Part shown: one piece after another, positions 1 to 64,000 of the stretch
How the letters are laid out: each line of letters starts with the position of its first letter
How positions within the stretch are numbered: the stretch's first letter is position 1
DNA from: Escherichia phage FFH2
DNA: 64,000 nucleotides
Sequence record: KJ190158
Reading direction: 5' to 3' (one strand)
Made by a program: the position numbers and the translations under genes
The notes under the pieces: model-generated
Told to the model about the DNA's origin: nothing
What the model saw: only the letters and a program-made list of their open reading frames with translations
Database searches by the model: none

Positions 1-479
1 CTGCTGAGCGTATTGACTGGATCTGCAAACAGGTCAGATATTATATCCACACGCATCACGTTGACACCGTGGTTATGGAAGGGCTTTCCTTTGGATCACG
101 CGGGGATGCCACACGTGAACTGGCTGGGTTGTTTTACGGTCTTGAAATTATGCTTTGGGATGCCTTAGCTGATTGTGAAAATGACGGCCTGTTTAAGGTC
201 CACACAGTGACACCAACAACTGCCAAAAAGTTTGCTCGTAGTCATCTTCCTGAAGAACTTGCTTTTGAGGAGAAGAAAAAGCTTGACAAAAAGACAGGTA
301 AAGAGCATACTGTGAAGAAACCTGTTACAATGGATAAAAAGTTGATGGTTAAGGCCTGCGAAGTATCTGAACCTGGGTTCCTAGACGGGATCAATTTGGT
401 ACAAGGTAAGGCCGATCTCGCAGATGCTTATTGGATAGGCAGGGCTCATCTGGAGGGATTATCGCAAAGCGTAAAATAA
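1..479 (+). CDS. RuvC-like Holliday junction resolvase (5' partial; reading frame is open back to window start)
   Basis: Frame continues without a stop to position 1. C-terminal GKADLADAYWIGRAHL resembles the RuvC DAADALAIA..H motif, and an upstream VVMEG..SFG matches an acidic catalytic segment. Confidence 0.5.
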   Translation, partial: AERIDWICKQVRYYIHTHHVDTVVMEGLSFGSRGDATRELAGLFYGLEIMLWDALADCENDGLFKVHTVTPTTAKKFARSHLPEELAFEEKKKLDKKTGKEHTVKKPVTMDKKLMVKACEVSEPGFLDGINLVQGKADLADAYWIGRAHLEGLSQSVK

Positions 480-1036
480 GAAAGAAAGCTGTCAAAGCCC
501 CAGTTCATAACGGGTGGTTAAAAGATTCTAAGGACATAGCCAACTTTCGAAAAGAATTGTCAGAGGAGCAGGATGGTCTTGATCCGATCTTGTGCGAGCC
601 ACTTCGTAAGCCTTGTTTAGATCATGATCATCTGACTGGTCGTTGCAGGGGTGTTTTGTCTCAATGCACTAATACCTTTGAGGGGTATGTGCTTAAATAC
701 TGGATGAAATACTGTAACGAGTATACAGATTGCAGTTTATCAGAGGCGTTGCGCCGGATGGCTGACTATTTGGAGAAAGACTACAGCGACTTCCCGCTCC
801 ACAAAAACTACAGAGATGATATGACAAAGTTCTTGAGGAGATGCTCTAAAGCTACGATTATTGCACGAGCAGAATCAGATCTCAATCTTGTCATTGATCC
901 GGAGTGCACCAAGCATGAGGCTATTGAGTTCTACATGCAAGAGTTTATAAAGAAAACTGAGGAGAGAGATTTCTATGGGGATGAAAAAGGTATTCAATCC
1001 TTGCGACTCGGTCCTGATCAGGATGAAATACCGTAA
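431..1036 (+). CDS. Endonuclease VII-like (T4 gp49 family) junction-resolving nuclease; start codon uncertain (TTG at 431 or later)
   Basis: CLDHDHLTGRCRGVLSQCTNTFEG closely parallels T4 endo VII HLDHDHELNG..GLLCNLCNAAEG (zinc/His-Me finger). The 5' end overlaps the preceding ORF. Confidence 0.55.
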   Translation: MDRQGSSGGIIAKRKIRKKAVKAPVHNGWLKDSKDIANFRKELSEEQDGLDPILCEPLRKPCLDHDHLTGRCRGVLSQCTNTFEGYVLKYWMKYCNEYTDCSLSEALRRMADYLEKDYSDFPLHKNYRDDMTKFLRRCSKATIIARAESDLNLVIDPECTKHEAIEFYMQEFIKKTEERDFYGDEKGIQSLRLGPDQDEIP

Positions 1037-1196
1037 CTGGAAAGGTGTTGTTGCAGATCGCTGCGTTACTGAGCCTAATTTATGGTTTGGCTCTACAGAG
1101 TATCATAAAGAAGAGCAGTGGTTGATGCGTGCCTTCGATGTAGACAAGGGCGAATATCGTGACTTCGCTTTAAAAGACATTCTTCAGTTTTACTAA
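975..1196 (+). CDS. hypothetical protein (73 aa)
   Basis: ORF sits in the gap between neighbouring + strand genes; no recognisable motif. Confidence 0.3.
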   Translation: MGMKKVFNPCDSVLIRMKYRNWKGVVADRCVTEPNLWFGSTEYHKEEQWLMRAFDVDKGEYRDFALKDILQFY

Positions 1197-1208
1197 GGAA
1201 TCTTAACG

Positions 1209-2192
1209 ATGATGACAAAGTTAACTCTTGAGCAAATTTTAACACTAAAGCAACAGGGATACACTAATAGACAAATTGCTCGTGAATTTTTAGGCCGTGA
1301 GTCACGTGAGAGCTGGATCCGACTGCAGCTTAAACGTGCACAAGAGAATATGTCAGAGATTGTAGGAGAAGCAACGGAGCGCTTCCTTGAAGAGCACAAA
1401 GGTGCTAAAGTTTGGGTGTATGATACAGAGACATCTCCAACAAACGGCTGGTTCTTTGGGCACTATAAGACCAACATTCAAACCTGCGGTATTGAAATTA
1501 TGCCATATATGCTAACTTTCGCAGGTAAGTGGTTAGACAGTCCTAGTGTGGTTGACTGCGCTCTTCCTGATTATAAAATGTGGAGCGAAGATATTCACAA
1601 TGATCTTGAATTGATTCAGGACTTGTGGTATTATCTTGATAAATGCGATGTAGCAGTAGCCCACAATTCAGGTTTTGACTGTGGGTGGGCCAACCAACGA
1701 TTTGCATTTCACGGGTTGCCTCCAACAAGCTCCTACAAAGAGGTTGACACCCTTAAAATGATCAAGAAGGCATTCCGTTTGAATGCAAACACTTTAGAGT
1801 ATGCATGCAAATACTTCCAACTGGCCCGACAGAAACTGATTGACCACACATTTGAAATGTGGATCAAGTGTGTCCATGGCGATCTTGAGGCATTTAAACA
1901 GATGCGGGAGTATAATGTTGGTGATATCCTGTCTCTGGAAGGCTTGTATTTGCTGGCTCGCCCGTTTGCTAAGCAGCACCCAAACATGTCATTGTACTAC
2001 CAGGACGAGGAGCCAAAGGTTCGTTGCCCACGCTGTGGTGGAGAACACCTTCACGAGGAAGAAGCTTTGGCGTATACTCAGCTGAGTGCATTTAAAACAT
2101 ACCGCTGCGAAGGTTGTGGATCTGTTGTTCGTGATCGTAACAACATCCGTACCAGAGAAGAGATGAAAAACACCCTGATTCAGATAATCTAA
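1209..2192 (+). CDS. DEDDh-type 3'-5' exonuclease (DnaQ-like) with C-terminal CxxC..CxxC zinc ribbon
   Basis: YDTETSP (Exo I D.E) and VAHNSGFDCGW (Exo III H..fD) motifs. C-terminus has CPRCGG...CEGCG. Confidence 0.55.
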   Translation: MMTKLTLEQILTLKQQGYTNRQIAREFLGRESRESWIRLQLKRAQENMSEIVGEATERFLEEHKGAKVWVYDTETSPTNGWFFGHYKTNIQTCGIEIMPYMLTFAGKWLDSPSVVDCALPDYKMWSEDIHNDLELIQDLWYYLDKCDVAVAHNSGFDCGWANQRFAFHGLPPTSSYKEVDTLKMIKKAFRLNANTLEYACKYFQLARQKLIDHTFEMWIKCVHGDLEAFKQMREYNVGDILSLEGLYLLARPFAKQHPNMSLYYQDEEPKVRCPRCGGEHLHEEEALAYTQLSAFKTYRCEGCGSVVRDRNNIRTREEMKNTLIQII

Positions 2193-2200
2193 CAAGTAGA

Positions 2201-2228
2201 GGGAGGCTTGCGCCTCCCTTTTCCTTTT
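2201..2228 (+). terminator. rho-independent terminator after the exonuclease gene
   Basis: Hairpin gggaggcttgcgcctccc followed by ttttcctttt. Confidence 0.6.
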
Positions 2229-2237
2229 GGAGGCACT

Positions 2238-3056
2238 TTGAGCAAGAAAGAGTCTAACGACAAATACTACACAAACCCTGAGTATGCAGAATATCTTGTT
2301 GGTAGAGTAAAAGACAAGTATGGGAATTGTGCATACGTTGAGCCTTCTGCTGGAAGGGGTTCTTTTTCAAAACTATTTTCAGAGATACTGTCGTACGATC
2401 TAGTACCAGATCCTGAATTTGAAGGACCAACACCGTGCATTCAGGCAAACTTCTTGGAGGTGCATCCCAAGGCAGATGTCTTCATAGGTAACCCACCATT
2501 TGGCAAGAATTCATCTTTAGCTTGCAAATTCTTTAACCATTGTGCATCGTTGCTAGATCTTGGCGGGGCTATAGCCTTCATCTTGCCACGGACATTTGAA
2601 AAAATATTTTTTGCAAACAAACTGGACATGTCTATGCACCTTGTCTACAGCGAAAGGTGCCCTAAGAACTCGTTTTTACTTAATGGCAAACCTTATGACG
2701 TGCCATGTGTTTTCCAAATTTGGGAGAAAAAGGCGTGCAATAGGGATCCTGTAGAGATTGGAGAGAATAGGTTATTTTCTTTTAGCACACCAGATGACTA
2801 CGACTTCTGTGTAAGACGTGTTGGGTATAATGCTGGAAAAGTATTGGGTGATGATGACCCAAAATCTAAAGAATCTACATATTTCATAAAATCTTTAGTT
2901 GACGGTGTTGACAGAGTGTTTGCTGAATGCTATTCTTCTTTTCAAGAAGAAGCAGGTAAGACTGCTGGAATGAAGAGTATAGGCAAGAAAGAACTACAAT
3001 ACATTTTGGAGACCCGGTATGATCAAAAGTATAGACTTGACCAAAGAACTTACTGA
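2238..3056 (+). CDS. N6-adenine DNA methyltransferase (NPPF motif); probable TTG start at 2238 (six-frame ORF 2208 runs through the terminator)
   Basis: FIGNPPFGKNSS is catalytic motif IV of amino-MTases. GGAGG RBS at 2229-2233 lies 5 nt upstream of an in-frame TTG. There is no in-frame ATG near the 5' end. Confidence 0.6.
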   Translation: MSKKESNDKYYTNPEYAEYLVGRVKDKYGNCAYVEPSAGRGSFSKLFSEILSYDLVPDPEFEGPTPCIQANFLEVHPKADVFIGNPPFGKNSSLACKFFNHCASLLDLGGAIAFILPRTFEKIFFANKLDMSMHLVYSERCPKNSFLLNGKPYDVPCVFQIWEKKACNRDPVEIGENRLFSFSTPDDYDFCVRRVGYNAGKVLGDDDPKSKESTYFIKSLVDGVDRVFAECYSSFQEEAGKTAGMKSIGKKELQYILETRYDQKYRLDQRTY

Positions 3057-3477
3057 TGCAAAAGCTTTTGGTGAGACAGCAGTACAAAGGGGGCAGGCGA
3101 TGGGACTGGCACTACCTTTCGTCTTAAAAGAGCACTTTACAGATTTTCAACTTATCAAGGGTGATAAGGGAATGCTTATCCTGGAGCATAAGTTGAGTAA
3201 GAAACGCTATAAAGTTGTTTTTAATTCTAAAGCTCCAACAAAACTGGGATTCAGAACTTACAATCTTAACCCATCCTACACTAAGGGTGTTGGAAGGGTA
3301 GAACAACAGCATTTCAGTGCCAGAGCTTCTTTAGCCCCTTTGATGCTAAATTTCTCAGGGGTGGCTTTAGGATACCTTGATAAGAAAAGAGTTCTTCATG
3401 TCCGTTTCACAGACTTTGTAACGCTCTTAGCTAACAACGAGGTTGATGAAAAGGGACGTGTAAAAACAAACTTCTAA
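3019..3477 (+). CDS. hypothetical protein (start possibly ATG 3100 with AAAGGGGG RBS)
   Basis: ORF of 152 aa. Alternative in-frame ATG at 3100 is preceded by a strong RBS. Confidence 0.4.
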   Translation: MIKSIDLTKELTDAKAFGETAVQRGQAMGLALPFVLKEHFTDFQLIKGDKGMLILEHKLSKKRYKVVFNSKAPTKLGFRTYNLNPSYTKGVGRVEQQHFSARASLAPLMLNFSGVALGYLDKKRVLHVRFTDFVTLLANNEVDEKGRVKTNF

Positions 3478-3504
3478 TAACGCATAGTATGATTGGAGAC
3501 CGAA

Positions 3505-3696
3505 ATGACACTAAAGTTAACAATTCCAGACAGCTTTTCAGAAAACTTTATCCCAGAAATGATGAGTAAGATGCGATCATTGCTTGATCAGATTGAGGAG
3601 GCTGTTTGGGAAGACGATGCTGTAGTGGCTAACGAGCTGGTAGATAAGTGTAAAAGTATTATTGATGCAGTTGAAGAATACCACGGAGGTTTTTGA
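3505..3696 (+). CDS. hypothetical small acidic protein
   Basis: ATG with ggagaccgaa RBS; stop is 4-nt coupled to the next gene. Confidence 0.35.
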   Translation: MTLKLTIPDSFSENFIPEMMSKMRSLLDQIEEAVWEDDAVVANELVDKCKSIIDAVEEYHGGF

Positions 3697-4310
3697 TGGA
3701 TATTATTGTTCTTAACGCCCCACCCAGCAGTGGTAAGGATCACATTGCAGATCTCTTGTTGGAAGCTATTCCTAACTCACACCACCGCGAGGTTAAGGAG
3801 ATGCTCTTTAGTGTGGCAATTAAGGCAGCTGGTGTAACTCCTCAACTCTGGAATGCACTTTATGACCGCCACTACAAAGAAGAGCCTTGCCCTTTCTTAA
3901 TGATAGACGGCAAGCATGTTTCTCCGCGAGAATGGATGATCCATTGTAGTGAAAATCTGATTAAACCTATCTTTGGTGAAGATGCTTTCGGTAAAGCCGC
4001 AGTCGCATCTTTGAAGAAAGATTTCCCTAAAGGTAAAGGGGTTGTTGTTTACTCCGATGGTGGATTCAAAGAGGAGCTGGCATGCCTTAGCGAGTACGCA
4101 TACAGCACAGGTGGAGATCTGTTGTTGTTCCGTATTCACCGTGTCGGATATGACTGGGGAAATGATTCCAGAACCTATCTAAGTCTGGAAAAGAACGGAA
4201 TAAAAGGAATTGAGTTTGATGTTGTAAACCCTGAAGGTGCACCTTGGGAATGTGCATCGGAGATTGTGTGCAAGTATATTGATGCTAAAGAGGCCCAAGA
4301 AGAATGTTAA
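3693..4310 (+). CDS. deoxynucleoside monophosphate kinase
   Basis: N-terminal P-loop IIVLNAPPSSGKD and the size are typical of phage dNMP kinases (T4 gp1/T5 type). Confidence 0.55.
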   Translation: MMDIIVLNAPPSSGKDHIADLLLEAIPNSHHREVKEMLFSVAIKAAGVTPQLWNALYDRHYKEEPCPFLMIDGKHVSPREWMIHCSENLIKPIFGEDAFGKAAVASLKKDFPKGKGVVVYSDGGFKEELACLSEYAYSTGGDLLLFRIHRVGYDWGNDSRTYLSLEKNGIKGIEFDVVNPEGAPWECASEIVCKYIDAKEAQEEC

Positions 4311-4897
4311 TCGGAATTGATGTAGATTTGACACTGGTAGATTCAGGAACAGCATGGTGGGAGTGGTTGGAGCGTTTGTATGGTCCAGCCAGTAAGACAG
4401 TCGCTAAACCTTCTAATGGACTGATGTATTACGATCTGTCAAAGTATTGGCCTGATCGCCCCAAAGAAAACATCATAGGGCCTTTTGATTTCTGGAGTGA
4501 CCCATTCCTCTACGACTTTCTTAAGCCTGAAGAGGGGGCTATTGAGGTTATGAAAGATTTGGTGGCTCGTGGTCACAAGCTTGCATTTATCTCGGTATGC
4601 AAGAAAGGTCACCTTGCATCTAAATCAAGGTTCTTAAAGCGTTGGACCAGTGATTTTATGGATCTGGACGATCACACCCAGGGTCACGGCTTCTACGCCA
4701 CACATTTCAAAGGAAATGTGGCTGTAGATGTTATAATTGACGACAGGCATGAATACCTTAACCAATTCGCTTCACGACCTGAAGTTATTAAAATCCTAAA
4801 AGATACGCCTTATGAGCAATTCGAGGAGTTAAAGGTCAGTGTTGACTATACCGCTAATAGTTGGTATAAAATAGGAAAGTTTTTAGAAGGTATTTGA
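4304..4897 (+). CDS. HAD-superfamily 5'-(deoxy)nucleotidase-like hydrolase
   Basis: N-terminal IGIDVDLTLVDSG carries HAD motif I (DxDxT). Neighbours are nucleotide-metabolism genes. Confidence 0.5.
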   Translation: MLIGIDVDLTLVDSGTAWWEWLERLYGPASKTVAKPSNGLMYYDLSKYWPDRPKENIIGPFDFWSDPFLYDFLKPEEGAIEVMKDLVARGHKLAFISVCKKGHLASKSRFLKRWTSDFMDLDDHTQGHGFYATHFKGNVAVDVIIDDRHEYLNQFASRPEVIKILKDTPYEQFEELKVSVDYTANSWYKIGKFLEGI

Positions 4898-4898
4898 A

Positions 4899-5099
4899 AT
4901 GGGCAGATGTTCTAAAGGTGGCGATCCTGTAGTCAGATACGGTGACTGGCTGGAGGTATATGATCTGGGGGGTAAGCTAGTGTATGCCTCCAGGATCACC
5001 CAAGATATGTGCTCTGATATGTTTAACAGATACCTTGCATTTAAGGCCAATATAAACCCAGACGAAATTTCCAAAATTAAAACAAGGAGAGCTAAATAA
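4899..5099 (+). CDS. hypothetical protein (66 aa)
   Basis: ORF coupled to neighbours (stop overlaps next start). Confidence 0.35.
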   Translation: MGRCSKGGDPVVRYGDWLEVYDLGGKLVYASRITQDMCSDMFNRYLAFKANINPDEISKIKTRRAK

Positions 5100-6082
5100 T
5101 GCTAAAACTGTGCACTGCAAAGATCATTGCTGACAGCATTTCCGAGAAAGGTAAGCGTATCACCACTTTTGAACTAGAGTATCCTCGAATTATTCACTCA
5201 GAGCTTATGACGCACCGAGTATTCAGCCGAAACGCCATGTCTTCCCGTGCAGTGCCTGTCGGCAAGATGCTGCAGCAGATTGTGGAGAATCCGGCAATGC
5301 CAGTTCGCTTCGGTGTAAATAAGCGAGGGATGGAAGATGGTGGGGAACACGATCAAAAGATCCGTGTAGAGTACACTGACATGGAGCTAACCCCTGAAGA
5401 GTTTTGGAAAGAAGCTGCAAAAAACGCCGCTTGGCATGCAGAGAAGTTCGCCCTTGCTGGTTACCATAAACAAGTATGTAACCGCTTAGTGGAGCCGTTT
5501 CAGCGCATGAAAACAGTTGTAACAAGCACAGAGTGGAATAATTTTTTCCATCTCCGTTGCTGGCACGATGCGGATCCTACGATTCAGATGTTGGCTAATT
5601 GTATGTGGGAAGCTCTTGTGAATAGCACTCCTGAAATCCTTAAACCAGGTCAATGGCACACTCCATATGTAGAGCACGTTTATTTGGACGGAGAGTTTAA
5701 CTACGCTGTACGTGACACAGAAGGAAAGCTCTGCATTCTTGATACTAAAGAAGCTCTGTCTATTAGTGCTAGTTGCTGTGCACAAGTATCTTATCGAAAT
5801 ATTGACAGCACGTTTGAAAAGGCAGACAGTGTGGCTAAAAAATTGATTGGTGGGGATCGTATTCATGCAAGCCCTTACGAACACCAGGCAACACCTATGG
5901 ATCATGATAACGCAATGGAACGTTTAAACTACTACCTATCTTCATGTGAAATCACACAAGACATTAGTACTTGGCAGGAAGGTGTAACCCATCAAGACCG
6001 TGATGGTAAATTCTGGTCTGCCAACTTTTGTGGGTGGGTTCAGCACAGACAACTGCTTAATAACCACTTCGTGAAAGGTTAA
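5099..6082 (+). CDS. thyX: flavin-dependent thymidylate synthase ThyX
   Basis: ThyX signature RHRVFSRNAMSSRAVP (RHRxxxxxxxSxR) plus family-wide similarity. Confidence 0.85.
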   Translation: MLKLCTAKIIADSISEKGKRITTFELEYPRIIHSELMTHRVFSRNAMSSRAVPVGKMLQQIVENPAMPVRFGVNKRGMEDGGEHDQKIRVEYTDMELTPEEFWKEAAKNAAWHAEKFALAGYHKQVCNRLVEPFQRMKTVVTSTEWNNFFHLRCWHDADPTIQMLANCMWEALVNSTPEILKPGQWHTPYVEHVYLDGEFNYAVRDTEGKLCILDTKEALSISASCCAQVSYRNIDSTFEKADSVAKKLIGGDRIHASPYEHQATPMDHDNAMERLNYYLSSCEITQDISTWQEGVTHQDRDGKFWSANFCGWVQHRQLLNNHFVKG

Positions 6083-6083
6083 T

Positions 6084-6110
6084 CCTATCACAGCGATAGG
6101 TAACTTTTGT
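6084..6110 (+). terminator. terminator-like hairpin after thyX
   Basis: cctatcacagcgatagg followed by taacttttgtg. Confidence 0.45.
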
Positions 6111-6111
6111 G

Positions 6112-6140
6112 TTGACTAATAGTATCAGATAATCTATAAT
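6112..6140 (+). promoter_or_regulatory. sigma70 promoter (TTGACT-17-TATAAT) followed by 5' stem-loop ggctcac..gtgagcc (6144-6164)
   Basis: Near-consensus -35/-10 with 17-bp spacer. A perfect 7-bp stem lies immediately downstream. Confidence 0.6.
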
Positions 6141-6141
6141 A

Positions 6142-6642
6142 ATGGCTCACTTTGTTGGTGAGCCAGAAATGGAGACAGATATGAGTAATGTTATGATTCC
6201 TAAAAAGACATTTATTTCAGTTACTTTAGATTTCCTAGCTACCGTCCCTGGGTTTAACGTTCGCACACGAAACGGTCTCCGAGCTGCACTCTTCGCCGTA
6301 GGGTTTGATTTAAAAAATATTGATGTTCTTCGTGGAAAAAACGTTAGATGCAAAAATAAGCCAACCCATTATCGAAAGGCAGATGTATTTGCTGGTGTCA
6401 TGCGTGCAGACTTTAGATACCCACAAATGTATAACGGTGTAGATATTTTAGATGTAGATAAAGCACCTGGTGAGGCAATGCTTGTTCAAGATCTTCCGTA
6501 TGATATCCCTGTAGAGGATCGTGTTAATGTAAGAAAGTATACAAAACAATCTGAAAAGGCTGAAGATATTCATATTGTTGATGAACCTTTCAATTTTGAA
6601 GATCTGCATCGCCTAGAAAAATTATTCGGTATTGAAAGCTAA
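6142..6642 (+). CDS. hypothetical protein (true start probably ATG ~6181 downstream of the promoter/hairpin)
   Basis: Long ORF. The first ATG abuts the -10 element, so an internal start with ggagacagat RBS is likelier. Confidence 0.4.
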   Translation: MAHFVGEPEMETDMSNVMIPKKTFISVTLDFLATVPGFNVRTRNGLRAALFAVGFDLKNIDVLRGKNVRCKNKPTHYRKADVFAGVMRADFRYPQMYNGVDILDVDKAPGEAMLVQDLPYDIPVEDRVNVRKYTKQSEKAEDIHIVDEPFNFEDLHRLEKLFGIES

Positions 6643-6652
6643 GGTGGTGAAG

Positions 6653-6883
6653 ATGAGTCATAACTCCAAGTGGAAGGATCTTGGTTTTGCAAGTCGGGCA
6701 GAATATGTTGGCTGGCTTTGGTTCAACGGCCTGACAAACGATATTAAAATGTATGATGATGTTTATTATGACGAGTATACAGGTAAAATTATAAATATCT
6801 CTGTAGAAGAGGATACCTTTGTCCAGCAAGATACTGATACCTGCCTTGATAAATACGTTAATGAAGCGGAGGAAGCAAATTGA
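6653..6883 (+). CDS. hypothetical protein (~76 aa)
   Basis: ATG with aggtggtgaag RBS. Stop overlaps the nrdA start. Confidence 0.35.
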   Translation: MSHNSKWKDLGFASRAEYVGWLWFNGLTNDIKMYDDVYYDEYTGKIINISVEEDTFVQQDTDTCLDKYVNEAEEAN

Positions 6884-9195
6884 TCACCAAGGTAATTAAA
6901 AGCAACGGATGTGAAGTGGCATTCGATCCAGAACGTTTAAATAAGGCAGCTATTTTCGGTGACGACGGTAACGGCAATTGGTCACACATTGCACTGGATG
7001 CATACAAACGACTGTATGATGGATGTACAACCAAAGAAGTTAACCAAGCTATCATAGACTCCTGTGTTAGCCGTAAAGACGAAGCACATTCCCGTATGGC
7101 TGGTCGTGTTCTTATTGGTCAGATTTATAAAGAGGCTTTTGGAGGGTTTACAAAGATCCCTTCCTTACCATCATTCTACAATACCATGGTTGAGAAAGGG
7201 TATTGGGAGGATATGGGCTATAGCTTTACCGAGCTAAACACTTTAGACGCTGTTATTGACCACAGTAAAGATCTCGGTTATGGCTATGCAGTCCTTAAAC
7301 AGTTTCGCGACAAATACGGGATCAAGGATACTCTTAAAGACACCTTGTTTGAATCTCCCCAGATGATGTTTATGGGGATAGCAATGGCTGTCATGAAGAA
7401 TATGCCGAAAGAACGTCGTATCAACGATGTTGTAAAATTATACACTTATCTGTCCGACTTAAAGATCAATGCCCCGACACCGTACTTAAACGGGCTGCGC
7501 ACAGGTAAGACAGGGTATGCATCTTGTTGTGTAATAAAAGCTGATGATACAGCAAAATCTATTGGTGTGGCACGTGAAGTTGCGTACACAATGACGGTTA
7601 ACCAAGCAGGTATCGGCTACTATTTATCATCAAGATCTGCAGGCGATGGTGTTCGTGGTAACACTATTAAACACATGGGTAAGATTCCATATTATCGAGG
7701 TATTGATGCTGGGGTTAAGGAGAACAGACAACAATCACGTGGCGGTTCTGCAACAGTATCATTCCTTGCACTAGACCCGCAGATTGATGAGCTAATCCGT
7801 TTGAGAAACCCTATGACTGTTGCTTCAAAAAGAATCAACACCATGGACTACTCTATAGGTATTAATAGGTCGTTTATCAACCGTGTGGCTAAGAATTTAG
7901 ATTGGATGCTTGTTTCTTATAAGCACGCGCCTCAACTGCATGAAGGTATCTTCACCATGTCTATGGAGGAGTTTGATGCAGAGGTTGATCGTATCGCTAA
8001 AGATGACAGTATTCCTAAAACATGGATCCGAGCTAGAGATCTTGCTGTTGAACTGCTCACGCAGCGTATTGAGGTTGGAAGGCTGTTCGTATACTGGACA
8101 GACGAGATGAATAGACATACACCTTTTAAAGATGTGATCTATTCAAGTAACCTGTGTGCAGAAATAGCCCTCCCGACAAAAGGCTATTCAGATATGCGTA
8201 ATATCTTCAAGCACGATGTTGATGATGGCGAAGTTGCATTGTGCTTCCTGTCATCACTTGTAGCTGGAAGGGTTACCCCAGAGGAGTATGAGGATGTTGC
8301 ATATTACACGGTGCTTATGATTGACAATGTTATGGAAATCATGACATATCCGTATGAAAATATGGAGAGCACTGTTAAAAAACGCAGATCCATCGGAGTT
8401 GGCCTTACCAATGTTGCACATTTTATTGCCAGCCACAAGGTTACTTACGGATCTCCTGAAAGTAAACAGCTTGTTCACGATCTTGCAGAACTTCACAGCT
8501 ACAGCTTGCATAAGGCAAGTTTACGGTTGGCAAAAGAGCGTGGTGTCTGCGAGTGGATGCATAAAACAAAATATCCAGAAGGTTGGTTACCAATCGACAC
8601 CTATAACAAAGAGGTCGATAGCGTGGTGAAAGATCCTTCTCTTAAACAGGATTGGGAAGGGTTACGTAAAGAAATCATTGAAAATGGTGGGCTACGTAAT
8701 AGCGTTCTTGAAGCATATATGCCTAATGAAAGCTCTTCGCTGGCAACAAACACCACTAATGGGGTTTATCCTGTCCGTGAGCACATTATCTTTAAAAAAT
8801 CGCCACAAGGGCAGGTGCTGTTTATCGTTCCTGACTATGATGAGTTGAAAGAGTATTACACCTCGGCTTGGGACGTTGATACTAACGACATGATCGATAT
8901 GTATGCTGTGATTCAAAAATTCACAGGTCAGGCAATCAGCGCGGATTTATACATAGACTACACCAAGTTGAAAGATGGTAAAATTTCAATGAAGGAGCAG
9001 CTAGGGTATCTTATCCGTGCCACTAAATTCGGGATGAAGACATGGTATTATTTAAACTCCAGGGTTGGTGCTGGTGACTCCTTGGCAGAGGAACTTCATG
9101 CCAAGAAACAGGCTGAAGATGAAACCAGAAAGAACTATCCTTTGATTGCAGATAGTTCAGTTGAAGATCCGTATTGCGAAAGTTGTGCACTATAA
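6880..9195 (+). CDS. nrdA: class Ia ribonucleotide reductase large subunit (TTG start)
   Basis: N-terminal ATP-cone (VIKSNGCEVAFDPERL), active-site region NLCAEIALP, C-terminal YCESCAL tail; 771 aa. Confidence 0.9.
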   Translation: MITKVIKSNGCEVAFDPERLNKAAIFGDDGNGNWSHIALDAYKRLYDGCTTKEVNQAIIDSCVSRKDEAHSRMAGRVLIGQIYKEAFGGFTKIPSLPSFYNTMVEKGYWEDMGYSFTELNTLDAVIDHSKDLGYGYAVLKQFRDKYGIKDTLKDTLFESPQMMFMGIAMAVMKNMPKERRINDVVKLYTYLSDLKINAPTPYLNGLRTGKTGYASCCVIKADDTAKSIGVAREVAYTMTVNQAGIGYYLSSRSAGDGVRGNTIKHMGKIPYYRGIDAGVKENRQQSRGGSATVSFLALDPQIDELIRLRNPMTVASKRINTMDYSIGINRSFINRVAKNLDWMLVSYKHAPQLHEGIFTMSMEEFDAEVDRIAKDDSIPKTWIRARDLAVELLTQRIEVGRLFVYWTDEMNRHTPFKDVIYSSNLCAEIALPTKGYSDMRNIFKHDVDDGEVALCFLSSLVAGRVTPEEYEDVAYYTVLMIDNVMEIMTYPYENMESTVKKRRSIGVGLTNVAHFIASHKVTYGSPESKQLVHDLAELHSYSLHKASLRLAKERGVCEWMHKTKYPEGWLPIDTYNKEVDSVVKDPSLKQDWEGLRKEIIENGGLRNSVLEAYMPNESSSLATNTTNGVYPVREHIIFKKSPQGQVLFIVPDYDELKEYYTSAWDVDTNDMIDMYAVIQKFTGQAISADLYIDYTKLKDGKISMKEQLGYLIRATKFGMKTWYYLNSRVGAGDSLAEELHAKKQAEDETRKNYPLIADSSVEDPYCESCAL

Positions 9196-9202
9196 TTTTA
9201 AA

Positions 9203-9224
9203 GGGGCTTCGGCCCCATTTTAGA
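9203..9224 (+). terminator. terminator-like hairpin between nrdA and nrdB
   Basis: ggggcttcggcccc followed by attttag. Confidence 0.45.
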
Positions 9225-9234
9225 GGTTAGAATA

Positions 9235-10323
9235 ATGGCTGTATTTAATGCTGAGAACACCGCTCATAAAACTGGTGACTATCCGCTGTTTCTAGGACAG
9301 CAAATGGGTATGTACGACTCTATCAACAAAAAATATCCACAACTGTTTGAACTATACAAAAAACAAAAAGAACAAGACTGGGCAGAGGATGAAGTGGATT
9401 TGTCGCAATCTATTTCAGATTTTGTAACATGCTCCAAGTCAACTTATGATGTGATGGTGCAGACCTTGATGTGGCAATGGGAGGCTGATAGCGTTGCGGC
9501 AAGATCGATCATCTGCCTCTTTTCACCATTCATCACTAATAGTGAGCTTTTCACTCTATTGATGAAACAGTCAGAGATTGAAGTTCTTCACGCACTAACT
9601 TACTCAGAGATTGTTAGACAATGCCTCCCCAATGCCCGTGAGATTATAGAAGAGATTCAGGAAAACCAAAACGTTCTGAGCAGATCTGGCGTTATTGTCA
9701 AATACATGCAAGAGCTTGAGGTTATTGGTGCAAAATACCGACTGGATCCTTCTAGTGTTAAAGAAGATATTGTGCGGAAATGCATTCTTAGAGCGCTTTT
9801 TGCACTTTTAGCCCTGGAAAGTATTGAGTTTATTGCAAGTTTTGCATGCACTTTCGCAGTAGCTGAACAGGGTATTTTTGTTCAGGTGGCGCAGCTTGTT
9901 CAAAAAATCATGCTTGACGAAATGCTACACTCGAAAGGTGATTTTGCCATCATTGATATCCTGCTTAATGATCCGGCATGGGAGAAAAGCTTCCTTGAGA
10001 TAAAAGGGGAGTTAAAAGAGATTCTTGATGAAGTACGAACCAAAGAGTACGGTTGGAGTGACTATATTTTCAGCGAAGGAAGAGCGATTATAGGTCTTAA
10101 CTCACCGTTGCTTAAAGAATGGGTTGACTATAACTGCTCACCAATTTATGATTACTATGGCATCGACAAAGACTTTGTGCCGCCAACAAAGGACCCTCTA
10201 CCGTTTATGCAGGTGTGGATGAAACCTTCATTGCAACAGACGGCGAACCAAGAAATGTCGAACACTGACTACCGCGTCAACACAACTGTTAACGACGCTG
10301 AAGAAGAAATTTGGGAGTTTTAA
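9235..10323 (+). CDS. nrdB: class Ia ribonucleotide reductase small subunit
   Basis: Ferritin-like di-iron helices (E..H pairs), C-terminal EEIWEF-type tail; 362 aa next to nrdA. Confidence 0.9.
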   Translation: MAVFNAENTAHKTGDYPLFLGQQMGMYDSINKKYPQLFELYKKQKEQDWAEDEVDLSQSISDFVTCSKSTYDVMVQTLMWQWEADSVAARSIICLFSPFITNSELFTLLMKQSEIEVLHALTYSEIVRQCLPNAREIIEEIQENQNVLSRSGVIVKYMQELEVIGAKYRLDPSSVKEDIVRKCILRALFALLALESIEFIASFACTFAVAEQGIFVQVAQLVQKIMLDEMLHSKGDFAIIDILLNDPAWEKSFLEIKGELKEILDEVRTKEYGWSDYIFSEGRAIIGLNSPLLKEWVDYNCSPIYDYYGIDKDFVPPTKDPLPFMQVWMKPSLQQTANQEMSNTDYRVNTTVNDAEEEIWEF

Positions 10324-10326
10324 TAT

Positions 10327-10605
10327 ATGAGCTGTGAAAAATCTTTTTTCTTTATTATTTACGGTAAAGATAACTGCCCACATTGTGTAAGAGCAAAAGA
10401 ATTTGCAGTCAGTAAGGGTCTGCCTTTTGTATATAAGACACTTGGCGAGGGTTACACAAAAGAAGAGCTTATTGAGAAGTGCAGTCCAATCGTACCCAGA
10501 ACGTTGCCGCAGATCTTCTTAGAAAGTAATCTTGAAAGTGTCCATATAGGCGGTGCCGACGATTTCATCTCTTTTGTTAAAAATGGTTTTGGAGAGAAAA
10601 AGTGA
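10327..10605 (+). CDS. glutaredoxin/NrdH-like redoxin
   Basis: CPHC active-site motif in a ~90-aa protein immediately after nrdAB. Confidence 0.7.
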   Translation: MSCEKSFFFIIYGKDNCPHCVRAKEFAVSKGLPFVYKTLGEGYTKEELIEKCSPIVPRTLPQIFLESNLESVHIGGADDFISFVKNGFGEKK

Positions 10606-11462
10606 AAGTTGTAAAACGGGACGGTAGAGAAGAGTTCTATAACGGAATTAAGGTGATCAAGGCGGCAGAGTCCGCCTTACTTGAGTCTGGACATACTGAA
10701 GAAGAAGCTTACCGGATCGCCTGCGCGGTTAATGAAGTTGTTGCTAACAATCTACCAACCGACCAGTGCACGATCTCTGTAAAAAATATCCATATCCTTG
10801 TTGAAGACGCTCTTATGGATATGGGTTTAAAATGTGCAGCCAGAGAATACATCCAGTATAGGCAGACAAGAGATAATAACAGAGAGGCAGGTGGAAAACT
10901 GCTTGCAGATATTAGTGGCTTCTTGGATCGCACTTGTGATGAATTTACAAAAGAAAACGCAAATAAGCCTACCAATCATGTACACACTCATCGTGACCTG
11001 CTTGCAGGCATCCTTAGCAAACACCTTGCATCAACACAGATCCTGACAGACCGTGTCTCAGAAGAGCACAATAAAGGCTTCATCCATGTGCATGATCTTG
11101 ACTACTTGATCAGTCCGTTAACAAACTGTTGTTTGGTAAATTATCCAGATATGTTGGAAAACGGATTCAACATTGGTAACGCCCATGTCAGTAAGCCGAA
11201 GTCAATAGGGGTTGCAACAACAATCCTTAGCCAAATCTCTAGTGCAGTAGCTAGTGCTCAATATGGAGGTCAGACTATGAGCCATATTGATCATTATCTG
11301 GCACAGTATGCTGAAGCGACCTATGAGAAGAACCTTAAATTTTGCCAGGAACATTGGTTGCCAGATGCTGAGACTGTTGCAATGCAAATGACAGATAAAG
11401 ACGTATTTGACAGCATGCAGACTTTGCTCTATCAAATCAATACGTTAACCTCTGTCAACGGT
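10602..11462 (+). CDS. nrdD: anaerobic ribonucleotide reductase NrdD, exon 1
   Basis: N-terminal ATP-cone MKVVKRDGREEFYNGIKV. The frame ends ..TSVNG and is interrupted by an intron. Confidence 0.8.
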
Positions 11463-12260
11463 TAACAAACTGGCCGTTGTAAAACTCTCCTAACCTCATA
11501 AGAGGGGTCGGTAAATCCGGCTAACGGGGAACGCTAAGGCGAAAGCTATGCCAATCCCGTGACTAGTTCTTACAGGAGTTGGAACGGTTGTAACGACTAA
11601 CGAAAGGCAGAGATGCTTGACAAACATTTCTGAACCAAGTAGTGTAGAGGTTAGTTGAAATACTAACTTCGAAATGGAGAGGCTCTATGAAAAAGATCAT
11701 TCTTAATGGTGAAGAATCAAACTATGTGATTGATGAGGTTGGAAACGTATACGGAAAACGTGGAATGCTACACCCAATATTGTGGGGAGGTTATGGAAAA
11801 GGTAACAAGCATGTTAAACGCCGTTATATGTACTCTTTCAACCACAAAGGTAAAAAGATTCGAATCCAAACCTCAAGGATTGTTGCCTTGTATTGTTTGC
11901 CAGATGTCCCAGAAGACCCTGAAAACTGGGAAGTGAATCATAAAGACGGCAATACATTGAATGATCATCCGTCTAACCTAGAGTGGGTTTTGCCGGAAGA
12001 TAATAAGAGACATGCTTTCCGAACAGGGCTTTGCCCAGGCAAGTGCTATAGGAAAGTGCAGGCATACAAAGGGAAAACCTTGGTGGGTGAATATCCTTCA
12101 CTCTATGCCTGTGCAAAAGCCTTAAATTTGAACGTAGGTAACGTTCATAGGGCTATCGAAGGAAATGCCGAAGGTAAGCATCTCACAATAAAGGGTTATT
12201 ATCTTATTGAAGTAGAGTAAGAGATAGTCTGGCCCTGTGGAAACACAGGGGAGGAGACAG
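11463..12260 (+). mobile_element. group I intron interrupting nrdD, carrying an HNH homing-endonuclease ORF (boundaries approximate)
   Basis: Exon 1 ends on U (ggt). Exon 2 resumes in frame at cag act cca (QTPF) after a G. The ~800-nt insert holds a free-standing HNH ORF. This parallels the T4 nrdD intron. Confidence 0.6.
11687..12220 (+). CDS. HNH homing endonuclease (intron-encoded)
   Basis: WEVNHKDGNTLNDHPSNLEWV HNH motif. Paralogous to the ORF at 51736-52242. Confidence 0.7.
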   Translation: MKKIILNGEESNYVIDEVGNVYGKRGMLHPILWGGYGKGNKHVKRRYMYSFNHKGKKIRIQTSRIVALYCLPDVPEDPENWEVNHKDGNTLNDHPSNLEWVLPEDNKRHAFRTGLCPGKCYRKVQAYKGKTLVGEYPSLYACAKALNLNVGNVHRAIEGNAEGKHLTIKGYYLIEVE

Positions 12261-13523
12261 CAGACTCCATTCATCACATTAAGTTTAGGACTGGATACCT
12301 CGGTCTTTGGTAGAATGATTACCAAAAATTACTTGAAAGTCCACAAAATGGGTCTTGGTGAAGAACGTATCACACCTGTGTTCCCTAAAGTGCTGTTCTT
12401 CCTAGAAGAGGGTGTCAACATGAACCCTGGAGATCCTAACTATGATTTGAAAAGATTGGCTCTGGAATGCTCTGCAGAGCGGATTTATCCTGACTTTGTT
12501 TCTGTTCCACTAAATCGTAAAGTGACAGGCTCGACAGATGGTAAAGTAACGAGCATGGGTTGCCGGAGTTTTCTTAGCAAATACAATGACTTGGAAACAG
12601 GCGAGGAGAAATACCTTGGCAGATTTAACTTAGGCGTTGTTAGCCTTAACCTGCCAATGATTGCGGCAAAAGCTAAAACGGAAGGTGTTGATTTCTTTGC
12701 AGTTCTTGACGAATACTTGGATCTTGCATACGAGGCTCACCTTGTAAGGGTTAACCGTCTAAAAGGAACAAAGGCAGGGCAGAACCCTATCATGTGGTGT
12801 GAAGGCGCTCTTGCTCGCCTGGATCCTGAAGAGAGTATTGATAAACTCTTCTATGACGGGTACGCTTCCATCAGTATTGGGTATATTGGTGTGTATGAAA
12901 CCTGTCAGATTTTGGGCAGAGAGGGTGACAAGGCTTTAGCTCTTGGAATCCTTCAGCACATGAAAGATGCTTGTGAGCGATATAAGAAGGAAAGTGGACT
13001 AGCATTTAGCTTGTACGGCACCCCTTCTGAGAGTTTATGCTATAAAGCTGCAACCTGTCTGGATCGTGAATATCCAGAAGTGTTGAAGCACGAGCATGAA
13101 TACCTCACCAACAGTTTCCATCAGCCAGTATGGATCAATAGTTCACCTTTTGATAAGTGGAAGTATGAAGAAGGTTTTGCTATGATCTCTTCTGGTGGCA
13201 ACATTGGATATATAGAGACACCTAACCTGAAAAACAACCTGGATGCTTTAGAGGCTCTTGTTGACTTCGGGTATAAACACATTATGTATTTTGGTATTAA
13301 CCAACCTGTGGATAAATGTCTCAAGTGTGGTTTCTCTGGTGAGTTCAGTGCAACAGCTAAAGGCTTTGTATGCCCAGAGTGTGGAAACCATGAAGAGGGA
13401 ACGATCAGTGTAATTCGACGTGTGTCCGGATACCTTTCCAGTCCTAACTCCCGTCCTTACAATAAAGGTAAGCAAGCGGAAGTTATCGAGCGAGTTAAGC
13501 ACTATGGAAGTTGTAGTTGCTGA
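12261..13523 (+). CDS. nrdD: anaerobic ribonucleotide reductase NrdD, exon 2
   Basis: Has the glycyl-radical motif RVSGYLS and a C-terminal CxxC..CxxC zinc ribbon (CLKCG..CPECG). Confidence 0.8.
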   Translation, partial: QTPFITLSLGLDTSVFGRMITKNYLKVHKMGLGEERITPVFPKVLFFLEEGVNMNPGDPNYDLKRLALECSAERIYPDFVSVPLNRKVTGSTDGKVTSMGCRSFLSKYNDLETGEEKYLGRFNLGVVSLNLPMIAAKAKTEGVDFFAVLDEYLDLAYEAHLVRVNRLKGTKAGQNPIMWCEGALARLDPEESIDKLFYDGYASISIGYIGVYETCQILGREGDKALALGILQHMKDACERYKKESGLAFSLYGTPSESLCYKAATCLDREYPEVLKHEHEYLTNSFHQPVWINSSPFDKWKYEEGFAMISSGGNIGYIETPNLKNNLDALEALVDFGYKHIMYFGINQPVDKCLKCGFSGEFSATAKGFVCPECGNHEEGTISVIRRVSGYLSSPNSRPYNKGKQAEVIERVKHYGSCSC

Positions 13524-13526
13524 TAC

Positions 13527-13556
13527 TTGACAAAAGCTACAAGGATGTGGCATATT
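13527..13556 (+). promoter_or_regulatory. sigma70-like promoter (TTGACA-18-CATATT)
   Basis: Consensus -35 with an acceptable -10, upstream of a small zinc-ribbon ORF and nrdG. Confidence 0.45.
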
Positions 13557-13586
13557 ATTGACACACAGTGAGCTAGGAGGTACAGT

Positions 13587-13703
13587 ATGTCTACAGGTAT
13601 TTATAAAATTTGCAAGTGTGGTTGTCGTTGCAATCTTCGTTGGTGCAAGGCACTGGACGATTTTATTTGGCATTGCCCTAAATGTGATGCGGAGTATCTA
13701 TGA
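13587..13703 (+). CDS. small zinc-ribbon protein (38 aa, CxC..C....CPKC)
   Basis: GGAGG RBS. ATGA overlap with the nrdG start. Below the ORF-track size cutoff. Confidence 0.35.
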   Translation: MSTGIYKICKCGCRCNLRWCKALDDFIWHCPKCDAEYL

Positions 13704-14173
13704 ACATTGCCGGATACACAGAAATATCTTACACCGAAGGACCAGGTATTAGAACTGCCTTATGGGTATCTGGGTGCCCACACGCTTGCCCTGGTTGCTT
13801 TAATCAGGCATTTTGGTCAAAAGATAAGGGGAGAGAGTTTACTGAAGAAGATTTGCAAAAAATCTTGTCAGATTTAGATAACCCGTCTGTGTGCGGTATC
13901 TCTCTGCTGGGTGGAGAACCATTAGCATACTATAATGAGCCAGATATTATTAGCCTGATGGAGAAAATTAAGGAAAAATTTGGTGACAAGAAAACTATTC
14001 TTGTATATACTGGGTTCACATTTGACCATATCTCTAGTGATGTTCTTAAACTGGCTGATATCATCATTGACGGTAAGTATGTAAAAGATTTACCAACCAA
14101 GAAACCGTTCCGAGGTAGCGATAACCAAAGAATGTTTAAAAAAGTAGCAGGCGGTTGGGTTCAGGTAGACTAG
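13700..14173 (+). CDS. nrdG: anaerobic RNR activating enzyme (radical SAM)
   Basis: CPHACPGC 4Fe-4S cluster motif; size and position after nrdD. Confidence 0.85.
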   Translation: MNIAGYTEISYTEGPGIRTALWVSGCPHACPGCFNQAFWSKDKGREFTEEDLQKILSDLDNPSVCGISLLGGEPLAYYNEPDIISLMEKIKEKFGDKKTILVYTGFTFDHISSDVLKLADIIIDGKYVKDLPTKKPFRGSDNQRMFKKVAGGWVQVD

Positions 14174-14176
14174 TTG

Positions 14177-14206
14177 TTGACAAAGCTTTGTTTAGATAGG
14201 TATAAT
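14177..14206 (+). promoter_or_regulatory. sigma70 promoter (TTGACA-18-TATAAT)
   Basis: Consensus hexamers directly downstream of the nrdG stop. Confidence 0.6.
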
Positions 14207-14237
14207 TATCGTAAAATGAAAGAAGAGGGGGTGCCAA

Positions 14238-14351
14238 ATGGCTAAAAAAGCCTTGAAGAAGGCGTACAAAAAAGAGATTGCGCTTGAGCTTAAGAAAAAA
14301 CACAAGCGTGAAAAGAAATATCATGAGGATGAAGAGGGGGTGCAACAGTGA
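14238..14351 (+). CDS. small lysine-rich protein (37 aa)
   Basis: agaagaggggg RBS. MAKKALKKAYKKEIALELKKKHKREKKYHEDEEGVQQ. The GTGA overlap couples it to the next ORF. Confidence 0.3.
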   Translation: MAKKALKKAYKKEIALELKKKHKREKKYHEDEEGVQQ

Positions 14352-14698
14352 CACAAGAACGTATCGATTTGGCTAATAAGTTTGTAGATCTCATTTTGCC
14401 ACGGTTAGTTACTCAACATGCAGATGCTATTTCTACTAATCTTGATGGCTTACGTCTAATGCTGAATCGCACAGATGACCCTCGTATTCGGGCTGATTTA
14501 GAAGCCTCTGCCAACAAACTGGAAAAGTTCTTGCAAGTGGACACGCAAGAAGCCTTGCACAAGATCATGGTGGAAGGTTTCTCTAAAGAATTTACCGTTA
14601 AAGAGCTTAAGGAGCTGATCCACCAAGAAGAGATGAATATCCGAGTTCAGGCTGTTGCAAGCAGCATGGAAGCGGCTATTGAAAAACTGTTGCAGTAA
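14348..14698 (+). CDS. hypothetical protein (116 aa, GTG start)
   Basis: ORF coupled to the upstream small gene. Confidence 0.4.
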   Translation: MTQERIDLANKFVDLILPRLVTQHADAISTNLDGLRLMLNRTDDPRIRADLEASANKLEKFLQVDTQEALHKIMVEGFSKEFTVKELKELIHQEEMNIRVQAVASSMEAAIEKLLQ

Positions 14699-14736
14699 AA
14701 GTACTTGGCACATCTCAATCTGAAAGGAGTCCCAAC

Positions 14737-15525
14737 ATGGGTCGAGCTAAAGAAACAAAACGCATGCGTGATGAAGCTAGAGAGGCTCGCAAATCTGATC
14801 GCCTGCGTAAGGCTGCTGAGAAATTTGCTGACGAAAGAGAGCACACTGCTCCAGCTCTCCGACCAATGAATAAGAAGCAGCAAAAGTATCTTGATTATCT
14901 AGGGTCACGTAAGATTATTATTGTAAACGGTGTGTTTGGATCCGGTAAGACGTTCATGGCATCTGCATATGCAGGTGATCTTCTGCGTAAGAACGAGATT
15001 GATAAGATCATTGTTGCACGTCCTTACGTTCAGACAGGAAAGACTTCAGGATTTAAACCTGGAAATGCAATGCAGAAACTGTGGCCCTATCTTCGAAGCA
15101 TGATGGACACGATTTGTCGTCGTGTTGGCAAAGGTGCTTTTGCCGCAATGCTGGGAGACGGTCAGAACAGCCGTATCGAGATTTGTGAGGTTGAAAGCAT
15201 TCGTGGTCGTAGTTTCGATGAGCGATGCTTTGTCCTGATTGACGAGGCACAGCAAACTAACCCTGAAGAAATGTTGTCAATTATCACAAGGATCTCTGAT
15301 CAGGCCACCCTTGTAATTATGGGCGATAATAGCCAACGTGACATCCCTGGTAAATCTGGCCTTGCATGGGTGACGGATTTCTTTACTCGTCATCCAGATC
15401 CTGAGGTTGGAATGATCAGCTTTGATAGTCCAGACGATGTTGTTCGTTCCGGGTTGGGTCGTCAGATTGCACTCAATCTTATTGAGGATCGTGCAAATCA
15501 TATTTGGACCCCTGTTTCCGAGTAA
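14737..15525 (+). CDS. phoH: PhoH-like ATPase
   Basis: Walker A GVFGSGKTFMA and overall PhoH family architecture. Confidence 0.85.
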   Translation: MGRAKETKRMRDEAREARKSDRLRKAAEKFADEREHTAPALRPMNKKQQKYLDYLGSRKIIIVNGVFGSGKTFMASAYAGDLLRKNEIDKIIVARPYVQTGKTSGFKPGNAMQKLWPYLRSMMDTICRRVGKGAFAAMLGDGQNSRIEICEVESIRGRSFDERCFVLIDEAQQTNPEEMLSIITRISDQATLVIMGDNSQRDIPGKSGLAWVTDFFTRHPDPEVGMISFDSPDDVVRSGLGRQIALNLIEDRANHIWTPVSE

Positions 15526-15569
15526 TACAGAAGGGTGGTTATTCCACCCTTAGATATCTAAAACAGCTG

Positions 15570-15598
15570 TTGACAAACAGGTAAGATTTAGATATTAT
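15570..15598 (+). promoter_or_regulatory. sigma70 promoter (TTGACA-17-TATTAT)
   Basis: Preceded by hairpin aagggtgg..ccaccctt (15531-15552), a possible terminator. Confidence 0.55.
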
Positions 15599-15628
15599 TA
15601 CCGGACAAGACAAGGAGAAGGAGATAGT

Positions 15629-15940
15629 ATGGCTACAATACAAGAGAGGCTGAATAAAATATACTGCCTGTTTGTCTATAACGGCGAGACAATTTTGGCA
15701 TATAAAGGATCCAAGAATGTATGGATCAAGGACAGTGGTGGTAATATAATCAACTTAGCGTTGCTACGTGAGCGCCGACACAGATTCTTTATCGAGTCTC
15801 GGATTATTGAAAGCAACACCTGCTACAGAACAGGCGATAAAGTGATTGTTGACAATGATACGTGGTATGTGGTAGACTGGCAATCATTGAGCTGTGATGC
15901 TTCTGACAATCGTAAGTATTCCCTAGTGATTGCTAAATAA
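15629..15940 (+). CDS. hypothetical protein (103 aa)
   Basis: ORF with ggagaaggagat RBS downstream of the promoter. Confidence 0.45.
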   Translation: MATIQERLNKIYCLFVYNGETILAYKGSKNVWIKDSGGNIINLALLRERRHRFFIESRIIESNTCYRTGDKVIVDNDTWYVVDWQSLSCDASDNRKYSLVIAK

Positions 15941-16000
15941 AGGTAAATGTGAATCAGGTTTAAATAAATAGCTTTCAACTTCCAATATTAAGGATTTCTC

Positions 16001-17050
16001 ATGAATTTAACACCTCGCAGCACCATGGTACACGGCATGAAAGAAAAACAGAACGGTTTCGAACCTATGAGTAATAAAATGTTTGGTATGCCGGGTGGTA
16101 TTATGGAAACATACAGCTACCCAACACCTGTTGTTGACCACGTTCTTTATATCGACGATTTGGAAGACTTACAAGATCATATGTCTCGTCTGCAGACGAT
16201 CCGTATGGCTCAGCCGGAAGAAAGCATTCGGGTGATCATCAATAGCCCTGGGGGTTGCGTGCACATTGCAATGGCTTATCTGCAGGCATTCCGCGAGTCT
16301 CAGGCAAGCGTTGTTGCACATGCCGAAGGGATGTGTTGCTCTGCTGGAACAATCTTATGGCTTGGTTGCAAAGAACGTACTGTGGCTCCGGACACAGAAT
16401 TTATGTTCCACTACTATCAAGGTGGCACTTATGGTAACGGTGTGAACATGAATACTCAGGTCAGCTACTGGAAAAAACGTTTTGAACGCCTGATCGAAAA
16501 ATACTACGGTGGGGTGCTGACAGAAGATGAGATCGCATCCATCACAGCTGGTGGCGAAGTGTGGTTGGACGGAGAAGAGCTGGCAGCACGCACTGGAGCT
16601 ATTATTCTGGATGAAGGCAACATACAACGCATCCAGAACGGACAAAAACCGAAAAAGCTTCTGGCAAAAGGTGATGAGGAAGGCGTGTTAGGTGAAGCAG
16701 GTCTTCCGGAGATTCACCAGTGCACATCTTTAGATGAGTTAGTTCATGCTGTTGAATCTGCAAAAGCGGGCGGTTCGAAAGGTGATGTTCACACCGTGTT
16801 CCTGAACCTGCAGATGGAAAGTGGCGAGACCGTCAGAATTGCCCTGGGTGAAATTACTTCAGAAGATCTGCAGAGATTCTCTGTCGTTGAACTTCAGGAT
16901 ATTCTGTCTCAATTGAAGACTACTCTGAACGGCGGTGAAGAGGTTAAGGTGAAAGATAAGACTCGCAAGCGTCTGGTGGATAATATTATTAAAACAGCAA
17001 AAGAGCTCAATGAAAAAATCCTGGGTGCAGGAATTGTCGAAGAAGTTTAA
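16001..17050 (+). CDS. ClpP-like (S14 family) serine peptidase
   Basis: INSPGG motif and surrounding ClpP-fold similarity, with an acidic/lysine-rich C-terminal extension. Confidence 0.55.
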   Translation: MNLTPRSTMVHGMKEKQNGFEPMSNKMFGMPGGIMETYSYPTPVVDHVLYIDDLEDLQDHMSRLQTIRMAQPEESIRVIINSPGGCVHIAMAYLQAFRESQASVVAHAEGMCCSAGTILWLGCKERTVAPDTEFMFHYYQGGTYGNGVNMNTQVSYWKKRFERLIEKYYGGVLTEDEIASITAGGEVWLDGEELAARTGAIILDEGNIQRIQNGQKPKKLLAKGDEEGVLGEAGLPEIHQCTSLDELVHAVESAKAGGSKGDVHTVFLNLQMESGETVRIALGEITSEDLQRFSVVELQDILSQLKTTLNGGEEVKVKDKTRKRLVDNIIKTAKELNEKILGAGIVEEV

Positions 17051-17062
17051 ACATTAATTCTA

Positions 17063-17086
17063 AAGCCCTCTTCGGAGGGCTTTTAT
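17063..17086 (+). terminator. rho-independent terminator
   Basis: aagccctcttcggagggctt followed by ttat. Confidence 0.6.
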
Positions 17087-17101
17087 GATCTGGAGATTTG
17101 C

Positions 17102-17635
17102 ATGACTTGTGCTAGAAAACCTGATGAACAACGTAACGCCTACGATGAGTATGTGACACCGGAGTGGTGTGCAGAAGGGCTGTATGACCTTATTCCGTTC
17201 CCAGAAGACTGGACCTACTTAGAGCCTTGCAGGAATAGTGCCTCAGGTGTGTTCTACTCCCGTATGCCGTTAGGATCTGCATGGGGAGAAATCCAAGAAG
17301 GTGTTGACTATCTGAATACAGAATACAACCATGTTGACTGTATTATCACCAACCCACCATACAGCTTGGCTCGTGAGTTTGTAGACAAGGCGTTGAAAGA
17401 TGCTGACGTAGTTATTATGCTTTTACGTCTTAATTTTCTGGAAAGCAAAGCCAGATTTGAATGGTGGCTTGATAATGCACCTACCACTGTGATCACAATA
17501 TCTAAGCGTCCATCATTTCAATCAAATGGTAGAACTGACGGGCAAGCATATGCATATTTTGTATGGGACAAGAAAAACCGTCTAGACTTGCCGCCATTTA
17601 TGTGGTTGGCACCACCAGAGGCAGATTTGAAATGA
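17102..17635 (+). CDS. N6-adenine DNA methyltransferase (NPPY motif)
   Basis: CIITNPPYSLAREF catalytic motif IV; small Dam/T4-Dam-like size. Confidence 0.7.
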   Translation: MTCARKPDEQRNAYDEYVTPEWCAEGLYDLIPFPEDWTYLEPCRNSASGVFYSRMPLGSAWGEIQEGVDYLNTEYNHVDCIITNPPYSLAREFVDKALKDADVVIMLLRLNFLESKARFEWWLDNAPTTVITISKRPSFQSNGRTDGQAYAYFVWDKKNRLDLPPFMWLAPPEADLK

Positions 17636-17916
17636 AAATGAGTGCTAAGGACAAGTTGCACCAGTTAGCGCTAAAACGTCCTGTAACGCTCCCTGACGAG
17701 CTTAACTCCATTTATGATGCGATTGTAGGGGAGATACAAAATAAAGCGTTAGCAGGCTTTCTGGGATGCGGATTTTCGATAAATCTACCCTCGCATCTCT
17801 CAGATTACTTCCCGCACATTGTTGGGGATTTGAGGGCAGGAGGTCTGCAGGTGGATGTTGTTGGCATCTCTCCGGAGAAAAATAACACAGTTGCCTACTT
17901 GACAGTGACCTGGTAG
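17632..17916 (+). CDS. hypothetical protein (start ATG 17632 overlapping MTase stop)
   Basis: ORF; ATGA overlap. Confidence 0.4.
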   Translation: MKMSAKDKLHQLALKRPVTLPDELNSIYDAIVGEIQNKALAGFLGCGFSINLPSHLSDYFPHIVGDLRAGGLQVDVVGISPEKNNTVAYLTVTW

Positions 17917-17951
17917 TAGTGTATTTTGTTTTCAACAAGAGGGGGTCATTT

Positions 17952-18191
17952 ATGTACAAGTCATTCTCAATCTACTCAAGACAGGCGAAACACTACACAG
18001 AGATCCTGATCACTCAGAAAAAGTCTGTAGAAGGTGAGTGGGAGTATCACCATAAAATGTTGCGTCCAGATTGGGTTTTTGATAGACTTATTGCTATGAT
18101 CCCTCTTGGAGAAGTATACCCTCTGACAGGTCATAGGGATGCTTGGGATTTAATTGATTACATAGATTCATTTAAGGAGCCCAGTGTATGA
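17952..18191 (+). CDS. hypothetical protein
   Basis: ATG with agagggggtc RBS. Confidence 0.4.
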   Translation: MYKSFSIYSRQAKHYTEILITQKKSVEGEWEYHHKMLRPDWVFDRLIAMIPLGEVYPLTGHRDAWDLIDYIDSFKEPSV

Positions 18192-18586
18192 AGATTGAGA
18201 TCACTAAAGAAGGTAAGAAAGTGTCTGGAGACTATGCAACAGTAATTCGAGATTTAATGTTTGAAACCACCAAGTTCGGCACATCTAAAGTTGGTCAAAC
18301 TGTTAGTGTGCAAGGCAATATCACCACAGGGGAGAAGATAATCATCGTGATCAAAGGACAAGATCCTGTGGAAGGAACAGTGGGCCGAGGAGGCTACCTG
18401 TGCATTTCTGAAGAACCGCGCATGCTGGTTGCTGATAACTCCACAGGTAAAAAGCGGGTATGTAACACGGACGAGGTGATGATTATCTATCCAGTCAATC
18501 CAGATGATCCGGCAACATGGATTGTGGGAAATGAAATCTTCTCTTTAGAAGAGTTATCCTTTCCAGCTCCGCGCTCTGTTCAGTAA
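18188..18586 (+). CDS. hypothetical protein (132 aa)
   Basis: ORF; coupled to upstream gene. Confidence 0.45.
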   Translation: MKIEITKEGKKVSGDYATVIRDLMFETTKFGTSKVGQTVSVQGNITTGEKIIIVIKGQDPVEGTVGRGGYLCISEEPRMLVADNSTGKKRVCNTDEVMIIYPVNPDDPATWIVGNEIFSLEELSFPAPRSVQ

Positions 18587-18625
18587 TAATTTATCTTACC
18601 AGGGACGGTAGAAGTAGGAGGTAGC

Positions 18626-18859
18626 ATGAAAGTTAAATTTCTTACAGATTTAGGGTACCCTTCCTTGGTTGACTGCATTGGTAAAATTGTGGAAGCAAAA
18701 CGGCTATCTGCAAACGATAATGTTGTCATGGTTAAGGGAAAAGATTTATTAGCTGCAGGTGCAGAGTCTGGCAGGATCTCTCCTGACTATACATATTACT
18801 TATCTTTAAGTAATCTACCAGAACGAGGCGGCAAAGGCCTTGAAGTTGTGGAGGAGTGA
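18626..18859 (+). CDS. small acidic protein, MKVK-family paralog 1
   Basis: N-terminal MKVKFL... and C-terminal LEVVEE match the family spanning 22286-26674. Confidence 0.5.
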   Translation: MKVKFLTDLGYPSLVDCIGKIVEAKRLSANDNVVMVKGKDLLAAGAESGRISPDYTYYLSLSNLPERGGKGLEVVEE

Positions 18860-19401
18860 CAGGTATGCTTCTGATTAACTGGGAAGACCTCTATGGGGAC
18901 AAAGACCCTGTTGCGTTTGTTGATCGTAGATGGAGATACACTGAAGAACAACTGGCTGCAAAAAATTTAACTGCGAAACGCAGAAAGATCATCCAGTGCA
19001 AGTACAAATACGCACAATTTGCTGCAAAAGTGTCTCCACAAATCGAGAGTTTTGTACTTAAATTGTATGACGAATACCTCAAGTTCAAATTGGATTTTGT
19101 ACAGGTGTACCGTGCACAGGTACGCCCAGATACCAACATATGTAGATGGAAGGTTGTTTGTGACGGTAAAGATTTGCCGCTCAGCTTGACAATTGAGTGG
19201 CGTTATGGGTATCATGAGTGTGGTCTGTATGATACTTGGGATGTCATTGTAGATCCTGCTAAGTACCTGAACACAGAGGAGCTGGAATATATCAATAAGG
19301 TTATTCTCGATATGTTTTTCAGATACACCCGTGAAAACTCTGAGAAAGAACGGGATGATTTTCTTGACACCATCAGCAACCATCTGCAGTATACAATTTA
19401 A
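18856..19401 (+). CDS. hypothetical protein (181 aa)
   Basis: ORF. Confidence 0.45.
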   Translation: MTGMLLINWEDLYGDKDPVAFVDRRWRYTEEQLAAKNLTAKRRKIIQCKYKYAQFAAKVSPQIESFVLKLYDEYLKFKLDFVQVYRAQVRPDTNICRWKVVCDGKDLPLSLTIEWRYGYHECGLYDTWDVIVDPAKYLNTEELEYINKVILDMFFRYTRENSEKERDDFLDTISNHLQYTI

Positions 19402-19419
19402 CCTACAAAGGGAGGGCTA

Positions 19420-19644
19420 ATGAGTATAAATGTTGTGCTAATAGGCTACCTGGTAATAGCCGTTATAACAGCGGTATTCTTGACAGGTATATGCATCGTG
19501 TCTAGACGAAAGGTGAAGTTTGATGATTTTATCACCATCATCACTGCTGCACCTTTTTGGCCTATTGTTATCTTCATCGTAATAATGTGCCTAGTTGATT
19601 ACTACAAGAATATTCGTAAGGAGAAAAAGGAGAGTAGGGATTGA
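19420..19644 (+). CDS. small membrane protein (2 predicted TM helices)
   Basis: Hydrophobic segments IGYLVIAVITAVFL and WPIVIFIVIMCLV. Confidence 0.45.
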   Translation: MSINVVLIGYLVIAVITAVFLTGICIVSRRKVKFDDFITIITAAPFWPIVIFIVIMCLVDYYKNIRKEKKESRD

Positions 19645-19875
19645 GACCGCACCTAAAACTGTTTATACTGTTCTTAAAGAGATTGCGTTCTACGCAGATC
19701 TTAGCCAGGCACCTTTATGGGAAAAGAGCATGTATTTAAAATGGTGCGTTAATTTAGGGAGACCTTCCAGTGTTTCAAGCCATGTTTATTGAGATGCTAT
19801 CTGGGGTATTGTTACTGGTAGCCATCTTAGGTGGTGCAGTTCTGATGTATAACTATCTTGAAAAAGGAGACAGCA

Positions 19876-20061
19876 ATGGCAAAAAATAAATCTTTAGAGC
19901 AGGCTGAAAACCTTCTCCACGAGCTGGTAAAGGAGTGGAAAGTTGAATACTCAGATTTTAATGCACGAGAGGGTGAAGATTATTGGCCTACGGAGCGCTC
20001 AGAGGGCGAATGGTATCAAGATTTTATAGAGTGGTTATATCAGACGTGCGATGAGGGGTGA
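19876..20061 (+). CDS. hypothetical acidic protein (start ATG 19876)
   Basis: aaaggagacagca RBS. A 35-aa hydrophobic peptide ORF (19783-19890) overlaps upstream. Confidence 0.4.
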   Translation: MAKNKSLEQAENLLHELVKEWKVEYSDFNAREGEDYWPTERSEGEWYQDFIEWLYQTCDEG

Positions 20062-20519
20062 CGATGTTTGTTAAATATGTAAAAACGTGCCTCAACAGTC
20101 TTGGCAGAGAGCATTGGTACACCTTACTTGAAAAAGGAGAAATTTTAACAAAATCTGGAAAGATAACTTTGATACCCTTGGACGATAAAGACCCGTCACT
20201 CCTTGTCATAGATGATTACGTTACAGGTGTGTCGTACGAGGTCTCTGTGGAGAGGTTAATACGCAGAGCTGGCGGCCCTTGTGATCAAAGAGAGTATGTT
20301 TTCGATTCCGTTACAGAGAGGGATCATCCGTCTTTAATGTTCAGGATGGTAATCAGGGATATGAGGTCATCTATAGATAGGATCGTAAAGGACATTAAGG
20401 AACCTTTTAGGGTAAAAGTTAAGAAGTTTTTTGATTCTAAGATTAACATACTTGCTGTTGTGCTAGGCGTAATTCAACTTCTGTTAATTTTGCACTATTT
20501 TGAACTGTTGTTTAAGTAG
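20058..20519 (+). CDS. hypothetical protein with C-terminal TM helix
   Basis: ORF; C-terminal ILAVVLGVIQLLLIL. Confidence 0.45.
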   Translation: MTMFVKYVKTCLNSLGREHWYTLLEKGEILTKSGKITLIPLDDKDPSLLVIDDYVTGVSYEVSVERLIRRAGGPCDQREYVFDSVTERDHPSLMFRMVIRDMRSSIDRIVKDIKEPFRVKVKKFFDSKINILAVVLGVIQLLLILHYFELLFK

Positions 20520-20579
20520 TGTGCAACAAGGCACAAAGGATGTGCCATAATTAAACAAATTAAGAAAGAGGTAGAGAGA

Positions 20580-20927
20580 ATGTCAAAGATTAAATCGATA
20601 TTAATGTGGGTAGCTGTTGTGGCTTTTGTAGGATACTGGACTTGGGAAACTGAATTAAAAGATATCGGATATACCAGTCTTGAGAGCAAGGCATGCATTG
20701 GCATAACCGATGCATTCAGGCAAAATGCTATGGATCACGAATGTGTCGATGCAGATATAGATGAGAAACTGTCTAAGGACAAGGATTTTTACCATGGTCA
20801 TGCCTTGCTTGATAGTGGTGACACTGTAGAATTCTGGTCGTGGTTCCGTGAAGATGGAACAATAAAGACAGCAGTAAAGATTTCCAACAAAGAGTTAATG
20901 CTGTTGCAGCAGAAGGAGGTGCAATGA
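20580..20927 (+). CDS. hypothetical protein with N-terminal TM/signal anchor
   Basis: N-terminal ILMWVAVVAFVGYW. Confidence 0.45.
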   Translation: MSKIKSILMWVAVVAFVGYWTWETELKDIGYTSLESKACIGITDAFRQNAMDHECVDADIDEKLSKDKDFYHGHALLDSGDTVEFWSWFREDGTIKTAVKISNKELMLLQQKEVQ

Positions 20928-21211
20928 TTTGGATATCCTACACTGATGGCACCATGCTGTATACTGCAGGTACTAGGTATGAAGTTCAGGAGGACGATAA
21001 AAAATTTATCGTAAAAACATTTGACAAGGACGACAACCTTTTGTTAGAATTGACTTACAAGGTTGGGGAGGTATCTAGCATCCAATTGGATTGCGGTCAT
21101 AAAGATAACCCGCTCAAGAAACCTGGGGTAGGTAAAGCTTCAGAAGAACGCCTGTCTCGTATTGCAGAAAGCGTTTCTGCACAAAAATCTAAGAAGAGGA
21201 TTAGAAAATGA
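20924..21211 (+). CDS. hypothetical protein
   Basis: ORF coupled. Confidence 0.4.
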   Translation: MIWISYTDGTMLYTAGTRYEVQEDDKKFIVKTFDKDDNLLLELTYKVGEVSSIQLDCGHKDNPLKKPGVGKASEERLSRIAESVSAQKSKKRIRK

Positions 21212-21408
21212 GTGACAAAATTCTTAAATTTAATACCTACTATGAGAATGATTTGAACGATCTGTATTATATAGTGCGTAGCGAAAACCCAAATGTAGTA
21301 CTGTTTTGCCGAGAACCTTTCAAAAAAGAGGAGATTGAATCTACCATGGATGTGGATCAGATTTCACACCTGCTGCTCCTTGGATCATTAAAAGAGGCAG
21401 TATTCTAA
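21208..21408 (+). CDS. hypothetical protein
   Basis: ORF coupled. Confidence 0.4.
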   Translation: MSDKILKFNTYYENDLNDLYYIVRSENPNVVLFCREPFKKEEIESTMDVDQISHLLLLGSLKEAVF

Positions 21409-21427
21409 ACCAGGATGGAGGGTTTTT

Positions 21428-21613
21428 ATGAAGCACTATTGTCTGTCTGGTAGAATGGGTGCAGATTGTGATTGGGTTTTCTTAAAACTTGTCAGCATTC
21501 GAGAGTCCATTTCAGAGGAAGAGCAAGAAAGTGAGCTAATGTCCTGGATCAACCATTACGGTAACACTTTTCGGCATGTTAAGGTAGAAGAGTTGCCAAG
21601 TGAGGCTGATTGA
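21428..21613 (+). CDS. hypothetical protein
   Basis: ORF. Confidence 0.35.
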   Translation: MKHYCLSGRMGADCDWVFLKLVSIRESISEEEQESELMSWINHYGNTFRHVKVEELPSEAD

Positions 21614-21708
21614 CTATGATTGCATCAATATTAACGTTTATGGGTGGCGTGGCATTCGGATTCATTGTTTGCCTGTTTATAGTGATTATGTCTATGCGAG
21701 GCTGAATT

Positions 21709-22005
21709 ATGAAACTTTTTGAGTGGTTTAAAAAGTTTAAATATAAAGCTGTAGCCATCGTGCCGTGGTCCATTCAGTGGGTTGATGAAGGTGGTCTACC
21801 AATACCTGGTGACAAAGATACTGGGTACTGGATTATGATGGAGAACGGGTTTGGAAAGCGAAAGTATACGTGCACAAACTCTACTCGATCTGCGCTTAAT
21901 AGAGTGCCTGGTTACAAACTTATGGTTGTGTGGAAAATGTCAGGCGTGCCTCCAGCTAATGCTCAATTTCTTACTGACAATCCGACCACGGTAGAGGAAG
22001 ATTGA
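21709..22005 (+). CDS. hypothetical protein
   Basis: ORF. A 29-aa hydrophobic peptide ORF (21616-21705) precedes it. Confidence 0.4.
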   Translation: MKLFEWFKKFKYKAVAIVPWSIQWVDEGGLPIPGDKDTGYWIMMENGFGKRKYTCTNSTRSALNRVPGYKLMVVWKMSGVPPANAQFLTDNPTTVEED

Positions 22006-22289
22006 TAATGAAAAAGATTAACAGTGGTGAAGTTGAGTTTAAACTTGTCGGGAAAGGCACTTACTGGGAAGTTCGTCAAAAGGTATATTTGTTCGGTCTT
22101 ATTCCCTATTGGTCTAAATTCTACTGGGGAGCTAACGAGTGGGGAAGATACGCCACCAAATCAATGGCACTTATTGGTATAGCAGAGTACATTGCAGCCA
22201 GAGATAGGGTTGGAGACACTTATTACTATACTGCGGACGATATTCGTAACAGTGTTTACGTCCCACAACCACCTGATGGAGACCGTTGA
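22002..22289 (+). CDS. hypothetical protein
   Basis: ORF coupled. Confidence 0.4.
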   Translation: MIMKKINSGEVEFKLVGKGTYWEVRQKVYLFGLIPYWSKFYWGANEWGRYATKSMALIGIAEYIAARDRVGDTYYYTADDIRNSVYVPQPPDGDR

Positions 22290-22513
22290 TGAAAGTTAAA
22301 GTTTTAGATTCAAGCTTCTATATTGGTCAGGAGCCTTTAGTAGGAAAAGTGTTTACTGCTGTCCCTAACGAAGATTACCCTGACCTTTTAAAAATAAAAG
22401 GAGCAGATCTTATTGCCGCTGGTGCATCTCAGGAATGCTTTGACAGTCAGTGGACCTACAACTTTGCCCTAGGTGAGGATGTAGAGGTAGTGGAGGACGA
22501 TCATGAAGGTTAA
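22286..22513 (+). CDS. small acidic protein, MKVK-family paralog 2
   Basis: MKVKVLDSSFYIGQ... LIAAGA ... VEVVEDD. Confidence 0.5.
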   Translation: MMKVKVLDSSFYIGQEPLVGKVFTAVPNEDYPDLLKIKGADLIAAGASQECFDSQWTYNFALGEDVEVVEDDHEG

Positions 22514-22757
22514 AATTCTTGATTCTAACGTCTACTTGGGACAATCCTTCCTGAATGGAAAGGTCGTTCCTGCGGTATACTTTGAAGGGTTGCCGTGGGA
22601 TGATCCTGTGCGGCAACATCACAGTTATGTAGGCCACAACGTGGTGTTTATCTTGGGATCAGACCTGATCACCGCTGGTGCACCTGAATATTATTTCGGG
22701 GAAGAGTCCTACTATGCCTTTGGGGTAGGGTCAGATGCAGATATTGTAGAGCTGTGA
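22503..22757 (+). CDS. small acidic protein, MKVK-family paralog 3
   Basis: MKVKILDSNVYLGQ... LITAGA ... DIVEL; similar to 22286. Confidence 0.5.
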   Translation: MKVKILDSNVYLGQSFLNGKVVPAVYFEGLPWDDPVRQHHSYVGHNVVFILGSDLITAGAPEYYFGEESYYAFGVGSDADIVEL

Positions 22758-22769
22758 TGGGTAACCGTT

Positions 22770-23168
22770 GTGAAAAATAAACTGTTTAAAGTTACAATGA
22801 AAATTCGCGGGGCTTGGAGCGTAAAGCAAGGGCGTATTCCAGAATTTGAGAAAGACTTCTACGTAGTCTCCACCTCGGAGGAGGCTGCATGCTGGCAGGC
22901 TGGCTATGCCTATGCAAGAACCTGGTACGAAGGGTACCAGACTGGGGGCTATGACGGAGAAATTATCAGCAAGGGTGTAGAAGAAATTAATGTGTTGACA
23001 AGTGAAAAAGTTTTTGTTATAGTGCATCCAGATTCCAGAGTGAAGCATTACTGGAATGCCAGAACAAAAACTTGGACACCGTTTGCAGATTCTGCTACGC
23101 CACTTTTAAACCAGAAAGCTCTTGACTCTGCCCCAAGTTATGGGGTTGTTGAAGAAAAGCTAAACTGA
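22770..23168 (+). CDS. hypothetical protein; paralog of 24975-25370
   Basis: Shared VIVHPDSRVKHYWNARTKTWTP / VMRHPHSNIAYYWDVLNNEWTP block. Confidence 0.45.
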   Translation: MKNKLFKVTMKIRGAWSVKQGRIPEFEKDFYVVSTSEEAACWQAGYAYARTWYEGYQTGGYDGEIISKGVEEINVLTSEKVFVIVHPDSRVKHYWNARTKTWTPFADSATPLLNQKALDSAPSYGVVEEKLN

Positions 23169-23185
23169 AACAGTGAGGTGTCACC

Positions 23186-23476
23186 ATGATGGATTTAATT
23201 CTAAATATTGATAACGCAGGAGAGTTTAAAGACGATGGTGTAACAAGCATGGACAAACCCTGCTCTGCTAAGGTTGACTCAAAATGGACCTACAAGTTTG
23301 ACGGAGAGATCTTCGCAAATGATGAGAAGGTTGTAGATGCTGCAGCCATTTTAAACGCTCTAGGGTACGACCCTGTGAATTCTTTGATCAAGGATCCTGT
23401 TGAGTTTGCAGAGTATGTTCGAAAAATGGCAGATCTTGCTGTGGATATTTTAAAAACTATCGACAACAAGCTGTAA
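23186..23476 (+). CDS. hypothetical protein
   Basis: ORF with gaggtgtcacc RBS. Confidence 0.4.
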   Translation: MMDLILNIDNAGEFKDDGVTSMDKPCSAKVDSKWTYKFDGEIFANDEKVVDAAAILNALGYDPVNSLIKDPVEFAEYVRKMADLAVDILKTIDNKL

Positions 23477-23482
23477 AAACTG

Positions 23483-23511
23483 TTGACACAACGCTTCAGA
23501 TTTAGTATCAT
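23483..23511 (+). promoter_or_regulatory. sigma70 promoter (TTGACA-17-TATCAT) followed by stem-loop 23520-23540
   Basis: Consensus -35. Hairpin aagagggtttggttccctctt lies between the promoter and the HPF gene. Confidence 0.55.
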
Positions 23512-23558
23512 TGTTTTCAAAGAGGGTTTGGTTCCCTCTTCTTTAAAAGGAACACGTT

Positions 23559-23876
23559 ATGCAAATTGAAATCACTGGCAACGTAGAAATCACTGAAGGT
23601 ATGGTGTCTTTCATTTCCCACAAAATGTCTAAGCTGGAGCGTTTGCACCCCTCTGCCAACTATGCACGTGTGAGTGTAAAAGTTGAAAATGATCACCAGG
23701 AAGTTATGGCGCTCATTTTTGACAATTCTGGAAAAGAAGTTATTGCCAGGGCTAAAGGTAGTGATGCTTACGAGGCAACTGACCGTATGGTAGATGTTGC
23801 AGCACGTCAGCTGGCTAAATGCGGTGGAAAGAAAGGTAAGGGGAAAGGCAAAGTAAAGATTGACTTTGGAGAATGA
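23559..23876 (+). CDS. hpf: ribosome hibernation promoting factor / RaiA (YfiA) homolog
   Basis: MQIEITGNVEITEGM...KLERLHP...VKVE...GKEVIARAKGSDAYEATDRMVDVAARQLAK aligns with the bacterial HPF/RaiA signature (MQLNITG..EIT..L.., A.G.D.Y.AID...DKL.RQL.K). Confidence 0.75.
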   Translation: MQIEITGNVEITEGMVSFISHKMSKLERLHPSANYARVSVKVENDHQEVMALIFDNSGKEVIARAKGSDAYEATDRMVDVAARQLAKCGGKKGKGKGKVKIDFGE

Positions 23877-24013
23877 GGTGCTACAATGGGCGTGATTAAG
23901 AAACTAGTCCCAAATGTAGAGATTGCATGCTTTGAAATTATGTTTGCAATCGCAGTTGTAGTTAATGTGTTAGGTTACGGCTATTAATATCAAATAATTG
24001 AGGAGACCTCTAA

Positions 24014-24283
24014 ATGAAAATTAAATTATTCAAAACTGAGCTGGCAGACAAAAACTGTGGACTGGTTGAAGGCATGATTGTCGAAGCACGACCAGTTGAC
24101 TATATGAAGGTGGTTCGTGATGCCCTGGGTGAAGGTTTTGATCTGATGGAGCCAGCTCTGCGAGAAGATGTTATCGAGATGGCTAAAAAGCACACACCTG
24201 AAGGAATGGTGGTGTTTGTTGCACCAGGTAACGGAGAAGAGTTGATTGTAACTCCGGATGTGTATGAGATTGTAGAGGAATAA
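24014..24283 (+). CDS. small acidic protein, MKxK-family paralog 4
   Basis: MKIKLF... C-terminal YEIVEE. Confidence 0.45.
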   Translation: MKIKLFKTELADKNCGLVEGMIVEARPVDYMKVVRDALGEGFDLMEPALREDVIEMAKKHTPEGMVVFVAPGNGEELIVTPDVYEIVEE

Positions 24284-24374
24284 TCCTGCTTGGATTAGCA
24301 TACTTCCTCGACAAGGAAGGTTTGTAATTATTTGTGGGAAAGGAATCCCAATCTCTTACCATAGGTGATACTAT

Positions 24375-24638
24375 ATGATTGTTTATTTTAAAACTTCAGG
24401 TGGATACCCTGATTCTCAAAGCTTGATCGGAAAAACGTGCACAGCATACTCACCTCTTGATGAGGAGGTAGGCGATATTCTACGAAATATGTATCGGATT
24501 GATCCCCAAGAAGCCTTTGATCAAAACCTTGTATTTGTCAAGGGCTCAGACATGAAGTCTTTGGGAGCATTCCCTGAAGCAGATGATGATGCCGTTTATT
24601 CGTTCATGACCCCTTTTGAAGCTATGGTTGTCGGGTGA
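24375..24638 (+). CDS. small acidic protein, family paralog 5
   Basis: YFKTSGGYPDSQSLIGK...; acidic; family-like. Confidence 0.4.
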   Translation: MIVYFKTSGGYPDSQSLIGKTCTAYSPLDEEVGDILRNMYRIDPQEAFDQNLVFVKGSDMKSLGAFPEADDDAVYSFMTPFEAMVVG

Positions 24639-24642
24639 TAAT

Positions 24643-24975
24643 ATGAAAGTACGCTTTATTGGTGAAACAATTCCTGTGCATCTCCGGTCGCCTGAAGATT
24701 CTGCAGATCTTGCATCTCAGAAGGCGAGAGGTTATGATAAGAAAGTAATCTCAACCGATGTAGAACTTGAGGCTACTAGTCTACCTGACCCTGCTGCATT
24801 CTTTAATCATTATGGATACTATTTCAGCAATCTGATGAATATCGGTGAGCTTGTGTTTATTAGTGGTGGAGAAATTGTTAGCAAGCTTGGCGGCGATCCG
24901 GATGTCTTTCATGAAACCTGTCCTTTTGCATTTGTGGTAGGTTCAGATGTGGAAGTTATTGAGGAGGTGCGGTAA
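24643..24975 (+). CDS. small acidic protein, family paralog 6 (start MKVRFIG)
   Basis: C-terminal VEVIEEVR. ATG 24643 preferred over 24616. Confidence 0.45.
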   Translation: MKVRFIGETIPVHLRSPEDSADLASQKARGYDKKVISTDVELEATSLPDPAAFFNHYGYYFSNLMNIGELVFISGGEIVSKLGGDPDVFHETCPFAFVVGSDVEVIEEVR

Positions 24976-25370
24976 TGGTAAGCCTATACCGTGTTGAGTA
25001 TAGCTCAGATACTGTGTACAACGTAAGAAGCAAAGATCGCAGCGACAGAGTGCAAGAAATGTATGTTCTTGCCGACAGTCCGTTATCTGCAGCGTTCAAG
25101 GCAGGGGCTCTTGCATCTCGTTGGAAATTTGAAGGCGGATCTTTCTATGAAGAAACCCTTGAAGATTCTGTTGTTATTTCTTCTGTAGAGGTTTCAGATG
25201 ACTACGAAGGGAAAAAGTTCGTAATGCGGCACCCACACAGCAACATTGCGTACTACTGGGATGTTCTGAACAACGAGTGGACCCCAGATCTTCAGAAGGC
25301 TACTGTGCTAACACCGTTTTTGGCAGATAAGTTCCCACCAGAAGGTAATTTATCCGCACTGTTTCAGTAA
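24975..25370 (+). CDS. hypothetical protein; paralog of 22770-23168
   Basis: Shared HP.S...YW.....WTP block. Confidence 0.45.
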   Translation: MVSLYRVEYSSDTVYNVRSKDRSDRVQEMYVLADSPLSAAFKAGALASRWKFEGGSFYEETLEDSVVISSVEVSDDYEGKKFVMRHPHSNIAYYWDVLNNEWTPDLQKATVLTPFLADKFPPEGNLSALFQ

Positions 25371-25387
25371 TTTTCTTGCACACAGGT

Positions 25388-25416
25388 GTTGACAACACCA
25401 ACCCTGTGTGAAATAA
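25388..25416 (+). promoter_or_regulatory. sigma70 promoter (TTGACA-17-AATAAT)
   Basis: Consensus -35 embedded in the imperfect palindrome cacaggtg..ccctgtgtg. Confidence 0.45.
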
Positions 25417-25446
25417 TACCTTCATCTTAACAAGACGGGAGACTGA

Positions 25447-25707
25447 TTGATGAAGATTAAACTGAAAAACCTTGAAATGGCAGAGATTCAGGATGGTGTT
25501 GATTTCCGCTCTAAAGATGGTGACATCTTAGAGGTAAATCTTCCAACCTACGAGCTGATTAAAGGTTTTGGCAACGTTCAGGAAGAGGATATTCCAGAAA
25601 TTCTTATGATGTTGATTCTTGACGGAACTGTGTTTGTAGGTGAAGGTGAGAACGCTATTGCAATCCCAGGCCATTTTTATGAAGTAGTTGACGAAGAGGT
25701 GCTGTAA
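25447..25707 (+). CDS. small acidic protein, family paralog 7
   Basis: MMKIKLKNLE... C-terminal EVVDEEVL. Confidence 0.45.
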   Translation: MMKIKLKNLEMAEIQDGVDFRSKDGDILEVNLPTYELIKGFGNVQEEDIPEILMMLILDGTVFVGEGENAIAIPGHFYEVVDEEVL

Positions 25708-26058
25708 ATGAAAGTAGAAATTACCGGTTTTGATGTGAATGTGGTTCCGGAAGATATTTTAGCTAAACTTCCAGAAGGTTTTGGTAACGGCGTTGTGGTG
25801 GATGCTGTTCCTCCTACCAAAGACATTCTGCTGCAGTATGGTGTAGCAGAGGAAGATGTCGATAAAGTTCTTACAATGATGGCAATCGATCGTGTTGTCG
25901 TTGTTAAAGGTCTCGATAATTTTGAGAGTGATCCACTGATTATTCGTGGAGATGACTACAAAATCATCGATAATGAAGGCCAAGAGTTCTATGAGCCTTG
26001 TGCAGAAGATATTCTTAACTTATTACTGGAAGCAGGCACCGAAGAGGAGGACGAATAA
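25708..26058 (+). CDS. small acidic protein, family paralog 8
   Basis: MKVEITGFDV...; highly acidic C-terminus. Confidence 0.45.
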   Translation: MKVEITGFDVNVVPEDILAKLPEGFGNGVVVDAVPPTKDILLQYGVAEEDVDKVLTMMAIDRVVVVKGLDNFESDPLIIRGDDYKIIDNEGQEFYEPCAEDILNLLLEAGTEEEDE

Positions 26059-26387
26059 TGAAGATTGACCCGTTACTGAAGGCTCGTGCAGAAAAAGCGT
26101 ACACCATTAAGTTGACCAACTTGGTTCCTACTTGTCATCCGGATGTAGGTTGGCCCGAAGGTTTGGTGGAGGGAACTGTAACAGCTGCATACCTTCCTAA
26201 CATCAAATACCTCATGGAAATCTTGGAGCTGGATGAGGAAACGGCAGAAGAGTTCCAGTTGGACATGAAACAAAGTGGGACTCTGGTTATTCACGGGTGG
26301 TATAATACTAAAGATGCAGAAGACCCTCTGGTAACTTCTAATCTGGCATATGAAATCTTAGGGCCTTTGAACCTGGAGGAAGACTAA
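26058..26387 (+). CDS. small acidic protein, family paralog 9
   Basis: MKIDPLLK...LNLEED. Confidence 0.4.
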   Translation: MKIDPLLKARAEKAYTIKLTNLVPTCHPDVGWPEGLVEGTVTAAYLPNIKYLMEILELDEETAEEFQLDMKQSGTLVIHGWYNTKDAEDPLVTSNLAYEILGPLNLEED

Positions 26388-26674
26388 TGAAAGATCTGGT
26401 TAAGATTAAGATTAAAGATACCAATGGAGAACTCAGTCATTTTGGAATTAATGATGGTGACGAGCTGATCGCACACCTGCCTACCAAGGAGGTTGTAAGC
26501 AAAGCAGTTGCCGGAGAAGAAGCTGCAATGCAGGCTGCAGGTGTGGATGAAAACTATGTAGCTATGTGCATGTGCCGAGATCAGGTTGTTCTGTATAAAG
26601 CGTATCGACCAAACGGAGCCACGGAGTGGCTTGTATTCCGACCCGAAGGATATGAAATCTTAGAGGCACTATGA
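26387..26674 (+). CDS. small acidic protein, family paralog 10
   Basis: MKDLVKIKIKD...EILEAL. Confidence 0.4.
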   Translation: MKDLVKIKIKDTNGELSHFGINDGDELIAHLPTKEVVSKAVAGEEAAMQAAGVDENYVAMCMCRDQVVLYKAYRPNGATEWLVFRPEGYEILEAL

Positions 26675-26763
26675 TAAATCTTGCCAAGGTTGCAACGGCA
26701 CTGTTAATTATTTGCTGGTCAGTAACCTTAACACTGTGTCTTGTATTTCAGTGAGGTGCTTGT

Positions 26764-27027
26764 ATGAACATCCTGATGTGGGTTATAGCAGTGGCGTTTG
26801 TTGCATGTTTTTGCTGCTGGGTTGCGGTGAGGATTTCTGTAGCTACCCTTCGGAAGTTGGGGTTCTCAGAATGGGATATTAATATCCTTTCTTTTCGCAA
26901 TGAAACAATCTCAGCCGCCCTGCTTTGTAAGAAATTTAAGTGGGAACCTTGTGAGGTCATGAGCTATCTAAGAACAGGCGATATCCCTGAAAGATTTAAA
27001 AAAGTTCTTGACGGCAAGGATAAATGA
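26764..27027 (+). CDS. small membrane protein
   Basis: N-terminal ILMWVIAVAFVACFCCWVAV. Confidence 0.4.
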   Translation: MNILMWVIAVAFVACFCCWVAVRISVATLRKLGFSEWDINILSFRNETISAALLCKKFKWEPCEVMSYLRTGDIPERFKKVLDGKDK

Positions 27028-27182
27028 CAGTATAGTGACTAACAAGAGGTGAGGGGTGACTGATTTTACTGAAGCTTTAATGATGGCCTTGTCTGTTTTA
27101 GCGCTATCGGTGTGTTTTGGGGCGTTATTCACATCTCTGGTTAAAGTTTTACATACAGTATTATTACCCAAGGAGCGCAGTA

Positions 27183-27434
27183 ATGACGAAGATTGACTTG
27201 AATGCTGGTGATCATGTTGTTGTCAAATGCATTGGAGATTATCTTGGATTCACAATCGGCAATACTTACGAGGCGGTAGTGGCGAAGGTTTATCATGATA
27301 AAGTCCTCAGTCTTGTATTTGACTGTGATGATGACGGAGATGACCGTTACGTCTGTGAGGTGCTGGCTCGTGACGATAGTGAAGACCAGAAATTCCTGGT
27401 TATTGAACTGAACGGTATTTTTGTAGAACGTTAA
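27183..27434 (+). CDS. hypothetical acidic protein (start ATG 27183)
   Basis: aaggagcgcag RBS. A ~38-aa hydrophobic peptide ORF overlaps upstream. Confidence 0.4.
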   Translation: MTKIDLNAGDHVVVKCIGDYLGFTIGNTYEAVVAKVYHDKVLSLVFDCDDDGDDRYVCEVLARDDSEDQKFLVIELNGIFVER

Positions 27435-27462
27435 TTTAAAACAACATAAGGAGACTCTTACT

Positions 27463-27768
27463 ATGGCTAAATCTAAAGTTGAACTGTTCACCTCTCTTCC
27501 TTCTGACACTGCAGAGCGTGATCGCCTTCGCAAAACAATCGAAGAACTGGTGGAACTCCAACTTCAGATTAAAGATCTGAAAGATGCCATTAAGGATATC
27601 ATTCTCGTTGAGAAGCAGGATCACCTGTATTCTCCTAAATTCATCAAATCTCTGGTTGCTACCGAGTTTGATATTCGCTATGAGGCTGAAAAACGTCGAG
27701 CTAAAATCGAAGAAGAGGTTGAGCACATGTCCGAGGCAGACATTCTGTTCAAACGCTCTGTAGAATAA
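27463..27768 (+). CDS. hypothetical coiled-coil protein
   Basis: aaggagactctt RBS; heptad-rich sequence. Confidence 0.45.
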   Translation: MAKSKVELFTSLPSDTAERDRLRKTIEELVELQLQIKDLKDAIKDIILVEKQDHLYSPKFIKSLVATEFDIRYEAEKRRAKIEEEVEHMSEADILFKRSVE

Positions 27769-27773
27769 TGACA

Positions 27774-27803
27774 AAGAGGGGGGCTTGGGCCCCTCTTTTT
27801 ACT
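27774..27803 (+). terminator. rho-independent terminator
   Basis: aagaggggggcttgggcccctctttttact. Confidence 0.65.
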
Positions 27804-27823
27804 ATCTATGGAGGAGATTTAAG

Positions 27824-28156
27824 ATGGGTATACCGATCACTGTAAAAGAATTGAATGAACGTGATGCAGGTGGTCTATGGCCTGCACGAAAAATACGCTG
27901 CATCCGTATGAAAGAGAACCTTGAGCATCTTGAGCAACAGAAACGGATTGAGGTTGGCGATATTTTCGAAGTATTTTATTCTGATCGCCGTAACTGGGAA
28001 ACCATTCAACCTTCCGGTTTTGTTCTTGCTAAGCTTGACACTGGAGAAGTGATTGTTCCTGGGTTGGATATTGTCTTCGAAATTATACAGGAGTGGGATC
28101 CGGACAAGATTAGATACGAAGAGCTATTCGGTGAAGGTATTATCAAACCTGTGTGA
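27824..28156 (+). CDS. hypothetical protein
   Basis: ATG with tggaggagat RBS. Confidence 0.45.
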   Translation: MGIPITVKELNERDAGGLWPARKIRCIRMKENLEHLEQQKRIEVGDIFEVFYSDRRNWETIQPSGFVLAKLDTGEVIVPGLDIVFEIIQEWDPDKIRYEELFGEGIIKPV

Positions 28157-28164
28157 GGTGGATT

Positions 28165-28464
28165 ATGTCTACAAAGGCGGCTAAATACTCCTATATGCCA
28201 TCAACCTCTGCAGAGGTAGACTTTAGTTTCGATGTGTTTCCACTGTTTGAGGTGGTTCTGGCATACCCAACAATACTATCTACTCCTGAATCACTTGTGC
28301 CTGTTAAGTTGCAGAACGCTATGCATTACATGCACTACAACAACAAATGTAGGCACAGATGGTGTCAGGACGAGGAAAAAGATTTGGATAGTTTGAGAGA
28401 TTTTGACAGTCACCTTTTGACACCTTTCAGCTACTCCAACCTTGATAAGCCCTCGTGGGTATAG
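28165..28464 (+). CDS. hypothetical protein
   Basis: ATG with gaggtggatt RBS. Confidence 0.4.
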   Translation: MSTKAAKYSYMPSTSAEVDFSFDVFPLFEVVLAYPTILSTPESLVPVKLQNAMHYMHYNNKCRHRWCQDEEKDLDSLRDFDSHLLTPFSYSNLDKPSWV

Positions 28465-28488
28465 CAAAATATCAAATTTAAGACACCT

Positions 28489-28516
28489 AGGACGCTCTGT
28501 GGCGTCCTTTTCTTTA
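28489..28516 (+). terminator. rho-independent terminator
   Basis: aggacgctctgtggcgtcct followed by tttctttat. Confidence 0.65.
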
Positions 28517-28824
28517 TCTGGTGCACGATTGCATACCTTGGGTAGTTAATCTCATTACAGAGCGTTTAAGAGCTCCCTACAAACAACTCCATATTTCGAG
28601 CGTAGCGAGAACGCACGTCCGTTTTGACCCAAATCACCATACGCTCGGATTTTAACCAAACCCTCGCGGCGTTTCTGTGGACACATTACCGATCCAGTGA
28701 TAGTATCCACACATAGTTTGTAGAATATGGAGTACACAATGAGAACATTGTCCGAAGTTTTAGTGGTGATCCTGATGATCATTACGTCCATAGCGGCTGT
28801 TGCCGGAATACTCACGGGTGGAAC

Positions 28825-29037
28825 ATGATCAACACACATGCATCTGAAGAGACATCCGAAGGAGTTACCATCTGTCCCTTGGCTGAGCCAGTGAAAGAGG
28901 AAAACTTCGATTCTGAAGATTATCCATCTCCGTCCCAGGTAGATCCTGAGGCTGATGACCTAACGTGGGAAGACATCGTAGATATCTGGTTCTCTATTAT
29001 GCCTGAGCACGAAGAGTTCAGGGGTGGTAGACTATGA
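28825..29037 (+). CDS. hypothetical acidic protein
   Basis: ORF. Preceded by a 29-aa hydrophobic peptide ORF (28738-28827) and a TGGACA-17-TAGTAT promoter-like site (28677-28705). Confidence 0.4.
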   Translation: MINTHASEETSEGVTICPLAEPVKEENFDSEDYPSPSQVDPEADDLTWEDIVDIWFSIMPEHEEFRGGRL

Positions 29038-29156
29038 AGCACCGAGCCCACACAGGTTCCTCATACTAAAGCATGGCCTGAAGAGGCAAACGTGCATAAT
29101 TCCTGCGCATTTGGACGTATAATCCTGTTCACACTCTCATTTCCAGAGGAGATTTT

Positions 29157-29372
29157 ATGAAGATAGAAATATTTGGTGGAGCTGACAACACTCGTGGCCT
29201 GATTTACCTTGAATTTGATGAATCATACCTGCCAGAGGTGTTAAATATAGACTCTGTTGCTGAGGCTTTGGGAGTAAACCCTAAAGAACTCCACTCTTGT
29301 GCTGAGATCGATGGTTGGGAAGAGACCATGAACATTGATTTCAGTGAAGTAGAGGATGAACCGCTGGACTGA
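29157..29372 (+). CDS. small acidic protein (MKIEIFGG..., family-like)
   Basis: gaggagatttt RBS. Last + strand gene before the ORF-free region. Confidence 0.4.
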   Translation: MKIEIFGGADNTRGLIYLEFDESYLPEVLNIDSVAEALGVNPKELHSCAEIDGWEETMNIDFSEVEDEPLD

Positions 29373-30823
29373 CACACAATTAGCTGCCCGGCTAAAGTGC
29401 TGGAAGCACCTATAACACATCTTTCAACTAAATTTCCTACCACCACAATCACTTACCTCCCACACATGACTGTTTGCTTGTTTAGTGAGCAGTCATGCCT
29501 TGACATTCTTGCCTATCCTGATAAAATTAAGTTCTTCTCTTTTCTTTTACCGAGTAATTCGGGTTTTCTGTTCTCTTCGGTTTGAAGGGGTATAGAGATA
29601 CACCTGAGTGAACAGGGTGAACAACCGAACATTTGGCTATGGCATTAGCATGGCGAAGCGGACGGGTGACGAAAGAGGGGCCGGAGGACACCAGTCACTG
29701 CCATATGATATATGGGTGATAACCTGAAGAGTCTGAATAAGTGTTTAAGTACCAGTCAGAGGAAAAGGTGAATGGTAGCCGAAGGGGGAGGGGGGTTTCT
29801 TGTATCTTTAATTTGTATATTATGTATACACTTGTAAACCAATCTCATCTGAATTTGTTTACCACACAAAGTGGATAGGGACAAATATTACCTATTAAAC
29901 TTGAATTATTTATAGAAATACCACAACACCACTTAAGTCTTTGATTTTACACACAAATCCTACAGATATTCACCCTCCATATTTAACATACCTGTAACAT
30001 ATTCCATACCCTACCTGACCGATCAATTCACCCAACTACATCCCCATATTTTCCCTGTCTGTACTACCCCTGCCCCGCCGGGAGTCCCGTCATATCTGGC
30101 TTTCCAGCAAATATCACACCCACAAATATCATTGCCTGAAGAGGGTTTCATCCCATAATACATGCCTTACCTGAAGAGCGCTTCATACACCACGTAAATT
30201 TTTTAATTGACCCCCTCCCCGCCGCCGGAGAGGTTGGCTTTTCCCACACAGACCTGAAGAGTCAGCCAGAAATATCTGAACAGGTCCAGCTATGCCACGA
30301 TTTTGTGCTTGTCCTACAGGAGTGCCTCCCTGTCAGGAGCCGGTAGCGACTGGAGTGCTGCCAGGCGGACGAAATGGGAATCATTCTCATTCTTATAACA
30401 ATTCTCAAATATCGAGGCAGTGAGGCAAATTAATAGGTGAGGCCGTTCACACAATGGCACAACATTTGCAACCTATCTTGTGGGAGTGAATGAGAATACC
30501 TATCATTGTGAGAATAGTTATCATTACGGGCAATTTAACATAATACCCATTATGCGCACCACTGGCGATCCATACAGGGATTGATAACATGGGTTACTGT
30601 TTACACACATAACAATTATATTTCTTACTATTTGTGTGGGATATAGTTAGCAGCCGATAGATTAGATATTGACCTGTAGACTTCCAACCGTCCAGACGTC
30701 TAAACGCCCACACAACAAGGGTTATACATACACAACTGAATGTAAACAGGGCCGCAAAAATGCTACCATACAAGCTTGTAAATTTTTCATGCAGCACTTG
30801 ACAAAGAGGAGGAAAACTTGTCT

Positions 30824-30894
30824 GACACTTTAGACACAATAGTGACATAATATGACATAATGGTGACACTGAACATAATTGACATGCCTGACTG
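30824..30894. repeat. helically phased array of TGACA pentamers (about 8 copies at ~10-11 bp spacing)
   Basis: TGACA/AGACA at 30824, 30833, 30844, 30854, 30865, 30881, 30890 (plus 30800) in an ORF-free region. Confidence 0.6.
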
Positions 30895-30928
30895 TTTACA
30901 TAGCTAACTATTCATACAGAAATGATAA

Positions 30929-31161
30929 GCCATGCCATTCGTTTGCATGATAATAATTAACTTGTTTACAATAGATGACATAATATAAAAGCAGGGCAAC
31001 TATTAGAAGATCTATAGTTGCCTTGCTTGTTATGTCATGATTAACTAAATACAAGGCAACTATGATCTGATTAATAGTTTGCAGACAAACTATCACGGGG
31101 GTGATGGTTACTGCTTTTATATTATGTCGCGACTCCGTCGCGCCATGCCATTCGTTTGCAT
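30929..31161. repeat. nested repeat structure: 20-bp direct repeats flanking 18-bp inverted repeats that enclose caactat inverted iterons
   Basis: gccatgccattcgtttgcat occurs at 30929-48 and 31142-61; gacataatataaaagcag at 30977-94 pairs with ctgcttttatattatgtc at 31111-28; ggcaactat..atagttgcc at 30995-31022. Confidence 0.6.
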
Positions 31162-31774
31162 AGTTGCCTTATTGTTACAGATAAAATAATTGTATTGTTA
31201 ATTATTTCTTATCTTTCTCTTAGTCATCTAATGATTCCAGTCAGTATAGTAATGTACAGTAAACATTAGACGACTAAAGATTTCTCTGTTTATTATAACT
31301 TACCGTGACAATTTCAGGCTGTTTACGAAAAATGTTGACACCTGGGCCGATTTATGTTATGCAGTTTACACGAATAATTATTTTATGCAGGTATTGACTA
31401 TTCCGTTATTCTATGGTTGGAATAAATACTTAGCAGACTATAGAATGGTGAGCGTACGTAAATTCTGAGATCTGGCGGCTATAGTTATACTCGATTTTTC
31501 ACGTAGAACACGCTTTTGTTAGTGTGTAAGTGTATGACTTATAAAGATTTTTAGTTGTTGACAAGATATTGAAGATGTGCATCAGGTTAAATTTTGTGCA
31601 ATAGCGGCATTACGTGCAATTTTGAGAGAGAAAACGGGTAAAAATGGCCTTGCTATCACACAATGAAAAATTATGCAATAGTTATTTTACATGTATGTTT
31701 GTACAGTGTGTGGGATTGATGGCTAGTCAATTATTCCACTTGCCAGGCTGGGCCGTTTGTGGTAGGAGAAATAC

Positions 31775-31808
31775 AGACAAAAAGAAAGGGGCCTTTTAAA
31801 GCCCCTGA
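31775..31808 (-). terminator. rho-independent terminator ending the leftward early cluster
   Basis: On the - strand: aggggctttaaaaggcccct followed by ttctttttgtc. Confidence 0.65.
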
Positions 31809-31824
31809 TAGTTTAGTTAAGAAA

Positions 31825-32244
31825 TTATAATGATTCGTATATTTCATAGATTCGATTTGCCAGGTCGTTACGGTAGCGGAATTTTTCCTCACGTTTGATC
31901 ATCAGATCTTTAAAGCCATATTCTTTAAGCACTTCATTAACTTTATGGCGGCATACCTTCATATTATCCTGTGCGTCACCAATAAACCTGTTGCTATGGT
32001 GCATGGCTTTAATTTCTTCTTCCAGGACCAGAGCAACTATGCGGACCGGATCAAGCTGATAGGCGGTAACATCCATGCGGCATTGTAAACGACTTTTTAC
32101 GTCTGCCACCGGATATACTGCAACCTCTTCCCCGTCAACATTGACAATAATTAGTTTACCATCGATTTCGAATCCTTTCGCCGCCGGACCGTGACAAAAA
32201 GCGTTATCAAAGCTATATGCCGGATTATTAGATTTAATGTTCAT
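31825..32244 (-). CDS. hypothetical protein (139 aa)
   Basis: ORF; own promoter at 32294-32322 (TTGACA-17-TATATT, - strand). Confidence 0.5.
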   Translation of the reverse strand: MNIKSNNPAYSFDNAFCHGPAAKGFEIDGKLIIVNVDGEEVAVYPVADVKSRLQCRMDVTAYQLDPVRIVALVLEEEIKAMHHSNRFIGDAQDNMKVCRHKVNEVLKEYGFKDLMIKREEKFRYRNDLANRIYEIYESL

Positions 32245-32293
32245 GGTGTTTTTACCTCTTAGTTAATTTTCTTACAACTTCCCTTCAAAAAAG

Positions 32294-32322
32294 AATATAG
32301 CAAAACTGCCGATCCTTGTCAA
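32294..32322 (-). promoter_or_regulatory. sigma70 promoter (TTGACA-17-TATATT)
   Basis: The -35 lies inside the palindrome atccttgtcaaccaaggat. Confidence 0.55.
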
Positions 32323-32390
32323 CCAAGGATAGCATAATTTTTATGTGATCAAGGGGCTTTATTGCCCCCCTGATCGTGCAACTTGTTGTA

Positions 32391-32654
32391 TTATTTGTTG
32401 CTCATCCAGTTTTCCCAAGCTGCCTGATAATCTGCCTCACTGCGGCGGATCTCTTCTTGTTCTTCAAGCCGGATCTCTTCTTCCAGGTACCCCAGGATAT
32501 CGGCTTTTTTGGTCTGGCGTAACATCCAATCATCTTTTTTACGAGTAAAGATCTTATAAGCTTTCTCGCAAACCTCTTTTTTGCTACCTTTTTGGACTTC
32601 AAGAACACGATAAGCCATATATTGAACTAGTTTGAGCTGGTCAAGACGTTTCAT
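32391..32654 (-). CDS. hypothetical basic protein (87 aa)
   Basis: ORF; upstream hairpin gggccttttggccc. Confidence 0.45.
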   Translation of the reverse strand: MKRLDQLKLVQYMAYRVLEVQKGSKKEVCEKAYKIFTRKKDDWMLRQTKKADILGYLEEEIRLEEQEEIRRSEADYQAAWENWMSNK

Positions 32655-32714
32655 AGTGTTTTCCTCTTTGTGCGGTTCTGATTAGTGGGCCTTTTGGCCC
32701 GTGTCATTATCTTA

Positions 32715-32987
32715 TTACTTATGGCGGCAGAATTCAAGCGTTTTTAATTGATAATCTTCCTCAGCCTGGAGTACTACCGCCTCGATCATTTCGTTGGCAT
32801 TGTTAAAGCCATAACCTTTAGCGAACTCATCCGCGCCACCTTCGTGATCATGTTCTGCGTTCATCGCTTCCACAAAATGGAATTCCAAATTGTTGAGGTA
32901 GGGGCTTGATGTTCCGTCCTCTTTTTCGATGAGATCCCAGATAGCATTAAAACGTGATTCGACTTCTTGATTAATCCAGCTTGACAT
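32715..32987 (-). CDS. hypothetical acidic protein (90 aa)
   Basis: ORF; promoter TTGACA-17-TAACAT at 33042-33070 and 5' hairpin gggcacttttgccc. Confidence 0.45.
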   Translation of the reverse strand: MSSWINQEVESRFNAIWDLIEKEDGTSSPYLNNLEFHFVEAMNAEHDHEGGADEFAKGYGFNNANEMIEAVVLQAEEDYQLKTLEFCRHK

Positions 32988-33198
32988 AATGTTTTCCTCT
33001 CTTCTGGTTGTTGTGTGGGCACTTTTGCCCCTTCAAGATAAATGTTACCCCACCCCCTGGCAGATGTCAACGGTTTTTATAGTTCTTATATGACAGGCAG
33101 GCCCGGTGATTGTCTCCCCCCGTCGCCAGGTGCCTGCCGTTGAATAAGTATAACAAAAAACAGGACCATTGCAAGCCCTGTTTTCTAGTCAATAAGGA

Positions 33199-33390
33199 TT
33201 ATATTTTTTCGCCTATGTAGTCCGGTCGGTTTTTCTCTGTCATGCGCTTTAGCAATTCTTGCATGTTACTTATGGCTTGTAGTGTATCCCCTTCCAGGCT
33301 TGAATCAACATAATCAGGATCGTCTATGACCTTTCTATGATTATGATAACGCAGTACCGCTAATACCTTTCTAACTTGTTCGATATTCAT
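33199..33390 (-). CDS. hypothetical protein (63 aa)
   Basis: ORF. Confidence 0.35.
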   Translation of the reverse strand: MNIEQVRKVLAVLRYHNHRKVIDDPDYVDSSLEGDTLQAISNMQELLKRMTEKNRPDYIGEKI

Positions 33391-33539
33391 TTTTACCGCT
33401 CTTTAAAACAAGGTGCCAACCGTTTCCAATAGATCACTGACTACCAGGACAATACTGATCAGCACATACCTAACCATAAGGGGAAAGAGCGCCAGCGATC
33501 CCGCCACAATCCCCAAGGTGATGATTATCTTTCTCATGG

Positions 33540-33824
33540 TTAACGGTTTACGTAAGCTTTACCGTTTACGGTGATGGGCAGATCTTCCAGGTCTGGATCT
33601 TCCTTAAGGTCGCGAGCAAGCTCACCGCACCGGATACCCTCGAATCCGTAGTACTCTGTCGTGCCGTCCTGGAAAGTTTTAGCGGCAAGGCATAAGCGAT
33701 AAGTAACCCCGATTTGATTGACGGCATGAATATCCGTTAGATTAACCTCTTTTGCCAGCTCTTTAGCCATTACAGGCGCATTAAGTCCAACAACCAGGGC
33801 AACCACTGCGATCATCTTTTTCAT
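33540..33824 (-). CDS. small secreted/periplasmic protein (signal peptide)
   Basis: N-terminal MKKMIAVVALVVGLNAPVMA|KE signal-peptide pattern. A 44-aa hydrophobic peptide ORF (33408-33536) follows. Confidence 0.45.
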   Translation of the reverse strand: MKKMIAVVALVVGLNAPVMAKELAKEVNLTDIHAVNQIGVTYRLCLAAKTFQDGTTEYYGFEGIRCGELARDLKEDPDLEDLPITVNGKAYVNR

Positions 33825-33915
33825 TGTGTCTATCCTCTTTCTGCTACGTTTAAGGCGGCGGTAACCGCCTGTTTATGCTTTGTTGGTTAATTTTCGGGTA
33901 TCGGTATAAATTAAA

Positions 33916-34131
33916 CTATGCTGTACGCTCAACTATAACAACGGTTTGGGGGATCTCCCCTTCCACCACTAGTAAGGCCTTTTTCTGCGTGATAGATATC
34001 TTTACCCGTTGCAGCGTGGCGGTGAAGTCTTTCATTTCGTCACGTGGTGTTTTAGTGCAATGCCAGATTTCAGGCTTGCCGATCTGTAAGTTGCGTAAAA
34101 ATTCTGTTTTTCCTGTTTTGTTAGTGATCAT
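33916..34131 (-). CDS. hypothetical protein (71 aa)
   Basis: ORF. A 34-aa hydrophobic peptide ORF (34144-34245) lies upstream. Confidence 0.35.
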   Translation of the reverse strand: MITNKTGKTEFLRNLQIGKPEIWHCTKTPRDEMKDFTATLQRVKISITQKKALLVVEGEIPQTVVIVERTA

Positions 34132-34322
34132 TTGTCAACCTCACCCGATACCGTTGGAAGACAAGATCACATTAGCCATGGTTGCAATCAGGCCAATACC
34201 TAAGGCAATAACCAGGATCACAGCATCAATTAATTTTTGTTTCATGGTGTTTATTCTCTTCTGTTAGTAACCTTATTCATGGGGCCGTAGCAGCGGCCCC
34301 AGGGTAAGGCGGCTATATGCTT

Positions 34323-34568
34323 TTAGTGTTTCATTCCAACCATCGCGGCACGGATCGCCGTAGTGCTGTACTTGAAGCCGTCCGGGGTCTTATCTTGTCC
34401 GGTTAGCTCCAGAAAAAGCATCATATCCCGCGCCGCATCATTACGATTAGCATTGGCGTTAATAAAGCCTTGGGCCAACCGGTACAATGACTCATCGTTA
34501 TTAATCCAAAGGCTTACATTCCAATGAGTTTTGTTTTTGTAACCGTTATAACCTTTATTGCTTTTCAT
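34323..34568 (-). CDS. hypothetical protein (81 aa)
   Basis: ORF. Confidence 0.4.
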   Translation of the reverse strand: MKSNKGYNGYKNKTHWNVSLWINNDESLYRLAQGFINANANRNDAARDMMLFLELTGQDKTPDGFKYSTTAIRAAMVGMKH

Positions 34569-34914
34569 GGTGTTTACCTCTTCTTTGTTCCAGGTGGCGG
34601 ATCATTCTACCACCTTATGTATTATGCTTTGTTAGATGGTTGTTTGTTGTCAAACTATTTTAACGATAATCATCATATGCTTTATTGACCTGGCGAATAT
34701 AACATTCAAAAGCTAGATCAATAGATTTATATTCACGGATATATTCACCGTAGGAAACCACATACATTTCTATAGCTTCCTCATATGCGAGTAGAATAGA
34801 ATCTAAGCCTACGATCTCAGTCTTTGCAATAATAGCCATGATTTTTATCCTCTTTGTGGTTGGTGGGGCTTGTTGCCCCCTTTGATTTATATATTACAGT
34901 CTTATATGGTCATG

Positions 34915-35148
34915 TCAACTATTTTCAAAAAATTTTTCTGCTGTGATATTCTTCCCGGTAGGGTTCGCTACTTTCAAAATTTTATCATGCACTGGACGCC
35001 CAAAAGAATAAGCGCCGTACACAGTAAACCAATAATCGCCGTCAGGTTGTACTATTACCGCCGCATATGGTACGCCTTTTTCGTTTTTGCTGACAAAATA
35101 GATCACATTGCCATTAATAGCCTCAGCGCGTTTAATTTGTTCCATCAT
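34915..35148 (-). CDS. hypothetical protein (77 aa)
   Basis: ORF; upstream hairpin ggggcttgttgcccc. Confidence 0.4.
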   Translation of the reverse strand: MMEQIKRAEAINGNVIYFVSKNEKGVPYAAVIVQPDGDYWFTVYGAYSFGRPVHDKILKVANPTGKNITAEKFFENS

Positions 35149-35202
35149 GATGATTTACCTCTCTTTATTTTCATAATTGGGGCCTTTTCGGCCCCGCCAG
35201 GT

Positions 35203-35487
35203 TTATTTATTGATAGCGTGCAGTGGGAAAGGTACGCCAGGTTGATAAATAACCTTTACAACCTCATCAGGACAAAAGAAGTTGCAGAACTCACCGCAAT
35301 ATGCCTCATCCTCTTTCAACTCTTCATCAACATACTCAAAAAAGTAGTCGATGCTTGGATAATCCTGGCCGGGATTATAGTCAACCATCGTTAATAATAA
35401 CTCTTGATCATTCCGTAGGATGTGCATACCCGCTTTTAAGTATTTTGCTTCCATTTCTACTACATCGCCAGCGGTAACAATAGCCAT
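35203..35487 (-). CDS. hypothetical acidic protein (94 aa)
   Basis: ORF; promoter TTGCAT..caatatggaTAATAA and 5' hairpin gggggaggccccc upstream. Confidence 0.45.
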   Translation of the reverse strand: MAIVTAGDVVEMEAKYLKAGMHILRNDQELLLTMVDYNPGQDYPSIDYFFEYVDEELKEDEAYCGEFCNFFCPDEVVKVIYQPGVPFPLHAINK

Positions 35488-35689
35488 GATTTTAACTCCT
35501 ATCTATCTGGTCAACGATTGGGGGCCTCCCCCTCGACAACTCTTATTATCCATATTGTCGGGAATGATGCAAGTACTTCTTTAAAAATTTTTTAAGCGCC
35601 CCGTATGCCGTTGTAACGCCAAAATAATAAAGGCCATGCGGTTGCATGGCCTTTATGTGATTATATTGCTGCAGGCCCTGCTAGGGGCC

Positions 35690-36040
35690 TTATTTTGCAT
35701 TCTTGCCTGTATTGCCGCCACGGTACCAGCGTCTGCGGTGAAAATGGTAATAATCACCCTCGGCATTAAACATCAGATGATTTTCAATAACCAGCTTACG
35801 AAGGTAGGCCGGATCTTGTTCCATTCTTGCCAGATTCCAGCGGCTGTTACGTAAGCGTATAAATTCCATATTCAGGCCGTTGATTGCAGTATGGATGTCA
35901 AAGTAACCACCTTTGAGACGTTCACGCATGGCGTTAAGCTCAACACAATATACAGATTTCTCACAAATCAAGGTATTAGCTATGGCGCGGACCTGGGCAA
36001 GGGGGTTAAGCTCATTAAGGTAATATAGTTTTATTTTCAT
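35690..36040 (-). CDS. hypothetical protein with basic C-terminus (116 aa)
   Basis: ORF. Confidence 0.45.
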   Translation of the reverse strand: MKIKLYYLNELNPLAQVRAIANTLICEKSVYCVELNAMRERLKGGYFDIHTAINGLNMEFIRLRNSRWNLARMEQDPAYLRKLVIENHLMFNAEGDYYHFHRRRWYRGGNTGKNAK

Positions 36041-36057
36041 AAAATCACCTGCTGAAA

Positions 36058-36366
36058 TTAGTTTGAGAAAACATCGTTCACAATAGCGATCACAATGCCG
36101 CCCACCTTGTCACGGTCAACAACGCACAAATCACCATAGATCATGCGGTAGTCTGGATGATCTTTCACAGAATAGTCAATAAGTGTTTTCTTGTCGTCCA
36201 GCTTCGTAACTTCCATTCTCATAACGATATGAGAATCATCAAAGGCATTATTCCGAAAAGTCATAGCCTGACCGCCAGGGCACCCGGTGATCTCCACTTC
36301 CACACCATCTACGATCTGACCATCAAAGAAATAAAGATTATTAGCCTGGATAAACATGTCTATCAC
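36058..36366 (-). CDS. hypothetical protein (102 aa)
   Basis: ORF; conserved 45-bp element copy 1 immediately upstream. Confidence 0.45.
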   Translation of the reverse strand: MIDMFIQANNLYFFDGQIVDGVEVEITGCPGGQAMTFRNNAFDDSHIVMRMEVTKLDDKKTLIDYSVKDHPDYRMIYGDLCVVDRDKVGGIVIAIVNDVFSN

Positions 36367-36403
36367 TCCTTGTTAACTGCGTGGTCTTTTAACAGGGTTT
36401 AAA

Positions 36404-36448
36404 TTTACTTTATTGATGGCCCTGAAGTCAAGGCCATCTAAAAATAAA
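36404..36448 (-). repeat. conserved 45-bp intergenic element, copy 1 (hairpin GATGGCC..GGCCATC with TTGACT in loop, then CAATAAAGTAAA)
   Basis: Near-identical copies at 40146-40190 and 40764-40810. On the - strand it reads as -35 TTGAC(T/G) plus 18 bp plus TAAA(C/T)T. Confidence 0.6.
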
Positions 36449-36450
36449 TT

Positions 36451-36651
36451 TTACAGGCCTACAATCTCTTTGATTCGTTTAACCGCCGCCTCAGCGCCTT
36501 GGGGGTAAAAATTATGGTAACCAATCACGCGAGTGATACTAATCGCCGTTTGATGATCTTCATAGTCGCCCTTGAAGATTTCTTGACCGTCAATCAGCAC
36601 GGCAATTTTTTCTTCTTTTTTGAAGTTAATAACGCGGATATTGTTGCTCAT
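36451..36651 (-). CDS. hypothetical protein (66 aa)
   Basis: ORF; promoter and ggggaaacatcccc hairpin upstream. Confidence 0.4.
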   Translation of the reverse strand: MSNNIRVINFKKEEKIAVLIDGQEIFKGDYEDHQTAISITRVIGYHNFYPQGAEAAVKRIKEIVGL

Positions 36652-37129
36652 TTTTGTTTCTCCTTTCTGGTTTTTGTGTTGGTGGGGATGTTTCCCCGTT
36701 GATTGTTATTATCCATATTGCGGACCAGATTGCAACACCCTGGAAGAAAAATTTTTTGAAAAAGTTAAGCCCCCATGATCGGGGGCGTTATCAGTTACTT
36801 ATAGCAATAAAGTACATTCCTACCCCTAACAATATTTCAAGGGCGATGATCTCAAGCCATACCATAACACGGCGCACCTTATCAGCGCATGGCTTATCCT
36901 TGGTTGTCATCGTCTCCCCCTTCCCTCCTGTTAGTAGTGACGTGGTTTACAATGGCCCCCAGGAGTCCTATCACCACGCACACCACAAGAAAAATTATCT
37001 CCGCTGTTGTTCGATCCATTGTTATAAAATTCCTCAAGATCAGGCCTGAAAATAAAGCGTTCGTTATTGAATCCGTCACGCCAGGCGGCTGGCTTCAAAT
37101 CTTCACTAAAGGGATTAATTAACGTGACG

Positions 37130-37503
37130 TTATTTAAACGGCTGGTCCACATATTTTCTATTCCTCTCAAATAGGCGATCCGCCTCAGTTAAACATATCT
37201 CATGGGCTTGGTCTCTGGTTTTAGCCTCATCAAAAACCTGTTGTGCCAGGCTGCAGCGTAGGGAGACTGGAAGATCACTATAATAGGCGTTGACAAACGT
37301 TTGTGCGTCATACAGGTCGGAAAACACTTTACCCTTTCTATTATCGCCCTTGTCAACAATTGCAAGGATAACCAATACAATAGTTGCAACCACTCCCAGG
37401 AAAATAGATATAACAAACCATAGAAAAGCGGATCTACCTATCTTGCCAGCGATCCAGGCGTTGAACAAGGCAACTACTACAGCCAAAATAATAAATTCCA
37501 TTC
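37130..37503 (-). CDS. membrane protein (2-3 TM helices; start ATG 37503)
   Basis: gaggtacatag RBS; hydrophobic stretches. Confidence 0.45.
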
Positions 37504-37565
37504 TATGTACCTCTTTTGCAGTTCTGTTTAACAATAAGGCGGCAAATATGCCGCCTGTTACCTGA

Positions 37566-37946
37566 TTAAAAATTATCGCCGTAAATCTTTCCGCTTTCTG
37601 CCCACACCACCACGCGGGGCATGTTATCCCATACATCTTGTTTCAGATTTAACGCGTGCAATTCTTCGGTGGTGCTCATACCAGGCACGGGCTGATTGTA
37701 TACTGCAAAACGACCACCTGCATAATCATAGGCCAGGGTTAAATCACACTGAATCATCTTTTTGATCATGGCGTTGAGCATAGCGTTAGCCGCATACTGG
37801 TCACGTTTTAAAGGCAACTCTTTGATTAGTTTGCGATAGTTTTCAATGTGATCGCACACTGTTTCACGTGGAAGATCTTTCATATCCTCGCGAAAGGTAA
37901 CCAGGTTAAACATAACGGTGTCAATAGCTTTAGTAGTGTTTTTCAT
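37566..37946 (-). CDS. hypothetical protein (126 aa)
   Basis: ORF; promoter TTGCAA-17-TATATT (37999-38027) and 5' hairpin ggggcaaacgtcttgcccc (37971-37990). Confidence 0.5.
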   Translation of the reverse strand: MKNTTKAIDTVMFNLVTFREDMKDLPRETVCDHIENYRKLIKELPLKRDQYAANAMLNAMIKKMIQCDLTLAYDYAGGRFAVYNQPVPGMSTTEELHALNLKQDVWDNMPRVVVWAESGKIYGDNF

Positions 37947-37998
37947 AATGTTTTCCTCTTTGTTTTGTGTGGGGCAAACGTCTTGCCCCCTTGAGTTT

Positions 37999-38027
37999 TA
38001 ATATAGCAGGTTTTTAGATTATTGCAA
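37999..38027 (-). promoter_or_regulatory. sigma70 promoter (TTGCAA-17-TATATT)
   Basis: Hexamers with 17-bp spacer upstream of a 5' stem-loop and the gene at 37946. Confidence 0.5.
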
Positions 38028-38035
38028 CACTTTAT

Positions 38036-38659
38036 TTATGAAAAACTCATCTCTCCATATTCATCTACATCAAACCGCCAATCATTGGCCTCAATAAGGC
38101 CGATCAGGTTTTCGGTAGTGAACTGCTCTAGATAGGCCTCCTCCAGGTCTACGTAAACCTTGCGGGATAGCTCCCGTACCGTCTCGGTGATCAGCTCTTC
38201 CAGGTCTTCCACTTTGTTTTCTTGTTTGGCGGTCAGATCTAGCCAGGTGGTATCAATGTATCCGCTTACAGTGTTTTCATGGCTGTAATGGCTGTACTTG
38301 TCGCGTTCAATACTGGCTGATAACTCGCCATCGTGCATTGTGCCGAACAAGTGACGAATTGATCGGAACTTGGTCAGGGCCTTTACTTTACGCAAGAATT
38401 TTTCTAAATCCACGTTTTCAGCACTGATTGACGCGCCGTCACCCTGGCACCAAAAGCCGGACCAATGTACATCGGTATCTTCAAGGCCGTACTCTGGAAA
38501 AACTTGTTCTTTATAATATTCAATTACACTTTCTGCGAAAAAATCCTCTCCGCTGTGTTCTTCTCTTTCGCGGACCATTTCAATAGCTTTTTCTTTTTGT
38601 TCGTCGGTCAGCACGTCGAAAGATAAATTGCAACCTGTGGTAATGTTAACGGTGGTCAT
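38036..38659 (-). CDS. hypothetical highly acidic protein (207 aa)
   Basis: ORF; promoter TTGACA-16-TATAAT at 38717-38744 and 5' hairpin ggcgggaagttttcccgcc (38688-38706). About 25% D+E. Confidence 0.5.
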   Translation of the reverse strand: MTTVNITTGCNLSFDVLTDEQKEKAIEMVREREEHSGEDFFAESVIEYYKEQVFPEYGLEDTDVHWSGFWCQGDGASISAENVDLEKFLRKVKALTKFRSIRHLFGTMHDGELSASIERDKYSHYSHENTVSGYIDTTWLDLTAKQENKVEDLEELITETVRELSRKVYVDLEEAYLEQFTTENLIGLIEANDWRFDVDEYGEMSFS

Positions 38660-38716
38660 GATATTTTCTCCTGTTTTCTTTGTTAGTGGCGGGAAGTTTT
38701 CCCGCCTGTGTGTTTA

Positions 38717-38744
38717 ATTATACTTATTGAGATTTACTTGTCAA
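38717..38744 (-). promoter_or_regulatory. sigma70 promoter (TTGACA-16-TATAAT)
   Basis: Consensus hexamers on the - strand. Confidence 0.6.
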
Positions 38745-38994
38745 CACTATTTTTTAAATTATTGTGGCGCAAAATGTTTAAAATCTCTTCAACGTCATCA
38801 ACACGGCGGCAATTTTTAAACGCTACCAATTGCCCCATGATTTTAATCACTGGGCGGCCTTGCCAGTGCCCCTGGAGAAAGCGCGCCTTGACTTTATCGG
38901 TGGGACTATCACGCCACCAAATGGCCTTGTTATTGCAGTAGTAAAAATTATTCAGGACAATATCAACTTTATCAAAATTTTTTAATTTACGCAT
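38734..38994 (-). CDS. hypothetical basic protein (86 aa)
   Basis: ORF. Confidence 0.4.
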   Translation of the reverse strand: MRKLKNFDKVDIVLNNFYYCNNKAIWWRDSPTDKVKARFLQGHWQGRPVIKIMGQLVAFKNCRRVDDVEEILNILRHNNLKNSVDK

Positions 38995-39239
38995 AGTGTT
39001 TACTCCTTCCTTCTTGCTTTGATGTGGTTAGTATATCCGGACTATTCCAAGGTGTCAAGCTTTAAATAAAATCACTGTCAATGATATTTTTAACACCATA
39101 AAACGGCCCTAGGCGATGTTTTCAGGTTAATAAAGGGGATTGCATAGGTAGGGGCTTTTGTGGCGTTTGTGGGGCCAACCAGGGGCGCTATTCGTAGGAT
39201 AGAAATAAAAAGCCCCGCACAATGGCGGGGCGTTGGTTG

Positions 39240-39437
39240 CTATTTGTCTTTGTGGCGGTATCGTTCCGCCTGTCGTTCACGTTCCAAAAGCAGGCCCGGT
39301 AATTTGCGATCATAGTGATTTCTCCAGATCTTCCCGAACCTTTTCGGTTTATTCAGTTTATTGTTACGCTGGCGGCGTTCCGGCAGCTCTTCGGAATCGT
39401 GGGGGCGCTTTACAATTTTTTCGAAATTAATTTTCAT
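39240..39437 (-). CDS. hypothetical very basic protein (~65 aa, start MKINFEK)
   Basis: aaagggggcg RBS; R/K-rich. Confidence 0.4.
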   Translation of the reverse strand: MKINFEKIVKRPHDSEELPERRQRNNKLNKPKRFGKIWRNHYDRKLPGLLLERERQAERYRHKDK

Positions 39438-39798
39438 AAACGCCCCCTTTACTGATCTCAATATTTGCCTGAATCGCCCGGATACGACGTTTTATAGTCT
39501 CCTGATCCTTGCAATCATATCCCCAAAAGTCTACGATTTTTGCGCCGCCAGCCTTTAAGCGGTATAATGTTTCTTGCATCTTGTAAGCTGGGATCGGTCT
39601 CGGTGTTACCTGGTCCCCTTTCCCATCCTTGTACTTGATAATGTAGTCTTCGTTGTCGTTGAATACCCAAAATGGGTATTCTGTAAGCGCGTTGCTCTCT
39701 TTTTCGTTTTTGGATTGGATCTTGTTTACAATTAAAGCCGTAGCAATAGCGCCAATAATAAAACTTGCCCCGCTGATCATGTTACTTTCTCCTTTCAT
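39427..39798 (-). CDS. hypothetical protein with N-terminal TM helix (123 aa)
   Basis: ISGASFIIGAIATALIV hydrophobic segment. Confidence 0.45.
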   Translation of the reverse strand: MKGESNMISGASFIIGAIATALIVNKIQSKNEKESNALTEYPFWVFNDNEDYIIKYKDGKGDQVTPRPIPAYKMQETLYRLKAGGAKIVDFWGYDCKDQETIKRRIRAIQANIEISKGGVYEN

Positions 39799-39856
39799 TG
39801 TGCTGATAAACTATCTTTATAGATGGCCCTGCCACCAGGACCACCGAAAAAACAGT

Positions 39857-40102
39857 TTATTTGACGATACCGACAAAACAGATCCCGCCTTCCCCTATAT
39901 AGGCAATATCGGTAATTTTATAATTTGTCAAGATCCGCGTGTTCAGATCATTAATAAAATCGGTCATCGCGTTGGTGTAGTTGTCTTCCGTGTCTAAGGC
40001 ATAATCCCAGGTGTAAACCTTTTTACGTCCGAAGCCTTTTACCATGATACGGGCGCTTTTGGTGTTGGTAGGGGCATAATATTTGGTAATTAGTGCGGCC
40101 AT
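39857..40102 (-). CDS. hypothetical protein (81 aa)
   Basis: ORF; conserved 45-bp element copy 2 (40146-40190) upstream. Confidence 0.45.
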   Translation of the reverse strand: MAALITKYYAPTNTKSARIMVKGFGRKKVYTWDYALDTEDNYTNAMTDFINDLNTRILTNYKITDIAYIGEGGICFVGIVK

Positions 40103-40191
40103 TGTTTTAACTCCTCTATATTAGTTCAGTGTTAACAGTGTAAAGTTTACTTTATTGATGGCCCTGGAGTCAAGGCCATCTAAAAATAAAT

Positions 40192-40533
40192 TTACTCGTT
40201 TTCTTCCAGTTCTGCAAGCTCTTCTTTCACTTCTTCAAGCTCTGTCTGTAATTCTTGGTATTCTTCATCGTCCTCAATATCCAGGCTGTCGATGTAGTCG
40301 CTAAATCCGCAGCGGTAAGCGATAGGATCTAGCTCCTTGAGGATACGCGACGGAAGAAAAGAAATGTTTCCGATCATAATTTCGCCGTAGATCTCGTCTA
40401 ACCATTCATCATAGTTTTCGTCGTACTTGTCCTCGTCGATTTCAAAGTTATCGATCTTATTCTCAAGGTCTGCGATCTGTTTTTTCAGCGCGGCGATCTG
40501 CATGGCTTTTTCTGCGGCGGTCATAGTAGTCAT
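40192..40533 (-). CDS. highly acidic coiled-coil protein (113 aa); possible DNA mimic
   Basis: About 30% D/E (ELEEVKEELAELEENE, DEDKYDENYDEW). Size and charge resemble Ocr-type anti-restriction proteins. Promoter TTGACA-16-TATACT and 5' hairpin gggaaaacttccc upstream. Confidence 0.45.
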   Translation of the reverse strand: MTTMTAAEKAMQIAALKKQIADLENKIDNFEIDEDKYDENYDEWLDEIYGEIMIGNISFLPSRILKELDPIAYRCGFSDYIDSLDIEDDEEYQELQTELEEVKEELAELEENE

Positions 40534-40810
40534 GGTGTTTTCTCCTTTTGTGTGTTCTGGGAAGTTTTCCCGTTTATGTGTTTAGTATACTGATCTAAGT
40601 TAGCTTGTCAATTAAAAGTTTAAGAAAAATTTTGCGATACCGTTGGCGCTACCCATCAACATTTGCGCCAGGATGTAACCAATGATGCAAACGATAATAG
40701 TTACCTTTGTGTGCTGGCGTGTAGTACTCATCTTCAAGCCTCCTTTTAGCTTAACTGGGATTAGTTTACTTTATTGATGGCCCTGGCGTCAAGACCATCT
40801 AAAAATAAAC

Positions 40811-41206
40811 TTAGTAAGTTTTCAGTACTTTCCCGTCCAATCTGTCAAGCTGGATCTCGATAGCTGCAGAAAACCTATTATAAACCACATCGCCCATGGA
40901 GTCCAGCCAATCTATGACGTTATACACCTGCTCTTTATTCTTGCAAGTCCGGATCCGTTTCATTACGTAAGACGGATCAATATTAGTGCTCTCGTTGTTG
41001 TGGTCATGCGCCTGGCCTGCTGCATTAGTTATAGATTTTACAACCACCTGAAAGGGCTTTAAGGTGCCTTTTGCGTTCATCTCACGCGCTTTTGCGGCGC
41101 GGTTGTTATATGTTACACAACGGCGGCAAATGTTGACCAAATGCATATCAATAATTTTTTCATCGTTTGCCAGTTCGTTCATGATGCGGCGTACGTTCTT
41201 ATTCAT
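40811..41206 (-). CDS. hypothetical protein (131 aa)
   Basis: ORF; promoter TTGACA-16-TAAACT and hairpin ggcgggaatgtttcccgcc upstream. A 35-aa hydrophobic peptide ORF (40624-40731) lies downstream. Confidence 0.45.
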   Translation of the reverse strand: MNKNVRRIMNELANDEKIIDMHLVNICRRCVTYNNRAAKAREMNAKGTLKPFQVVVKSITNAAGQAHDHNNESTNIDPSYVMKRIRTCKNKEQVYNVIDWLDSMGDVVYNRFSAAIEIQLDRLDGKVLKTY

Positions 41207-41292
41207 GATCTTTTTCCTTTGTGTTGGCGGGAAACATTCCCGCCTTTTGTGCCCAGTTTACTTTAATTTTGCAGCGTGTCAATAATTTTTTT

Positions 41293-41691
41293 TTATTCGT
41301 GGGCGCATGTCACAATGTGCTTTTTATACCCCAGGTGGGCAGCAAGTGCTGACAAAAACTCATCTTCATAGATCCAGCCGTTGGCAGTGATCCCCATAGC
41401 ATTTAACGCGCTTTCAAGTGCTGCATTGGCCTTATCATAACCGTGACCGCTCGCCTTGCCACCAGTATAACCGTACTTGTTGTTCTTGCTGTCGTGCATC
41501 CAAAAGACGCAATAATGAGTGTTACCGCTGGAGGCGGCATAGTACCGGATCTCCGCTACTTCGTGCAAATTATTATCATCGTCCAGGCCAACCAGATTAT
41601 AAGCCTTGTAAAATCCACGATCACGGCGGCAGTTCTTGACATCAGAAAAAGAGAAGTCGGCATTGTCAAAATTAAAGGTTGTGGTTTTCAT
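41293..41691 (-). CDS. hypothetical protein (132 aa)
   Basis: ORF. Confidence 0.45.
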   Translation of the reverse strand: MKTTTFNFDNADFSFSDVKNCRRDRGFYKAYNLVGLDDDNNLHEVAEIRYYAASSGNTHYCVFWMHDSKNNKYGYTGGKASGHGYDKANAALESALNAMGITANGWIYEDEFLSALAAHLGYKKHIVTCAHE

Positions 41692-41755
41692 GATTTTATC
41701 CTCTTAGTGTCTTTTGTGATTTCAGTATATTTTGTGTCGGGGCGTATGTCAATAC

Positions 41756-41953
41756 TTATTTTTTATTAAACCAGTGATTGATCTGACCTTTTGTCAGGGC
41801 GCAACGATTAAGTTGGTGCCGGGTATAGCTCTGACCGCGACGGAATTTATAAAGGCCTTGCCCGTTGTTGATGGTTACGTCCACCTGGCAAACCATTTGA
41901 TCGGTGACCACCTGGCGAGCGTTGCGACGTACTTTGATTCCGTAGGCGTTCAT
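41756..41953 (-). CDS. hypothetical basic protein (65 aa)
   Basis: ORF. A ~58-aa ORF (42041-42217) lies upstream. Confidence 0.35.
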   Translation of the reverse strand: MNAYGIKVRRNARQVVTDQMVCQVDVTINNGQGLYKFRRGQSYTRHQLNRCALTKGQINHWFNKK

Positions 41954-42374
41954 GATTTTTTATCCTCTCTGTTAATTAGTGTGGTGTTGTTCACCTTGCG
42001 AGGATAAGAATAACAAGAACTGTCCGAGCTGTCAACTATTAGTTAAAATTATTTTTTGGGCGGAATTCTCCAGCCGCCGCCCCTGCCAGGTTAACCATCA
42101 TTTTTTCGTACTCTTCTTTATATTCCAACGCTCCCGCTATAGCCTTTTCAACCAGGGCGATAGCCTCAGCGTCATTAATAGCTACATTTTCCAGGGGGAT
42201 CATATTACCTTTCATTTTTGTACCTCCTCTTCAATTGTTACCTATCCTATAGCATAGGCCCACCAGGTTTACAAGCCTTCATTCTCTCCTACCTGGTCAG
42301 TTAGGTCCTGCCAGGCTGGCCCCACTAGGTTGCAGCGGTTAGTGCATCAGGTTAGAAAAATTTTTTGAAAAGTG

Positions 42375-42403
42375 TTGACAGCGGCCCCGCCAGGTGGCAC
42401 AAT
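42375..42403 (+). promoter_or_regulatory. promoter-like site (TTGACA-17-CACAAT), module copy B
   Basis: Consensus -35 with a weak -10. Followed by structured element B (42421-42456) and Fur-box-like palindrome 42475-42496. Confidence 0.35.
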
Positions 42404-42518
42404 ATACCTATCGAAAGGACGGCAGGCACCGGTGACGGGGGAGACAACCACCGGGGATGGGCGCTGCATAAAATGAGAACGGTTATCATTATCATTTAAA
42501 AATTTATGCAAAAAATCC

Positions 42519-42546
42519 TTGCTTTCTTTGTCCTGTGTGATACTAT
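42519..42546 (+). promoter_or_regulatory. promoter-like site (TTGCTT-16-TACTAT), module copy C
   Basis: Followed by element C (42571-42595) and Fur-box-like palindrome gagaATGATTATCATTc (42611-42627). Confidence 0.4.
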
Positions 42547-42739
42547 AATAACAAGCCGGGGCAACAGGGGCCGGGAGACAATCACCGGGCCTGCCCGTTA
42601 TTCTGCAAACGAGAATGATTATCATTCAAAATTCTAAATGAGAACTCCTCGCATTTAATAAATTTAATTAGCACGCTAATTACACTCCGTAACAATTTAC
42701 TATAAAATAGTATCCACTAAAATATTCCCATATAGAAAT

Positions 42740-43200
42740 TTTAAAAATCCATTTCTGAAAACGAAAAATCGATTTCGTCCCTAAAAATTTCAGGCCTAGA
42801 TCCGGAACGATTTCCAGAAAATCCGATTCAGAAAACGAAAAACAGATCGAGTACTGAGAAATTTATCGAGAAAAATTTTCAGAAAATCCAAGCCCTGAAA
42901 TGAAAAGTAGATCGAGTACCTGGAAAGCTGCACCGCAACTTCAAGATAGTGGTTAGATTGTTACCATAGAAGGTCAAGGGTAAGTGGAGGAAGTTCTAGT
43001 AGAGGGAGGTTAGCATGTGTGGGAAATCTATAATGGTGGCCTGGAATATAGTGCAAACGATAGGATGAGTTATTCAGCTTGTCGCGCCTACTCTGAAAAA
43101 TCCATTTTAGTTTTCGATCCATTTTCTGATTTTCTAAGAATTTTAAAATATCCGGCCCGGTGAAATATCAAAAGGAGGAAATCCATTTTAGAAATCCCCC
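42740..43200. repeat. iteron-like direct repeats (gaaaacgaaaaa; agatcgagtac; aaatccatttt)
   Basis: gaaaacgaaaaa at 42757 and 42832; agatcgagtac at 42844 and 42909; aaatccatttt three times. ORF-free. Confidence 0.5.
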
Positions 43201-43231
43201 TTATACTTGATATGCCAGGAATTTTCAAGTA

Positions 43232-43561
43232 TCAGCTGTCTTTGTTTTTAGGTTTGTACATGCGCAGAGGTATGGTCTTTGTAACATTCCATTTCCTCAA
43301 CCCTTCCCAGCTCCAGTTGTGGGCGTGATACCCGGTTATGCATGCACTGCTGGCGTGATCATAAGCATAAGAGAACGCTATGTGCACCAGGTGGGGCCAG
43401 TCCTTCCACGGCTGTGGACCGTAAGCCTTTCTCCAACACCGACACAAACTAATTGTCTCAAGAATAGGGAGAATAACAATTCCATATACCACCACCAGAA
43501 TGGTCAGTGCAATGATTGTCAGGAACACATACCCTGCAGTTGAAATGATGATCTCTGTCAT
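43232..43561 (-). CDS. membrane protein (2 N-terminal TM helices)
   Basis: IIISTAGYVFLTIIALTILVVVYGIVILPIL. Confidence 0.45.
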   Translation of the reverse strand: MTEIIISTAGYVFLTIIALTILVVVYGIVILPILETISLCRCWRKAYGPQPWKDWPHLVHIAFSYAYDHASSACITGYHAHNWSWEGLRKWNVTKTIPLRMYKPKNKDS

Positions 43562-43761
43562 TTGTCGTCCCCTTTCTTACGAATATAGATGTGAGAGCCT
43601 GCCTGTATATAAATTTCTCGACCATCCTCTGCAAAGATATGAAATACACGATCACCTTCGTACTCGATACGAGATATCTTCATAATGGTCTTTCCACCTG
43701 GGATACGGATCTCGTCCCCCACAGCGATGTTCCATGCAGATTTAAGCTTAAACATCTGCAC
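43558..43761 (-). CDS. hypothetical protein (67 aa)
   Basis: ORF coupled. Confidence 0.4.
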   Translation of the reverse strand: MQMFKLKSAWNIAVGDEIRIPGGKTIMKISRIEYEGDRVFHIFAEDGREIYIQAGSHIYIRKKGDDK

Positions 43762-43993
43762 CCTCCTTTGGGAACTTGAACTCTGGCATAGCCATATACG
43801 CTACAACAGGGTTGTGATCAAAGTAGAACTGACCGTTAATTATCCCGGTTTTGTCCACATAGTTACCAGATCCTGCAAGAACAACCTCGCAAGCTCCGAA
43901 ATCCACATTGCCATTCTCATCTGCCATGGCTACAATATACTTTCCTAGAGGCATGTTTTTAACGCCGTCTACAAATGTCCACCCTTTGTTCAT
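43748..43993 (-). CDS. hypothetical protein (81 aa)
   Basis: ORF. Confidence 0.4.
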   Translation of the reverse strand: MNKGWTFVDGVKNMPLGKYIVAMADENGNVDFGACEVVLAGSGNYVDKTGIINGQFYFDHNPVVAYMAMPEFKFPKEGADV

Positions 43994-44014
43994 AACTTTA
44001 TCTCCTGGACTTTC

Positions 44015-44347
44015 TTAAGGTAACCAGTAAACAATTTCGCCTTTCAGTTCCATGTCGTTACCGACATAGATTTTCCAGCCATCCATTTTAGCCACTGCAG
44101 GAGTGAAGTCCGAAGAACCACTAACCTCTTTCCAAGTCCCGTAGTCAGGTTGCCAGATATAGAATCCACCTTCCTTGTCCCATGCTCCATATACCACATC
44201 GAGCAGGTTGCCCATTGCAACAATAGTAGGCCGTGGGAACAATGCATCTACAGATGCGCCACAATATCTAGTATCTTTTAAATTGCACTCCCAAAAGATG
44301 TCTGCCAGTGTGGCGGCGATAGCTTTACGTCTTTCTAATGTTACCAT
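44015..44347 (-). CDS. hypothetical protein (110 aa)
   Basis: ORF. Confidence 0.4.
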   Translation of the reverse strand: MVTLERRKAIAATLADIFWECNLKDTRYCGASVDALFPRPTIVAMGNLLDVVYGAWDKEGGFYIWQPDYGTWKEVSGSSDFTPAVAKMDGWKIYVGNDMELKGEIVYWLP

Positions 44348-44354
44348 ATCATAC

Positions 44355-44546
44355 TCACTTGTTGTTGATAAGTTCTAAAACTTTCTGTCTTACTTTGTCA
44401 AGGTCTGTGGATTCAAAAACTGTACGATATCCCCAACTTTGCCCATAGGAGTGACTGCAATCCCCGTAGCACCATTGCTCAATTTGATAGTATTCAAGGA
44501 ACGGGTGCTGTCTAACTATGATACCATCCCGGTTAAAAATTACCAT
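44355..44546 (-). CDS. hypothetical protein (63 aa)
   Basis: ORF. Confidence 0.35.
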   Translation of the reverse strand: MVIFNRDGIIVRQHPFLEYYQIEQWCYGDCSHSYGQSWGYRTVFESTDLDKVRQKVLELINNK

Positions 44547-44609
44547 AATACATCACTCTCTGTTAGTTTATGCATATATTATACACTGCAGTTTTCAGAT
44601 GTCAATCTT

Positions 44610-44861
44610 TTACAGGTTACTCCAGTATAATCGGCATTTACATTTTGGGCAATAAGGTTCTTTTATGTAATAACCATCAGTCTTTGGAACACTTTTTGGT
44701 GCAGTTTTAAGATTGTACCTGGTAAAACATCGGAAGCAGGTTACCTCTCCCACCTGTTGATCGTTGATCCACTCACCAGAGTAAAGCTCTTTCTTGTTTC
44801 TCATAATTCTCTCCCAAATCCTCTGCAATCTTATACCAAAATCTCCAGCCAGAAAGCACAC
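44610..44861 (-). CDS. hypothetical zinc-ribbon protein (83 aa)
   Basis: C..C ... CPKCKC motifs. Confidence 0.4.
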   Translation of the reverse strand: MCFLAGDFGIRLQRIWERIMRNKKELYSGEWINDQQVGEVTCFRCFTRYNLKTAPKSVPKTDGYYIKEPYCPKCKCRLYWSNL

Positions 44862-45054
44862 GGGAACACTTTGAGGATTGAATCTTTACTTGGCTCGGAA
44901 GTTCTTTTTCCGTATGGTAGGTAGAAATACCCTCCTGCAGACTCTAACACAGCCCCTTCGGTTGTATCTATCACAGCCAGAATTAAGATTTTAGTCTCCA
45001 TAGTGCTCCCTCTCTCAATCGTTGTGGTGACTATACCATCTCAAAAACCAGCTG

Positions 45055-45594
45055 TCAACACTTTTTGTACTCCACCACGATAATATCCATATCAAAAGTG
45101 GCAAGGTTAATAACGTCCTCTACGTGCTCCCACTTCAAACCGCCTATGCCGCACCCGATCTTAGGGATGTAGAATGGTAAAGTCGATCCACTGAATACCT
45201 CATTGACTAGCTCAAAGCCTTTCAGGATTGAGAAATATTCAGCATTAGGTCCTGGGTAGAACTGAGTATACAGATTGATTCCGTAGACAATACCTCTCGG
45301 AGATAAGTGCTCCCATCGGGAGAACGCACCCAGTTTACTTAGGCAACCATGTCTGGTCTCTTTGTCAGCTGCCAATGCTTGAGGGAACTCACGGGCAATC
45401 TGTTTTGCTATCCCCTTGCCCATTGTGTGGAAGCAGTTACAACCGTGGATCAGGTGACCAGCACCACTCTTAAAAAGGGAGATTAAATCTCCCTCTACAG
45501 TATCAATAATCACGGTATGCCAGCTCCTCTTCCACAATTTCAAAAAACTCATCCCAACCTTGTGGCATATTTGAGTTACCGAAGTGGCTTTCAT
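45055..45594 (-). CDS. macro-domain protein (ADP-ribose binding/hydrolase-like)
   Basis: HLIHGCNCFHTMGKGIAKQI matches the macro-domain core (NAAN..GGGV.GAI-like). A second G-rich loop IGCGIGGL follows. Confidence 0.6.
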   Translation of the reverse strand: MKATSVTQICHKVGMSFLKLWKRSWHTVIIDTVEGDLISLFKSGAGHLIHGCNCFHTMGKGIAKQIAREFPQALAADKETRHGCLSKLGAFSRWEHLSPRGIVYGINLYTQFYPGPNAEYFSILKGFELVNEVFSGSTLPFYIPKIGCGIGGLKWEHVEDVINLATFDMDIIVVEYKKC

Positions 45595-45928
45595 AGTAAA
45601 GGTTCTTACCGCTAGGAAGGTAGAAATCTGTTACCTCATAAAATCCACAATCGTCGCACTCACCTTCTTCAAACTTGGCCTTAACCTTAATACCGAGGAA
45701 GGTGAAAAGTTTATGGACATCTTCAGTTTCGAACTCCCAGGGAATGTTGTTTTCCGCATCGGTGTAGAACTGGATCAGCAGACCATTGTCCAGTTTACCA
45801 AAATACTCTGTGAAGTAACTTCCTTCCCAGAAATCTTTATGACAAATAATATCCATGCGTTTGCCCATAATAATGGTGTGAGCGTTTTGGGCATCGTCAC
45901 GAATCAGTTTTGGCATTTCATAGATCAT
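45503..45928 (-). CDS. hypothetical protein (141 aa)
   Basis: ORF overlapping the macro-domain gene start. Confidence 0.4.
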   Translation of the reverse strand: MIYEMPKLIRDDAQNAHTIIMGKRMDIICHKDFWEGSYFTEYFGKLDNGLLIQFYTDAENNIPWEFETEDVHKLFTFLGIKVKAKFEEGECDDCGFYEVTDFYLPSGKNLYYESHFGNSNMPQGWDEFFEIVEEELAYRDY

Positions 45929-45996
45929 CTTAGTTCTCCGGGTTCAACAGGTGGTGGCGCTACAGGAAGATCATAAAACATAGCTATCACAGTCTC

Positions 45997-46194
45997 TTAC
46001 ACAGGAATTGCTTCAAACAGGCCGTTATCTATACCGTCCTTCAGATAGAGATTATATTCTATGTCGGTATCTGTGTAAAGGGCAGCATCCAGCATTCTAT
46101 CTGTGAGTCCATCCATTGGGTGGAGAAACCACCACCCACGCCAGTCAAAGTAACAGCCTGGTGCATCTTCTCTTACACGGATTCGATAAATCAT
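45997..46194 (-). CDS. hypothetical protein (65 aa)
   Basis: ORF. Confidence 0.35.
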   Translation of the reverse strand: MIYRIRVREDAPGCYFDWRGWWFLHPMDGLTDRMLDAALYTDTDIEYNLYLKDGIDNGLFEAIPV

Positions 46195-46290
46195 GGGCAG
46201 TGGCCTCCTGTTAGTTATACATCCCAGTTTTCTTCGTTCATCACGTCCTCCCGTTCTATGAAGTTATAATTGCACACCTTTCAACCTGTG

Positions 46291-46707
46291 TCAACAGAAA
46301 ACTTCAACAAATTCTTCCACAGTTTTAATGTCGTGGGAAAAAGGTTTACGGCTATAACGGGCAATAGCACTATCAACCACCGCCCGGTACTCTAAATCTT
46401 CAGAGTATTTCATGAAGCATTGTAGCGTCTCTGGACAGATAGCTAAATAGCTCCACCACCCCTCTTCAGATTGGTAGTCGAATCCCATACTCTCCAACCA
46501 TGAAGCGTACACACCTGCACCCTCTAGCCAGTGGGTATTTTCATCAAGAAATTTATTCACCGACATGTGTGCTTCCAGGCACTCGTCAAGCTCTTTTCCG
46601 TTAACCAGCCATGCACTGACTGTGGCGCATCCGAGGTCTACAGATTGAGTTGACAGGTTGTATTGGTCATAGTTCTCAGGTTTAACAATGATATCTTCTA
46701 ATGTCAT
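46291..46707 (-). CDS. hypothetical acidic protein (138 aa)
   Basis: ORF. Confidence 0.4.
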   Translation of the reverse strand: MTLEDIIVKPENYDQYNLSTQSVDLGCATVSAWLVNGKELDECLEAHMSVNKFLDENTHWLEGAGVYASWLESMGFDYQSEEGWWSYLAICPETLQCFMKYSEDLEYRAVVDSAIARYSRKPFSHDIKTVEEFVEVFC

Positions 46708-46769
46708 TTTTCAGATCTCCTTATACAAAAATGCCCCACCCTTTCGGGCAGGGCTATGTTAACTAGATG

Positions 46770-47996
46770 TTAAAACGGTATGTCATCATCAAAGGCGTAC
46801 TGTGCTGGATTCTGATCCATCGGGTCATCTTCCTCATCATTTACAGGAGGAGCGTCTACAGTGTTTTGCTGTGGAGCTGCTTCCTGTTTGGCAGCCTGAG
46901 GTTCTTGATGGTCAGTTGACCCAGCACCGTTCTTGATCCAATCGTACAACGGCTCAGCCAGATTAGTCAAGACATCTTTTGCTTCTGCAGTAATTGCCAC
47001 TGCAAAATCATCAACTTTCGTTTTCTTGTCAATACGGCGACAAGCGTTCAACACCGCATTACCGACACTGGCACCTACTTCATCTTCAGTTCGGTTGGTG
47101 GCTTGAGCATACTCTTTCTTAAGCTCAATGGTGACTACGTGCAGTGTTTTAGCCACTCCCAGTGGGTCGTCTACCTTAAACCCGCGATCCAGGATGATCT
47201 GCAACGCATTGATGCTATGCCCCGTTTCCACACCGATAGGGTCGTAAGAGGATTTACGCTTGCCACCAGATCCTTGAGTGCCGTTCTCTGCCTTAGGGGG
47301 ATAGGCCTTGAAACCACTGATAATGTTTCCGGTGTCTTTGTCAACAATGGCTGCAACACGACCACCTACCACCAGGTCTTTAAGCTGCTCATCAGTTACA
47401 ACCATAGCACCTTCGCCAATCTTGTGGTCATTAACAGTAACCACGTTGCCAACAATCTGAGTCACATCACCATAGATGCGTAAAACGTCCTGATTGGCAT
47501 TCTGCTGAGGTTTCTGCTTCTGGCCTTGTGATTGTGCACCTTGTTGCTGTTTTTGCTGCTGAGTCGCTGCTGGAGCCTCTCCTGCACCCAGCTTAACCAT
47601 CTTAGCCAGTGAGCCCTTGTAATAGGTCTTACCGTTATGCTCGTTTGCCTTCAAAGGGATATTTACGATCCATCCTGGCGTTACGGTTTCCCACTTGTCA
47701 TCAATCTTAACAGAGACAGAGTCTTGATGACCTGGTTTAAGCAGCTTATCACCCATGCTGATCCAGACTTCTTCACCACCTTGAAGCAGGTTATCAGAGG
47801 AATCCAGTTCAGAAATCAGTAAAGAGATGGTGTGGCTGGATTCAATTTTCTTACCTTGCCACACAGTGGTTTTAATACCTGTTGTAGGATCAGCACCTTT
47901 AATAGGCTTGATGCTAACACGTTTAATCATGCCGTGAGCTAGTAAAACAGTTTCACGCGGATTCATTGGGTTAGCGAATTGTTGAATAACGCTCAT
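46770..47996 (-). CDS. ssb: single-stranded DNA-binding protein with host-SSB-like acidic C-terminal tail
   Basis: Gln-rich linker, then C-terminus ...FDDDIPF (identical to the E. coli SSB C-terminal DDDIPF tip). Sits in the replication module. Confidence 0.6.
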   Translation of the reverse strand: MSVIQQFANPMNPRETVLLAHGMIKRVSIKPIKGADPTTGIKTTVWQGKKIESSHTISLLISELDSSDNLLQGGEEVWISMGDKLLKPGHQDSVSVKIDDKWETVTPGWIVNIPLKANEHNGKTYYKGSLAKMVKLGAGEAPAATQQQKQQQGAQSQGQKQKPQQNANQDVLRIYGDVTQIVGNVVTVNDHKIGEGAMVVTDEQLKDLVVGGRVAAIVDKDTGNIISGFKAYPPKAENGTQGSGGKRKSSYDPIGVETGHSINALQIILDRGFKVDDPLGVAKTLHVVTIELKKEYAQATNRTEDEVGASVGNAVLNACRRIDKKTKVDDFAVAITAEAKDVLTNLAEPLYDWIKNGAGSTDHQEPQAAKQEAAPQQNTVDAPPVNDEEDDPMDQNPAQYAFDDDIPF

Positions 47997-48361
47997 TATT
48001 TGTCTCCTTGTTCTTCGTTAGTGCTTGCCGTGTGTGCGAACCCTGCTTGAATTAATTTGTCCTGAACTTGAGCCAACAGGCCCATTGCAAAACTTGTGGT
48101 CCCAGAGAGGGCCATCAGCATATCCCGTTGTTGAGCTACCCAACCTAAGGCATAGTCCAAACGACGATATTTTTCTTCTTCACGCAGAGCCTGAAATAAT
48201 TGTTCAGCCTCCGGTTGTTGTGTGAGCTCCTGAAGTCTTCCCATGAAAGAAGAAAGCACTAGCAAAAGAGACACTTGATCTTTACTTAACCCTAAGAAAA
48301 ATTCTTGAGGTTGTTCTTGCTCGTTCATCGCAACCGACTCTTGATCGTTCATTTGTTCCAT
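47996..48361 (-). CDS. hypothetical protein (121 aa)
   Basis: ORF coupled to ssb. Confidence 0.4.
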   Translation of the reverse strand: MEQMNDQESVAMNEQEQPQEFFLGLSKDQVSLLLVLSSFMGRLQELTQQPEAEQLFQALREEEKYRRLDYALGWVAQQRDMLMALSGTTSFAMGLLAQVQDKLIQAGFAHTASTNEEQGDK

Positions 48362-48444
48362 TATGGAATCTCCGATTTTATTTGAACAACATAGAAGGAG
48401 ACACTATTTTAGCATCCCCTTCTGTAAATTACAATAGGTATTTG

Positions 48445-48690
48445 TTAGCCAATCACTTCGAAAGTTCCCCAATTCCCGTCCAGCAGGCAGGTGATCGGAT
48501 CCCCATCGTCGTCAAAGATTTCAAAGTTTTCAGCATCCAGGATGTGGCCCTCGAACACAATACTTTCGTCGCCACCACCAGAGATAACAGCGTATTCCTT
48601 ACCTTGAGTCAAGTTTTGACACCCTTTGCCACCAAAACCTACTTCAACACAACGTACTTTCTGTCCTGCGCGAGCAACTACTTCAGTCAT
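48445..48690 (-). CDS. hypothetical protein (81 aa)
   Basis: ORF. Confidence 0.4.
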   Translation of the reverse strand: MTEVVARAGQKVRCVEVGFGGKGCQNLTQGKEYAVISGGGDESIVFEGHILDAENFEIFDDDGDPITCLLDGNWGTFEVIG

Positions 48691-48707
48691 CTTAAGGTCT
48701 CCTGATA

Positions 48708-49028
48708 TTAATCGTCAAGTTCAAAATAGATTTTAACAGCTTCATCGAAGATTGGAATCCCGATGTTGTTGATAAGCTGCCAAACTACCATATCTTTACC
48801 TGGATCTGGGAGAATGTCAACCTTTCTCCATGCGCTGTATACCCAGTTCGGACCGCCTTCTGCACTAACTGGCAGATTTTCACCAGCCTCCTGTAGATAC
48901 TTATACAGCAAAAGATATTCTGGATACTCCAGAACACTGTCCTCTGTAGTATATAGCAGTTCACGGTATACTTTTAAGAACCCTGCTGGGGTGATGTTTT
49001 CAGTCTTCATTTGCTGCTTCTCCTGCAT
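48708..49028 (-). CDS. hypothetical protein (106 aa)
   Basis: ORF. Confidence 0.4.
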   Translation of the reverse strand: MQEKQQMKTENITPAGFLKVYRELLYTTEDSVLEYPEYLLLYKYLQEAGENLPVSAEGGPNWVYSAWRKVDILPDPGKDMVVWQLINNIGIPIFDEAVKIYFELDD

Positions 49029-49389
49029 TCATCAGATCTGCCATAGCGTCACCCACGAAGAGAACAACCACATCGTTTACCGCGTCAGCATCATCTTTGT
49101 TGACGTTGCTGAATTTAGGACACACAGCAATAATCATATAGACACCGTTACCCACCTGAACTGTCCGTGTGGTGCACATCATGGCGGTATTTGTGCCTTC
49201 TTTGAAGGCGAAGCCTTGAAGACGCTCCTCTAGAGTGTTACCGGTAGACTTCAGAAGCGCCAGCTCGTCCAAGGCATAGATGATATCTCCGGAAGTTAGT
49301 GTTGCCTTGCCATCAGACACCATAATCACTCCATCAGCACCGTCAAGCTTAGAGGCTTCAAAGATATCAATATCCCAAATATTTTTCAT
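49000..49389 (-). CDS. hypothetical protein (129 aa)
   Basis: ORF. Confidence 0.4.
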   Translation of the reverse strand: MKNIWDIDIFEASKLDGADGVIMVSDGKATLTSGDIIYALDELALLKSTGNTLEERLQGFAFKEGTNTAMMCTTRTVQVGNGVYMIIAVCPKFSNVNKDDADAVNDVVVLFVGDAMADLMNAGEAANED

Positions 49390-49721
49390 TACGCTTCCTC
49401 GTCGTCTAAGTAATCATCAAGAGAGGTGAAGATTTCACCGAAGTATTCTAAGATTTCTAGCTCACGTGTGGTGCAGCAAACATAATCGCCTTGGTCGTCC
49501 TTAATAGTGGCCTCTTTACCCAGAATATCTACTTCAAGTTCATCGTTCAACAGGACGGCCCCTGTGTAAACTTTGTCAGCTGTGCAGTCCCGAAAAGCAG
49601 AGTCCTTCTCCAGATAGTCTGGCTTAACCTTGGCTTTAATTCGTTGGTATTGTTTGGTCATTGTTGTGGTCCCCTTTCGTTTTGATAGGACCATTGTATT
49701 AGGTCCTATCGCTGTTGTCAA
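49389..49721 (-). CDS. hypothetical protein; paralog of 49725-49979
   Basis: Shared KPDYLEKDSAFRDCTADKVYTG / KPECVANDRAFKDCTVGAIYEA block. Confidence 0.45.
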   Translation of the reverse strand: MTTAIGPNTMVLSKRKGTTTMTKQYQRIKAKVKPDYLEKDSAFRDCTADKVYTGAVLLNDELEVDILGKEATIKDDQGDYVCCTTRELEILEYFGEIFTSLDDYLDDEEA

Positions 49722-49724
49722 GTA

Positions 49725-49979
49725 TTAATGTTCAGGTTTTACAAAAACGACTTCATTAACAGTGCACCAGACAGAGTCTCCTTCATCATCTTTAAAGGTA
49801 AGGCACTGTGCTGAGTTTTCCAGCTCATCGATCTCTTCTTGTGATAAAGGGGCCCCTTCTTCCAGAAGGGCTTTTACCAGAGGGTTCTCACAAAACTCTG
49901 CTTCATAAATTGCACCGACTGTGCAATCTTTAAAAGCTCGGTCATTTGCAACGCATTCTGGCTTCAAAGTAATTTTCAT
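49725..49979 (-). CDS. hypothetical protein; paralog of 49389-49721
   Basis: See paralog. Confidence 0.45.
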   Translation of the reverse strand: MKITLKPECVANDRAFKDCTVGAIYEAEFCENPLVKALLEEGAPLSQEEIDELENSAQCLTFKDDEGDSVWCTVNEVVFVKPEH

Positions 49980-50055
49980 CTTGGCAGTCTCCTTAGTTAT
50001 TTAAAAATCACCGATCTGTTTGTGTGAAGCATCTTATATCTAATCTTACTTCTTG

Positions 50056-50454
50056 TCAATGGCTATTTTCAATCAGCCACACAGGGTCGAGGTAAATTTG
50101 TTGGCGTGTTGCCCAATGACAAACTTCATTGTACATCTGAATCTCTTTGTCCGTCAGTTCACGAATAGGCTCATCTATACCCTCATTTTTGTGGTAATCC
50201 CAGTCGGCATCGATTTCCCACAGCCATGACTTGTTGTCACCACGCTTACGCACACAGAAGTCACCGGGACGGCCTGCCAATGCATTTAAGAACTCGTTCT
50301 CCGCTCGCTCTTGGAGAATACTAAGGAGCAAAACGTTAGAACATGACCGTAGAATATGCTTCAGCTCACAATCATCAATCTCAACTTCAATACGTTGTTT
50401 GACTGTGTGGGTACCTTTTACTAACATCCTACCTCCTCTAAACGAACTCTGCAA
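50056..50454 (-). CDS. hypothetical protein (132 aa)
   Basis: ORF. Confidence 0.4.
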   Translation of the reverse strand: MQSSFRGGRMLVKGTHTVKQRIEVEIDDCELKHILRSCSNVLLLSILQERAENEFLNALAGRPGDFCVRKRGDNKSWLWEIDADWDYHKNEGIDEPIRELTDKEIQMYNEVCHWATRQQIYLDPVWLIENSH

Positions 50455-50632
50455 GGGTTGTGTTGTTCACTGCACCGCAGTAAATGGAGTATCCCAGCCC
50501 ATTAGAGTGCAGAAACCACGGCGTTCCGAAATTATCTTTCACGTAGACATCGCCGTTGCTTGTAAAGGGCCAATATTCTTCGCCAAGGGTAAAATACCTA
50601 CTCATACCTTCAGCAAGATACTTTACTTTCAT
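50438..50632 (-). CDS. small protein, KD..G..W(F/Y)L family member 1
   Basis: YVKDNFGTPWFLHSNGLGY. Confidence 0.4.
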   Translation of the reverse strand: MKVKYLAEGMSRYFTLGEEYWPFTSNGDVYVKDNFGTPWFLHSNGLGYSIYCGAVNNTTLAEFV

Positions 50633-50856
50633 AGGTCCTCTTCTACAGCTACAAACTTGGCAAGCAGGGTGGTTCCGTAGATATGATACTCACCGTTTGC
50701 CAGATGGGAGATAAACCAGGCAATCCCTTCCTCGTCTTTAATCATCTTGTTTGCACGATTTTTATCGTAATAAACCTCGTAGGTCTTTCCTTCTTTAAAG
50801 AATGACAGGTCTGTCATCTTTTCTTCTACAAAAGTAGCTTTAACCAAAGTTGTCAT
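50629..50856 (-). CDS. small protein, family member 2
   Basis: MIKDEEGIAWFISHLANGEY. Confidence 0.4.
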   Translation of the reverse strand: MTTLVKATFVEEKMTDLSFFKEGKTYEVYYDKNRANKMIKDEEGIAWFISHLANGEYHIYGTTLLAKFVAVEEDL

Positions 50857-51227
50857 TGATCGGTCTCCTTCTTGTTAAGTCTGAATACTGCAATAATAAC
50901 ATTCCCAAGGTGCAGTGTCAAATCATTTCCAAGATACCACAACATTCCACGGTCATCTTTGATGAAAGGGTAACAATCTGGTGCCTTCCAGACATTGTAC
51001 ACTTTCCCAACCTGAAAGAAATCAGGCCCTGTTGGGATTTTGGTACCAGGCCACACTTGAGATACCTGAACACACTCCACCTGCATAATAACAGGGATAG
51101 TCATAGATGTAAATGTTTTTGTTGGTTCTACTACCATAAAAGTCTCCTCTTTGCTCAACAACACTTCCATGTGTTGATAGTTTACATTAGTGACAATCAC
51201 CCCAATTACGACCACACAAGTATTCAC
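50853..51227 (-). CDS. small protein, family member 3
   Basis: FIKDDRGMLWYLGNDLTLH. Confidence 0.4.
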   Translation of the reverse strand: MNTCVVVIGVIVTNVNYQHMEVLLSKEETFMVVEPTKTFTSMTIPVIMQVECVQVSQVWPGTKIPTGPDFFQVGKVYNVWKAPDCYPFIKDDRGMLWYLGNDLTLHLGNVIIAVFRLNKKETDQ

Positions 51228-51543
51228 CTGTGATCTGGAACGGGACTCCCATCATTTTAGAAGCTTGCCAGAAGCAATGTACCACCATTTCGCCCACAGG
51301 ACTCCAGATAAGTTCAAGCTTTCCGTCATCGTTCAAGATAGGATCGTACACCGTGTTTCCGTCTCTGTCAACCACTTCGTTTCCGTCCTCATCCTTGCGT
51401 GCCTTTTTGTACTTATGACCGTCGAACACATGAAGTTTGGCCTCCTGCTCTGCCTTAAATGCTTCCAGTTCTTCGATTGTGTCGAAGGTGTACACAGTCT
51501 TATACTTCGGTGTGTCAGGGACTTGAAGCTGATATTCATCCAT
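51187..51543 (-). CDS. hypothetical protein (118 aa)
   Basis: ORF. Confidence 0.4.
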   Translation of the reverse strand: MDEYQLQVPDTPKYKTVYTFDTIEELEAFKAEQEAKLHVFDGHKYKKARKDEDGNEVVDRDGNTVYDPILNDDGKLELIWSPVGEMVVHCFWQASKMMGVPFQITGEYLCGRNWGDCH

Positions 51544-51735
51544 CTGTTCAGGTAGGTCGTTAAGCTACCCCGCACCATTACGTGCATAGCCATACAGTTT
51601 CCTGTATGGATCGGACTACCTCACTGCCTTGGTAACAAGGCACCTCCCATTTCGACCGCACTTGCTGGCCTACTCTACTCGCTTCTTCACACCAACCTAT
51701 GTTGGAGCTATGCTTTCGATAGTCTCTGAACGTTA

Positions 51736-52242
51736 CTACCAGGTGTAGTTTTTAGAGATATGTTTCCACTGTCTTCTTTGCTTTATAGCCCTGACGGTCT
51801 CATAAGGATATCCAAGATCCCTAATCTCGCATTGTCGTAGACCACTCTGCAACAGTTCGCAAATCTCTATTACCTCATCTTCTGTCAGCACAGCGTTAGC
51901 ATTATACTCACCAACTGGCCTTACTCTGAGGTCATTATCATAGGCGTGCTTGATATTTCCACCAGGGGTGGTCCATTCTAGGTTCCAGTATGCATTGTTG
52001 TACTTATTCCCATCCTTATGGTTCACCCATGTGAGTCTTTCAGGATCTGGGTTTGATACAAAGCATTCAGCAACCAGGTGGTGGACACCTTTTGTGCACT
52101 GCTTCCCCTCGATTAGCATGGTTACGCAAAGGTAACCTCTACCATTATCAAAACAAAACATTGTTGTATGATCACGTTTCGATAAAGGTATTGTTCCATC
52201 ATCAAACACGGTATACCCGTGATAATCAGCTGTTCTAGCCAT
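51736..52242 (-). CDS. HNH homing endonuclease (free-standing)
   Basis: WVNHKDGNKYNNAYWNLEW HNH motif. Paralogous to the nrdD intron HEG. Lies immediately downstream of the DNA polymerase gene. Confidence 0.65.
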   Translation of the reverse strand: MARTADYHGYTVFDDGTIPLSKRDHTTMFCFDNGRGYLCVTMLIEGKQCTKGVHHLVAECFVSNPDPERLTWVNHKDGNKYNNAYWNLEWTTPGGNIKHAYDNDLRVRPVGEYNANAVLTEDEVIEICELLQSGLRQCEIRDLGYPYETVRAIKQRRQWKHISKNYTW

Positions 52243-52377
52243 TTTAACTACACCCCTTTAGTCTTCGCTGCGGATTAGCATATTGAGCTTTTACCATACT
52301 CAGGTGTAAAAGTCAACTTAGCTTCCCCGTCAATTAAAGAGGTTATTCGACATAGATTACTCTATGAAGCCACAATG

Positions 52378-54807
52378 TTATTTATGGTAATAAATAATAC
52401 GACGAACACCTTCATCGTACCACCCACGCTTCACCATTTGGTGGTGCATGAGTATCCCAACTAAGTCACACAACGATGCACCACCATTTTGTTGGTATGC
52501 ATTAAGTAAAGAGTGTTTAGATCGGGTCCAGATGGCATGACCATCAAAAGAGTAGATAAACTTCTTACCCGTTGCTTCCCAGAATTTCTCCAGATCCTCT
52601 TTACGGCCCTTAAGACCAGGGTTGGCATCCCAAAGCGCATCGATTACCCTTTGTCCCAACTCTGGAGAGATGTCCAGCATATCTGCAACTTTATCTTTTT
52701 GTGCCCCGTACATAACCCCATACGTGATAGGTTTACCGTCGTTACGGGACACCTCTCTGCCTGCTACTTTTGTATATGCCTCAGCATTGTTTTGGTGTGC
52801 GTCTCCGTTACTTACAACATCATAATACAAGCCGTTGTCGAACTCAAAGGCACCCCAAGCCCCGATAAGCTGCTCTAAGTTGGACCCGTCAATACCGATC
52901 TCAAAGTATCCAGGAGGAACACCCCACAGACTACGCATCTCTTTACCCATAACCACTTTAGGAGATGGTTTAGGCATGTTTGCACAAATACTGTGTTTCT
53001 GTCTGGAAGTGTTTGTTAATCCAGAGCTTTTAGCAGGAAGCTTATGGTCAATCTTCAAACGTGGGTGATTAAGAAGACCAGTGTCAACCTTATCCTCCTT
53101 GATTGGATCAAGTACCGATCTGCGGTTTCGCAATGATAACCATAAGACGATATCTTTAGCCATCTCTCCGTTCAATTTTTCAAGATTCGGACACAGGTGT
53201 CCAAACGTATCTTTCAGTTGCGGAGAAGTAATAAGTGCCCTAGCTTTTCTACGTATTTTCCCGAATACTTCCTTTTTAATCCTTTCGGAGTTAGGAAAGC
53301 TTCGGAACTTGTGCACTGTTGTCTGAAACTTAGCATCAGTTTTGTTCCAGAAGTTGATAATTAGGTCACAATACTCTGACTCTAAAAGCTCGTCCATGTA
53401 TGCATATACTCGTGCATCAACATCTGCATCAGGTAGAGCTTTCTTCTTGCTGTCTTTAGTTACATCCTTAGTTCTCCACATTGTCGGAAGCCAACCAGCA
53501 CTGATCAGGTATCGCTTAATGTCGTCCTGATTGCTGATTTTCATAGGTATCTTGCAGTCAGGCATTCGCTTCTGCTGCAGATCGCTTATTGCCTGATCCA
53601 TCAGCTCTTTAGGCAAAGGTTGTGGTGTGGAGGTGCCCTTAATATAGCCTCTCAAGAAATCAGCCATCTTATCGTGGTCTTTGCAGCCCATCTCTTCACA
53701 CCATTTTATCCCCATTTTACTGACATCTCCTGTGGAGGTAAATGCTCGCTTAGGTGGGGCTTTGAACTCTAAAGCGCTCATGTCTACAGGATAGCCAAGC
53801 TTATCTTTTAACCATTTCCAACCATTATTGGAGATTGTCCCATCTTGGTTAAACGGCTTTTCAGGGAACTTGGGCCGCTGAGACATTGACAGCTCTTTTA
53901 AAGGTAGTTGTGGTTCAACACGATCAGCTATTTCTTTCATCCACGCATCGCAACGGTCACGTAAAGCAATAGCCCCGTCTATGTCGAAATACACACCCTG
54001 ACGGGCCTGCAGCTCCATCAGGAAGTGCTGCAGCATGCCTCGACGTAGTGCGTTCTTCCAGGTGATCTTCTTGAACCCTTTCGGCTTCTCTTTGGCTGGA
54101 TCGTACATAAAGTTCTGCATGTCAGATTTGCCGTAGAATACACCTTTTGATTCCGCTACCAGCTCTTTCCAGAGCAGCTCCTGGATGATAACGTCCTCGA
54201 ATACACGATCCACATACTTCCACAACGGAAGATCGCGCCAGTCATCAATTTGAACTTTCTGGTTACCAAGGGCGTAGCCCCATGCCATAAGGCCGTGAGG
54301 ACCAACAGGCTGCATTTTCTTAGTAACCGGGTTGAATACAGAGTCCGGACAACCTTTTGGTAAAGGGCGATCAGGCCACAAGATTCGGCTCATCGCCAAC
54401 GTATCAAACAGGTTAACCTGGTGGTCGTTGATAGTCCCCATACATTTAGGATCACGGAACATATCAAAATGAATACCGGATAATCTCTCCATCAGCATAA
54501 AGTCATAACTGTAGCAGTTATGGCAGTTCAAAGCTGTTGGTGACCAGTCGGAATTGCCTGTAAGCCAACCCTCCAACTCCGAAAAATCTGCTATGCGAAC
54601 TTCAAAATCCTTATAAAGAGTTTTCTTTGCCAGAATAAAGTTCTTAGCCTTCTCTATATCCTCCTCGGAGTAGTGTGTGCGGTCATTTAGAGGAAGGAAC
54701 AGCATAAAACGGTTCTTATTCAGCTCTTTAAACAGGCCGCAATGATAATAAAGATCTGGGTCTTCCAAAAGCCCTGAGGCCTCCAGATCGAAGCACCAAT
54801 TACTCAT
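52378..54807 (-). CDS. family A DNA polymerase, T7 gp5-like
   Basis: Exo I FDLEASGL; HCGLF, AWGYALG, AGWLPT, GIDGSNLEQL...FEFDNG (motif A) and KPITYGVMYGAQ (motif B) parallel T7 gp5 blocks; 809 aa. Confidence 0.85.
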   Translation of the reverse strand: MSNWCFDLEASGLLEDPDLYYHCGLFKELNKNRFMLFLPLNDRTHYSEEDIEKAKNFILAKKTLYKDFEVRIADFSELEGWLTGNSDWSPTALNCHNCYSYDFMLMERLSGIHFDMFRDPKCMGTINDHQVNLFDTLAMSRILWPDRPLPKGCPDSVFNPVTKKMQPVGPHGLMAWGYALGNQKVQIDDWRDLPLWKYVDRVFEDVIIQELLWKELVAESKGVFYGKSDMQNFMYDPAKEKPKGFKKITWKNALRRGMLQHFLMELQARQGVYFDIDGAIALRDRCDAWMKEIADRVEPQLPLKELSMSQRPKFPEKPFNQDGTISNNGWKWLKDKLGYPVDMSALEFKAPPKRAFTSTGDVSKMGIKWCEEMGCKDHDKMADFLRGYIKGTSTPQPLPKELMDQAISDLQQKRMPDCKIPMKISNQDDIKRYLISAGWLPTMWRTKDVTKDSKKKALPDADVDARVYAYMDELLESEYCDLIINFWNKTDAKFQTTVHKFRSFPNSERIKKEVFGKIRRKARALITSPQLKDTFGHLCPNLEKLNGEMAKDIVLWLSLRNRRSVLDPIKEDKVDTGLLNHPRLKIDHKLPAKSSGLTNTSRQKHSICANMPKPSPKVVMGKEMRSLWGVPPGYFEIGIDGSNLEQLIGAWGAFEFDNGLYYDVVSNGDAHQNNAEAYTKVAGREVSRNDGKPITYGVMYGAQKDKVADMLDISPELGQRVIDALWDANPGLKGRKEDLEKFWEATGKKFIYSFDGHAIWTRSKHSLLNAYQQNGGASLCDLVGILMHHQMVKRGWYDEGVRRIIYYHK

Positions 54808-55538
54808 ACTGTCTCCTCCTGTGTCTTCTCAGCATTCTTTCTTGCAGCTATTGCATCGTCCCTGTTCTTGAAATACCCAAGGCATTTCCTTTTACCATCT
54901 ACATGAATTCTGGCTACCCATCTTTCATGGGTTTTATCCCAATTCACCCCTGAGCAACCGCTGGTGTTATTATACTGCACGGCTCTTCCACTCTTGTGCG
55001 AAAAACCATTATCTTCGAAGAACTTTCTTGCCCACTCTGCCTCTTCAAAAGTTCTGTACTGGCCTAGCCAGACCCTTTCACCTACAGAGTCTGTGCCTTG
55101 AGCTACCCATGCCCCTCTTTCTTCAGAATAGTGCACCCCGACCCTGCCAGATTTGTTGTTGCTACGAGGTATCTTGCAACTTTTCTTTTTGTTATCTGTA
55201 GGTTCGAGTAGTTGCAAATTATGAATACTGTTGTCAGCCACACCACCTGTTTCCCTTATCTCCTTGATGTGGTCAACCTCATACCCTTCCGGTACAGGAC
55301 CGTTAAACATTTCCCAGATTATAACGTGGGCACCTTTAGTGCAATGCTTTCCTAGACTAACCACAGGCCTGCCATCAGCATCTTGCCCCTTGTCAGCTCT
55401 GGAGCCTGCTGAAGTTTTAACATATCCTACACCGCTGCCTGCCAGAATGTCTATCTTCCAAAAAAGATTTTGACCGTCATACTCCAATATTTCTGACCAC
55501 AAGTGATTAGCTACACAGTGATCTCTGAACTCGTTCAT
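54804..55538 (-). CDS. HNH homing endonuclease with AP2-like DNA-binding repeats
   Basis: EVDHIKEIRETGG HNH core plus two RVGVHY../GVNWDKTHERWVARIHV AP2-type repeats. Inserted between the polymerase and primase-helicase genes. Confidence 0.65.
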   Translation of the reverse strand: MNEFRDHCVANHLWSEILEYDGQNLFWKIDILAGSGVGYVKTSAGSRADKGQDADGRPVVSLGKHCTKGAHVIIWEMFNGPVPEGYEVDHIKEIRETGGVADNSIHNLQLLEPTDNKKKSCKIPRSNNKSGRVGVHYSEERGAWVAQGTDSVGERVWLGQYRTFEEAEWARKFFEDNGFSHKSGRAVQYNNTSGCSGVNWDKTHERWVARIHVDGKRKCLGYFKNRDDAIAARKNAEKTQEETV

Positions 55539-55596
55539 AAAGTGTTCTCCTTAAAGGGGAGGCGGTTGTACTACCCCTCCCACTCTTTGTTAAACA

Positions 55597-57675
55597 TTAA
55601 AAAGGTGTTTCATCATCCTCAAAACCAGGGACCGGATCAGAGGATGGATCATCGTATTGGAGGTCTTCCTGCGTGTCAATAGGCTTGACAGTGGGTGTTA
55701 CAACCTTATCAGCCACAACCTTGCCCATAGGTGTTTCTACAACTGCATGCTCTTGATCCTCAAACATAGCCTGAGGTCTCCAAACAACCTCCCCACCTTC
55801 TCCGTCTGTAAACATTTGCATTTCTTTGTCCCAGTACCAATTACTGGCATCATGGAACTTACCTGTGTGCGGGTCCATAACTAAAGTGTCAGCAATACCT
55901 AAAGTTTTTGCTGGACGGTTCTTAAGACCTACCAGACGGACACGTCCACGAGAACGATCCACCATTTCTTCGGCCTCGACACCTATGACTACCCAACTCA
56001 ACTGTTCAAGCCCAGCCGATCCTCGCAAATTCTCTTTTCGCACAGGATACCAGAAAGGTAACGGGTTACCATCTTTGTCCTTAGGAGGCACAATCTCTGT
56101 ACGTTTGAGGTGAGCGATCACCAAGATAAACACGTTAAACTGCTTACAAAACGCAGCCAGTTGGGTCATAGCCATGTCCAGTTCTTTTCGCTCATCCTTA
56201 ACATTAAGCCCTGAAATTACCATGGACAGGTGATCCAGCACAATATAACGACAATAGTACAGGCAAACCATTTGCTTAAGCTTGGTAATCAACTCGTCCA
56301 CCGGAATAGACCCGAAATGTTTGAACACTTTGATTTTTCCAGCTTTTGCCCATGATTGGTGAATCTCTGCGTGTTCTTGATCAGTTAAAAACTGGCTAGG
56401 ATCTTCAACAAACTCTTTAACATCAAACCCTAACTGGTTTGCATACAAGGAGTTAATTGCTTCCTCTGGATCCTCCTCAAGATGGATCATGCATAGACGA
56501 TCATCCTCTTCATAGTCATCGGCCTTCGGGCATGTCGGGTCCATTAAGTATCTTGCAATACAGTGTTCCAGTTTTTTAGCCACGGTTGTTTTACCGCCGC
56601 CTGATGGACCTGTAAGCATTACGAGTGTCCCTTTGTGCAAGCCTTTTAGCATTTTTTGCAGTTTTGGGAACTCTGCACTGATATCTACCCCGTTGGAAGT
56701 CTTTTTCCGCAAAGACTCGATAGAGAAGTCTTCTAAATCCGACACAGCATCAGGCACATATTTAACAGGGTGCCGGAACATGTTGACAATATCTTCCAGC
56801 TTTTTAGCCTTCAGCATGTCTCGGATATCTTTTACACCGTCAGGGTCATTTACTTCACCAGGGTATTCTACGTGGTAAACGTTATCAGCCATCAAAAATG
56901 CTGCGATATTGTGCGTGGCCTCAACACCTTTAATGACGTGTTTTTGCTTCTCTACCTCGTTAGCTGCATCGTTATCCATTGCCAGCACAACTGTTCCATA
57001 GCTACGGATAAACTTCTCATTGTTTGCAAAAGTATCTACTGCGTTTGCACATCCACAGTTAATTCCAACAAAAGGCAGGCAGGGTTTTCCTGCCAGATCA
57101 CCACCGTTGATAACTGCGTCGATCCCGTCCTGGACCTCTTTAGCCCACTGCTTCACCTTTGCCGGGGCTTTAGCGTTGGTGAGAATCCCTTTTACTTGTA
57201 TCTGATATGCAGCCTGCCATGCTGCAATAACATCACCTTCTCCCTCACAAACGTTAATCTGCTTACGGTTGTTGGAAGATGCACACAGCTTTTGACCAAA
57301 CATCTGGGAGTTGGCCTTTACGATGCCAACAACGGAGAAATGGCCCCTTTGCTCTTTAGGAATAGTCCAGTCACGCTTTTTGAAACCAGACAGATTTCCG
57401 TAGCGGTCGTAATATGGGAAATATGTTGCAGTGACTGTCACACCGTCTTCTTGGGACAATGCTGATCGCACACCAAAATATTGTGCAGCCATCAGACCGA
57501 TATTTTGTTGTGGGACAGGGACAATTTTAGTATTTTCTAAAACAGTCTCTACAGTTTCAACTTCTTTTTCATCACGATAGTCTCGTTTCACACTTCCCCC
57601 ACTTTTATACTTAGTTGCTTTCGGGTTTGGCTCACCGAAACGGTTGTATGCAGATGCCATAAATTTACTTCCCAT
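55597..57675 (-). CDS. primase-helicase (T7 gp4-like: TOPRIM primase + DnaB-family helicase)
   Basis: TOPRIM NVCEGEGDVIAA / AMDNDAAN; Walker A LTGPSGGGKTT; acidic C-terminus ending ...EDDETPF. Confidence 0.8.
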   Translation of the reverse strand: MGSKFMASAYNRFGEPNPKATKYKSGGSVKRDYRDEKEVETVETVLENTKIVPVPQQNIGLMAAQYFGVRSALSQEDGVTVTATYFPYYDRYGNLSGFKKRDWTIPKEQRGHFSVVGIVKANSQMFGQKLCASSNNRKQINVCEGEGDVIAAWQAAYQIQVKGILTNAKAPAKVKQWAKEVQDGIDAVINGGDLAGKPCLPFVGINCGCANAVDTFANNEKFIRSYGTVVLAMDNDAANEVEKQKHVIKGVEATHNIAAFLMADNVYHVEYPGEVNDPDGVKDIRDMLKAKKLEDIVNMFRHPVKYVPDAVSDLEDFSIESLRKKTSNGVDISAEFPKLQKMLKGLHKGTLVMLTGPSGGGKTTVAKKLEHCIARYLMDPTCPKADDYEEDDRLCMIHLEEDPEEAINSLYANQLGFDVKEFVEDPSQFLTDQEHAEIHQSWAKAGKIKVFKHFGSIPVDELITKLKQMVCLYYCRYIVLDHLSMVISGLNVKDERKELDMAMTQLAAFCKQFNVFILVIAHLKRTEIVPPKDKDGNPLPFWYPVRKENLRGSAGLEQLSWVVIGVEAEEMVDRSRGRVRLVGLKNRPAKTLGIADTLVMDPHTGKFHDASNWYWDKEMQMFTDGEGGEVVWRPQAMFEDQEHAVVETPMGKVVADKVVTPTVKPIDTQEDLQYDDPSSDPVPGFEDDETPF

Positions 57676-58459
57676 TAATTCTGCTCCTTACTACAGGCTC
57701 GTTTGCTAAGAATACGGCTTTTGCCCAGCCACGTGGTGTGAGGCTTCGGATCATCTTCGTTCTTGCACTCTTTCCACCCAGCTTGGCGTGTTGCATGGAA
57801 TACCCGCTAACCGCGTCAACTATTTGCGGGACAGGTTTTGTGGCCGGGATTATAAATCCATTACCTATCCAGCCGCAAGTTATTTTTGGATAGGCATCAC
57901 GTGGAGCTATAAATTCAGGAAACCAGGGGTTTACATCATCCTCCGGTAAATACCCGCCATAGTCAGAAGGGTGAAAACGGTAATCAGGTTTGCGCCACAG
58001 TGTGGACATAACACCCACAGGATTCTCTACATGCCACGGGCAATCGTAAATCTCTCCCAACTCTTCTGCAACCCGAGCATCCTTTACAGCATTAATCTGG
58101 ATCAGCGGGTCCTTAGCCAGCTTCTTCTTAAAGTGTGCAGCACCTGACACCGCTAAGTGGGTGCACGGAGGAAATGCAAGAACAAAGTCCGGAGCGGGGT
58201 ACATGCAGAAAGTTTCCTGAGGGAACCATGGATCAATCCAATAATCTACATAGTGAATATTTGGATGATCGGTGATCACCTCTGCATAACTGCCGTGGTC
58301 AGCACCTTCTGCATTAAAGCACAGGCACAGGTACCCAGCTTTTGCCCAGTCAATAACTGCACCACCAGACCCGTCAAATAGGCTCCACACAACACCTTTG
58401 TGGTAGTGTTCTTTGTAGATGAATTTCAATTTGCTGTCTCCTAATGCAAAAAGCCCCAC
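57665..58459 (-). CDS. C5-cytosine DNA methyltransferase-like protein
   Basis: LFDGSGG (motif I-like F.G.GG), FPPCTHLAVSG (motif IV PC) and HVENPVG (motif VI ENV) in canonical order. Confidence 0.5.
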   Translation of the reverse strand: MGLFALGDSKLKFIYKEHYHKGVVWSLFDGSGGAVIDWAKAGYLCLCFNAEGADHGSYAEVITDHPNIHYVDYWIDPWFPQETFCMYPAPDFVLAFPPCTHLAVSGAAHFKKKLAKDPLIQINAVKDARVAEELGEIYDCPWHVENPVGVMSTLWRKPDYRFHPSDYGGYLPEDDVNPWFPEFIAPRDAYPKITCGWIGNGFIIPATKPVPQIVDAVSGYSMQHAKLGGKSARTKMIRSLTPRGWAKAVFLANEPVVRSRINGK

Positions 58460-58480
58460 CCTTTCGGGCAGGGCCTAATG

Positions 58481-58963
58481 TTAAACCCGGATACCTATTG
58501 TATACTCGGTGGATACCAATGTCAAATCTAAATTTAAAATTTCTTGCATCTCATAGTATGCGTCCAGGGTGAGATACATTTCCCCATCCTTTTCTACATA
58601 TTTGTCCAAGTGCTTGAGGCATTTCGGATAACTATCAAGTGCAGCTTTCAGGCACTCAAACTCTGTGCTGTTGATGAACCCTTCCATCTTGGCTACCCGT
58701 TCTGGGGTAACGATAGCACTGTAGTGAGATTTAGCTTCCTGAATGCAATGCGTCCAAGCATCAACCTTCTCTTCGAAAAGCCCGAAGAACTTCTTTTTGG
58801 TGAGCTTCAGATTCTTCAAGTGCTTAAGCACTCGGTTGCCGATTACAGCCACATCACGAAACTTAAGGATCACCTTGTCGATATCCTCGCGGCCTATTTT
58901 CACAAAGCAGGCTTCGCACATTTCAGGGGCTGCGTAACCTACTTTCCACATAAAATCTGACAT
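58481..58963 (-). CDS. hypothetical protein (160 aa)
   Basis: ORF. Confidence 0.4.
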   Translation of the reverse strand: MSDFMWKVGYAAPEMCEACFVKIGREDIDKVILKFRDVAVIGNRVLKHLKNLKLTKKKFFGLFEEKVDAWTHCIQEAKSHYSAIVTPERVAKMEGFINSTEFECLKAALDSYPKCLKHLDKYVEKDGEMYLTLDAYYEMQEILNLDLTLVSTEYTIGIRV

Positions 58964-58975
58964 ACCGCCTTCTCC

Positions 58976-59371
58976 TTATTCCTTAAAAGCTATGATATCA
59001 TAGGAACTTGCAGATGATTCTGGTGAAGAATGACTCCAGTCCAGGTCATCAGAATAGTCAGCGTACTGTGCGCCACTACGCAGTTTGTATTTTACCCACT
59101 TACCTGGTGCAGGGTTTTCACCACCTTCCCATACTTCCCAGCCTTCTGGCAGGCCGTCCTGAGCGTAGTCATCCACCTCACTAATGATCTTAGGGTTTGG
59201 CACCAAGATCCCCGCAGGCTCTTCCTTCCGGATAAGTGTCCACACAGCGTAGGTGTCTGAGCAGGCGCATGATAGTAAAGTATATCCACTATTCAGAACT
59301 TCTGCAAGCTCTTTTTCAGCATCTTCCAATTTGGTTAAGTGGTATTGGATAATCTTCACACCTGTAATCAT
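58976..59371 (-). CDS. hypothetical protein (131 aa)
   Basis: ORF. Confidence 0.4.
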   Translation of the reverse strand: MITGVKIIQYHLTKLEDAEKELAEVLNSGYTLLSCACSDTYAVWTLIRKEEPAGILVPNPKIISEVDDYAQDGLPEGWEVWEGGENPAPGKWVKYKLRSGAQYADYSDDLDWSHSSPESSASSYDIIAFKE

Positions 59372-59676
59372 CAGAAACCTCCCACTTCTTCAGCAAATGC
59401 AGCTGCTGTCGTCGCTGCATCCAGATATGACTCTAGTTCACGGGCTGCACGTTTGTAAATTGAGTGGCGCATATCGTTTGGCAGTTGGTGGAAGTCCACC
59501 TCTTCACCGTTGTGGTAAACATGCACATCAGTGATTTGTCTAAATCCATAATAGTCAACATCAGAATCACGGCACTCTGGGTCTGGCAACTGGACAACTG
59601 CCTGAGCTTCCACAGTGAACATATCGTCAAGTTCGAAATCGATTTCAAAAGTGTATGGTTTATAACGTTTCATCAT
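59371..59676 (-). CDS. hypothetical protein (101 aa)
   Basis: ORF coupled. Confidence 0.4.
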   Translation of the reverse strand: MMKRYKPYTFEIDFELDDMFTVEAQAVVQLPDPECRDSDVDYYGFRQITDVHVYHNGEEVDFHQLPNDMRHSIYKRAARELESYLDAATTAAAFAEEVGGF

Positions 59677-59689
59677 TTGATTGTACTCT

Positions 59690-61015
59690 TTATTGATCAG
59701 ACTTATCTTTCGTAATTAAGGTCGGAGTAAGTTTGTAATAGCGGAAGCCACCACCACCTTGCCAGTTTACAGACTTAGAAATACCCCCTTGATCTTCACC
59801 ATCGATCACTTTTTCCAAGCGCGGAATAATATGGGTATGACAATGATCACCTAGCTCGATTGAGATCCAACGTCTTTTCATCTTGTGAGCTACAGCAGCA
59901 GTAGTTCCCGAACCACCGAATGAATCCAATACCAAATCGCCTTCTAGCGTACACATTTCGAAAATCCGCTTCAAAAGAGCTTCTGGTTTTTTCCCATTTT
60001 TGAAACTAACGCCGCCTTCATTTGCTATTCCATTCCAACTAATGTCTGTCCAAACATCAGTTATTAGTTCTGCAGGTTGCATCTCACCGTCAATTTCCAA
60101 AAGTCTATTGGAGTAAAAGACCATTTGCCTACCATTTGCGATATAAAATCCTTCAACATCCTCATTTGGATGTACATAAACCTTATTCCTATCTCTCTTT
60201 GACTTCTCGATAGTTTCTTTTCTCTTTATTTTAGCTCCACCACCAATTGCAACAGATTGAAATACACGTTCTGCATTATCAATTGCGAATTGTGCTAATT
60301 CATCATCGAATGTATCAGGCAGTTTTTTCTTGGCTTCTTTTGCATCTTTATAGCCATTGGCCTTTGCAAACGCATCGGCAATACCGCACCACGTCCAATT
60401 TTTATAATGGTCGTCCGGGTTTAATAAGTATTTGTTATACCCTGTATCATACCCTTTAGGTATATAGATTTTGTTAAGCGGTTTCTGGGTGCGATCTTTT
60501 GCATATACAAGCAAAAAGTTTGCTGTGGAGAAAACTGTAGCTCCTGTTGCCTTAAATCCTGAAGGGGAGTTTGTGGTCATCGATATGGTATTTAACTGAT
60601 TTGCACGACCAAAAATCTCGTCCATCAAAACTTTTAAATACGCCATTTCGCAATCATCTAAGTGAACGAATATTACCCCATCATCACTTAGAAGATTACG
60701 AATTATTTCTAACCTATCCCTCATTAAGCCCAGCCAAATGGAATGCTCCAGGCTATCATCGTAGTGCTCAAAAGCCCTTCCGGTATTGAATGGTGGGTCG
60801 ATGTAAACACACTTCACTTTGCCTGTATACTCTTGCTCTAGCGCCTTCAATGCTAATAAGTTATCTCCAAAAATCAGTTTATTATCAAAAATATCGTTTT
60901 CGGTCACTTTCTGGCTGCGGTAAGACTTGCTCGAATCTTCTAACAAAATGTGCGGCTCTAGCTTTTTGCGCTCGTTTTTACCTATCCAGGTAAGTTCTAA
61001 TTTAGTTTTGCTCAT
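59690..61015 (-). CDS. beta-class amino DNA methyltransferase (N6-adenine or N4-cytosine)
   Basis: DPPFNTG (motif IV) precedes FGGSGTT (motif I), the circular permutation typical of beta-class MTases. Confidence 0.7.
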   Translation of the reverse strand: MSKTKLELTWIGKNERKKLEPHILLEDSSKSYRSQKVTENDIFDNKLIFGDNLLALKALEQEYTGKVKCVYIDPPFNTGRAFEHYDDSLEHSIWLGLMRDRLEIIRNLLSDDGVIFVHLDDCEMAYLKVLMDEIFGRANQLNTISMTTNSPSGFKATGATVFSTANFLLVYAKDRTQKPLNKIYIPKGYDTGYNKYLLNPDDHYKNWTWCGIADAFAKANGYKDAKEAKKKLPDTFDDELAQFAIDNAERVFQSVAIGGGAKIKRKETIEKSKRDRNKVYVHPNEDVEGFYIANGRQMVFYSNRLLEIDGEMQPAELITDVWTDISWNGIANEGGVSFKNGKKPEALLKRIFEMCTLEGDLVLDSFGGSGTTAAVAHKMKRRWISIELGDHCHTHIIPRLEKVIDGEDQGGISKSVNWQGGGGFRYYKLTPTLITKDKSDQ

Positions 61016-61076
61016 CGTTTGGTGCTCTCCTTAGTTTTTGTGGGGAGGAGTGCCTCCCCTTTATACTCACATCTTA

Positions 61077-61418
61077 CTACTCAAGGTCTTCAGAGTCAAG
61101 CTCAAAAAGAATCAAACTGTGCATGCCTGCAGAGAGATCAACACACCCTGCAACAATAAGGGTCTGATAGTAAGGTTCAGCACCCTCAATGTCTTCGTTA
61201 AAATCTACAACAAGATAGTCACCTTTGTTAAAGGTGTATTTGTCCGATGTAAACGCAAAACCTGCCCAGTCCCCGACTGCAGGATCTTTATCAGTCACCT
61301 TTGTTAGCAGCAGGTCTTTTTCACGAGATCTTTTAGTAAAATCGTGAATCACAACATCCTTCTCTTCAGGAGTTGGATTGCCACACACGTAGTTAACTAT
61401 ATTTCTCCACAAACTCAT
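61077..61418 (-). CDS. hypothetical protein (113 aa)
   Basis: ORF coupled to the helicase gene. Confidence 0.4.
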   Translation of the reverse strand: MSLWRNIVNYVCGNPTPEEKDVVIHDFTKRSREKDLLLTKVTDKDPAVGDWAGFAFTSDKYTFNKGDYLVVDFNEDIEGAEPYYQTLIVAGCVDLSAGMHSLILFELDSEDLE

Positions 61419-62785
61419 ACGTCCCCCTCTTCTGCTCTGGTTTCAAAATCTTTCCTGACAATTTTGTCTAAGTCAGGGAATGTTGTATTGTAAAACTCTA
61501 CGACTCGCGGGTCAACAATAATGTCAACTTCTCTTAGTGGACGCAACAAGTTTATTCCTTGTATTGTCTTAACTCTACTCAAAGCGACATACGTCATCCC
61601 AGGAGAGAAAGCTCCGTTCTTTCCAAGGTCTAGGTTGTAACAATCTAGCGTAAGTCCTTGACTTTTATGAGATGTTACGGCGTACCCAGATTTCAGAGGA
61701 AGTTGCTTGTATGACCCAATCACTACCCTCTCTATAAACTTCTCCATCTTCCTTTCTGCAATGTTGTATCTTTGAGAGGGCTTATACTCGTTATTCTCCC
61801 ACAACCTCTGCTCTATGTCAACCTGTGTTCCATCTTCAAGCTCTACCACCACCGCCTTGTTCTTAAATTTAACAATTGTGGCACGTGTTCCGTTAACATA
61901 ATAAGGTACTTTGTGCGTCGGGTCAACATCGTTGGCGGTTATCATAACTTTCATGCCAATTTTCAACTTCATCTCCTGCTCAACTGGCAGGGTGGAGGGA
62001 AACTTACCCTTCATTTCACCAGTGTATACCTTCTCTGGGGCGTTGATGGCATCATAGAACCTTCTGTTTACTTCCTCTGCTTGTTTGTTGGTGGCGCAAA
62101 TTGTGAGAGCATCTGTTGGTACACCACCTTTGTAACAGCGAGCATTAAGTTCTGCTACAACCTCTTTTATGCGACGACCCTCACGAACACAGTTGAGCAT
62201 TGTGGCAAATCGAATAGACTCCTGTCGGAACTGATCTATTAGGGCTATGTTGTGGAGGTCAAGCTCTTTCCAAGATTCGGTGTAGCAACACAGGTCCGTA
62301 TGGTAGAAGTTGAAGTAGGCTTCCTTCTCCATAGAAGAGACAACAGGAGGTGCCTGGTAAAAATCGCCAAACAATATGACCTGTATGCCTCCGAAAGGTT
62401 TGTCATTTTTTCGAAGGAAGCGGAGTTTCCTATCCATCTCTATAAACTTATCAGCACGGATCATAGAGATTTCATCGATAATTAGGATGGTAAATGCCTT
62501 GCTTTTCAAAGGCTTTGCTGTTTTTGCCCTTATTGCGGTCCAGTCCGACTCCATGCTCACACCTGCTGCAAGATCGAATGTTCGGTGTGCTGTTGCTCCA
62601 TTAACGTTTAAAGCGGCTACCCCTGTCGGGGCAACCGTTATGCAAGAGTCTCCATACATTGACTGGATCATGTTGATGAGATACGTCTTCCCACAACCTG
62701 CAGGTCCTGAAACGAAGACATTCTCACCGCTCATGATTGCAATGAGGGCAGCATCTGTGCCTACGTCATACTGCCCTTTTTCCAT
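61415..62785 (-). CDS. SF1B helicase, Dda/RecD-like
   Basis: Walker A SGPAGCGKTY, Walker B ILIIDEISM, and a C-terminal TSHKSQG..ALSRV motif typical of Dda/Pif1/RecD helicases. Confidence 0.75.
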   Translation of the reverse strand: MEKGQYDVGTDAALIAIMSGENVFVSGPAGCGKTYLINMIQSMYGDSCITVAPTGVAALNVNGATAHRTFDLAAGVSMESDWTAIRAKTAKPLKSKAFTILIIDEISMIRADKFIEMDRKLRFLRKNDKPFGGIQVILFGDFYQAPPVVSSMEKEAYFNFYHTDLCCYTESWKELDLHNIALIDQFRQESIRFATMLNCVREGRRIKEVVAELNARCYKGGVPTDALTICATNKQAEEVNRRFYDAINAPEKVYTGEMKGKFPSTLPVEQEMKLKIGMKVMITANDVDPTHKVPYYVNGTRATIVKFKNKAVVVELEDGTQVDIEQRLWENNEYKPSQRYNIAERKMEKFIERVVIGSYKQLPLKSGYAVTSHKSQGLTLDCYNLDLGKNGAFSPGMTYVALSRVKTIQGINLLRPLREVDIIVDPRVVEFYNTTFPDLDKIVRKDFETRAEEGDV

Positions 62786-63990
62786 TACGCCTCCTCGTAG
62801 ATAATGTCGATGATGTTACCATCACGGTCAACTACGTATTCAATCGGATCGCCATCTTTGCGTGATTCCGGTGCTGCTACGATTTCGTAGCGGCATGCAC
62901 GGCACTTAGCACTGTTGTGTTGGTATGGCACACTAACCACATCCGCAGGGTCAACCATAACCATCATTACAGTGCCATAGCCCGCTGCATACTCTTTGCT
63001 GGCGCAGTGCAGGCCATAAGAACACGCAGCTTCCGGATCATCTTCTACAAAGTTACGAGGCATGGACACAAAAGCACCCTGGTATTGTGGAACTTTACCG
63101 CTGTGCCAATCCACCCACCTGCTCCCGTTAAACTGAACCCCCTTATAGCAAATGATTCGACCATCTTCTGCAACCTGGATGTCATTAGCCTGCATGAAAT
63201 CGTAGAGCATGTTCACAGATTTTGCAGACGGGTTGCGTAGCAGACGGACAAGGAATTTAACATATCGGTCGTCCAGTGTTCCATCTACATAATCTTCCTC
63301 AATTTTCTTTGCAATGGTGGATCGCATCTCTACACCGTAGTAGTAGAGCTTACCATCTTTCATGATCAGGTTGTCTGCAAGTGTGGTGAACTCATTCTTG
63401 CGTTCCAGCCAGACAAGGATTTCACCAATTGCCTCGTCATATTCCTGAACAGAGATATGATCGAAGACTTTCTGGTAAACTTCCTCACTTTCGCTGCGGC
63501 GAATTTCAAAAATGCCTTCGTTGCAGGTGATCTGGAGGAGTTCCCCGCAAATAACTACCAAAGGCTCGATGCTTCGAGTCTGTTGCTGAGACACACTGCT
63601 CACCACCTCCAGCACCGGATCTTTGACTTCTACTAAAGGTTCTTCTGACTTGATTGCCACTCCAGTGAACCCCACACCGTGAACAACACACAGTGGGTAT
63701 ACCACACCCCAACGTTTAACGGAACCTTCCCCTAAGTCTAAGATCATGGCGTACTTACCGTTATCTTCCAGCCCATATCGAAATAAACGGGCCTCTTCAC
63801 GGGTTTCAAAATCCTCACGGGTGTAGCAGACGCTGTCACGGTCAGGATCGAACAGCTCTGGGGCACCTACTGCCAGTGTCCAGGTTGTGTCACCTTTCTC
63901 AATGGCACATGTGAAACCCTTCTTCTCAAGTTCTGCACGGCGGTCGCGTGCTTCTTTACGAGTTTTGAAATGTTCGTAGATGAAAATCAT
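62785..63990 (-). CDS. hypothetical protein (401 aa) in replication module
   Basis: Long ORF coupled to the helicase; no motif recognised by eye. Confidence 0.4.
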   Translation of the reverse strand: MIFIYEHFKTRKEARDRRAELEKKGFTCAIEKGDTTWTLAVGAPELFDPDRDSVCYTREDFETREEARLFRYGLEDNGKYAMILDLGEGSVKRWGVVYPLCVVHGVGFTGVAIKSEEPLVEVKDPVLEVVSSVSQQQTRSIEPLVVICGELLQITCNEGIFEIRRSESEEVYQKVFDHISVQEYDEAIGEILVWLERKNEFTTLADNLIMKDGKLYYYGVEMRSTIAKKIEEDYVDGTLDDRYVKFLVRLLRNPSAKSVNMLYDFMQANDIQVAEDGRIICYKGVQFNGSRWVDWHSGKVPQYQGAFVSMPRNFVEDDPEAACSYGLHCASKEYAAGYGTVMMVMVDPADVVSVPYQHNSAKCRACRYEIVAAPESRKDGDPIEYVVDRDGNIIDIIYEEA

Positions 63991-64000
63991 CTTGGTCTCC

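Follow-up and report, generated by a model that had tools for sequence, protein, structure and literature searches.

Why do two proteins of one phage replication module end in an acidic peptide closed by Pro-Phe, and which partners could such tips have? The question is raised by the window, that is, the whole stretch of 64,000 nucleotides analysed here, which is rV5-like Vequintavirus DNA (rV5-type E. coli phage). The rV5-like phages are a very common E. coli group, with use in phage therapy and with members in the BASEL collection. One of the two genes encodes an SSB-like protein of 408 residues and is located in the replication module, 3' of the DNA polymerase and primase-helicase genes and on the same strand; the coordinates of the features are collected in Table 1.

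Table 1. Features of the SSB-like protein, the DNA polymerase, and the primase-helicase in the window.
Feature	Position	Strand	Basis or remark
SSB-like protein gene, 408 aa, PHROG 4477	46770-47996	(-)	Bas52_0087 orthologue
N-terminal beta-barrel, residues 1-138, predicted OB fold	47583..47996	(-)	
Gln-rich disordered linker, residues 139-170	47487..47582	(-)	pLDDT <50; length varies in alignment
Second small beta-barrel, residues 171-232	47301..47486	(-)	Predicted structure, alignment
Four-helix bundle, residues 253-355	46932..47240	(-)	Predicted structure
Disordered acidic Pro/Gln-rich linker, residues 363-401	46794..46910	(-)	pLDDT <50; sequence variable in alignments
C-terminal tip FDDDIPF codons	46773..46793	(-)	P407, F408 invariant
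Terminator-like hairpin, 16 nt 3' of stop	46733..46754	(-)	
DNA polymerase C-terminal piece, 118 aa	51187..51543	(-)	PHROG 8888 positions 185-295
T7-type family A DNA polymerase, N-terminal 809 aa	52378..54807	(-)	T7 gp5 closest solved relative
T7-gp4-type primase-helicase gene, 692 aa	55597-57675	(-)	Pfam, PHROG 239, PDB match
Variable linker, residues 614-685, past T7 gp4-aligned part	55621..55836	(-)	Alignment
C-terminal tip EDDETPF codons	55600..55620	(-)	P691, F692 invariant

The two C-terminal tips and their conservation

A preliminary description of this DNA had proposed an SSB ending in AFDDDIPF and a gp4-like primase-helicase ending in FEDDETPF. We confirmed both endings in the respective open reading frames, where the two tails are present, terminal, and conserved. 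The 408-residue protein ends in ...NPAQYAFDDDIPF, the primase-helicase in ...PVPGFEDDETPF, and E. coli SSB in NEPPMDFDDDIPF (PDB 1eqq_A, residues 166-178). The identity to the host tip that had been described over the last six residues was right and its extent too short, as the last seven (FDDDIPF) are common to the phage protein and to E. coli SSB-Ct (MDFDDDIPF). The stop codon is TAA (46770-46772) and, considering that the terminator-like hairpin is found so soon past it, the protein naturally ends with the tip.

Among the full-length SSB-like homologues, 44 of 55 end in a [DE]-rich [IVL]PF tip, and in the remaining 11 an extension follows the same tip. Pro-Phe is also the ending of 109 of the 147 SSB-like representatives (50%-identity clusters), and an alignment of 60 SSB-like sequences (19-39% identity) contained only three invariant columns, G312, P407, and F408. 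The primase-helicase homologues, Vibrio-phage ones included, end in Pro-Phe in 112 of 120 cases, and beyond W613 no column but P691 and F692 is invariant. In both alignments the acidic residues of the tip vary whereas the Pro-Phe dipeptide is invariant. Some members of the SSB-like family carry PPMDFDDDIPF and so match E. coli SSB over its final 11 residues.

Tails of this kind are short motifs, and two Pro-Phe endings could be a coincidence of chance or composition. The probability of this explanation is negligible, given that it is refuted by the conservation of the tip over hundreds of homologues, to about 20% identity. Moreover, the orthologous phage Bas52 has a genome of 137 kb with 340 open reading frames of 60 aa or more, and Pro-Phe closes only 2 of them, against about 0.6 expected by chance; both are replisome proteins, the SSB-like protein and the primase-helicase, and both tails are acidic. 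Just one further acidic tail ended by Phe exists within the window, that of the RNR small subunit (EEEIWEF), for which binding of the large subunit is expected; belonging to RNR, it was rejected as a replisome feature.

It was also considered that the acidic tails might act within their own protein, as mimics of ssDNA that bend onto the DNA-binding surface, tune affinity and cooperativity, and have no specific protein partner. Self-folding of an acidic tail is known, for example, in T4 gp32, and the acidic composition and the disordered tether of the tails fit the idea. Mimicry of ssDNA by an acidic tail has precedent in SSB and gp2.5 (PMC5928155, PMC12339929). However, charge alone leaves unexplained the invariance of Pro-Phe next to acidic residues that vary, as well as the same tip on the helicase, and in the AlphaFold models the tail is not docked on the core. 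We regard a purely intramolecular role as very improbable.

Identity of the 408-residue protein

While the tips, their conservation, and the T7-type replisome of the preliminary description stood, the name SSB could not be recognised by sequence. The 408-residue protein gave no Pfam match at E ≤ 0.01, the SSB profile PF00436 included, and a local HMM from canonical phage SSBs found no match, and so no canonical SSB OB domain, in the window. Searches of PDB with phmmer and with the family profile left the core unmatched and reached E. coli SSB by the tail only. Altogether, the sequence searches (Pfam, profiles, PDB) gave no link from the core to any known SSB family. The match was with PHROG 4477 ("unknown function"), over the full length of the protein (residues 1-408, E 2.8e-173), and the same family was matched by 60 of 60 diverse relatives tested. 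Nearly all the database records of the family read "hypothetical," and a few of them, as well as Phold, say SSB-like.

The AlphaFold model has OB-type barrels and a disordered tail (residues 363-408, tip included, pLDDT <50), in which a disordered linker is followed by the acidic tip as in bacterial SSBs, that of E. coli among them. From the N-terminus, the protein would comprise an OB fold and a Gln-rich linker, then a second small barrel and a four-helix bundle that probably serves oligomerisation, and finally a disordered acidic linker of about 45 residues before FDDDIPF-COOH. In the alignment, the short members of the PHROG 4477 type (about 275-305 aa) are devoid of the second barrel. Foldseek found nothing significant in PDB, where the best E was 0.02 and the matches were generic OB, S1, and SH3-like barrels; in BFVD the matches were mainly uncharacterised relatives, plus weak ones to DUF2815 and phage SSBs. 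The gp2.5-type fold (DUF2815/PF10991) appeared only in weak Foldseek matches, with E 0.015 for a phage protein of BFVD and E 0.09 for 4klk in PDB; the 408-residue protein has, like gp2.5, an acidic C-terminal tail with terminal Phe, and is not detectably gp2.5-like beyond these weak matches. Regarding E. coli SSB, the core is unrelated to it by sequence, and the single tetramerising OB domain of the host protein contrasts with the two barrels and helical bundle of the phage one.

The phage most likely has in the 408-residue protein a noncanonical single-strand-DNA-binding protein of its own. The grounds for its SSB character are the predicted OB folds, the architecture, the location of the gene within the replication module, and the fact that the orthologous genome has no other annotated SSB. 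It could also be another OB-fold factor of DNA metabolism, such as a recombination mediator or an annealing helper, whose SSB-like tip joins SSB-centred networks while host SSB coats the phage ssDNA. The lack of sequence homology to known SSBs would agree with this, as would the finding of RecO, PriB, and RuvA among the OB-fold matches and the combination of two barrels and a helical bundle, an unusual architecture for an SSB. We consider it quite unlikely, given that a lytic phage of 137 kb with a polymerase, primase-helicase, ligase, and nucleases of its own has no other SSB-like candidate, that a disordered linker with a tip is the SSB type of tail, and that the SSB-like labels mentioned above point the other way. 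The terminal Pro-Phe is the most conserved feature of PHROG 4477, a large and unannotated SSB-like family, and its conservation supports annotating the family.

The phage polymerase and host proteins as candidate partners

The primase-helicase, which has a DnaB/RecA-type helicase domain with Walker A, matched DnaB_C (E 4.5e-13) and AAA_25 (E 3.6e-15) in Pfam and PHROG 239 "DNA primase/helicase" over residues 18-677 (E 2.4e-159); its best match in PDB was with the chains of T7 gp4 (E 5.5e-16). Candidate motifs of an N-terminal TOPRIM primase domain, EGEGD and DNDAA, are visible in the sequence, and the Pfam Toprim match was weak (E 0.0065) and obtained with a homologue only. The N-terminal Cys4 zinc-binding domain, which is a zinc ribbon in T7 gp4A, is absent, with no cysteine in residues 1-130. 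The layout would be that of a T7-gp4-type enzyme followed by a variable linker of about 80 residues and EDDETPF-COOH. The DNA polymerase is split by an HNH homing-endonuclease gene into the two pieces of Table 1, which are annotated as a joined CDS in MZ501111; for a group I intron, Rfam gave no match anywhere in the window. The comparison with a T7-type replisome made in the preliminary description holds: of all solved structures, T7 gp5 is the nearest to the polymerase and T7 gp4 the nearest to the primase-helicase.

T7 gp2.5 and gp4 have acidic tails closed by Phe, which dock on a basic patch of the gp5 polymerase; the preliminary description had invoked this contact with the polymerase, and it is documented (PMC12339929). 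For the gp2.5 tail the docking site is the front basic patch formed by K587, K589, R590, and R591, and the DTDF peptide of PDB 6P7E, which mimics the gp4 tail, occupies the site used to place the gp2.5 tail (PMC12339929). This patch is conserved only partly in the phage polymerase: K748 and K749 align with R590 and R591, so that two of the four residues align with basic ones, and the K587/K589 segment is absent. The likeness to T7 consists of a T7-type polymerase and primase-helicase together with an SSB and a helicase that carry acidic Phe-ended tails, whereas the T7 tails end in DF (DTDF in gp4) and those described here in [I/T]PF, nearer to bacterial SSB-Ct. A phage SSB with a PF-ended tail that recruits a phage-encoded partner onto SSB-coated ssDNA has been described in HK620, where the last six residues of the tail (NDYPPF) are needed to recruit the cognate Sak4 annealase (PMC5928155). 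That SSB, however, is a distant homologue of bacterial SSB from a temperate phage, and it recruits a recombinase instead of a component of the replisome.

What was observed directly is the sequences, how well they are conserved, which folds are predicted, and that the enzymes are homologous to those of T7; from this we infer ssDNA binding by the 408-residue protein and every partner of the tails. The explanation that we favor, and consider probable, is that the noncanonical phage SSB and the primase-helicase both dock by their tails on the phage DNA polymerase, a candidate receptor for the two, and that the SSB-like tip probably reaches host partners too. Both tails would be short linear docking peptides on flexible tethers. 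Most likely as in T7, they would bind a basic, hydrophobic site of the T7-type polymerase, and possibly other phage DNA enzymes, and docking would couple unwinding, ssDNA coating, and synthesis. The rV5-like phages are thereby brought together with two well-studied subjects, the bacterial SSB-Ct interaction hub and the tail-mediated coupling of the T7 replisome.

Considering that the SSB-like tip is identical to host SSB-Ct, it probably also binds host SSB-interacting proteins such as ExoI/SbcB, by which host ssDNA metabolism would be perturbed or exploited. This hijacking of the host interactome is not new, as it was already proposed for the orthologue Bas52_0087 (QXV84166.1, Escherichia phage RudolfGeigy), with 405 of 408 residues identical and 97.5% identity in the DNA of the gene. 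In a preprint of April 2026, Bas52_0087 was described as an SSB-like protein that has two OB folds and whose C-terminus is disordered and carries an FDDDIPF tip like that of E. coli SSB-Ct, and was needed to trigger the DRT10 defence, which is modulated by SbcB overexpression (bioRxiv 10.64898/2026.04.29.721553). The DRT10 escape mutants were missense only, D252V and Y351C, at a putative oligomerisation interface, and an interface of the protein with host factors such as SbcB (ExoI) was proposed from genetic links (bioRxiv 10.64898/2026.04.29.721553). Escape by missense mutations only fits an essential gene, and in the 408-residue protein D252 and Y351 sit at the four-helix bundle. The preprint leaves the primase-helicase tail unmentioned (0 matches for "primase"), and neither the conservation of the tip across the family, nor the T7-type setting of the replisome, nor the tip variants described below appear in it. 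If the tips bind host partners, both the perturbation of host ssDNA metabolism by the phage SSB-like protein and DRT10-type sensing would be explained; most of this idea is in the literature, and what is added here is the equivalent tip on the primase-helicase and the interchangeable look of the two replisome tips. The primase-helicase tail is new for the rV5-like lineage and in line with the T7 gp4 precedent.

The SSB-like tip might instead be directed to the host alone, as a decoy or hijacker that titrates ExoI, RecQ, and RecJ or recruits PriA and Pol III chi, with no contact with the phage polymerase, the helicase tail being a separate T7-like feature. That 7 residues, and in relatives as many as 11, are identical to those of the host tip is consistent with such a role, and so are the endings of the T7 tails, which are DF and not IPF, and the links of the orthologue to SbcB and DRT10 (bioRxiv 10.64898/2026.04.29.721553). 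However, an xPF tip much like it is found on the helicase of the same phage, and the two proteins bear the same extension module in relatives, which argues for a shared receptor. We regard an exclusively host-directed role as unlikely.

Capped forms of the tip

In some relatives a conserved extension of 9-15 aa (e.g., APIGLQY...) runs past the tip. A DNA pattern scan was applied to a sample of 120 phage-borne MDFDDDIPF loci of IMG/VR, among the matches listed, and about 40% of them continue with a 9-15 aa extension; the sequences that follow include APVTLPFPRHAIHAI, APIGLQYPALLNCM, and APLHHLAGA. Bas50 and BIS47, both viable relatives, have the tip of the SSB-like protein capped by 15 aa, and in the contig of one relative the same 15-aa extension caps the tip of the primase-helicase. 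Its occurrence on either protein in different lineages suggests that the two tips are equivalent modules.

Host SSB partners (ExoI, chi, RecQ, and PriA complexes) recognise the side chain of the terminal Phe and the alpha-carboxylate of SSB-Ct. Considering that relatives with capped tips are viable, a free alpha-carboxylate on the terminal Phe is not universally required in the family, and the capped variants are hard to reconcile with recognition of the E. coli SSB-Ct type through the terminal carboxylate. A protein acting only as a host decoy would lose the binding of its partners in these variants, yet they are common.

Docking of the 15-aa extension in cis was unsupported, as AlphaFold2 leaves it disordered in the homologue P0006 (pLDDT about 31-36). 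We rejected, as an account of all cases, the idea that the extension merely accompanies a homing-endonuclease gene (HEG) located downstream. Its codons show synonymous differences between lineages, and the gene that follows is not constant (MT-A70 methylase, RdgC-FtsK-gamma, unknown proteins, HEGs) or is missing. A string search of the literature for the extension peptides (e.g., APIGLQY) returned nothing relevant.

Tentatively, the xPF tip may be seen as a portable docking module on varied replisome proteins, whose availability is set by the conserved C-terminal cap. Its carriers would be SSBs of several unrelated folds and primase-helicases, and the extension would bury the terminal carboxylate recognised by host SSB partners. 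The window phage (free tips), Bas50 and BIS47 (capped SSB-like protein), and the related contig (capped primase-helicase) would then represent natural states of an allelic switch, by which the replisome proteins of the phage would either be connected with the host SSB interactome and SSB-sensing defences or be concealed from them. These natural capped-tip alleles are ready-made controls on the need for a free terminal Phe. One sequence of such a cap is APVGLQYGKSRIHAL.

The two acidic tips and their conservation

Acidic C-terminal tails ending in Phe had been described on two replisome proteins of the window, and both reading frames carry them: the SSB-like protein of 408 residues ends in ...AQYAFDDDIPF and the T7-gp4-type primase-helicase (692 aa) ends in ...PGFEDDETPF. 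In the gene of the 408-residue protein the first stop, TAA, adjoins the Phe codon, and a GC-rich hairpin with a T-run lies 16 nt further on, so the protein ends naturally in FDDDIPF. The C-terminus of E. coli SSB (PDB 1eqq) is NEPPMDFDDDIPF; thus, the identity to the host tip, which the preliminary description had reported for six residues, was borne out by this comparison and covers the 7 final residues.

In the complete genome of Bas52 (phage RudolfGeigy, MZ501102), PF endings were found in 2 of the 340 ORFs of at least 60 aa, which are only these two proteins, while about 0.6 ORFs would be expected with any PF ending; both observed tails are acidic. Chance is excluded as the origin of the pair, which is far beyond expectation. 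The only other acidic tail ending in Phe in the window is that of the small subunit of ribonucleotide reductase; presumably this peptide contacts the large subunit, as is usual, and has nothing to do with the replisome tips.

The tip [FW]D[DE][DSE][IVL]PF was present in all 55 full-length homologues of the 408-residue protein obtained from a search of 5.8 billion proteins, down to 29% identity. It is terminal in 44 of them, and several end in PPMDFDDDIPF, the final 11 residues of E. coli SSB. When 1.84 billion cluster representatives were searched with a profile, 246 family members were found; among the best 147, an acidic [ILV]PF ending was found in 109 and the remainder finished mostly in PF plus one residue, PW, or DF. 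When 60 sequences (19-39% identity) were aligned, G312, P407, and F408 were the sole invariant columns. The primase-helicase showed an acidic xPF ending in 112 of 120 homologues, including Vibrio-phage enzymes at 42-46% identity. Past W613, the last globular invariant, there is a variable linker of about 80 residues, and then P691 and F692 are the sole further invariants.

New in this analysis are the helicase tip and the conservation of the tips across both families; the SSB-like tip was already known. Bas52_0087 (QXV84166.1), the orthologue in phage RudolfGeigy, was studied in a preprint of 30 April 2026 (bioRxiv 10.64898/2026.04.29.721553). It has 97.5% DNA identity, 405 of 408 identical residues, and shared numbering. 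According to that preprint, triggering of the DRT10 (UG17) reverse-transcriptase defence needs Bas52_0087, the escape mutants are D252V and Y351C, overexpression of SbcB weakens the defence, and Bas52_0087 was proposed to interface with host factors including SbcB (ExoI). D252 and Y351 are both present in the protein of the window. The SSB half and the idea of a host interactome were thus in print before, as a hypothesis that genetics supports indirectly; the primase-helicase is not mentioned in the preprint.

The SSB-like protein and the replication module

The 408-residue protein had been named an SSB, of which "SSB-like" can be kept and canonical SSB cannot, since the sequence alone does not establish that identity. 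A Pfam search gave no match, its family PHROG 4477 is listed as "unknown function", and GenBank calls it "hypothetical" in nearly all records and putative SSB in one (OK272482). Sequence and profile searches of the PDB matched the tail only and gave no match to the core. The AlphaFold2 model (mean pLDDT 75) predicts a beta-barrel (residues 1-138), a disordered Gln-rich linker (140-169), a second small barrel (171-232), a four-helix bundle (253-355), and a disordered tail (363-408). Foldseek with this model returned weak generic OB, S1, and SH3-like matches, among them the SSB of lactococcal phage p2 and a phage protein of the DUF2815 (gp2.5) type. The middle barrel is missing from short family members, which leaves the OB fold, the helical bundle, and the tail as the conserved core. 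The annotation of the 137-kb Bas52 genome lists no other SSB, and a local HMM found no canonical SSB core in the window. Overall, the protein is very probably the phage's own SSB, of a non-canonical type.

The region shares 95-99% DNA identity with rV5-like Escherichia phages of the genus Vequintavirus (e.g., WalterGehring, rV5, and O157 typing phage 14), and the 408-residue protein is 100% identical to its counterpart in typing phage 14. Throughout the region, 16 or 17 MG0656xx records titled "Campylobacter phage", with C. jejuni given as host, show 97-98% identity to E. coli rV5-like phages; probably these host labels are wrong or the isolates are contaminants. Every gene in 46-64 kb, which constitutes the replication module, lies on the minus strand.

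Features of the window and related loci; module genes run from upstream to downstream
Feature	Location	Strand	Remark
Class I ribonucleotide reductase, small subunit	9202-10323	+	tail EEEIWEF
rIIB and Dda-like helicase	46-64 kb	-	upstream-most in module
Methyltransferases	46-64 kb	-	before primase-helicase
Primase-helicase	55597-57675	-	tip EDDETPF
HNH-AP2 homing endonuclease	54804-55538	-	free-standing; HNH_3 and AP2 domains
Family A DNA polymerase, piece 1	52378-54807	-	809 aa
HNH endonuclease gene	51736-52242	-	splits polymerase
Family A DNA polymerase, piece 2	51187-51543	-	118 aa
Several small ORFs in a row	between polymerase and 408-aa gene	-	function unassigned
Acidic protein, PHROG 7310	47996-48361	-	121 aa
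SSB-like protein	46770-47996	-	408 aa; downstream-most in module
Hairpin and T-run	46754-46733
Empty endonuclease site	46708-46769
Zn-finger endonuclease after SSB-like tip	L002:4244-4867; L001:7386-7964; L054:2744-3367		outside window
Capped tips	L002:4219-4272; L003:4517-4564; L004:3671-3718; L054:2725-2772 (Bas50); L073 (BIS47_17); IMG/VR loci from L006 on		outside window

The stop of the HNH-AP2 gene, which is absent from Bas52, overlaps the polymerase start by 4 nt. The two pieces of the polymerase gene (51187-54807) are about 830 nt apart, with the HNH gene within the gap, and a joined CDS is annotated in GenBank relatives; no Rfam match to a group I intron was found at the gap or elsewhere in the 64-kb window. 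The gap may be an intron, or the polymerase may be genuinely split. The PHROG 7310 gene overlaps the start of the SSB-like gene by one base, which suggests translational coupling. As the pair is retained in distant relatives (loci L002 and L004), the two proteins may act as partners.

Possible partners of the tips

The closest solved relatives of the polymerase and the primase-helicase are T7 gp5 (E 6e-15) and T7 gp4 (E 5.5e-16), so the proposed analogy with T7 holds for the type of replisome. The gp2.5 protein of T7 is anchored by its acidic tail to a basic patch at the front of gp5 (K587, K589, R590, and R591), and the DTDF peptide bound in PDB 6P7E mimics the gp4 tail, its binding site having served to place the gp2.5 tail (PMC12339929). 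phmmer aligned K748 and K749 of the phage polymerase with T7 R590 and R591, but the segment with T7 K587 and K589 is missing. The SSB of phage HK620 needs its final six residues, NDYPPF, for the recruitment of its partner Sak4 (PMC5928155).

In the simplest model, both tips would be docking peptides on tethers that bind the phage polymerase and perhaps further DNA enzymes of the phage. The SSB-like tip should also be capable of engaging host SSB partners because it is identical to the host tip. In different lineages, the same 15-residue extension follows the tip on one or the other protein, which supports a shared receptor. By analogy with T7, the polymerase is a tentative candidate for this receptor; hijacking of host partners by the SSB-like tip, proposed earlier elsewhere, is plausible. 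All these partners are ones that we infer.

T7 gp4A differs in having a zinc ribbon, which the primase-helicase of the window lacks, as there is no cysteine in its first 130 residues. Many of its relatives (e.g., P0062 and P0105) have about 975-1015 aa, with about 320 extra aa inserted into the helicase domain; this insertion has no Pfam class and may be an intein.

Capped tips and homing endonucleases

The most novel lead of the analysis is given by the capped tips, in which PF is followed by a conserved extension of 9-15 aa. The form [AS]P[VI]GLQY[GA]xxx[IV][YH]x[LI] was found in 11 of the 55 SSB-like homologues and 2 of the 120 primase-helicases; both proteins of the window are uncapped. 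The extension codons differ synonymously between lineages, which argues for selection on the peptide. Among isolated phages, the SSB-like protein is capped in Klebsiella phage BIS47 and in Bas50 (DrSchubert), whose helicase tip is free; the primase-helicase is capped in a 147,443-bp IMG/VR contig.

DNA-pattern scans of IMG/VR detected similar extensions both in SSBs of the canonical PF00436 type and in further SSB-like families. The commonest forms among the matches listed were APVTLPFPRHAIHAI and APLHHLAGA, and APIGLQY... was also seen; of 120 MDFDDDIPF loci among the matches listed, about 47 (39%) were extended and 73 free. Among the 5,426 complete genomes of E. coli, one extended ssb allele, annotated as plain ssb, had approximately 264 records with at least 90% identity, and the genome matches of extended tips were gammaproteobacterial prophages or plasmids. 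No paper matching the extension strings was found in the literature.

For one capped homologue, AlphaFold2 predicts a disordered extension that is not docked on the core. Host SSB partners recognise the free carboxylate of the terminal Phe, and caps should therefore block recognition of the E. coli type. The extension might serve for cloaking, as a second docking motif, or as a degron.

One Zn-finger/HNH endonuclease family repeatedly follows directly the genes with extended tips; as a general explanation of the extension, a mere by-product of homing endonucleases was rejected because the downstream genes vary. In some rV5-like phages, the final Phe codon of the SSB-like gene is parted from its original stop and terminator by a homing-endonuclease gene that is inserted precisely there and codes for an N-terminal CxxC...CxxC zinc finger; the window lacks this gene and has the corresponding site empty. 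In unrelated IMG/VR contigs (L038, L047, and L050), SSB genes are followed by related Zn-finger/HNH genes, so the conserved DNA that codes for the tip may be a homing target.

Follow-up and report, generated by a model that had tools for sequence, protein, structure and literature searches.

A compact Dcm-like cytosine-C5 methyltransferase gene overlaps the primase-helicase gene of Escherichia phage FFH2

Introduction

The Dcm enzyme of phage K42/KarlJaspers makes 5-methylcytosine (5mC), as detected by LC-MS, and its catalytic mutant is inactive (bioRxiv 10.1101/2023.08.16.553469; Cell Rep 2024;43:114857). The same enzyme methylates msDNA, has been reported to be CCWGG-dependent and is a trigger of retron Ec86 (Eco1) (bioRxiv 10.1101/2023.08.16.553469). 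CmoX proteins are DNA cytosine C5-carboxymethyltransferases, and the criteria by which they are recognized include an SPPC motif IV (PMC12783734). Among carriers of such genes, Vequintavirinae stood out in BASEL phenotyping as 'exceptionally susceptible' to restriction-modification (RM) systems, apparently without effective protection (PMC8594841); a literature search returned no methylome or restriction-digest reports for rV5 or Vequintavirus.

Here, we analyze a 64,000-nt stretch of the phage FFH2 sequence (KJ190158; hereafter, the window) with a focus on its C5-type methyltransferase (MTase) gene. The gene lies just 5′ of the primase-helicase gene of this rV5-like coliphage; it belongs to a widespread family of small phage C5-MTases, is of an ordinary kind and had been annotated before.

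Results

A C5-type gene next to the primase-helicase gene

The initial annotation had listed four MTase-like ORFs in these 64 kb, and all four were recovered in place with phrog or Pfam matches. As first read, the C5-type ORF spanned 57665-58459 on the minus strand, i.e. a 264-aa form starting from GTG 58459 with LFDGSGG, FPPC and ENPVG in its translation. While stop and motifs of that reading hold, its start probably does not: a terminator scan places GTG 58459 within an intrinsic terminator hairpin (58476-58451), an AGGAG ribosome-binding site (RBS), annotated at the same place in phage Murica, precedes TTG 58429 by 8 nt, and the latter start is also used by the Murica and BASEL annotations and by database cluster P0001 (254 aa). 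The true CDS is thus most likely 57665-58429, encoding 254 aa, with the GTG probably lying 30 nt too far upstream. The features of the region are as follows.

55597..57675, minus strand: primase/DnaB-like helicase gene (phrog_239, E=2e-159; DnaB_C, AAA_25)
57665..58429, minus strand: Dcm-like DNA cytosine-C5 methyltransferase CDS, 254 aa from TTG 58429
58438..58442, minus strand: AGGAG ribosome-binding site, 8 nt 5′ of TTG 58429
58451..58476, minus strand: intrinsic terminator, a hairpin of 11 pairs with GAAA loop and T-run that separates the MTase gene from the ORF upstream of it
58497..58525, minus strand: sigma-70-like promoter match (TTGACA, 17 nt, TACAAT; 11/12), a consensus match only
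58481..59676, minus strand: three small ORFs of unassigned function (58481-58963, 58976-59371 and 59371-59676; phrog_12900, phrog_11995 and phrog_4240, all without function label)

The terminator is likewise annotated in Murica (KT001917). Promoter-like matches in the region are as numerous as expected from shuffled sequence, and the one at 58497..58525 is weak evidence. The three small ORFs separate the C5-type gene from the second MTase gene of the region (59690-61015). At its other end, the C5-type gene shares 11 nt with the primase-helicase gene (TAA 57667-57665 versus ATG 57675), an overlap also annotated in MaxBurger (BASEL) and Murica. Of the translational coupling initially proposed, the overlap of the two genes within the replication module is confirmed; the helicase, however, has an RBS of its own (AAGGAG at 57689-57684, 8 nt before the ATG), and coupling from the MTase to the primase-helicase gene is only plausible.

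The encoded protein has the fold and catalytic motifs of C5-MTases

The protein is a genuine C5-cytosine MTase fold with motifs I, IV and VI, and all three, proposed at the outset from the translation, proved to be conserved in the family. Residue numbers below refer to the 254-aa form unless noted.

58361..58381, minus strand: motif I, LFDGSGG, the SAM-binding FxGxG loop, aligned to FAGLGG of M.HhaI, to HaeIII and to FDG of DNMT3B
58163..58171, minus strand: motif IV, PPC, containing the catalytic residue Cys89 (Cys99 of the 264-aa form)
58013..58027, minus strand: motif VI, ENPVG, an ENV variant, with Glu135 (Glu145 of the 264-aa form)
57716..57751, minus strand: C-terminal motif IX-like helix, RSLTPRGWAKAV, with a local BLASTP match to RRLTPRECARLM of E. 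coli Dcm

Within motif I, G20 and S21 are nearly invariant across the family alignment. Motif IV reads [FY]PPC throughout the family and FPPC in the window protein, its P87-P88-C89 being invariant and aligned with C82 of K42 Dcm, C81 of M.HhaI and the PC motif of DNMT3B. Also invariant are E-N-P-V, whose glutamate aligns with E128 of K42 Dcm, and R-S-L-x-P-R within the motif IX-like helix, after which the protein ends. Neither the 'GN' of motif X nor the QxRxR of motif VIII is recognizable in the protein or the family alignment, the region of the latter being occupied by Y-x-K-x-T, and the target-recognition region (TRD) amounts to only ~35 residues.

Structure prediction yielded a model of high quality (pLDDT 89, pTM 0.89) with the three-dimensional fold of a C5-MTase: in a Foldseek search, all 58 of the 58 matches at E<=1e-3 were DNMT3A/B/C or the prophage C5-MTase 3g7u. 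Identity to the catalytic domains of DNMT3A and DNMT3B (PDB 6u8p, 6w89) is only 12-16%, an analogy of architecture and not a close relationship. Viral structural neighbors of the protein are named DNA-cytosine methylases, and one of them combines a helicase and an MTase-like domain in a fusion.

Assignment of the ORF to an MTase family by HMM, on which the initial reading had been made to depend, succeeded against phrog_757 'DNA methyltransferase' (E=7.3e-87; residues 10-261 of the 264-aa form versus profile positions 3-226 of 247) and failed with Pfam and NCBIfam, searches of which gave no match for the window's protein (PF00145 being absent even at E<=10). PF00145 is matched over motifs I-IV by 18 of 27 close relatives, three of which pass the gathering cut-off (24.7-28.5 bits), so that membership of the window protein in PF00145 is transitive. 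Sequence searches of the PDB with the single protein or the family profile gave sub-threshold matches only (E about 0.3), all of them C5-MTases, and hhalign of the family profile with M.HhaI (E=0.012) covered motifs I-IV without placing motif X. In the databases, we found 3522 homologs and 1500 phage records with homologs, many annotated as cytosine MTase; the BASEL label is 'Dcm-like C5 cytosine methyltransferase'.

'Dcm-like' is a functional nickname that implies no orthology to E. coli Dcm (b1961). The two have superfamily and chemistry in common, but the host enzyme is far longer (472 versus 254 aa) and BLASTP between them is not significant (best E=1.1; E=2.3 for the 12-residue motif IX patch). 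No homolog of vsr, the gene for the partner of host Dcm, was found within the 64-kb window.

Comparison with K42 Dcm suggests an ordinary 5mC product

The KarlJaspers enzyme (Bas06, Drexlerviridae) is 53% identical to the window protein over 235 aa (E=4e-86). C99, E145 and K192 of the 264-aa form align with C82, E128 and K176 of K42 Dcm, only one lysine of the K175/K176 pair being conserved, and both proteins, of 236 aa in K42 and 254 aa here, carry FPPC, ENPVG and RSLTPRG motifs. By this homology, Cys89 of the PPC loop would attack a flipped-out cytosine at C6, the ENP glutamate Glu135 would protonate N3, and the methyl group of SAM would be transferred to C5, giving 5mC. The initial annotation had taken the motif variants as a possible hint of non-canonical modification, a proposal that is not supported, given that the 53%-identical homolog makes ordinary 5mC with the same FPPC/ENP variants.

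Two rival readings concern the chemistry. The non-canonical one, transfer of a non-methyl group, e.g. from host carboxy-SAM to give 5-carboxymethylcytosine as in CmoX, the only natural alternative known, is hardly credible, as CmoX hallmarks, among them a phage-encoded CmoA and often a CmoY ligase nearby, are absent where they can be tested: motif IV is FPPC here but SPPC in SpCmoX (PDB 8yf3; PMC12783734), tblastn of the E. coli CmoA and CmoB proteins against the 64-kb window gave only E>=1.0, and the annotation of the corresponding 64 kb of MaxBurger lists no CmoA/CmoY-like gene. At the position of M.HhaI Asn304, where CmoX has an Arg criterion, the hhalign and HMMER alignments offer no comparison, as they end after motif IV. 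Similarly improbable is an RNA (tRNA) m5C MTase like DNMT2, or a DNA-binding remnant that has lost catalysis: DNA C5-MTases rank above DNMT2 in comparison with the window protein, the K42 homolog methylates msDNA, and no catalytic residue varies within the family.

The two phage enzymes differ where specificity is usually set. The loop between motifs VIII and IX, the usual place of the TRD, is of another type (GYSMQHAKLGGKS versus DNPGWAKTGGKS), reading GYSxQHxKLGGKS in the window type and DNPGWxKxGGKS in the K42 enzyme, and the CCWGG site is therefore not transferable to the window enzyme. By analogy with K42, its target may still be CCWGG-related, though this is uncertain. A site-avoidance scan did not discriminate between specificities, CCWGG and GATC both being near expectation in the window (CCWGG: 142 sites, z=-1.3, with no sign of avoidance or enrichment). 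Because the protein has its own variant of the ~35-residue TRD-replacing loop and no motif X, it could also be a minimal C5-MTase of new specificity or chemistry, with a site unlike that of K42 or host Dcm, possibly DNMT3-like oligomerization, or a non-SAM cofactor; we regard this as unlikely.

Much more convincing to us, and very probably correct, is the reading as a compact SAM-dependent C5-MTase (phrog_757) that makes 5mC, is coexpressed with the replication genes and probably masks one site. Homology, fold and catalytic-residue conservation are what we observe; the activity, the target site and an anti-restriction role of this copy are what we infer.

Any protection from restriction would be narrow

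The window gene, from a 137-kb myovirus, also differs from K42 Dcm in its genomic context, given its overlap with a primase-helicase gene. As the first CDS past an intrinsic terminator and with its 11-nt overlap, the gene would be coexpressed with the replication genes, and its product could thereby methylate newly replicated phage DNA. The benefit would probably be that cognate restriction enzymes no longer cut at one short site. Such enzymes also have a known cost in that they can trigger retron Ec86/Eco1. Since phage Dcm-like enzymes are triggers of this retron, rV5-like therapeutic phages may, by analogy, be vulnerable when the host carries the retron, as E. coli B does.

The four MTases in 64 kb are conserved genus gene content and not a chance pattern: MaxBurger carries the same four genes, and the set is conserved in >100 sequenced rV5-like phages and labeled in curated records. 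The finding of the C5-type gene is of little importance beyond correct annotation. Copies of the C5-type gene in four unrelated phage lineages share 48-63% identity. We considered a conserved MTase-helicase module and rejected it, as the adjoining helicases are non-homologous among Vequintavirus, Kagunavirus and Drexlerviridae, and the copy of Krischvirus Phi1 is surrounded by small early genes.

Broad anti-restriction methylation, as initially suggested, is at odds with the exceptional RM susceptibility of Vequintavirinae (PMC8594841), which argues that any MTase protection is narrow; each of the four enzymes would mask at most its own short site. That rV5-like phages stay highly restriction-sensitive although carrying four MTases also lends something to the idea that the C5-MTase is active but mainly serves another role: coexpressed with the replisome, it could set a mark for replication, recombination or packaging or counter a defense other than classical RM, or the gene could be a near-neutral mobile passenger. 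The high identity in unrelated lineages beside non-homologous helicases points to horizontal mobility, BASEL did not link MTase genes to restriction resistance in Drexlerviridae, and the viral MTase-helicase fusion described above fits such a role as well. The BASEL panel, however, comprises few RM systems, none with an obvious C5-methyl-sensitive cognate site, and the invariance of catalytic residues across thousands of homologs indicates selection on activity. Phage orphan MTases, moreover, protect from cognate endonucleases, which counts against a role outside anti-restriction. On balance, we give this alternative a small though not negligible chance and favor the C5-MTase that masks a single site.

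The other three methyltransferase genes

59690..61015, minus strand: 441-aa N6/N4 amino-methyltransferase of the beta class, an orphan resembling Type III Mod (PF01555 N6_N4_Mtase, E=1.7e-41)
17102..17635, plus strand: small NPPY amino-methyltransferase, 177 aa (phrog_799 'DNA methyltransferase', E=5e-67)
2238..3056, plus strand: small protein of 272 aa with amino-methyltransferase fold, NPPF and gamma motif order (phrog_5172, without function label)

The 441-aa enzyme had been called a beta-class amino-MTase, and rightly so: it scores 143 bits against PF01555 (cut-off 26.7), with DPPF (near residue 73) preceding FGGSGTT (near residue 370), the beta-class order, and matches phrog_67 (E=2e-61). 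Its best solved relatives are the Type III Mod subunits of H. pylori (2.7e-28) and EcoP15I (7e-23), and its N-terminal 175 aa are 34% identical to P1 Mod; Type III Mod proteins, however, are longer (about 620-645 versus 441 aa). No Res subunit adjoins the gene, which is flanked by small ORFs of unassigned function and by a PIF1-like SF1 helicase; this Mod-like MTase is therefore an orphan. A 101-aa ORF downstream, with weak phrog_1573/2060 matches, was considered as a detached MTase accessory domain and rejected, as it is restricted to the genus and in no instance occurs as an MTase fusion.

The two small proteins originally read as N6-adenine enzymes are both MTase-like, with NPPY and NPPF, respectively; the one at 2238-3056 may have either DNA or RNA as its substrate. 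Its family has invariant EPSAGxGxF and GNPPFG; the protein matches phrog_799 weakly (4.5e-13), and the family profile matches the putative MTase Ta1320 (E=9e-4) and, weakly, METTL5 and M.TaqI. The 177-aa NPPY protein gave sub-threshold Pfam matches to EcoRI_methylase and Dam. In BASEL, both genes bear the label 'putative N6 adenine methyltransferase'.

Four annotated methyltransferase genes in FFH2 and its relatives

The four methyltransferase (MTase)-like ORFs recognized in these 64 kb by the initial annotation were all recovered at the positions given for them. That observation is correct save for one start codon; the functional extrapolations drawn from it are unsupported. The finding itself is already known, because all four genes are annotated and the family of the C5-like enzyme has a characterized member.

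Methyltransferase genes of the window
2238-3056 (+), small amino-MTase fold; unlabelled PHROG, weak phrog_799 match
17102-17635 (+), small amino-MTase, 177 aa; phrog_799 'DNA methyltransferase', 5e-67
57665-58429 (-), most likely extent of the Dcm-like, putative DNA cytosine-C5 MTase gene
59690-61015 (-), Mod-like MTase, 441 aa; PF01555 N6_N4_Mtase, E=1.7e-41

Across the equivalent 64 kb of MaxBurger, the curated BASEL annotation holds exactly these genes (three labelled 'putative N6 adenine methyltransferase', one 'Dcm-like C5 cytosine methyltransferase'), with no fifth MTase seen. Positions 55500-63000 matched 120 phage records by megablast, 111 of which span 80% or more of the query with identities of 90-99%. 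As these represent the rV5-like Escherichia phage genus Vequintavirus (JLBYU08, nomo, Murica and a number of BASEL phages among them), the region is well-trodden sequence. At least 16 unannotated GenBank records titled 'Campylobacter phage' (MG0656xx, e.g. MG065659, MG065635, MG065644; host C. jejuni) are ~97-98% identical to this coliphage and look mislabelled or contaminant-derived; in the genuine Campylobacter phages CPt10 and PC5, identity to the Mod-like MTase is just 38-42%.

Placement of the 441-aa protein as a beta-class amino-MTase held, with DPPF ahead of FGGSGTT in beta-class order in addition to the PF01555 match. Among solved structures it comes closest to Type III Mod subunits (H. 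pylori Mod, 2.7e-28; EcoP15I Mod, 7e-23), and P1 Mod shares 34% identity across the first 175 residues. Pfam and PHROG annotation of the neighbouring ORFs revealed no adjoining Res-like gene, and the protein is therefore an orphan Mod-like enzyme. Directly 3′ of it, a 101-aa ORF (59371-59676, minus strand) weakly matches (E=1.5e-5) two 'DNA methyltransferase' PHROGs in their C-terminal parts; tblastn places it in Vequintavirus only, plus a faint Erwinia phage match, and nowhere as an MTase fusion. Both small proteins, previously taken for N6-adenine enzymes, have MTase-like matches, but 2238-3056 is to be placed more broadly. EPSAGxGxF and GNPPFG are invariant and in gamma order in its family, whose profile matches Ta1320, a putative MTase, at E=9e-4, with weaker matches to METTL5 and M.TaqI; judged by these motifs and matches, it is an amino-MTase fold that may act on either DNA or RNA.

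The C5-like protein is a relative of phage K42 Dcm

Absence of any HMM assignment of the C5-like ORF to an MTase family was proposed as grounds for refutation. Read literally, this is borne out in part: searched alone, the ORF matched nothing in NCBIfam, nor in Pfam with E allowed up to 10. It did, however, match phrog_757 'DNA methyltransferase' over its full length (E=7.3e-87). Homologs occur in 1500 phage records, and 3522 database proteins are homologous; 18 of 27 aligned family members match PF00145 at profile positions ~4-94 (motifs I-IV), three of them above the Pfam gathering score. Searched against PDB sequences, the family profile gave nine matches, all sub-threshold (E ~0.3) and without exception to DNMT3B or M.HaeIII over the stretch between FDG and PC; hhalign placed the PPC cysteine on Cys81 of M.HhaI (a sequence agreeing end to end with 10mh_A). 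Together with the homolog in phage K42, phrog_757 and the PF00145-positive relatives bear out the identification.

The 711-bp dcm of K42, a strain of KarlJaspers (Bas06) with a genome 95.4% identical to the BASEL isolate, was identified as the trigger of retron Ec86 in a preprint (bioRxiv 10.1101/2023.08.16.553469) that has since appeared as Cell Rep 2024;43:114857. Wild-type K42 Dcm methylates msDNA at C5 as measured by LC-MS, a C82A/E128A/K175A/K176A mutant does not, and defence is lost when the CCTGG site in msDNA is mutated (10.1101/2023.08.16.553469). KarlJaspers Dcm and the window protein share 53% identity across 235 residues (E=4e-86), and C99, E145 and K192 (264-aa numbering) of the latter align to C82, E128 and K176. 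The window enzyme and K42 Dcm differ in TRD-loop type. Host E. coli Dcm shows no significant similarity to the window protein and the window lacks a vsr homolog; 'Dcm-like' is therefore a functional label. Despite the reported CCTGG dependence, the Ec86 assays were run in dcm-plus MG1655 without self-triggering (10.1101/2023.08.16.553469), suggesting that the phage enzyme is not a mere duplicate of host Dcm. Triggering in a dcm-plus host may depend on a true target of the phage enzyme that differs, or on its dose.

The suggestion that unusual motifs could signal a non-canonical modification is not supported, as the same FPPC and ENP variants are present in the 5mC-making K42 enzyme. On alignment, the C-terminal half of the family is nonetheless genuinely atypical: QxRxR is absent, the motif X GN is not recognizable, ~35 residues replace the target-recognition domain and the protein ends in a motif IX-like RSLTPRG helix. 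To our knowledge, CmoX with carboxy-SAM is the only natural alternative chemistry to C5 methylation. Three features mark CmoX: motif IV reads SPPC, Arg takes the place of HhaI N304, and the phage encodes CmoA, in many cases together with a CmoY ligase (PMC12783734). Use of carboxy-SAM by the window enzyme is highly improbable, given FPPC instead of SPPC and no CmoA or CmoB homolog within the 64 kb.

Start codon and gene context

GTG 58459, the start initially assigned, sits within an 11-pair GAAA-loop terminator (58476-58451), whereas AGGAG (58442-58438) lies 8 nt upstream of TTG 58429. Murica and BASEL are annotated with the same start, RBS and terminator, and proteins of the main database cluster have 254 residues; the CDS is most likely 57665-58429. 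Immediately upstream of the hairpin lies a sigma-70-like promoter match (11/12, by consensus only; 58525-58497, minus strand), from which a transcript would begin ~14 nt ahead of it; the hairpin might both terminate upstream transcription and act as a 5′ stabilizing stem.

On the minus strand, rIIB, a PIF1-like helicase, a hypothetical ORF, the Mod-like MTase, three small ORFs and the terminator precede the Dcm-like gene, and primase-helicase, HNH endonuclease and DNA polymerase follow. The gene, described as embedded among replisome genes, indeed heads the replication block. An 11-nt overlap between the primase-helicase ATG (57675) and the MTase stop codon makes the proposed translational coupling plausible, but not required, since the primase-helicase gene is preceded by an AAGGAG of its own, 8 nt before the ATG.

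The Dcm-like MTase is 48-63% identical among Vequintavirus, Kagunavirus, Krischvirus and Drexlerviridae, and its occurrence beside unrelated helicases points to horizontal transfer. These unrelated neighbours, and the lack of a helicase beside the gene in Phi1 (Krischvirus), rule out a conserved MTase-helicase module. In BFVD, A0A6J5SE15 (uncultured Caudovirales phage, 1397 aa, 'Helicase/UvrB, N-terminal') has a domain structurally like the MTase (27% identity, TM 0.61), which indicates an MTase-helicase fusion echoing the recurrent adjacency.

Anti-restriction and site statistics

For a phage orphan MTase, the default inference is anti-restriction by masking one site. The 'broad' anti-restriction methylation initially proposed is contradicted by BASEL, where Vequintavirinae are 'exceptionally susceptible' to RM systems; Drexlerviridae there carry MTase genes without a link to restriction resistance (PMC8594841). 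Neither GATC (358) nor CCWGG (142) is depleted in the window, and site statistics give no pointer to an MTase target. Relative to Markov expectation over the whole window, some sites of restriction type are depleted: CTAG (0.58), GTAC (0.65), GTCGAC and CCCGGG (both 0), as are GAGCTC (3 observed vs 13 expected), CGATCG (1 vs 9), YGGCCR (4 vs 20) and RCCGGY (5 vs 15).

Polymerase insert and endonucleases

The DNA polymerase gene (51190-54807, minus strand) is interrupted: residues 1-808 of the MaxBurger polymerase align with 54807-52384, but residues 809-925 resume only at 51540-51190 (99% identity). The ~843-nt insert, absent from MaxBurger, carries a 168-aa HNH-like ORF (51736-52242), and a sub-threshold Rfam group I intron match (RF00028, 52393-52164; 26.8 bits vs a 50-bit cut-off, E=7e-4) begins exactly at the break point; the insert probably represents a group I intron that carries a homing endonuclease. 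Between the primase-helicase and polymerase genes, a free-standing HNH_3 plus AP2-domain endonuclease ORF (54804-55538, minus strand) is missing in most relatives (megablast coverage starts just past it) and present in a subset (HdK5, JES2013, O157 typing phage 4).
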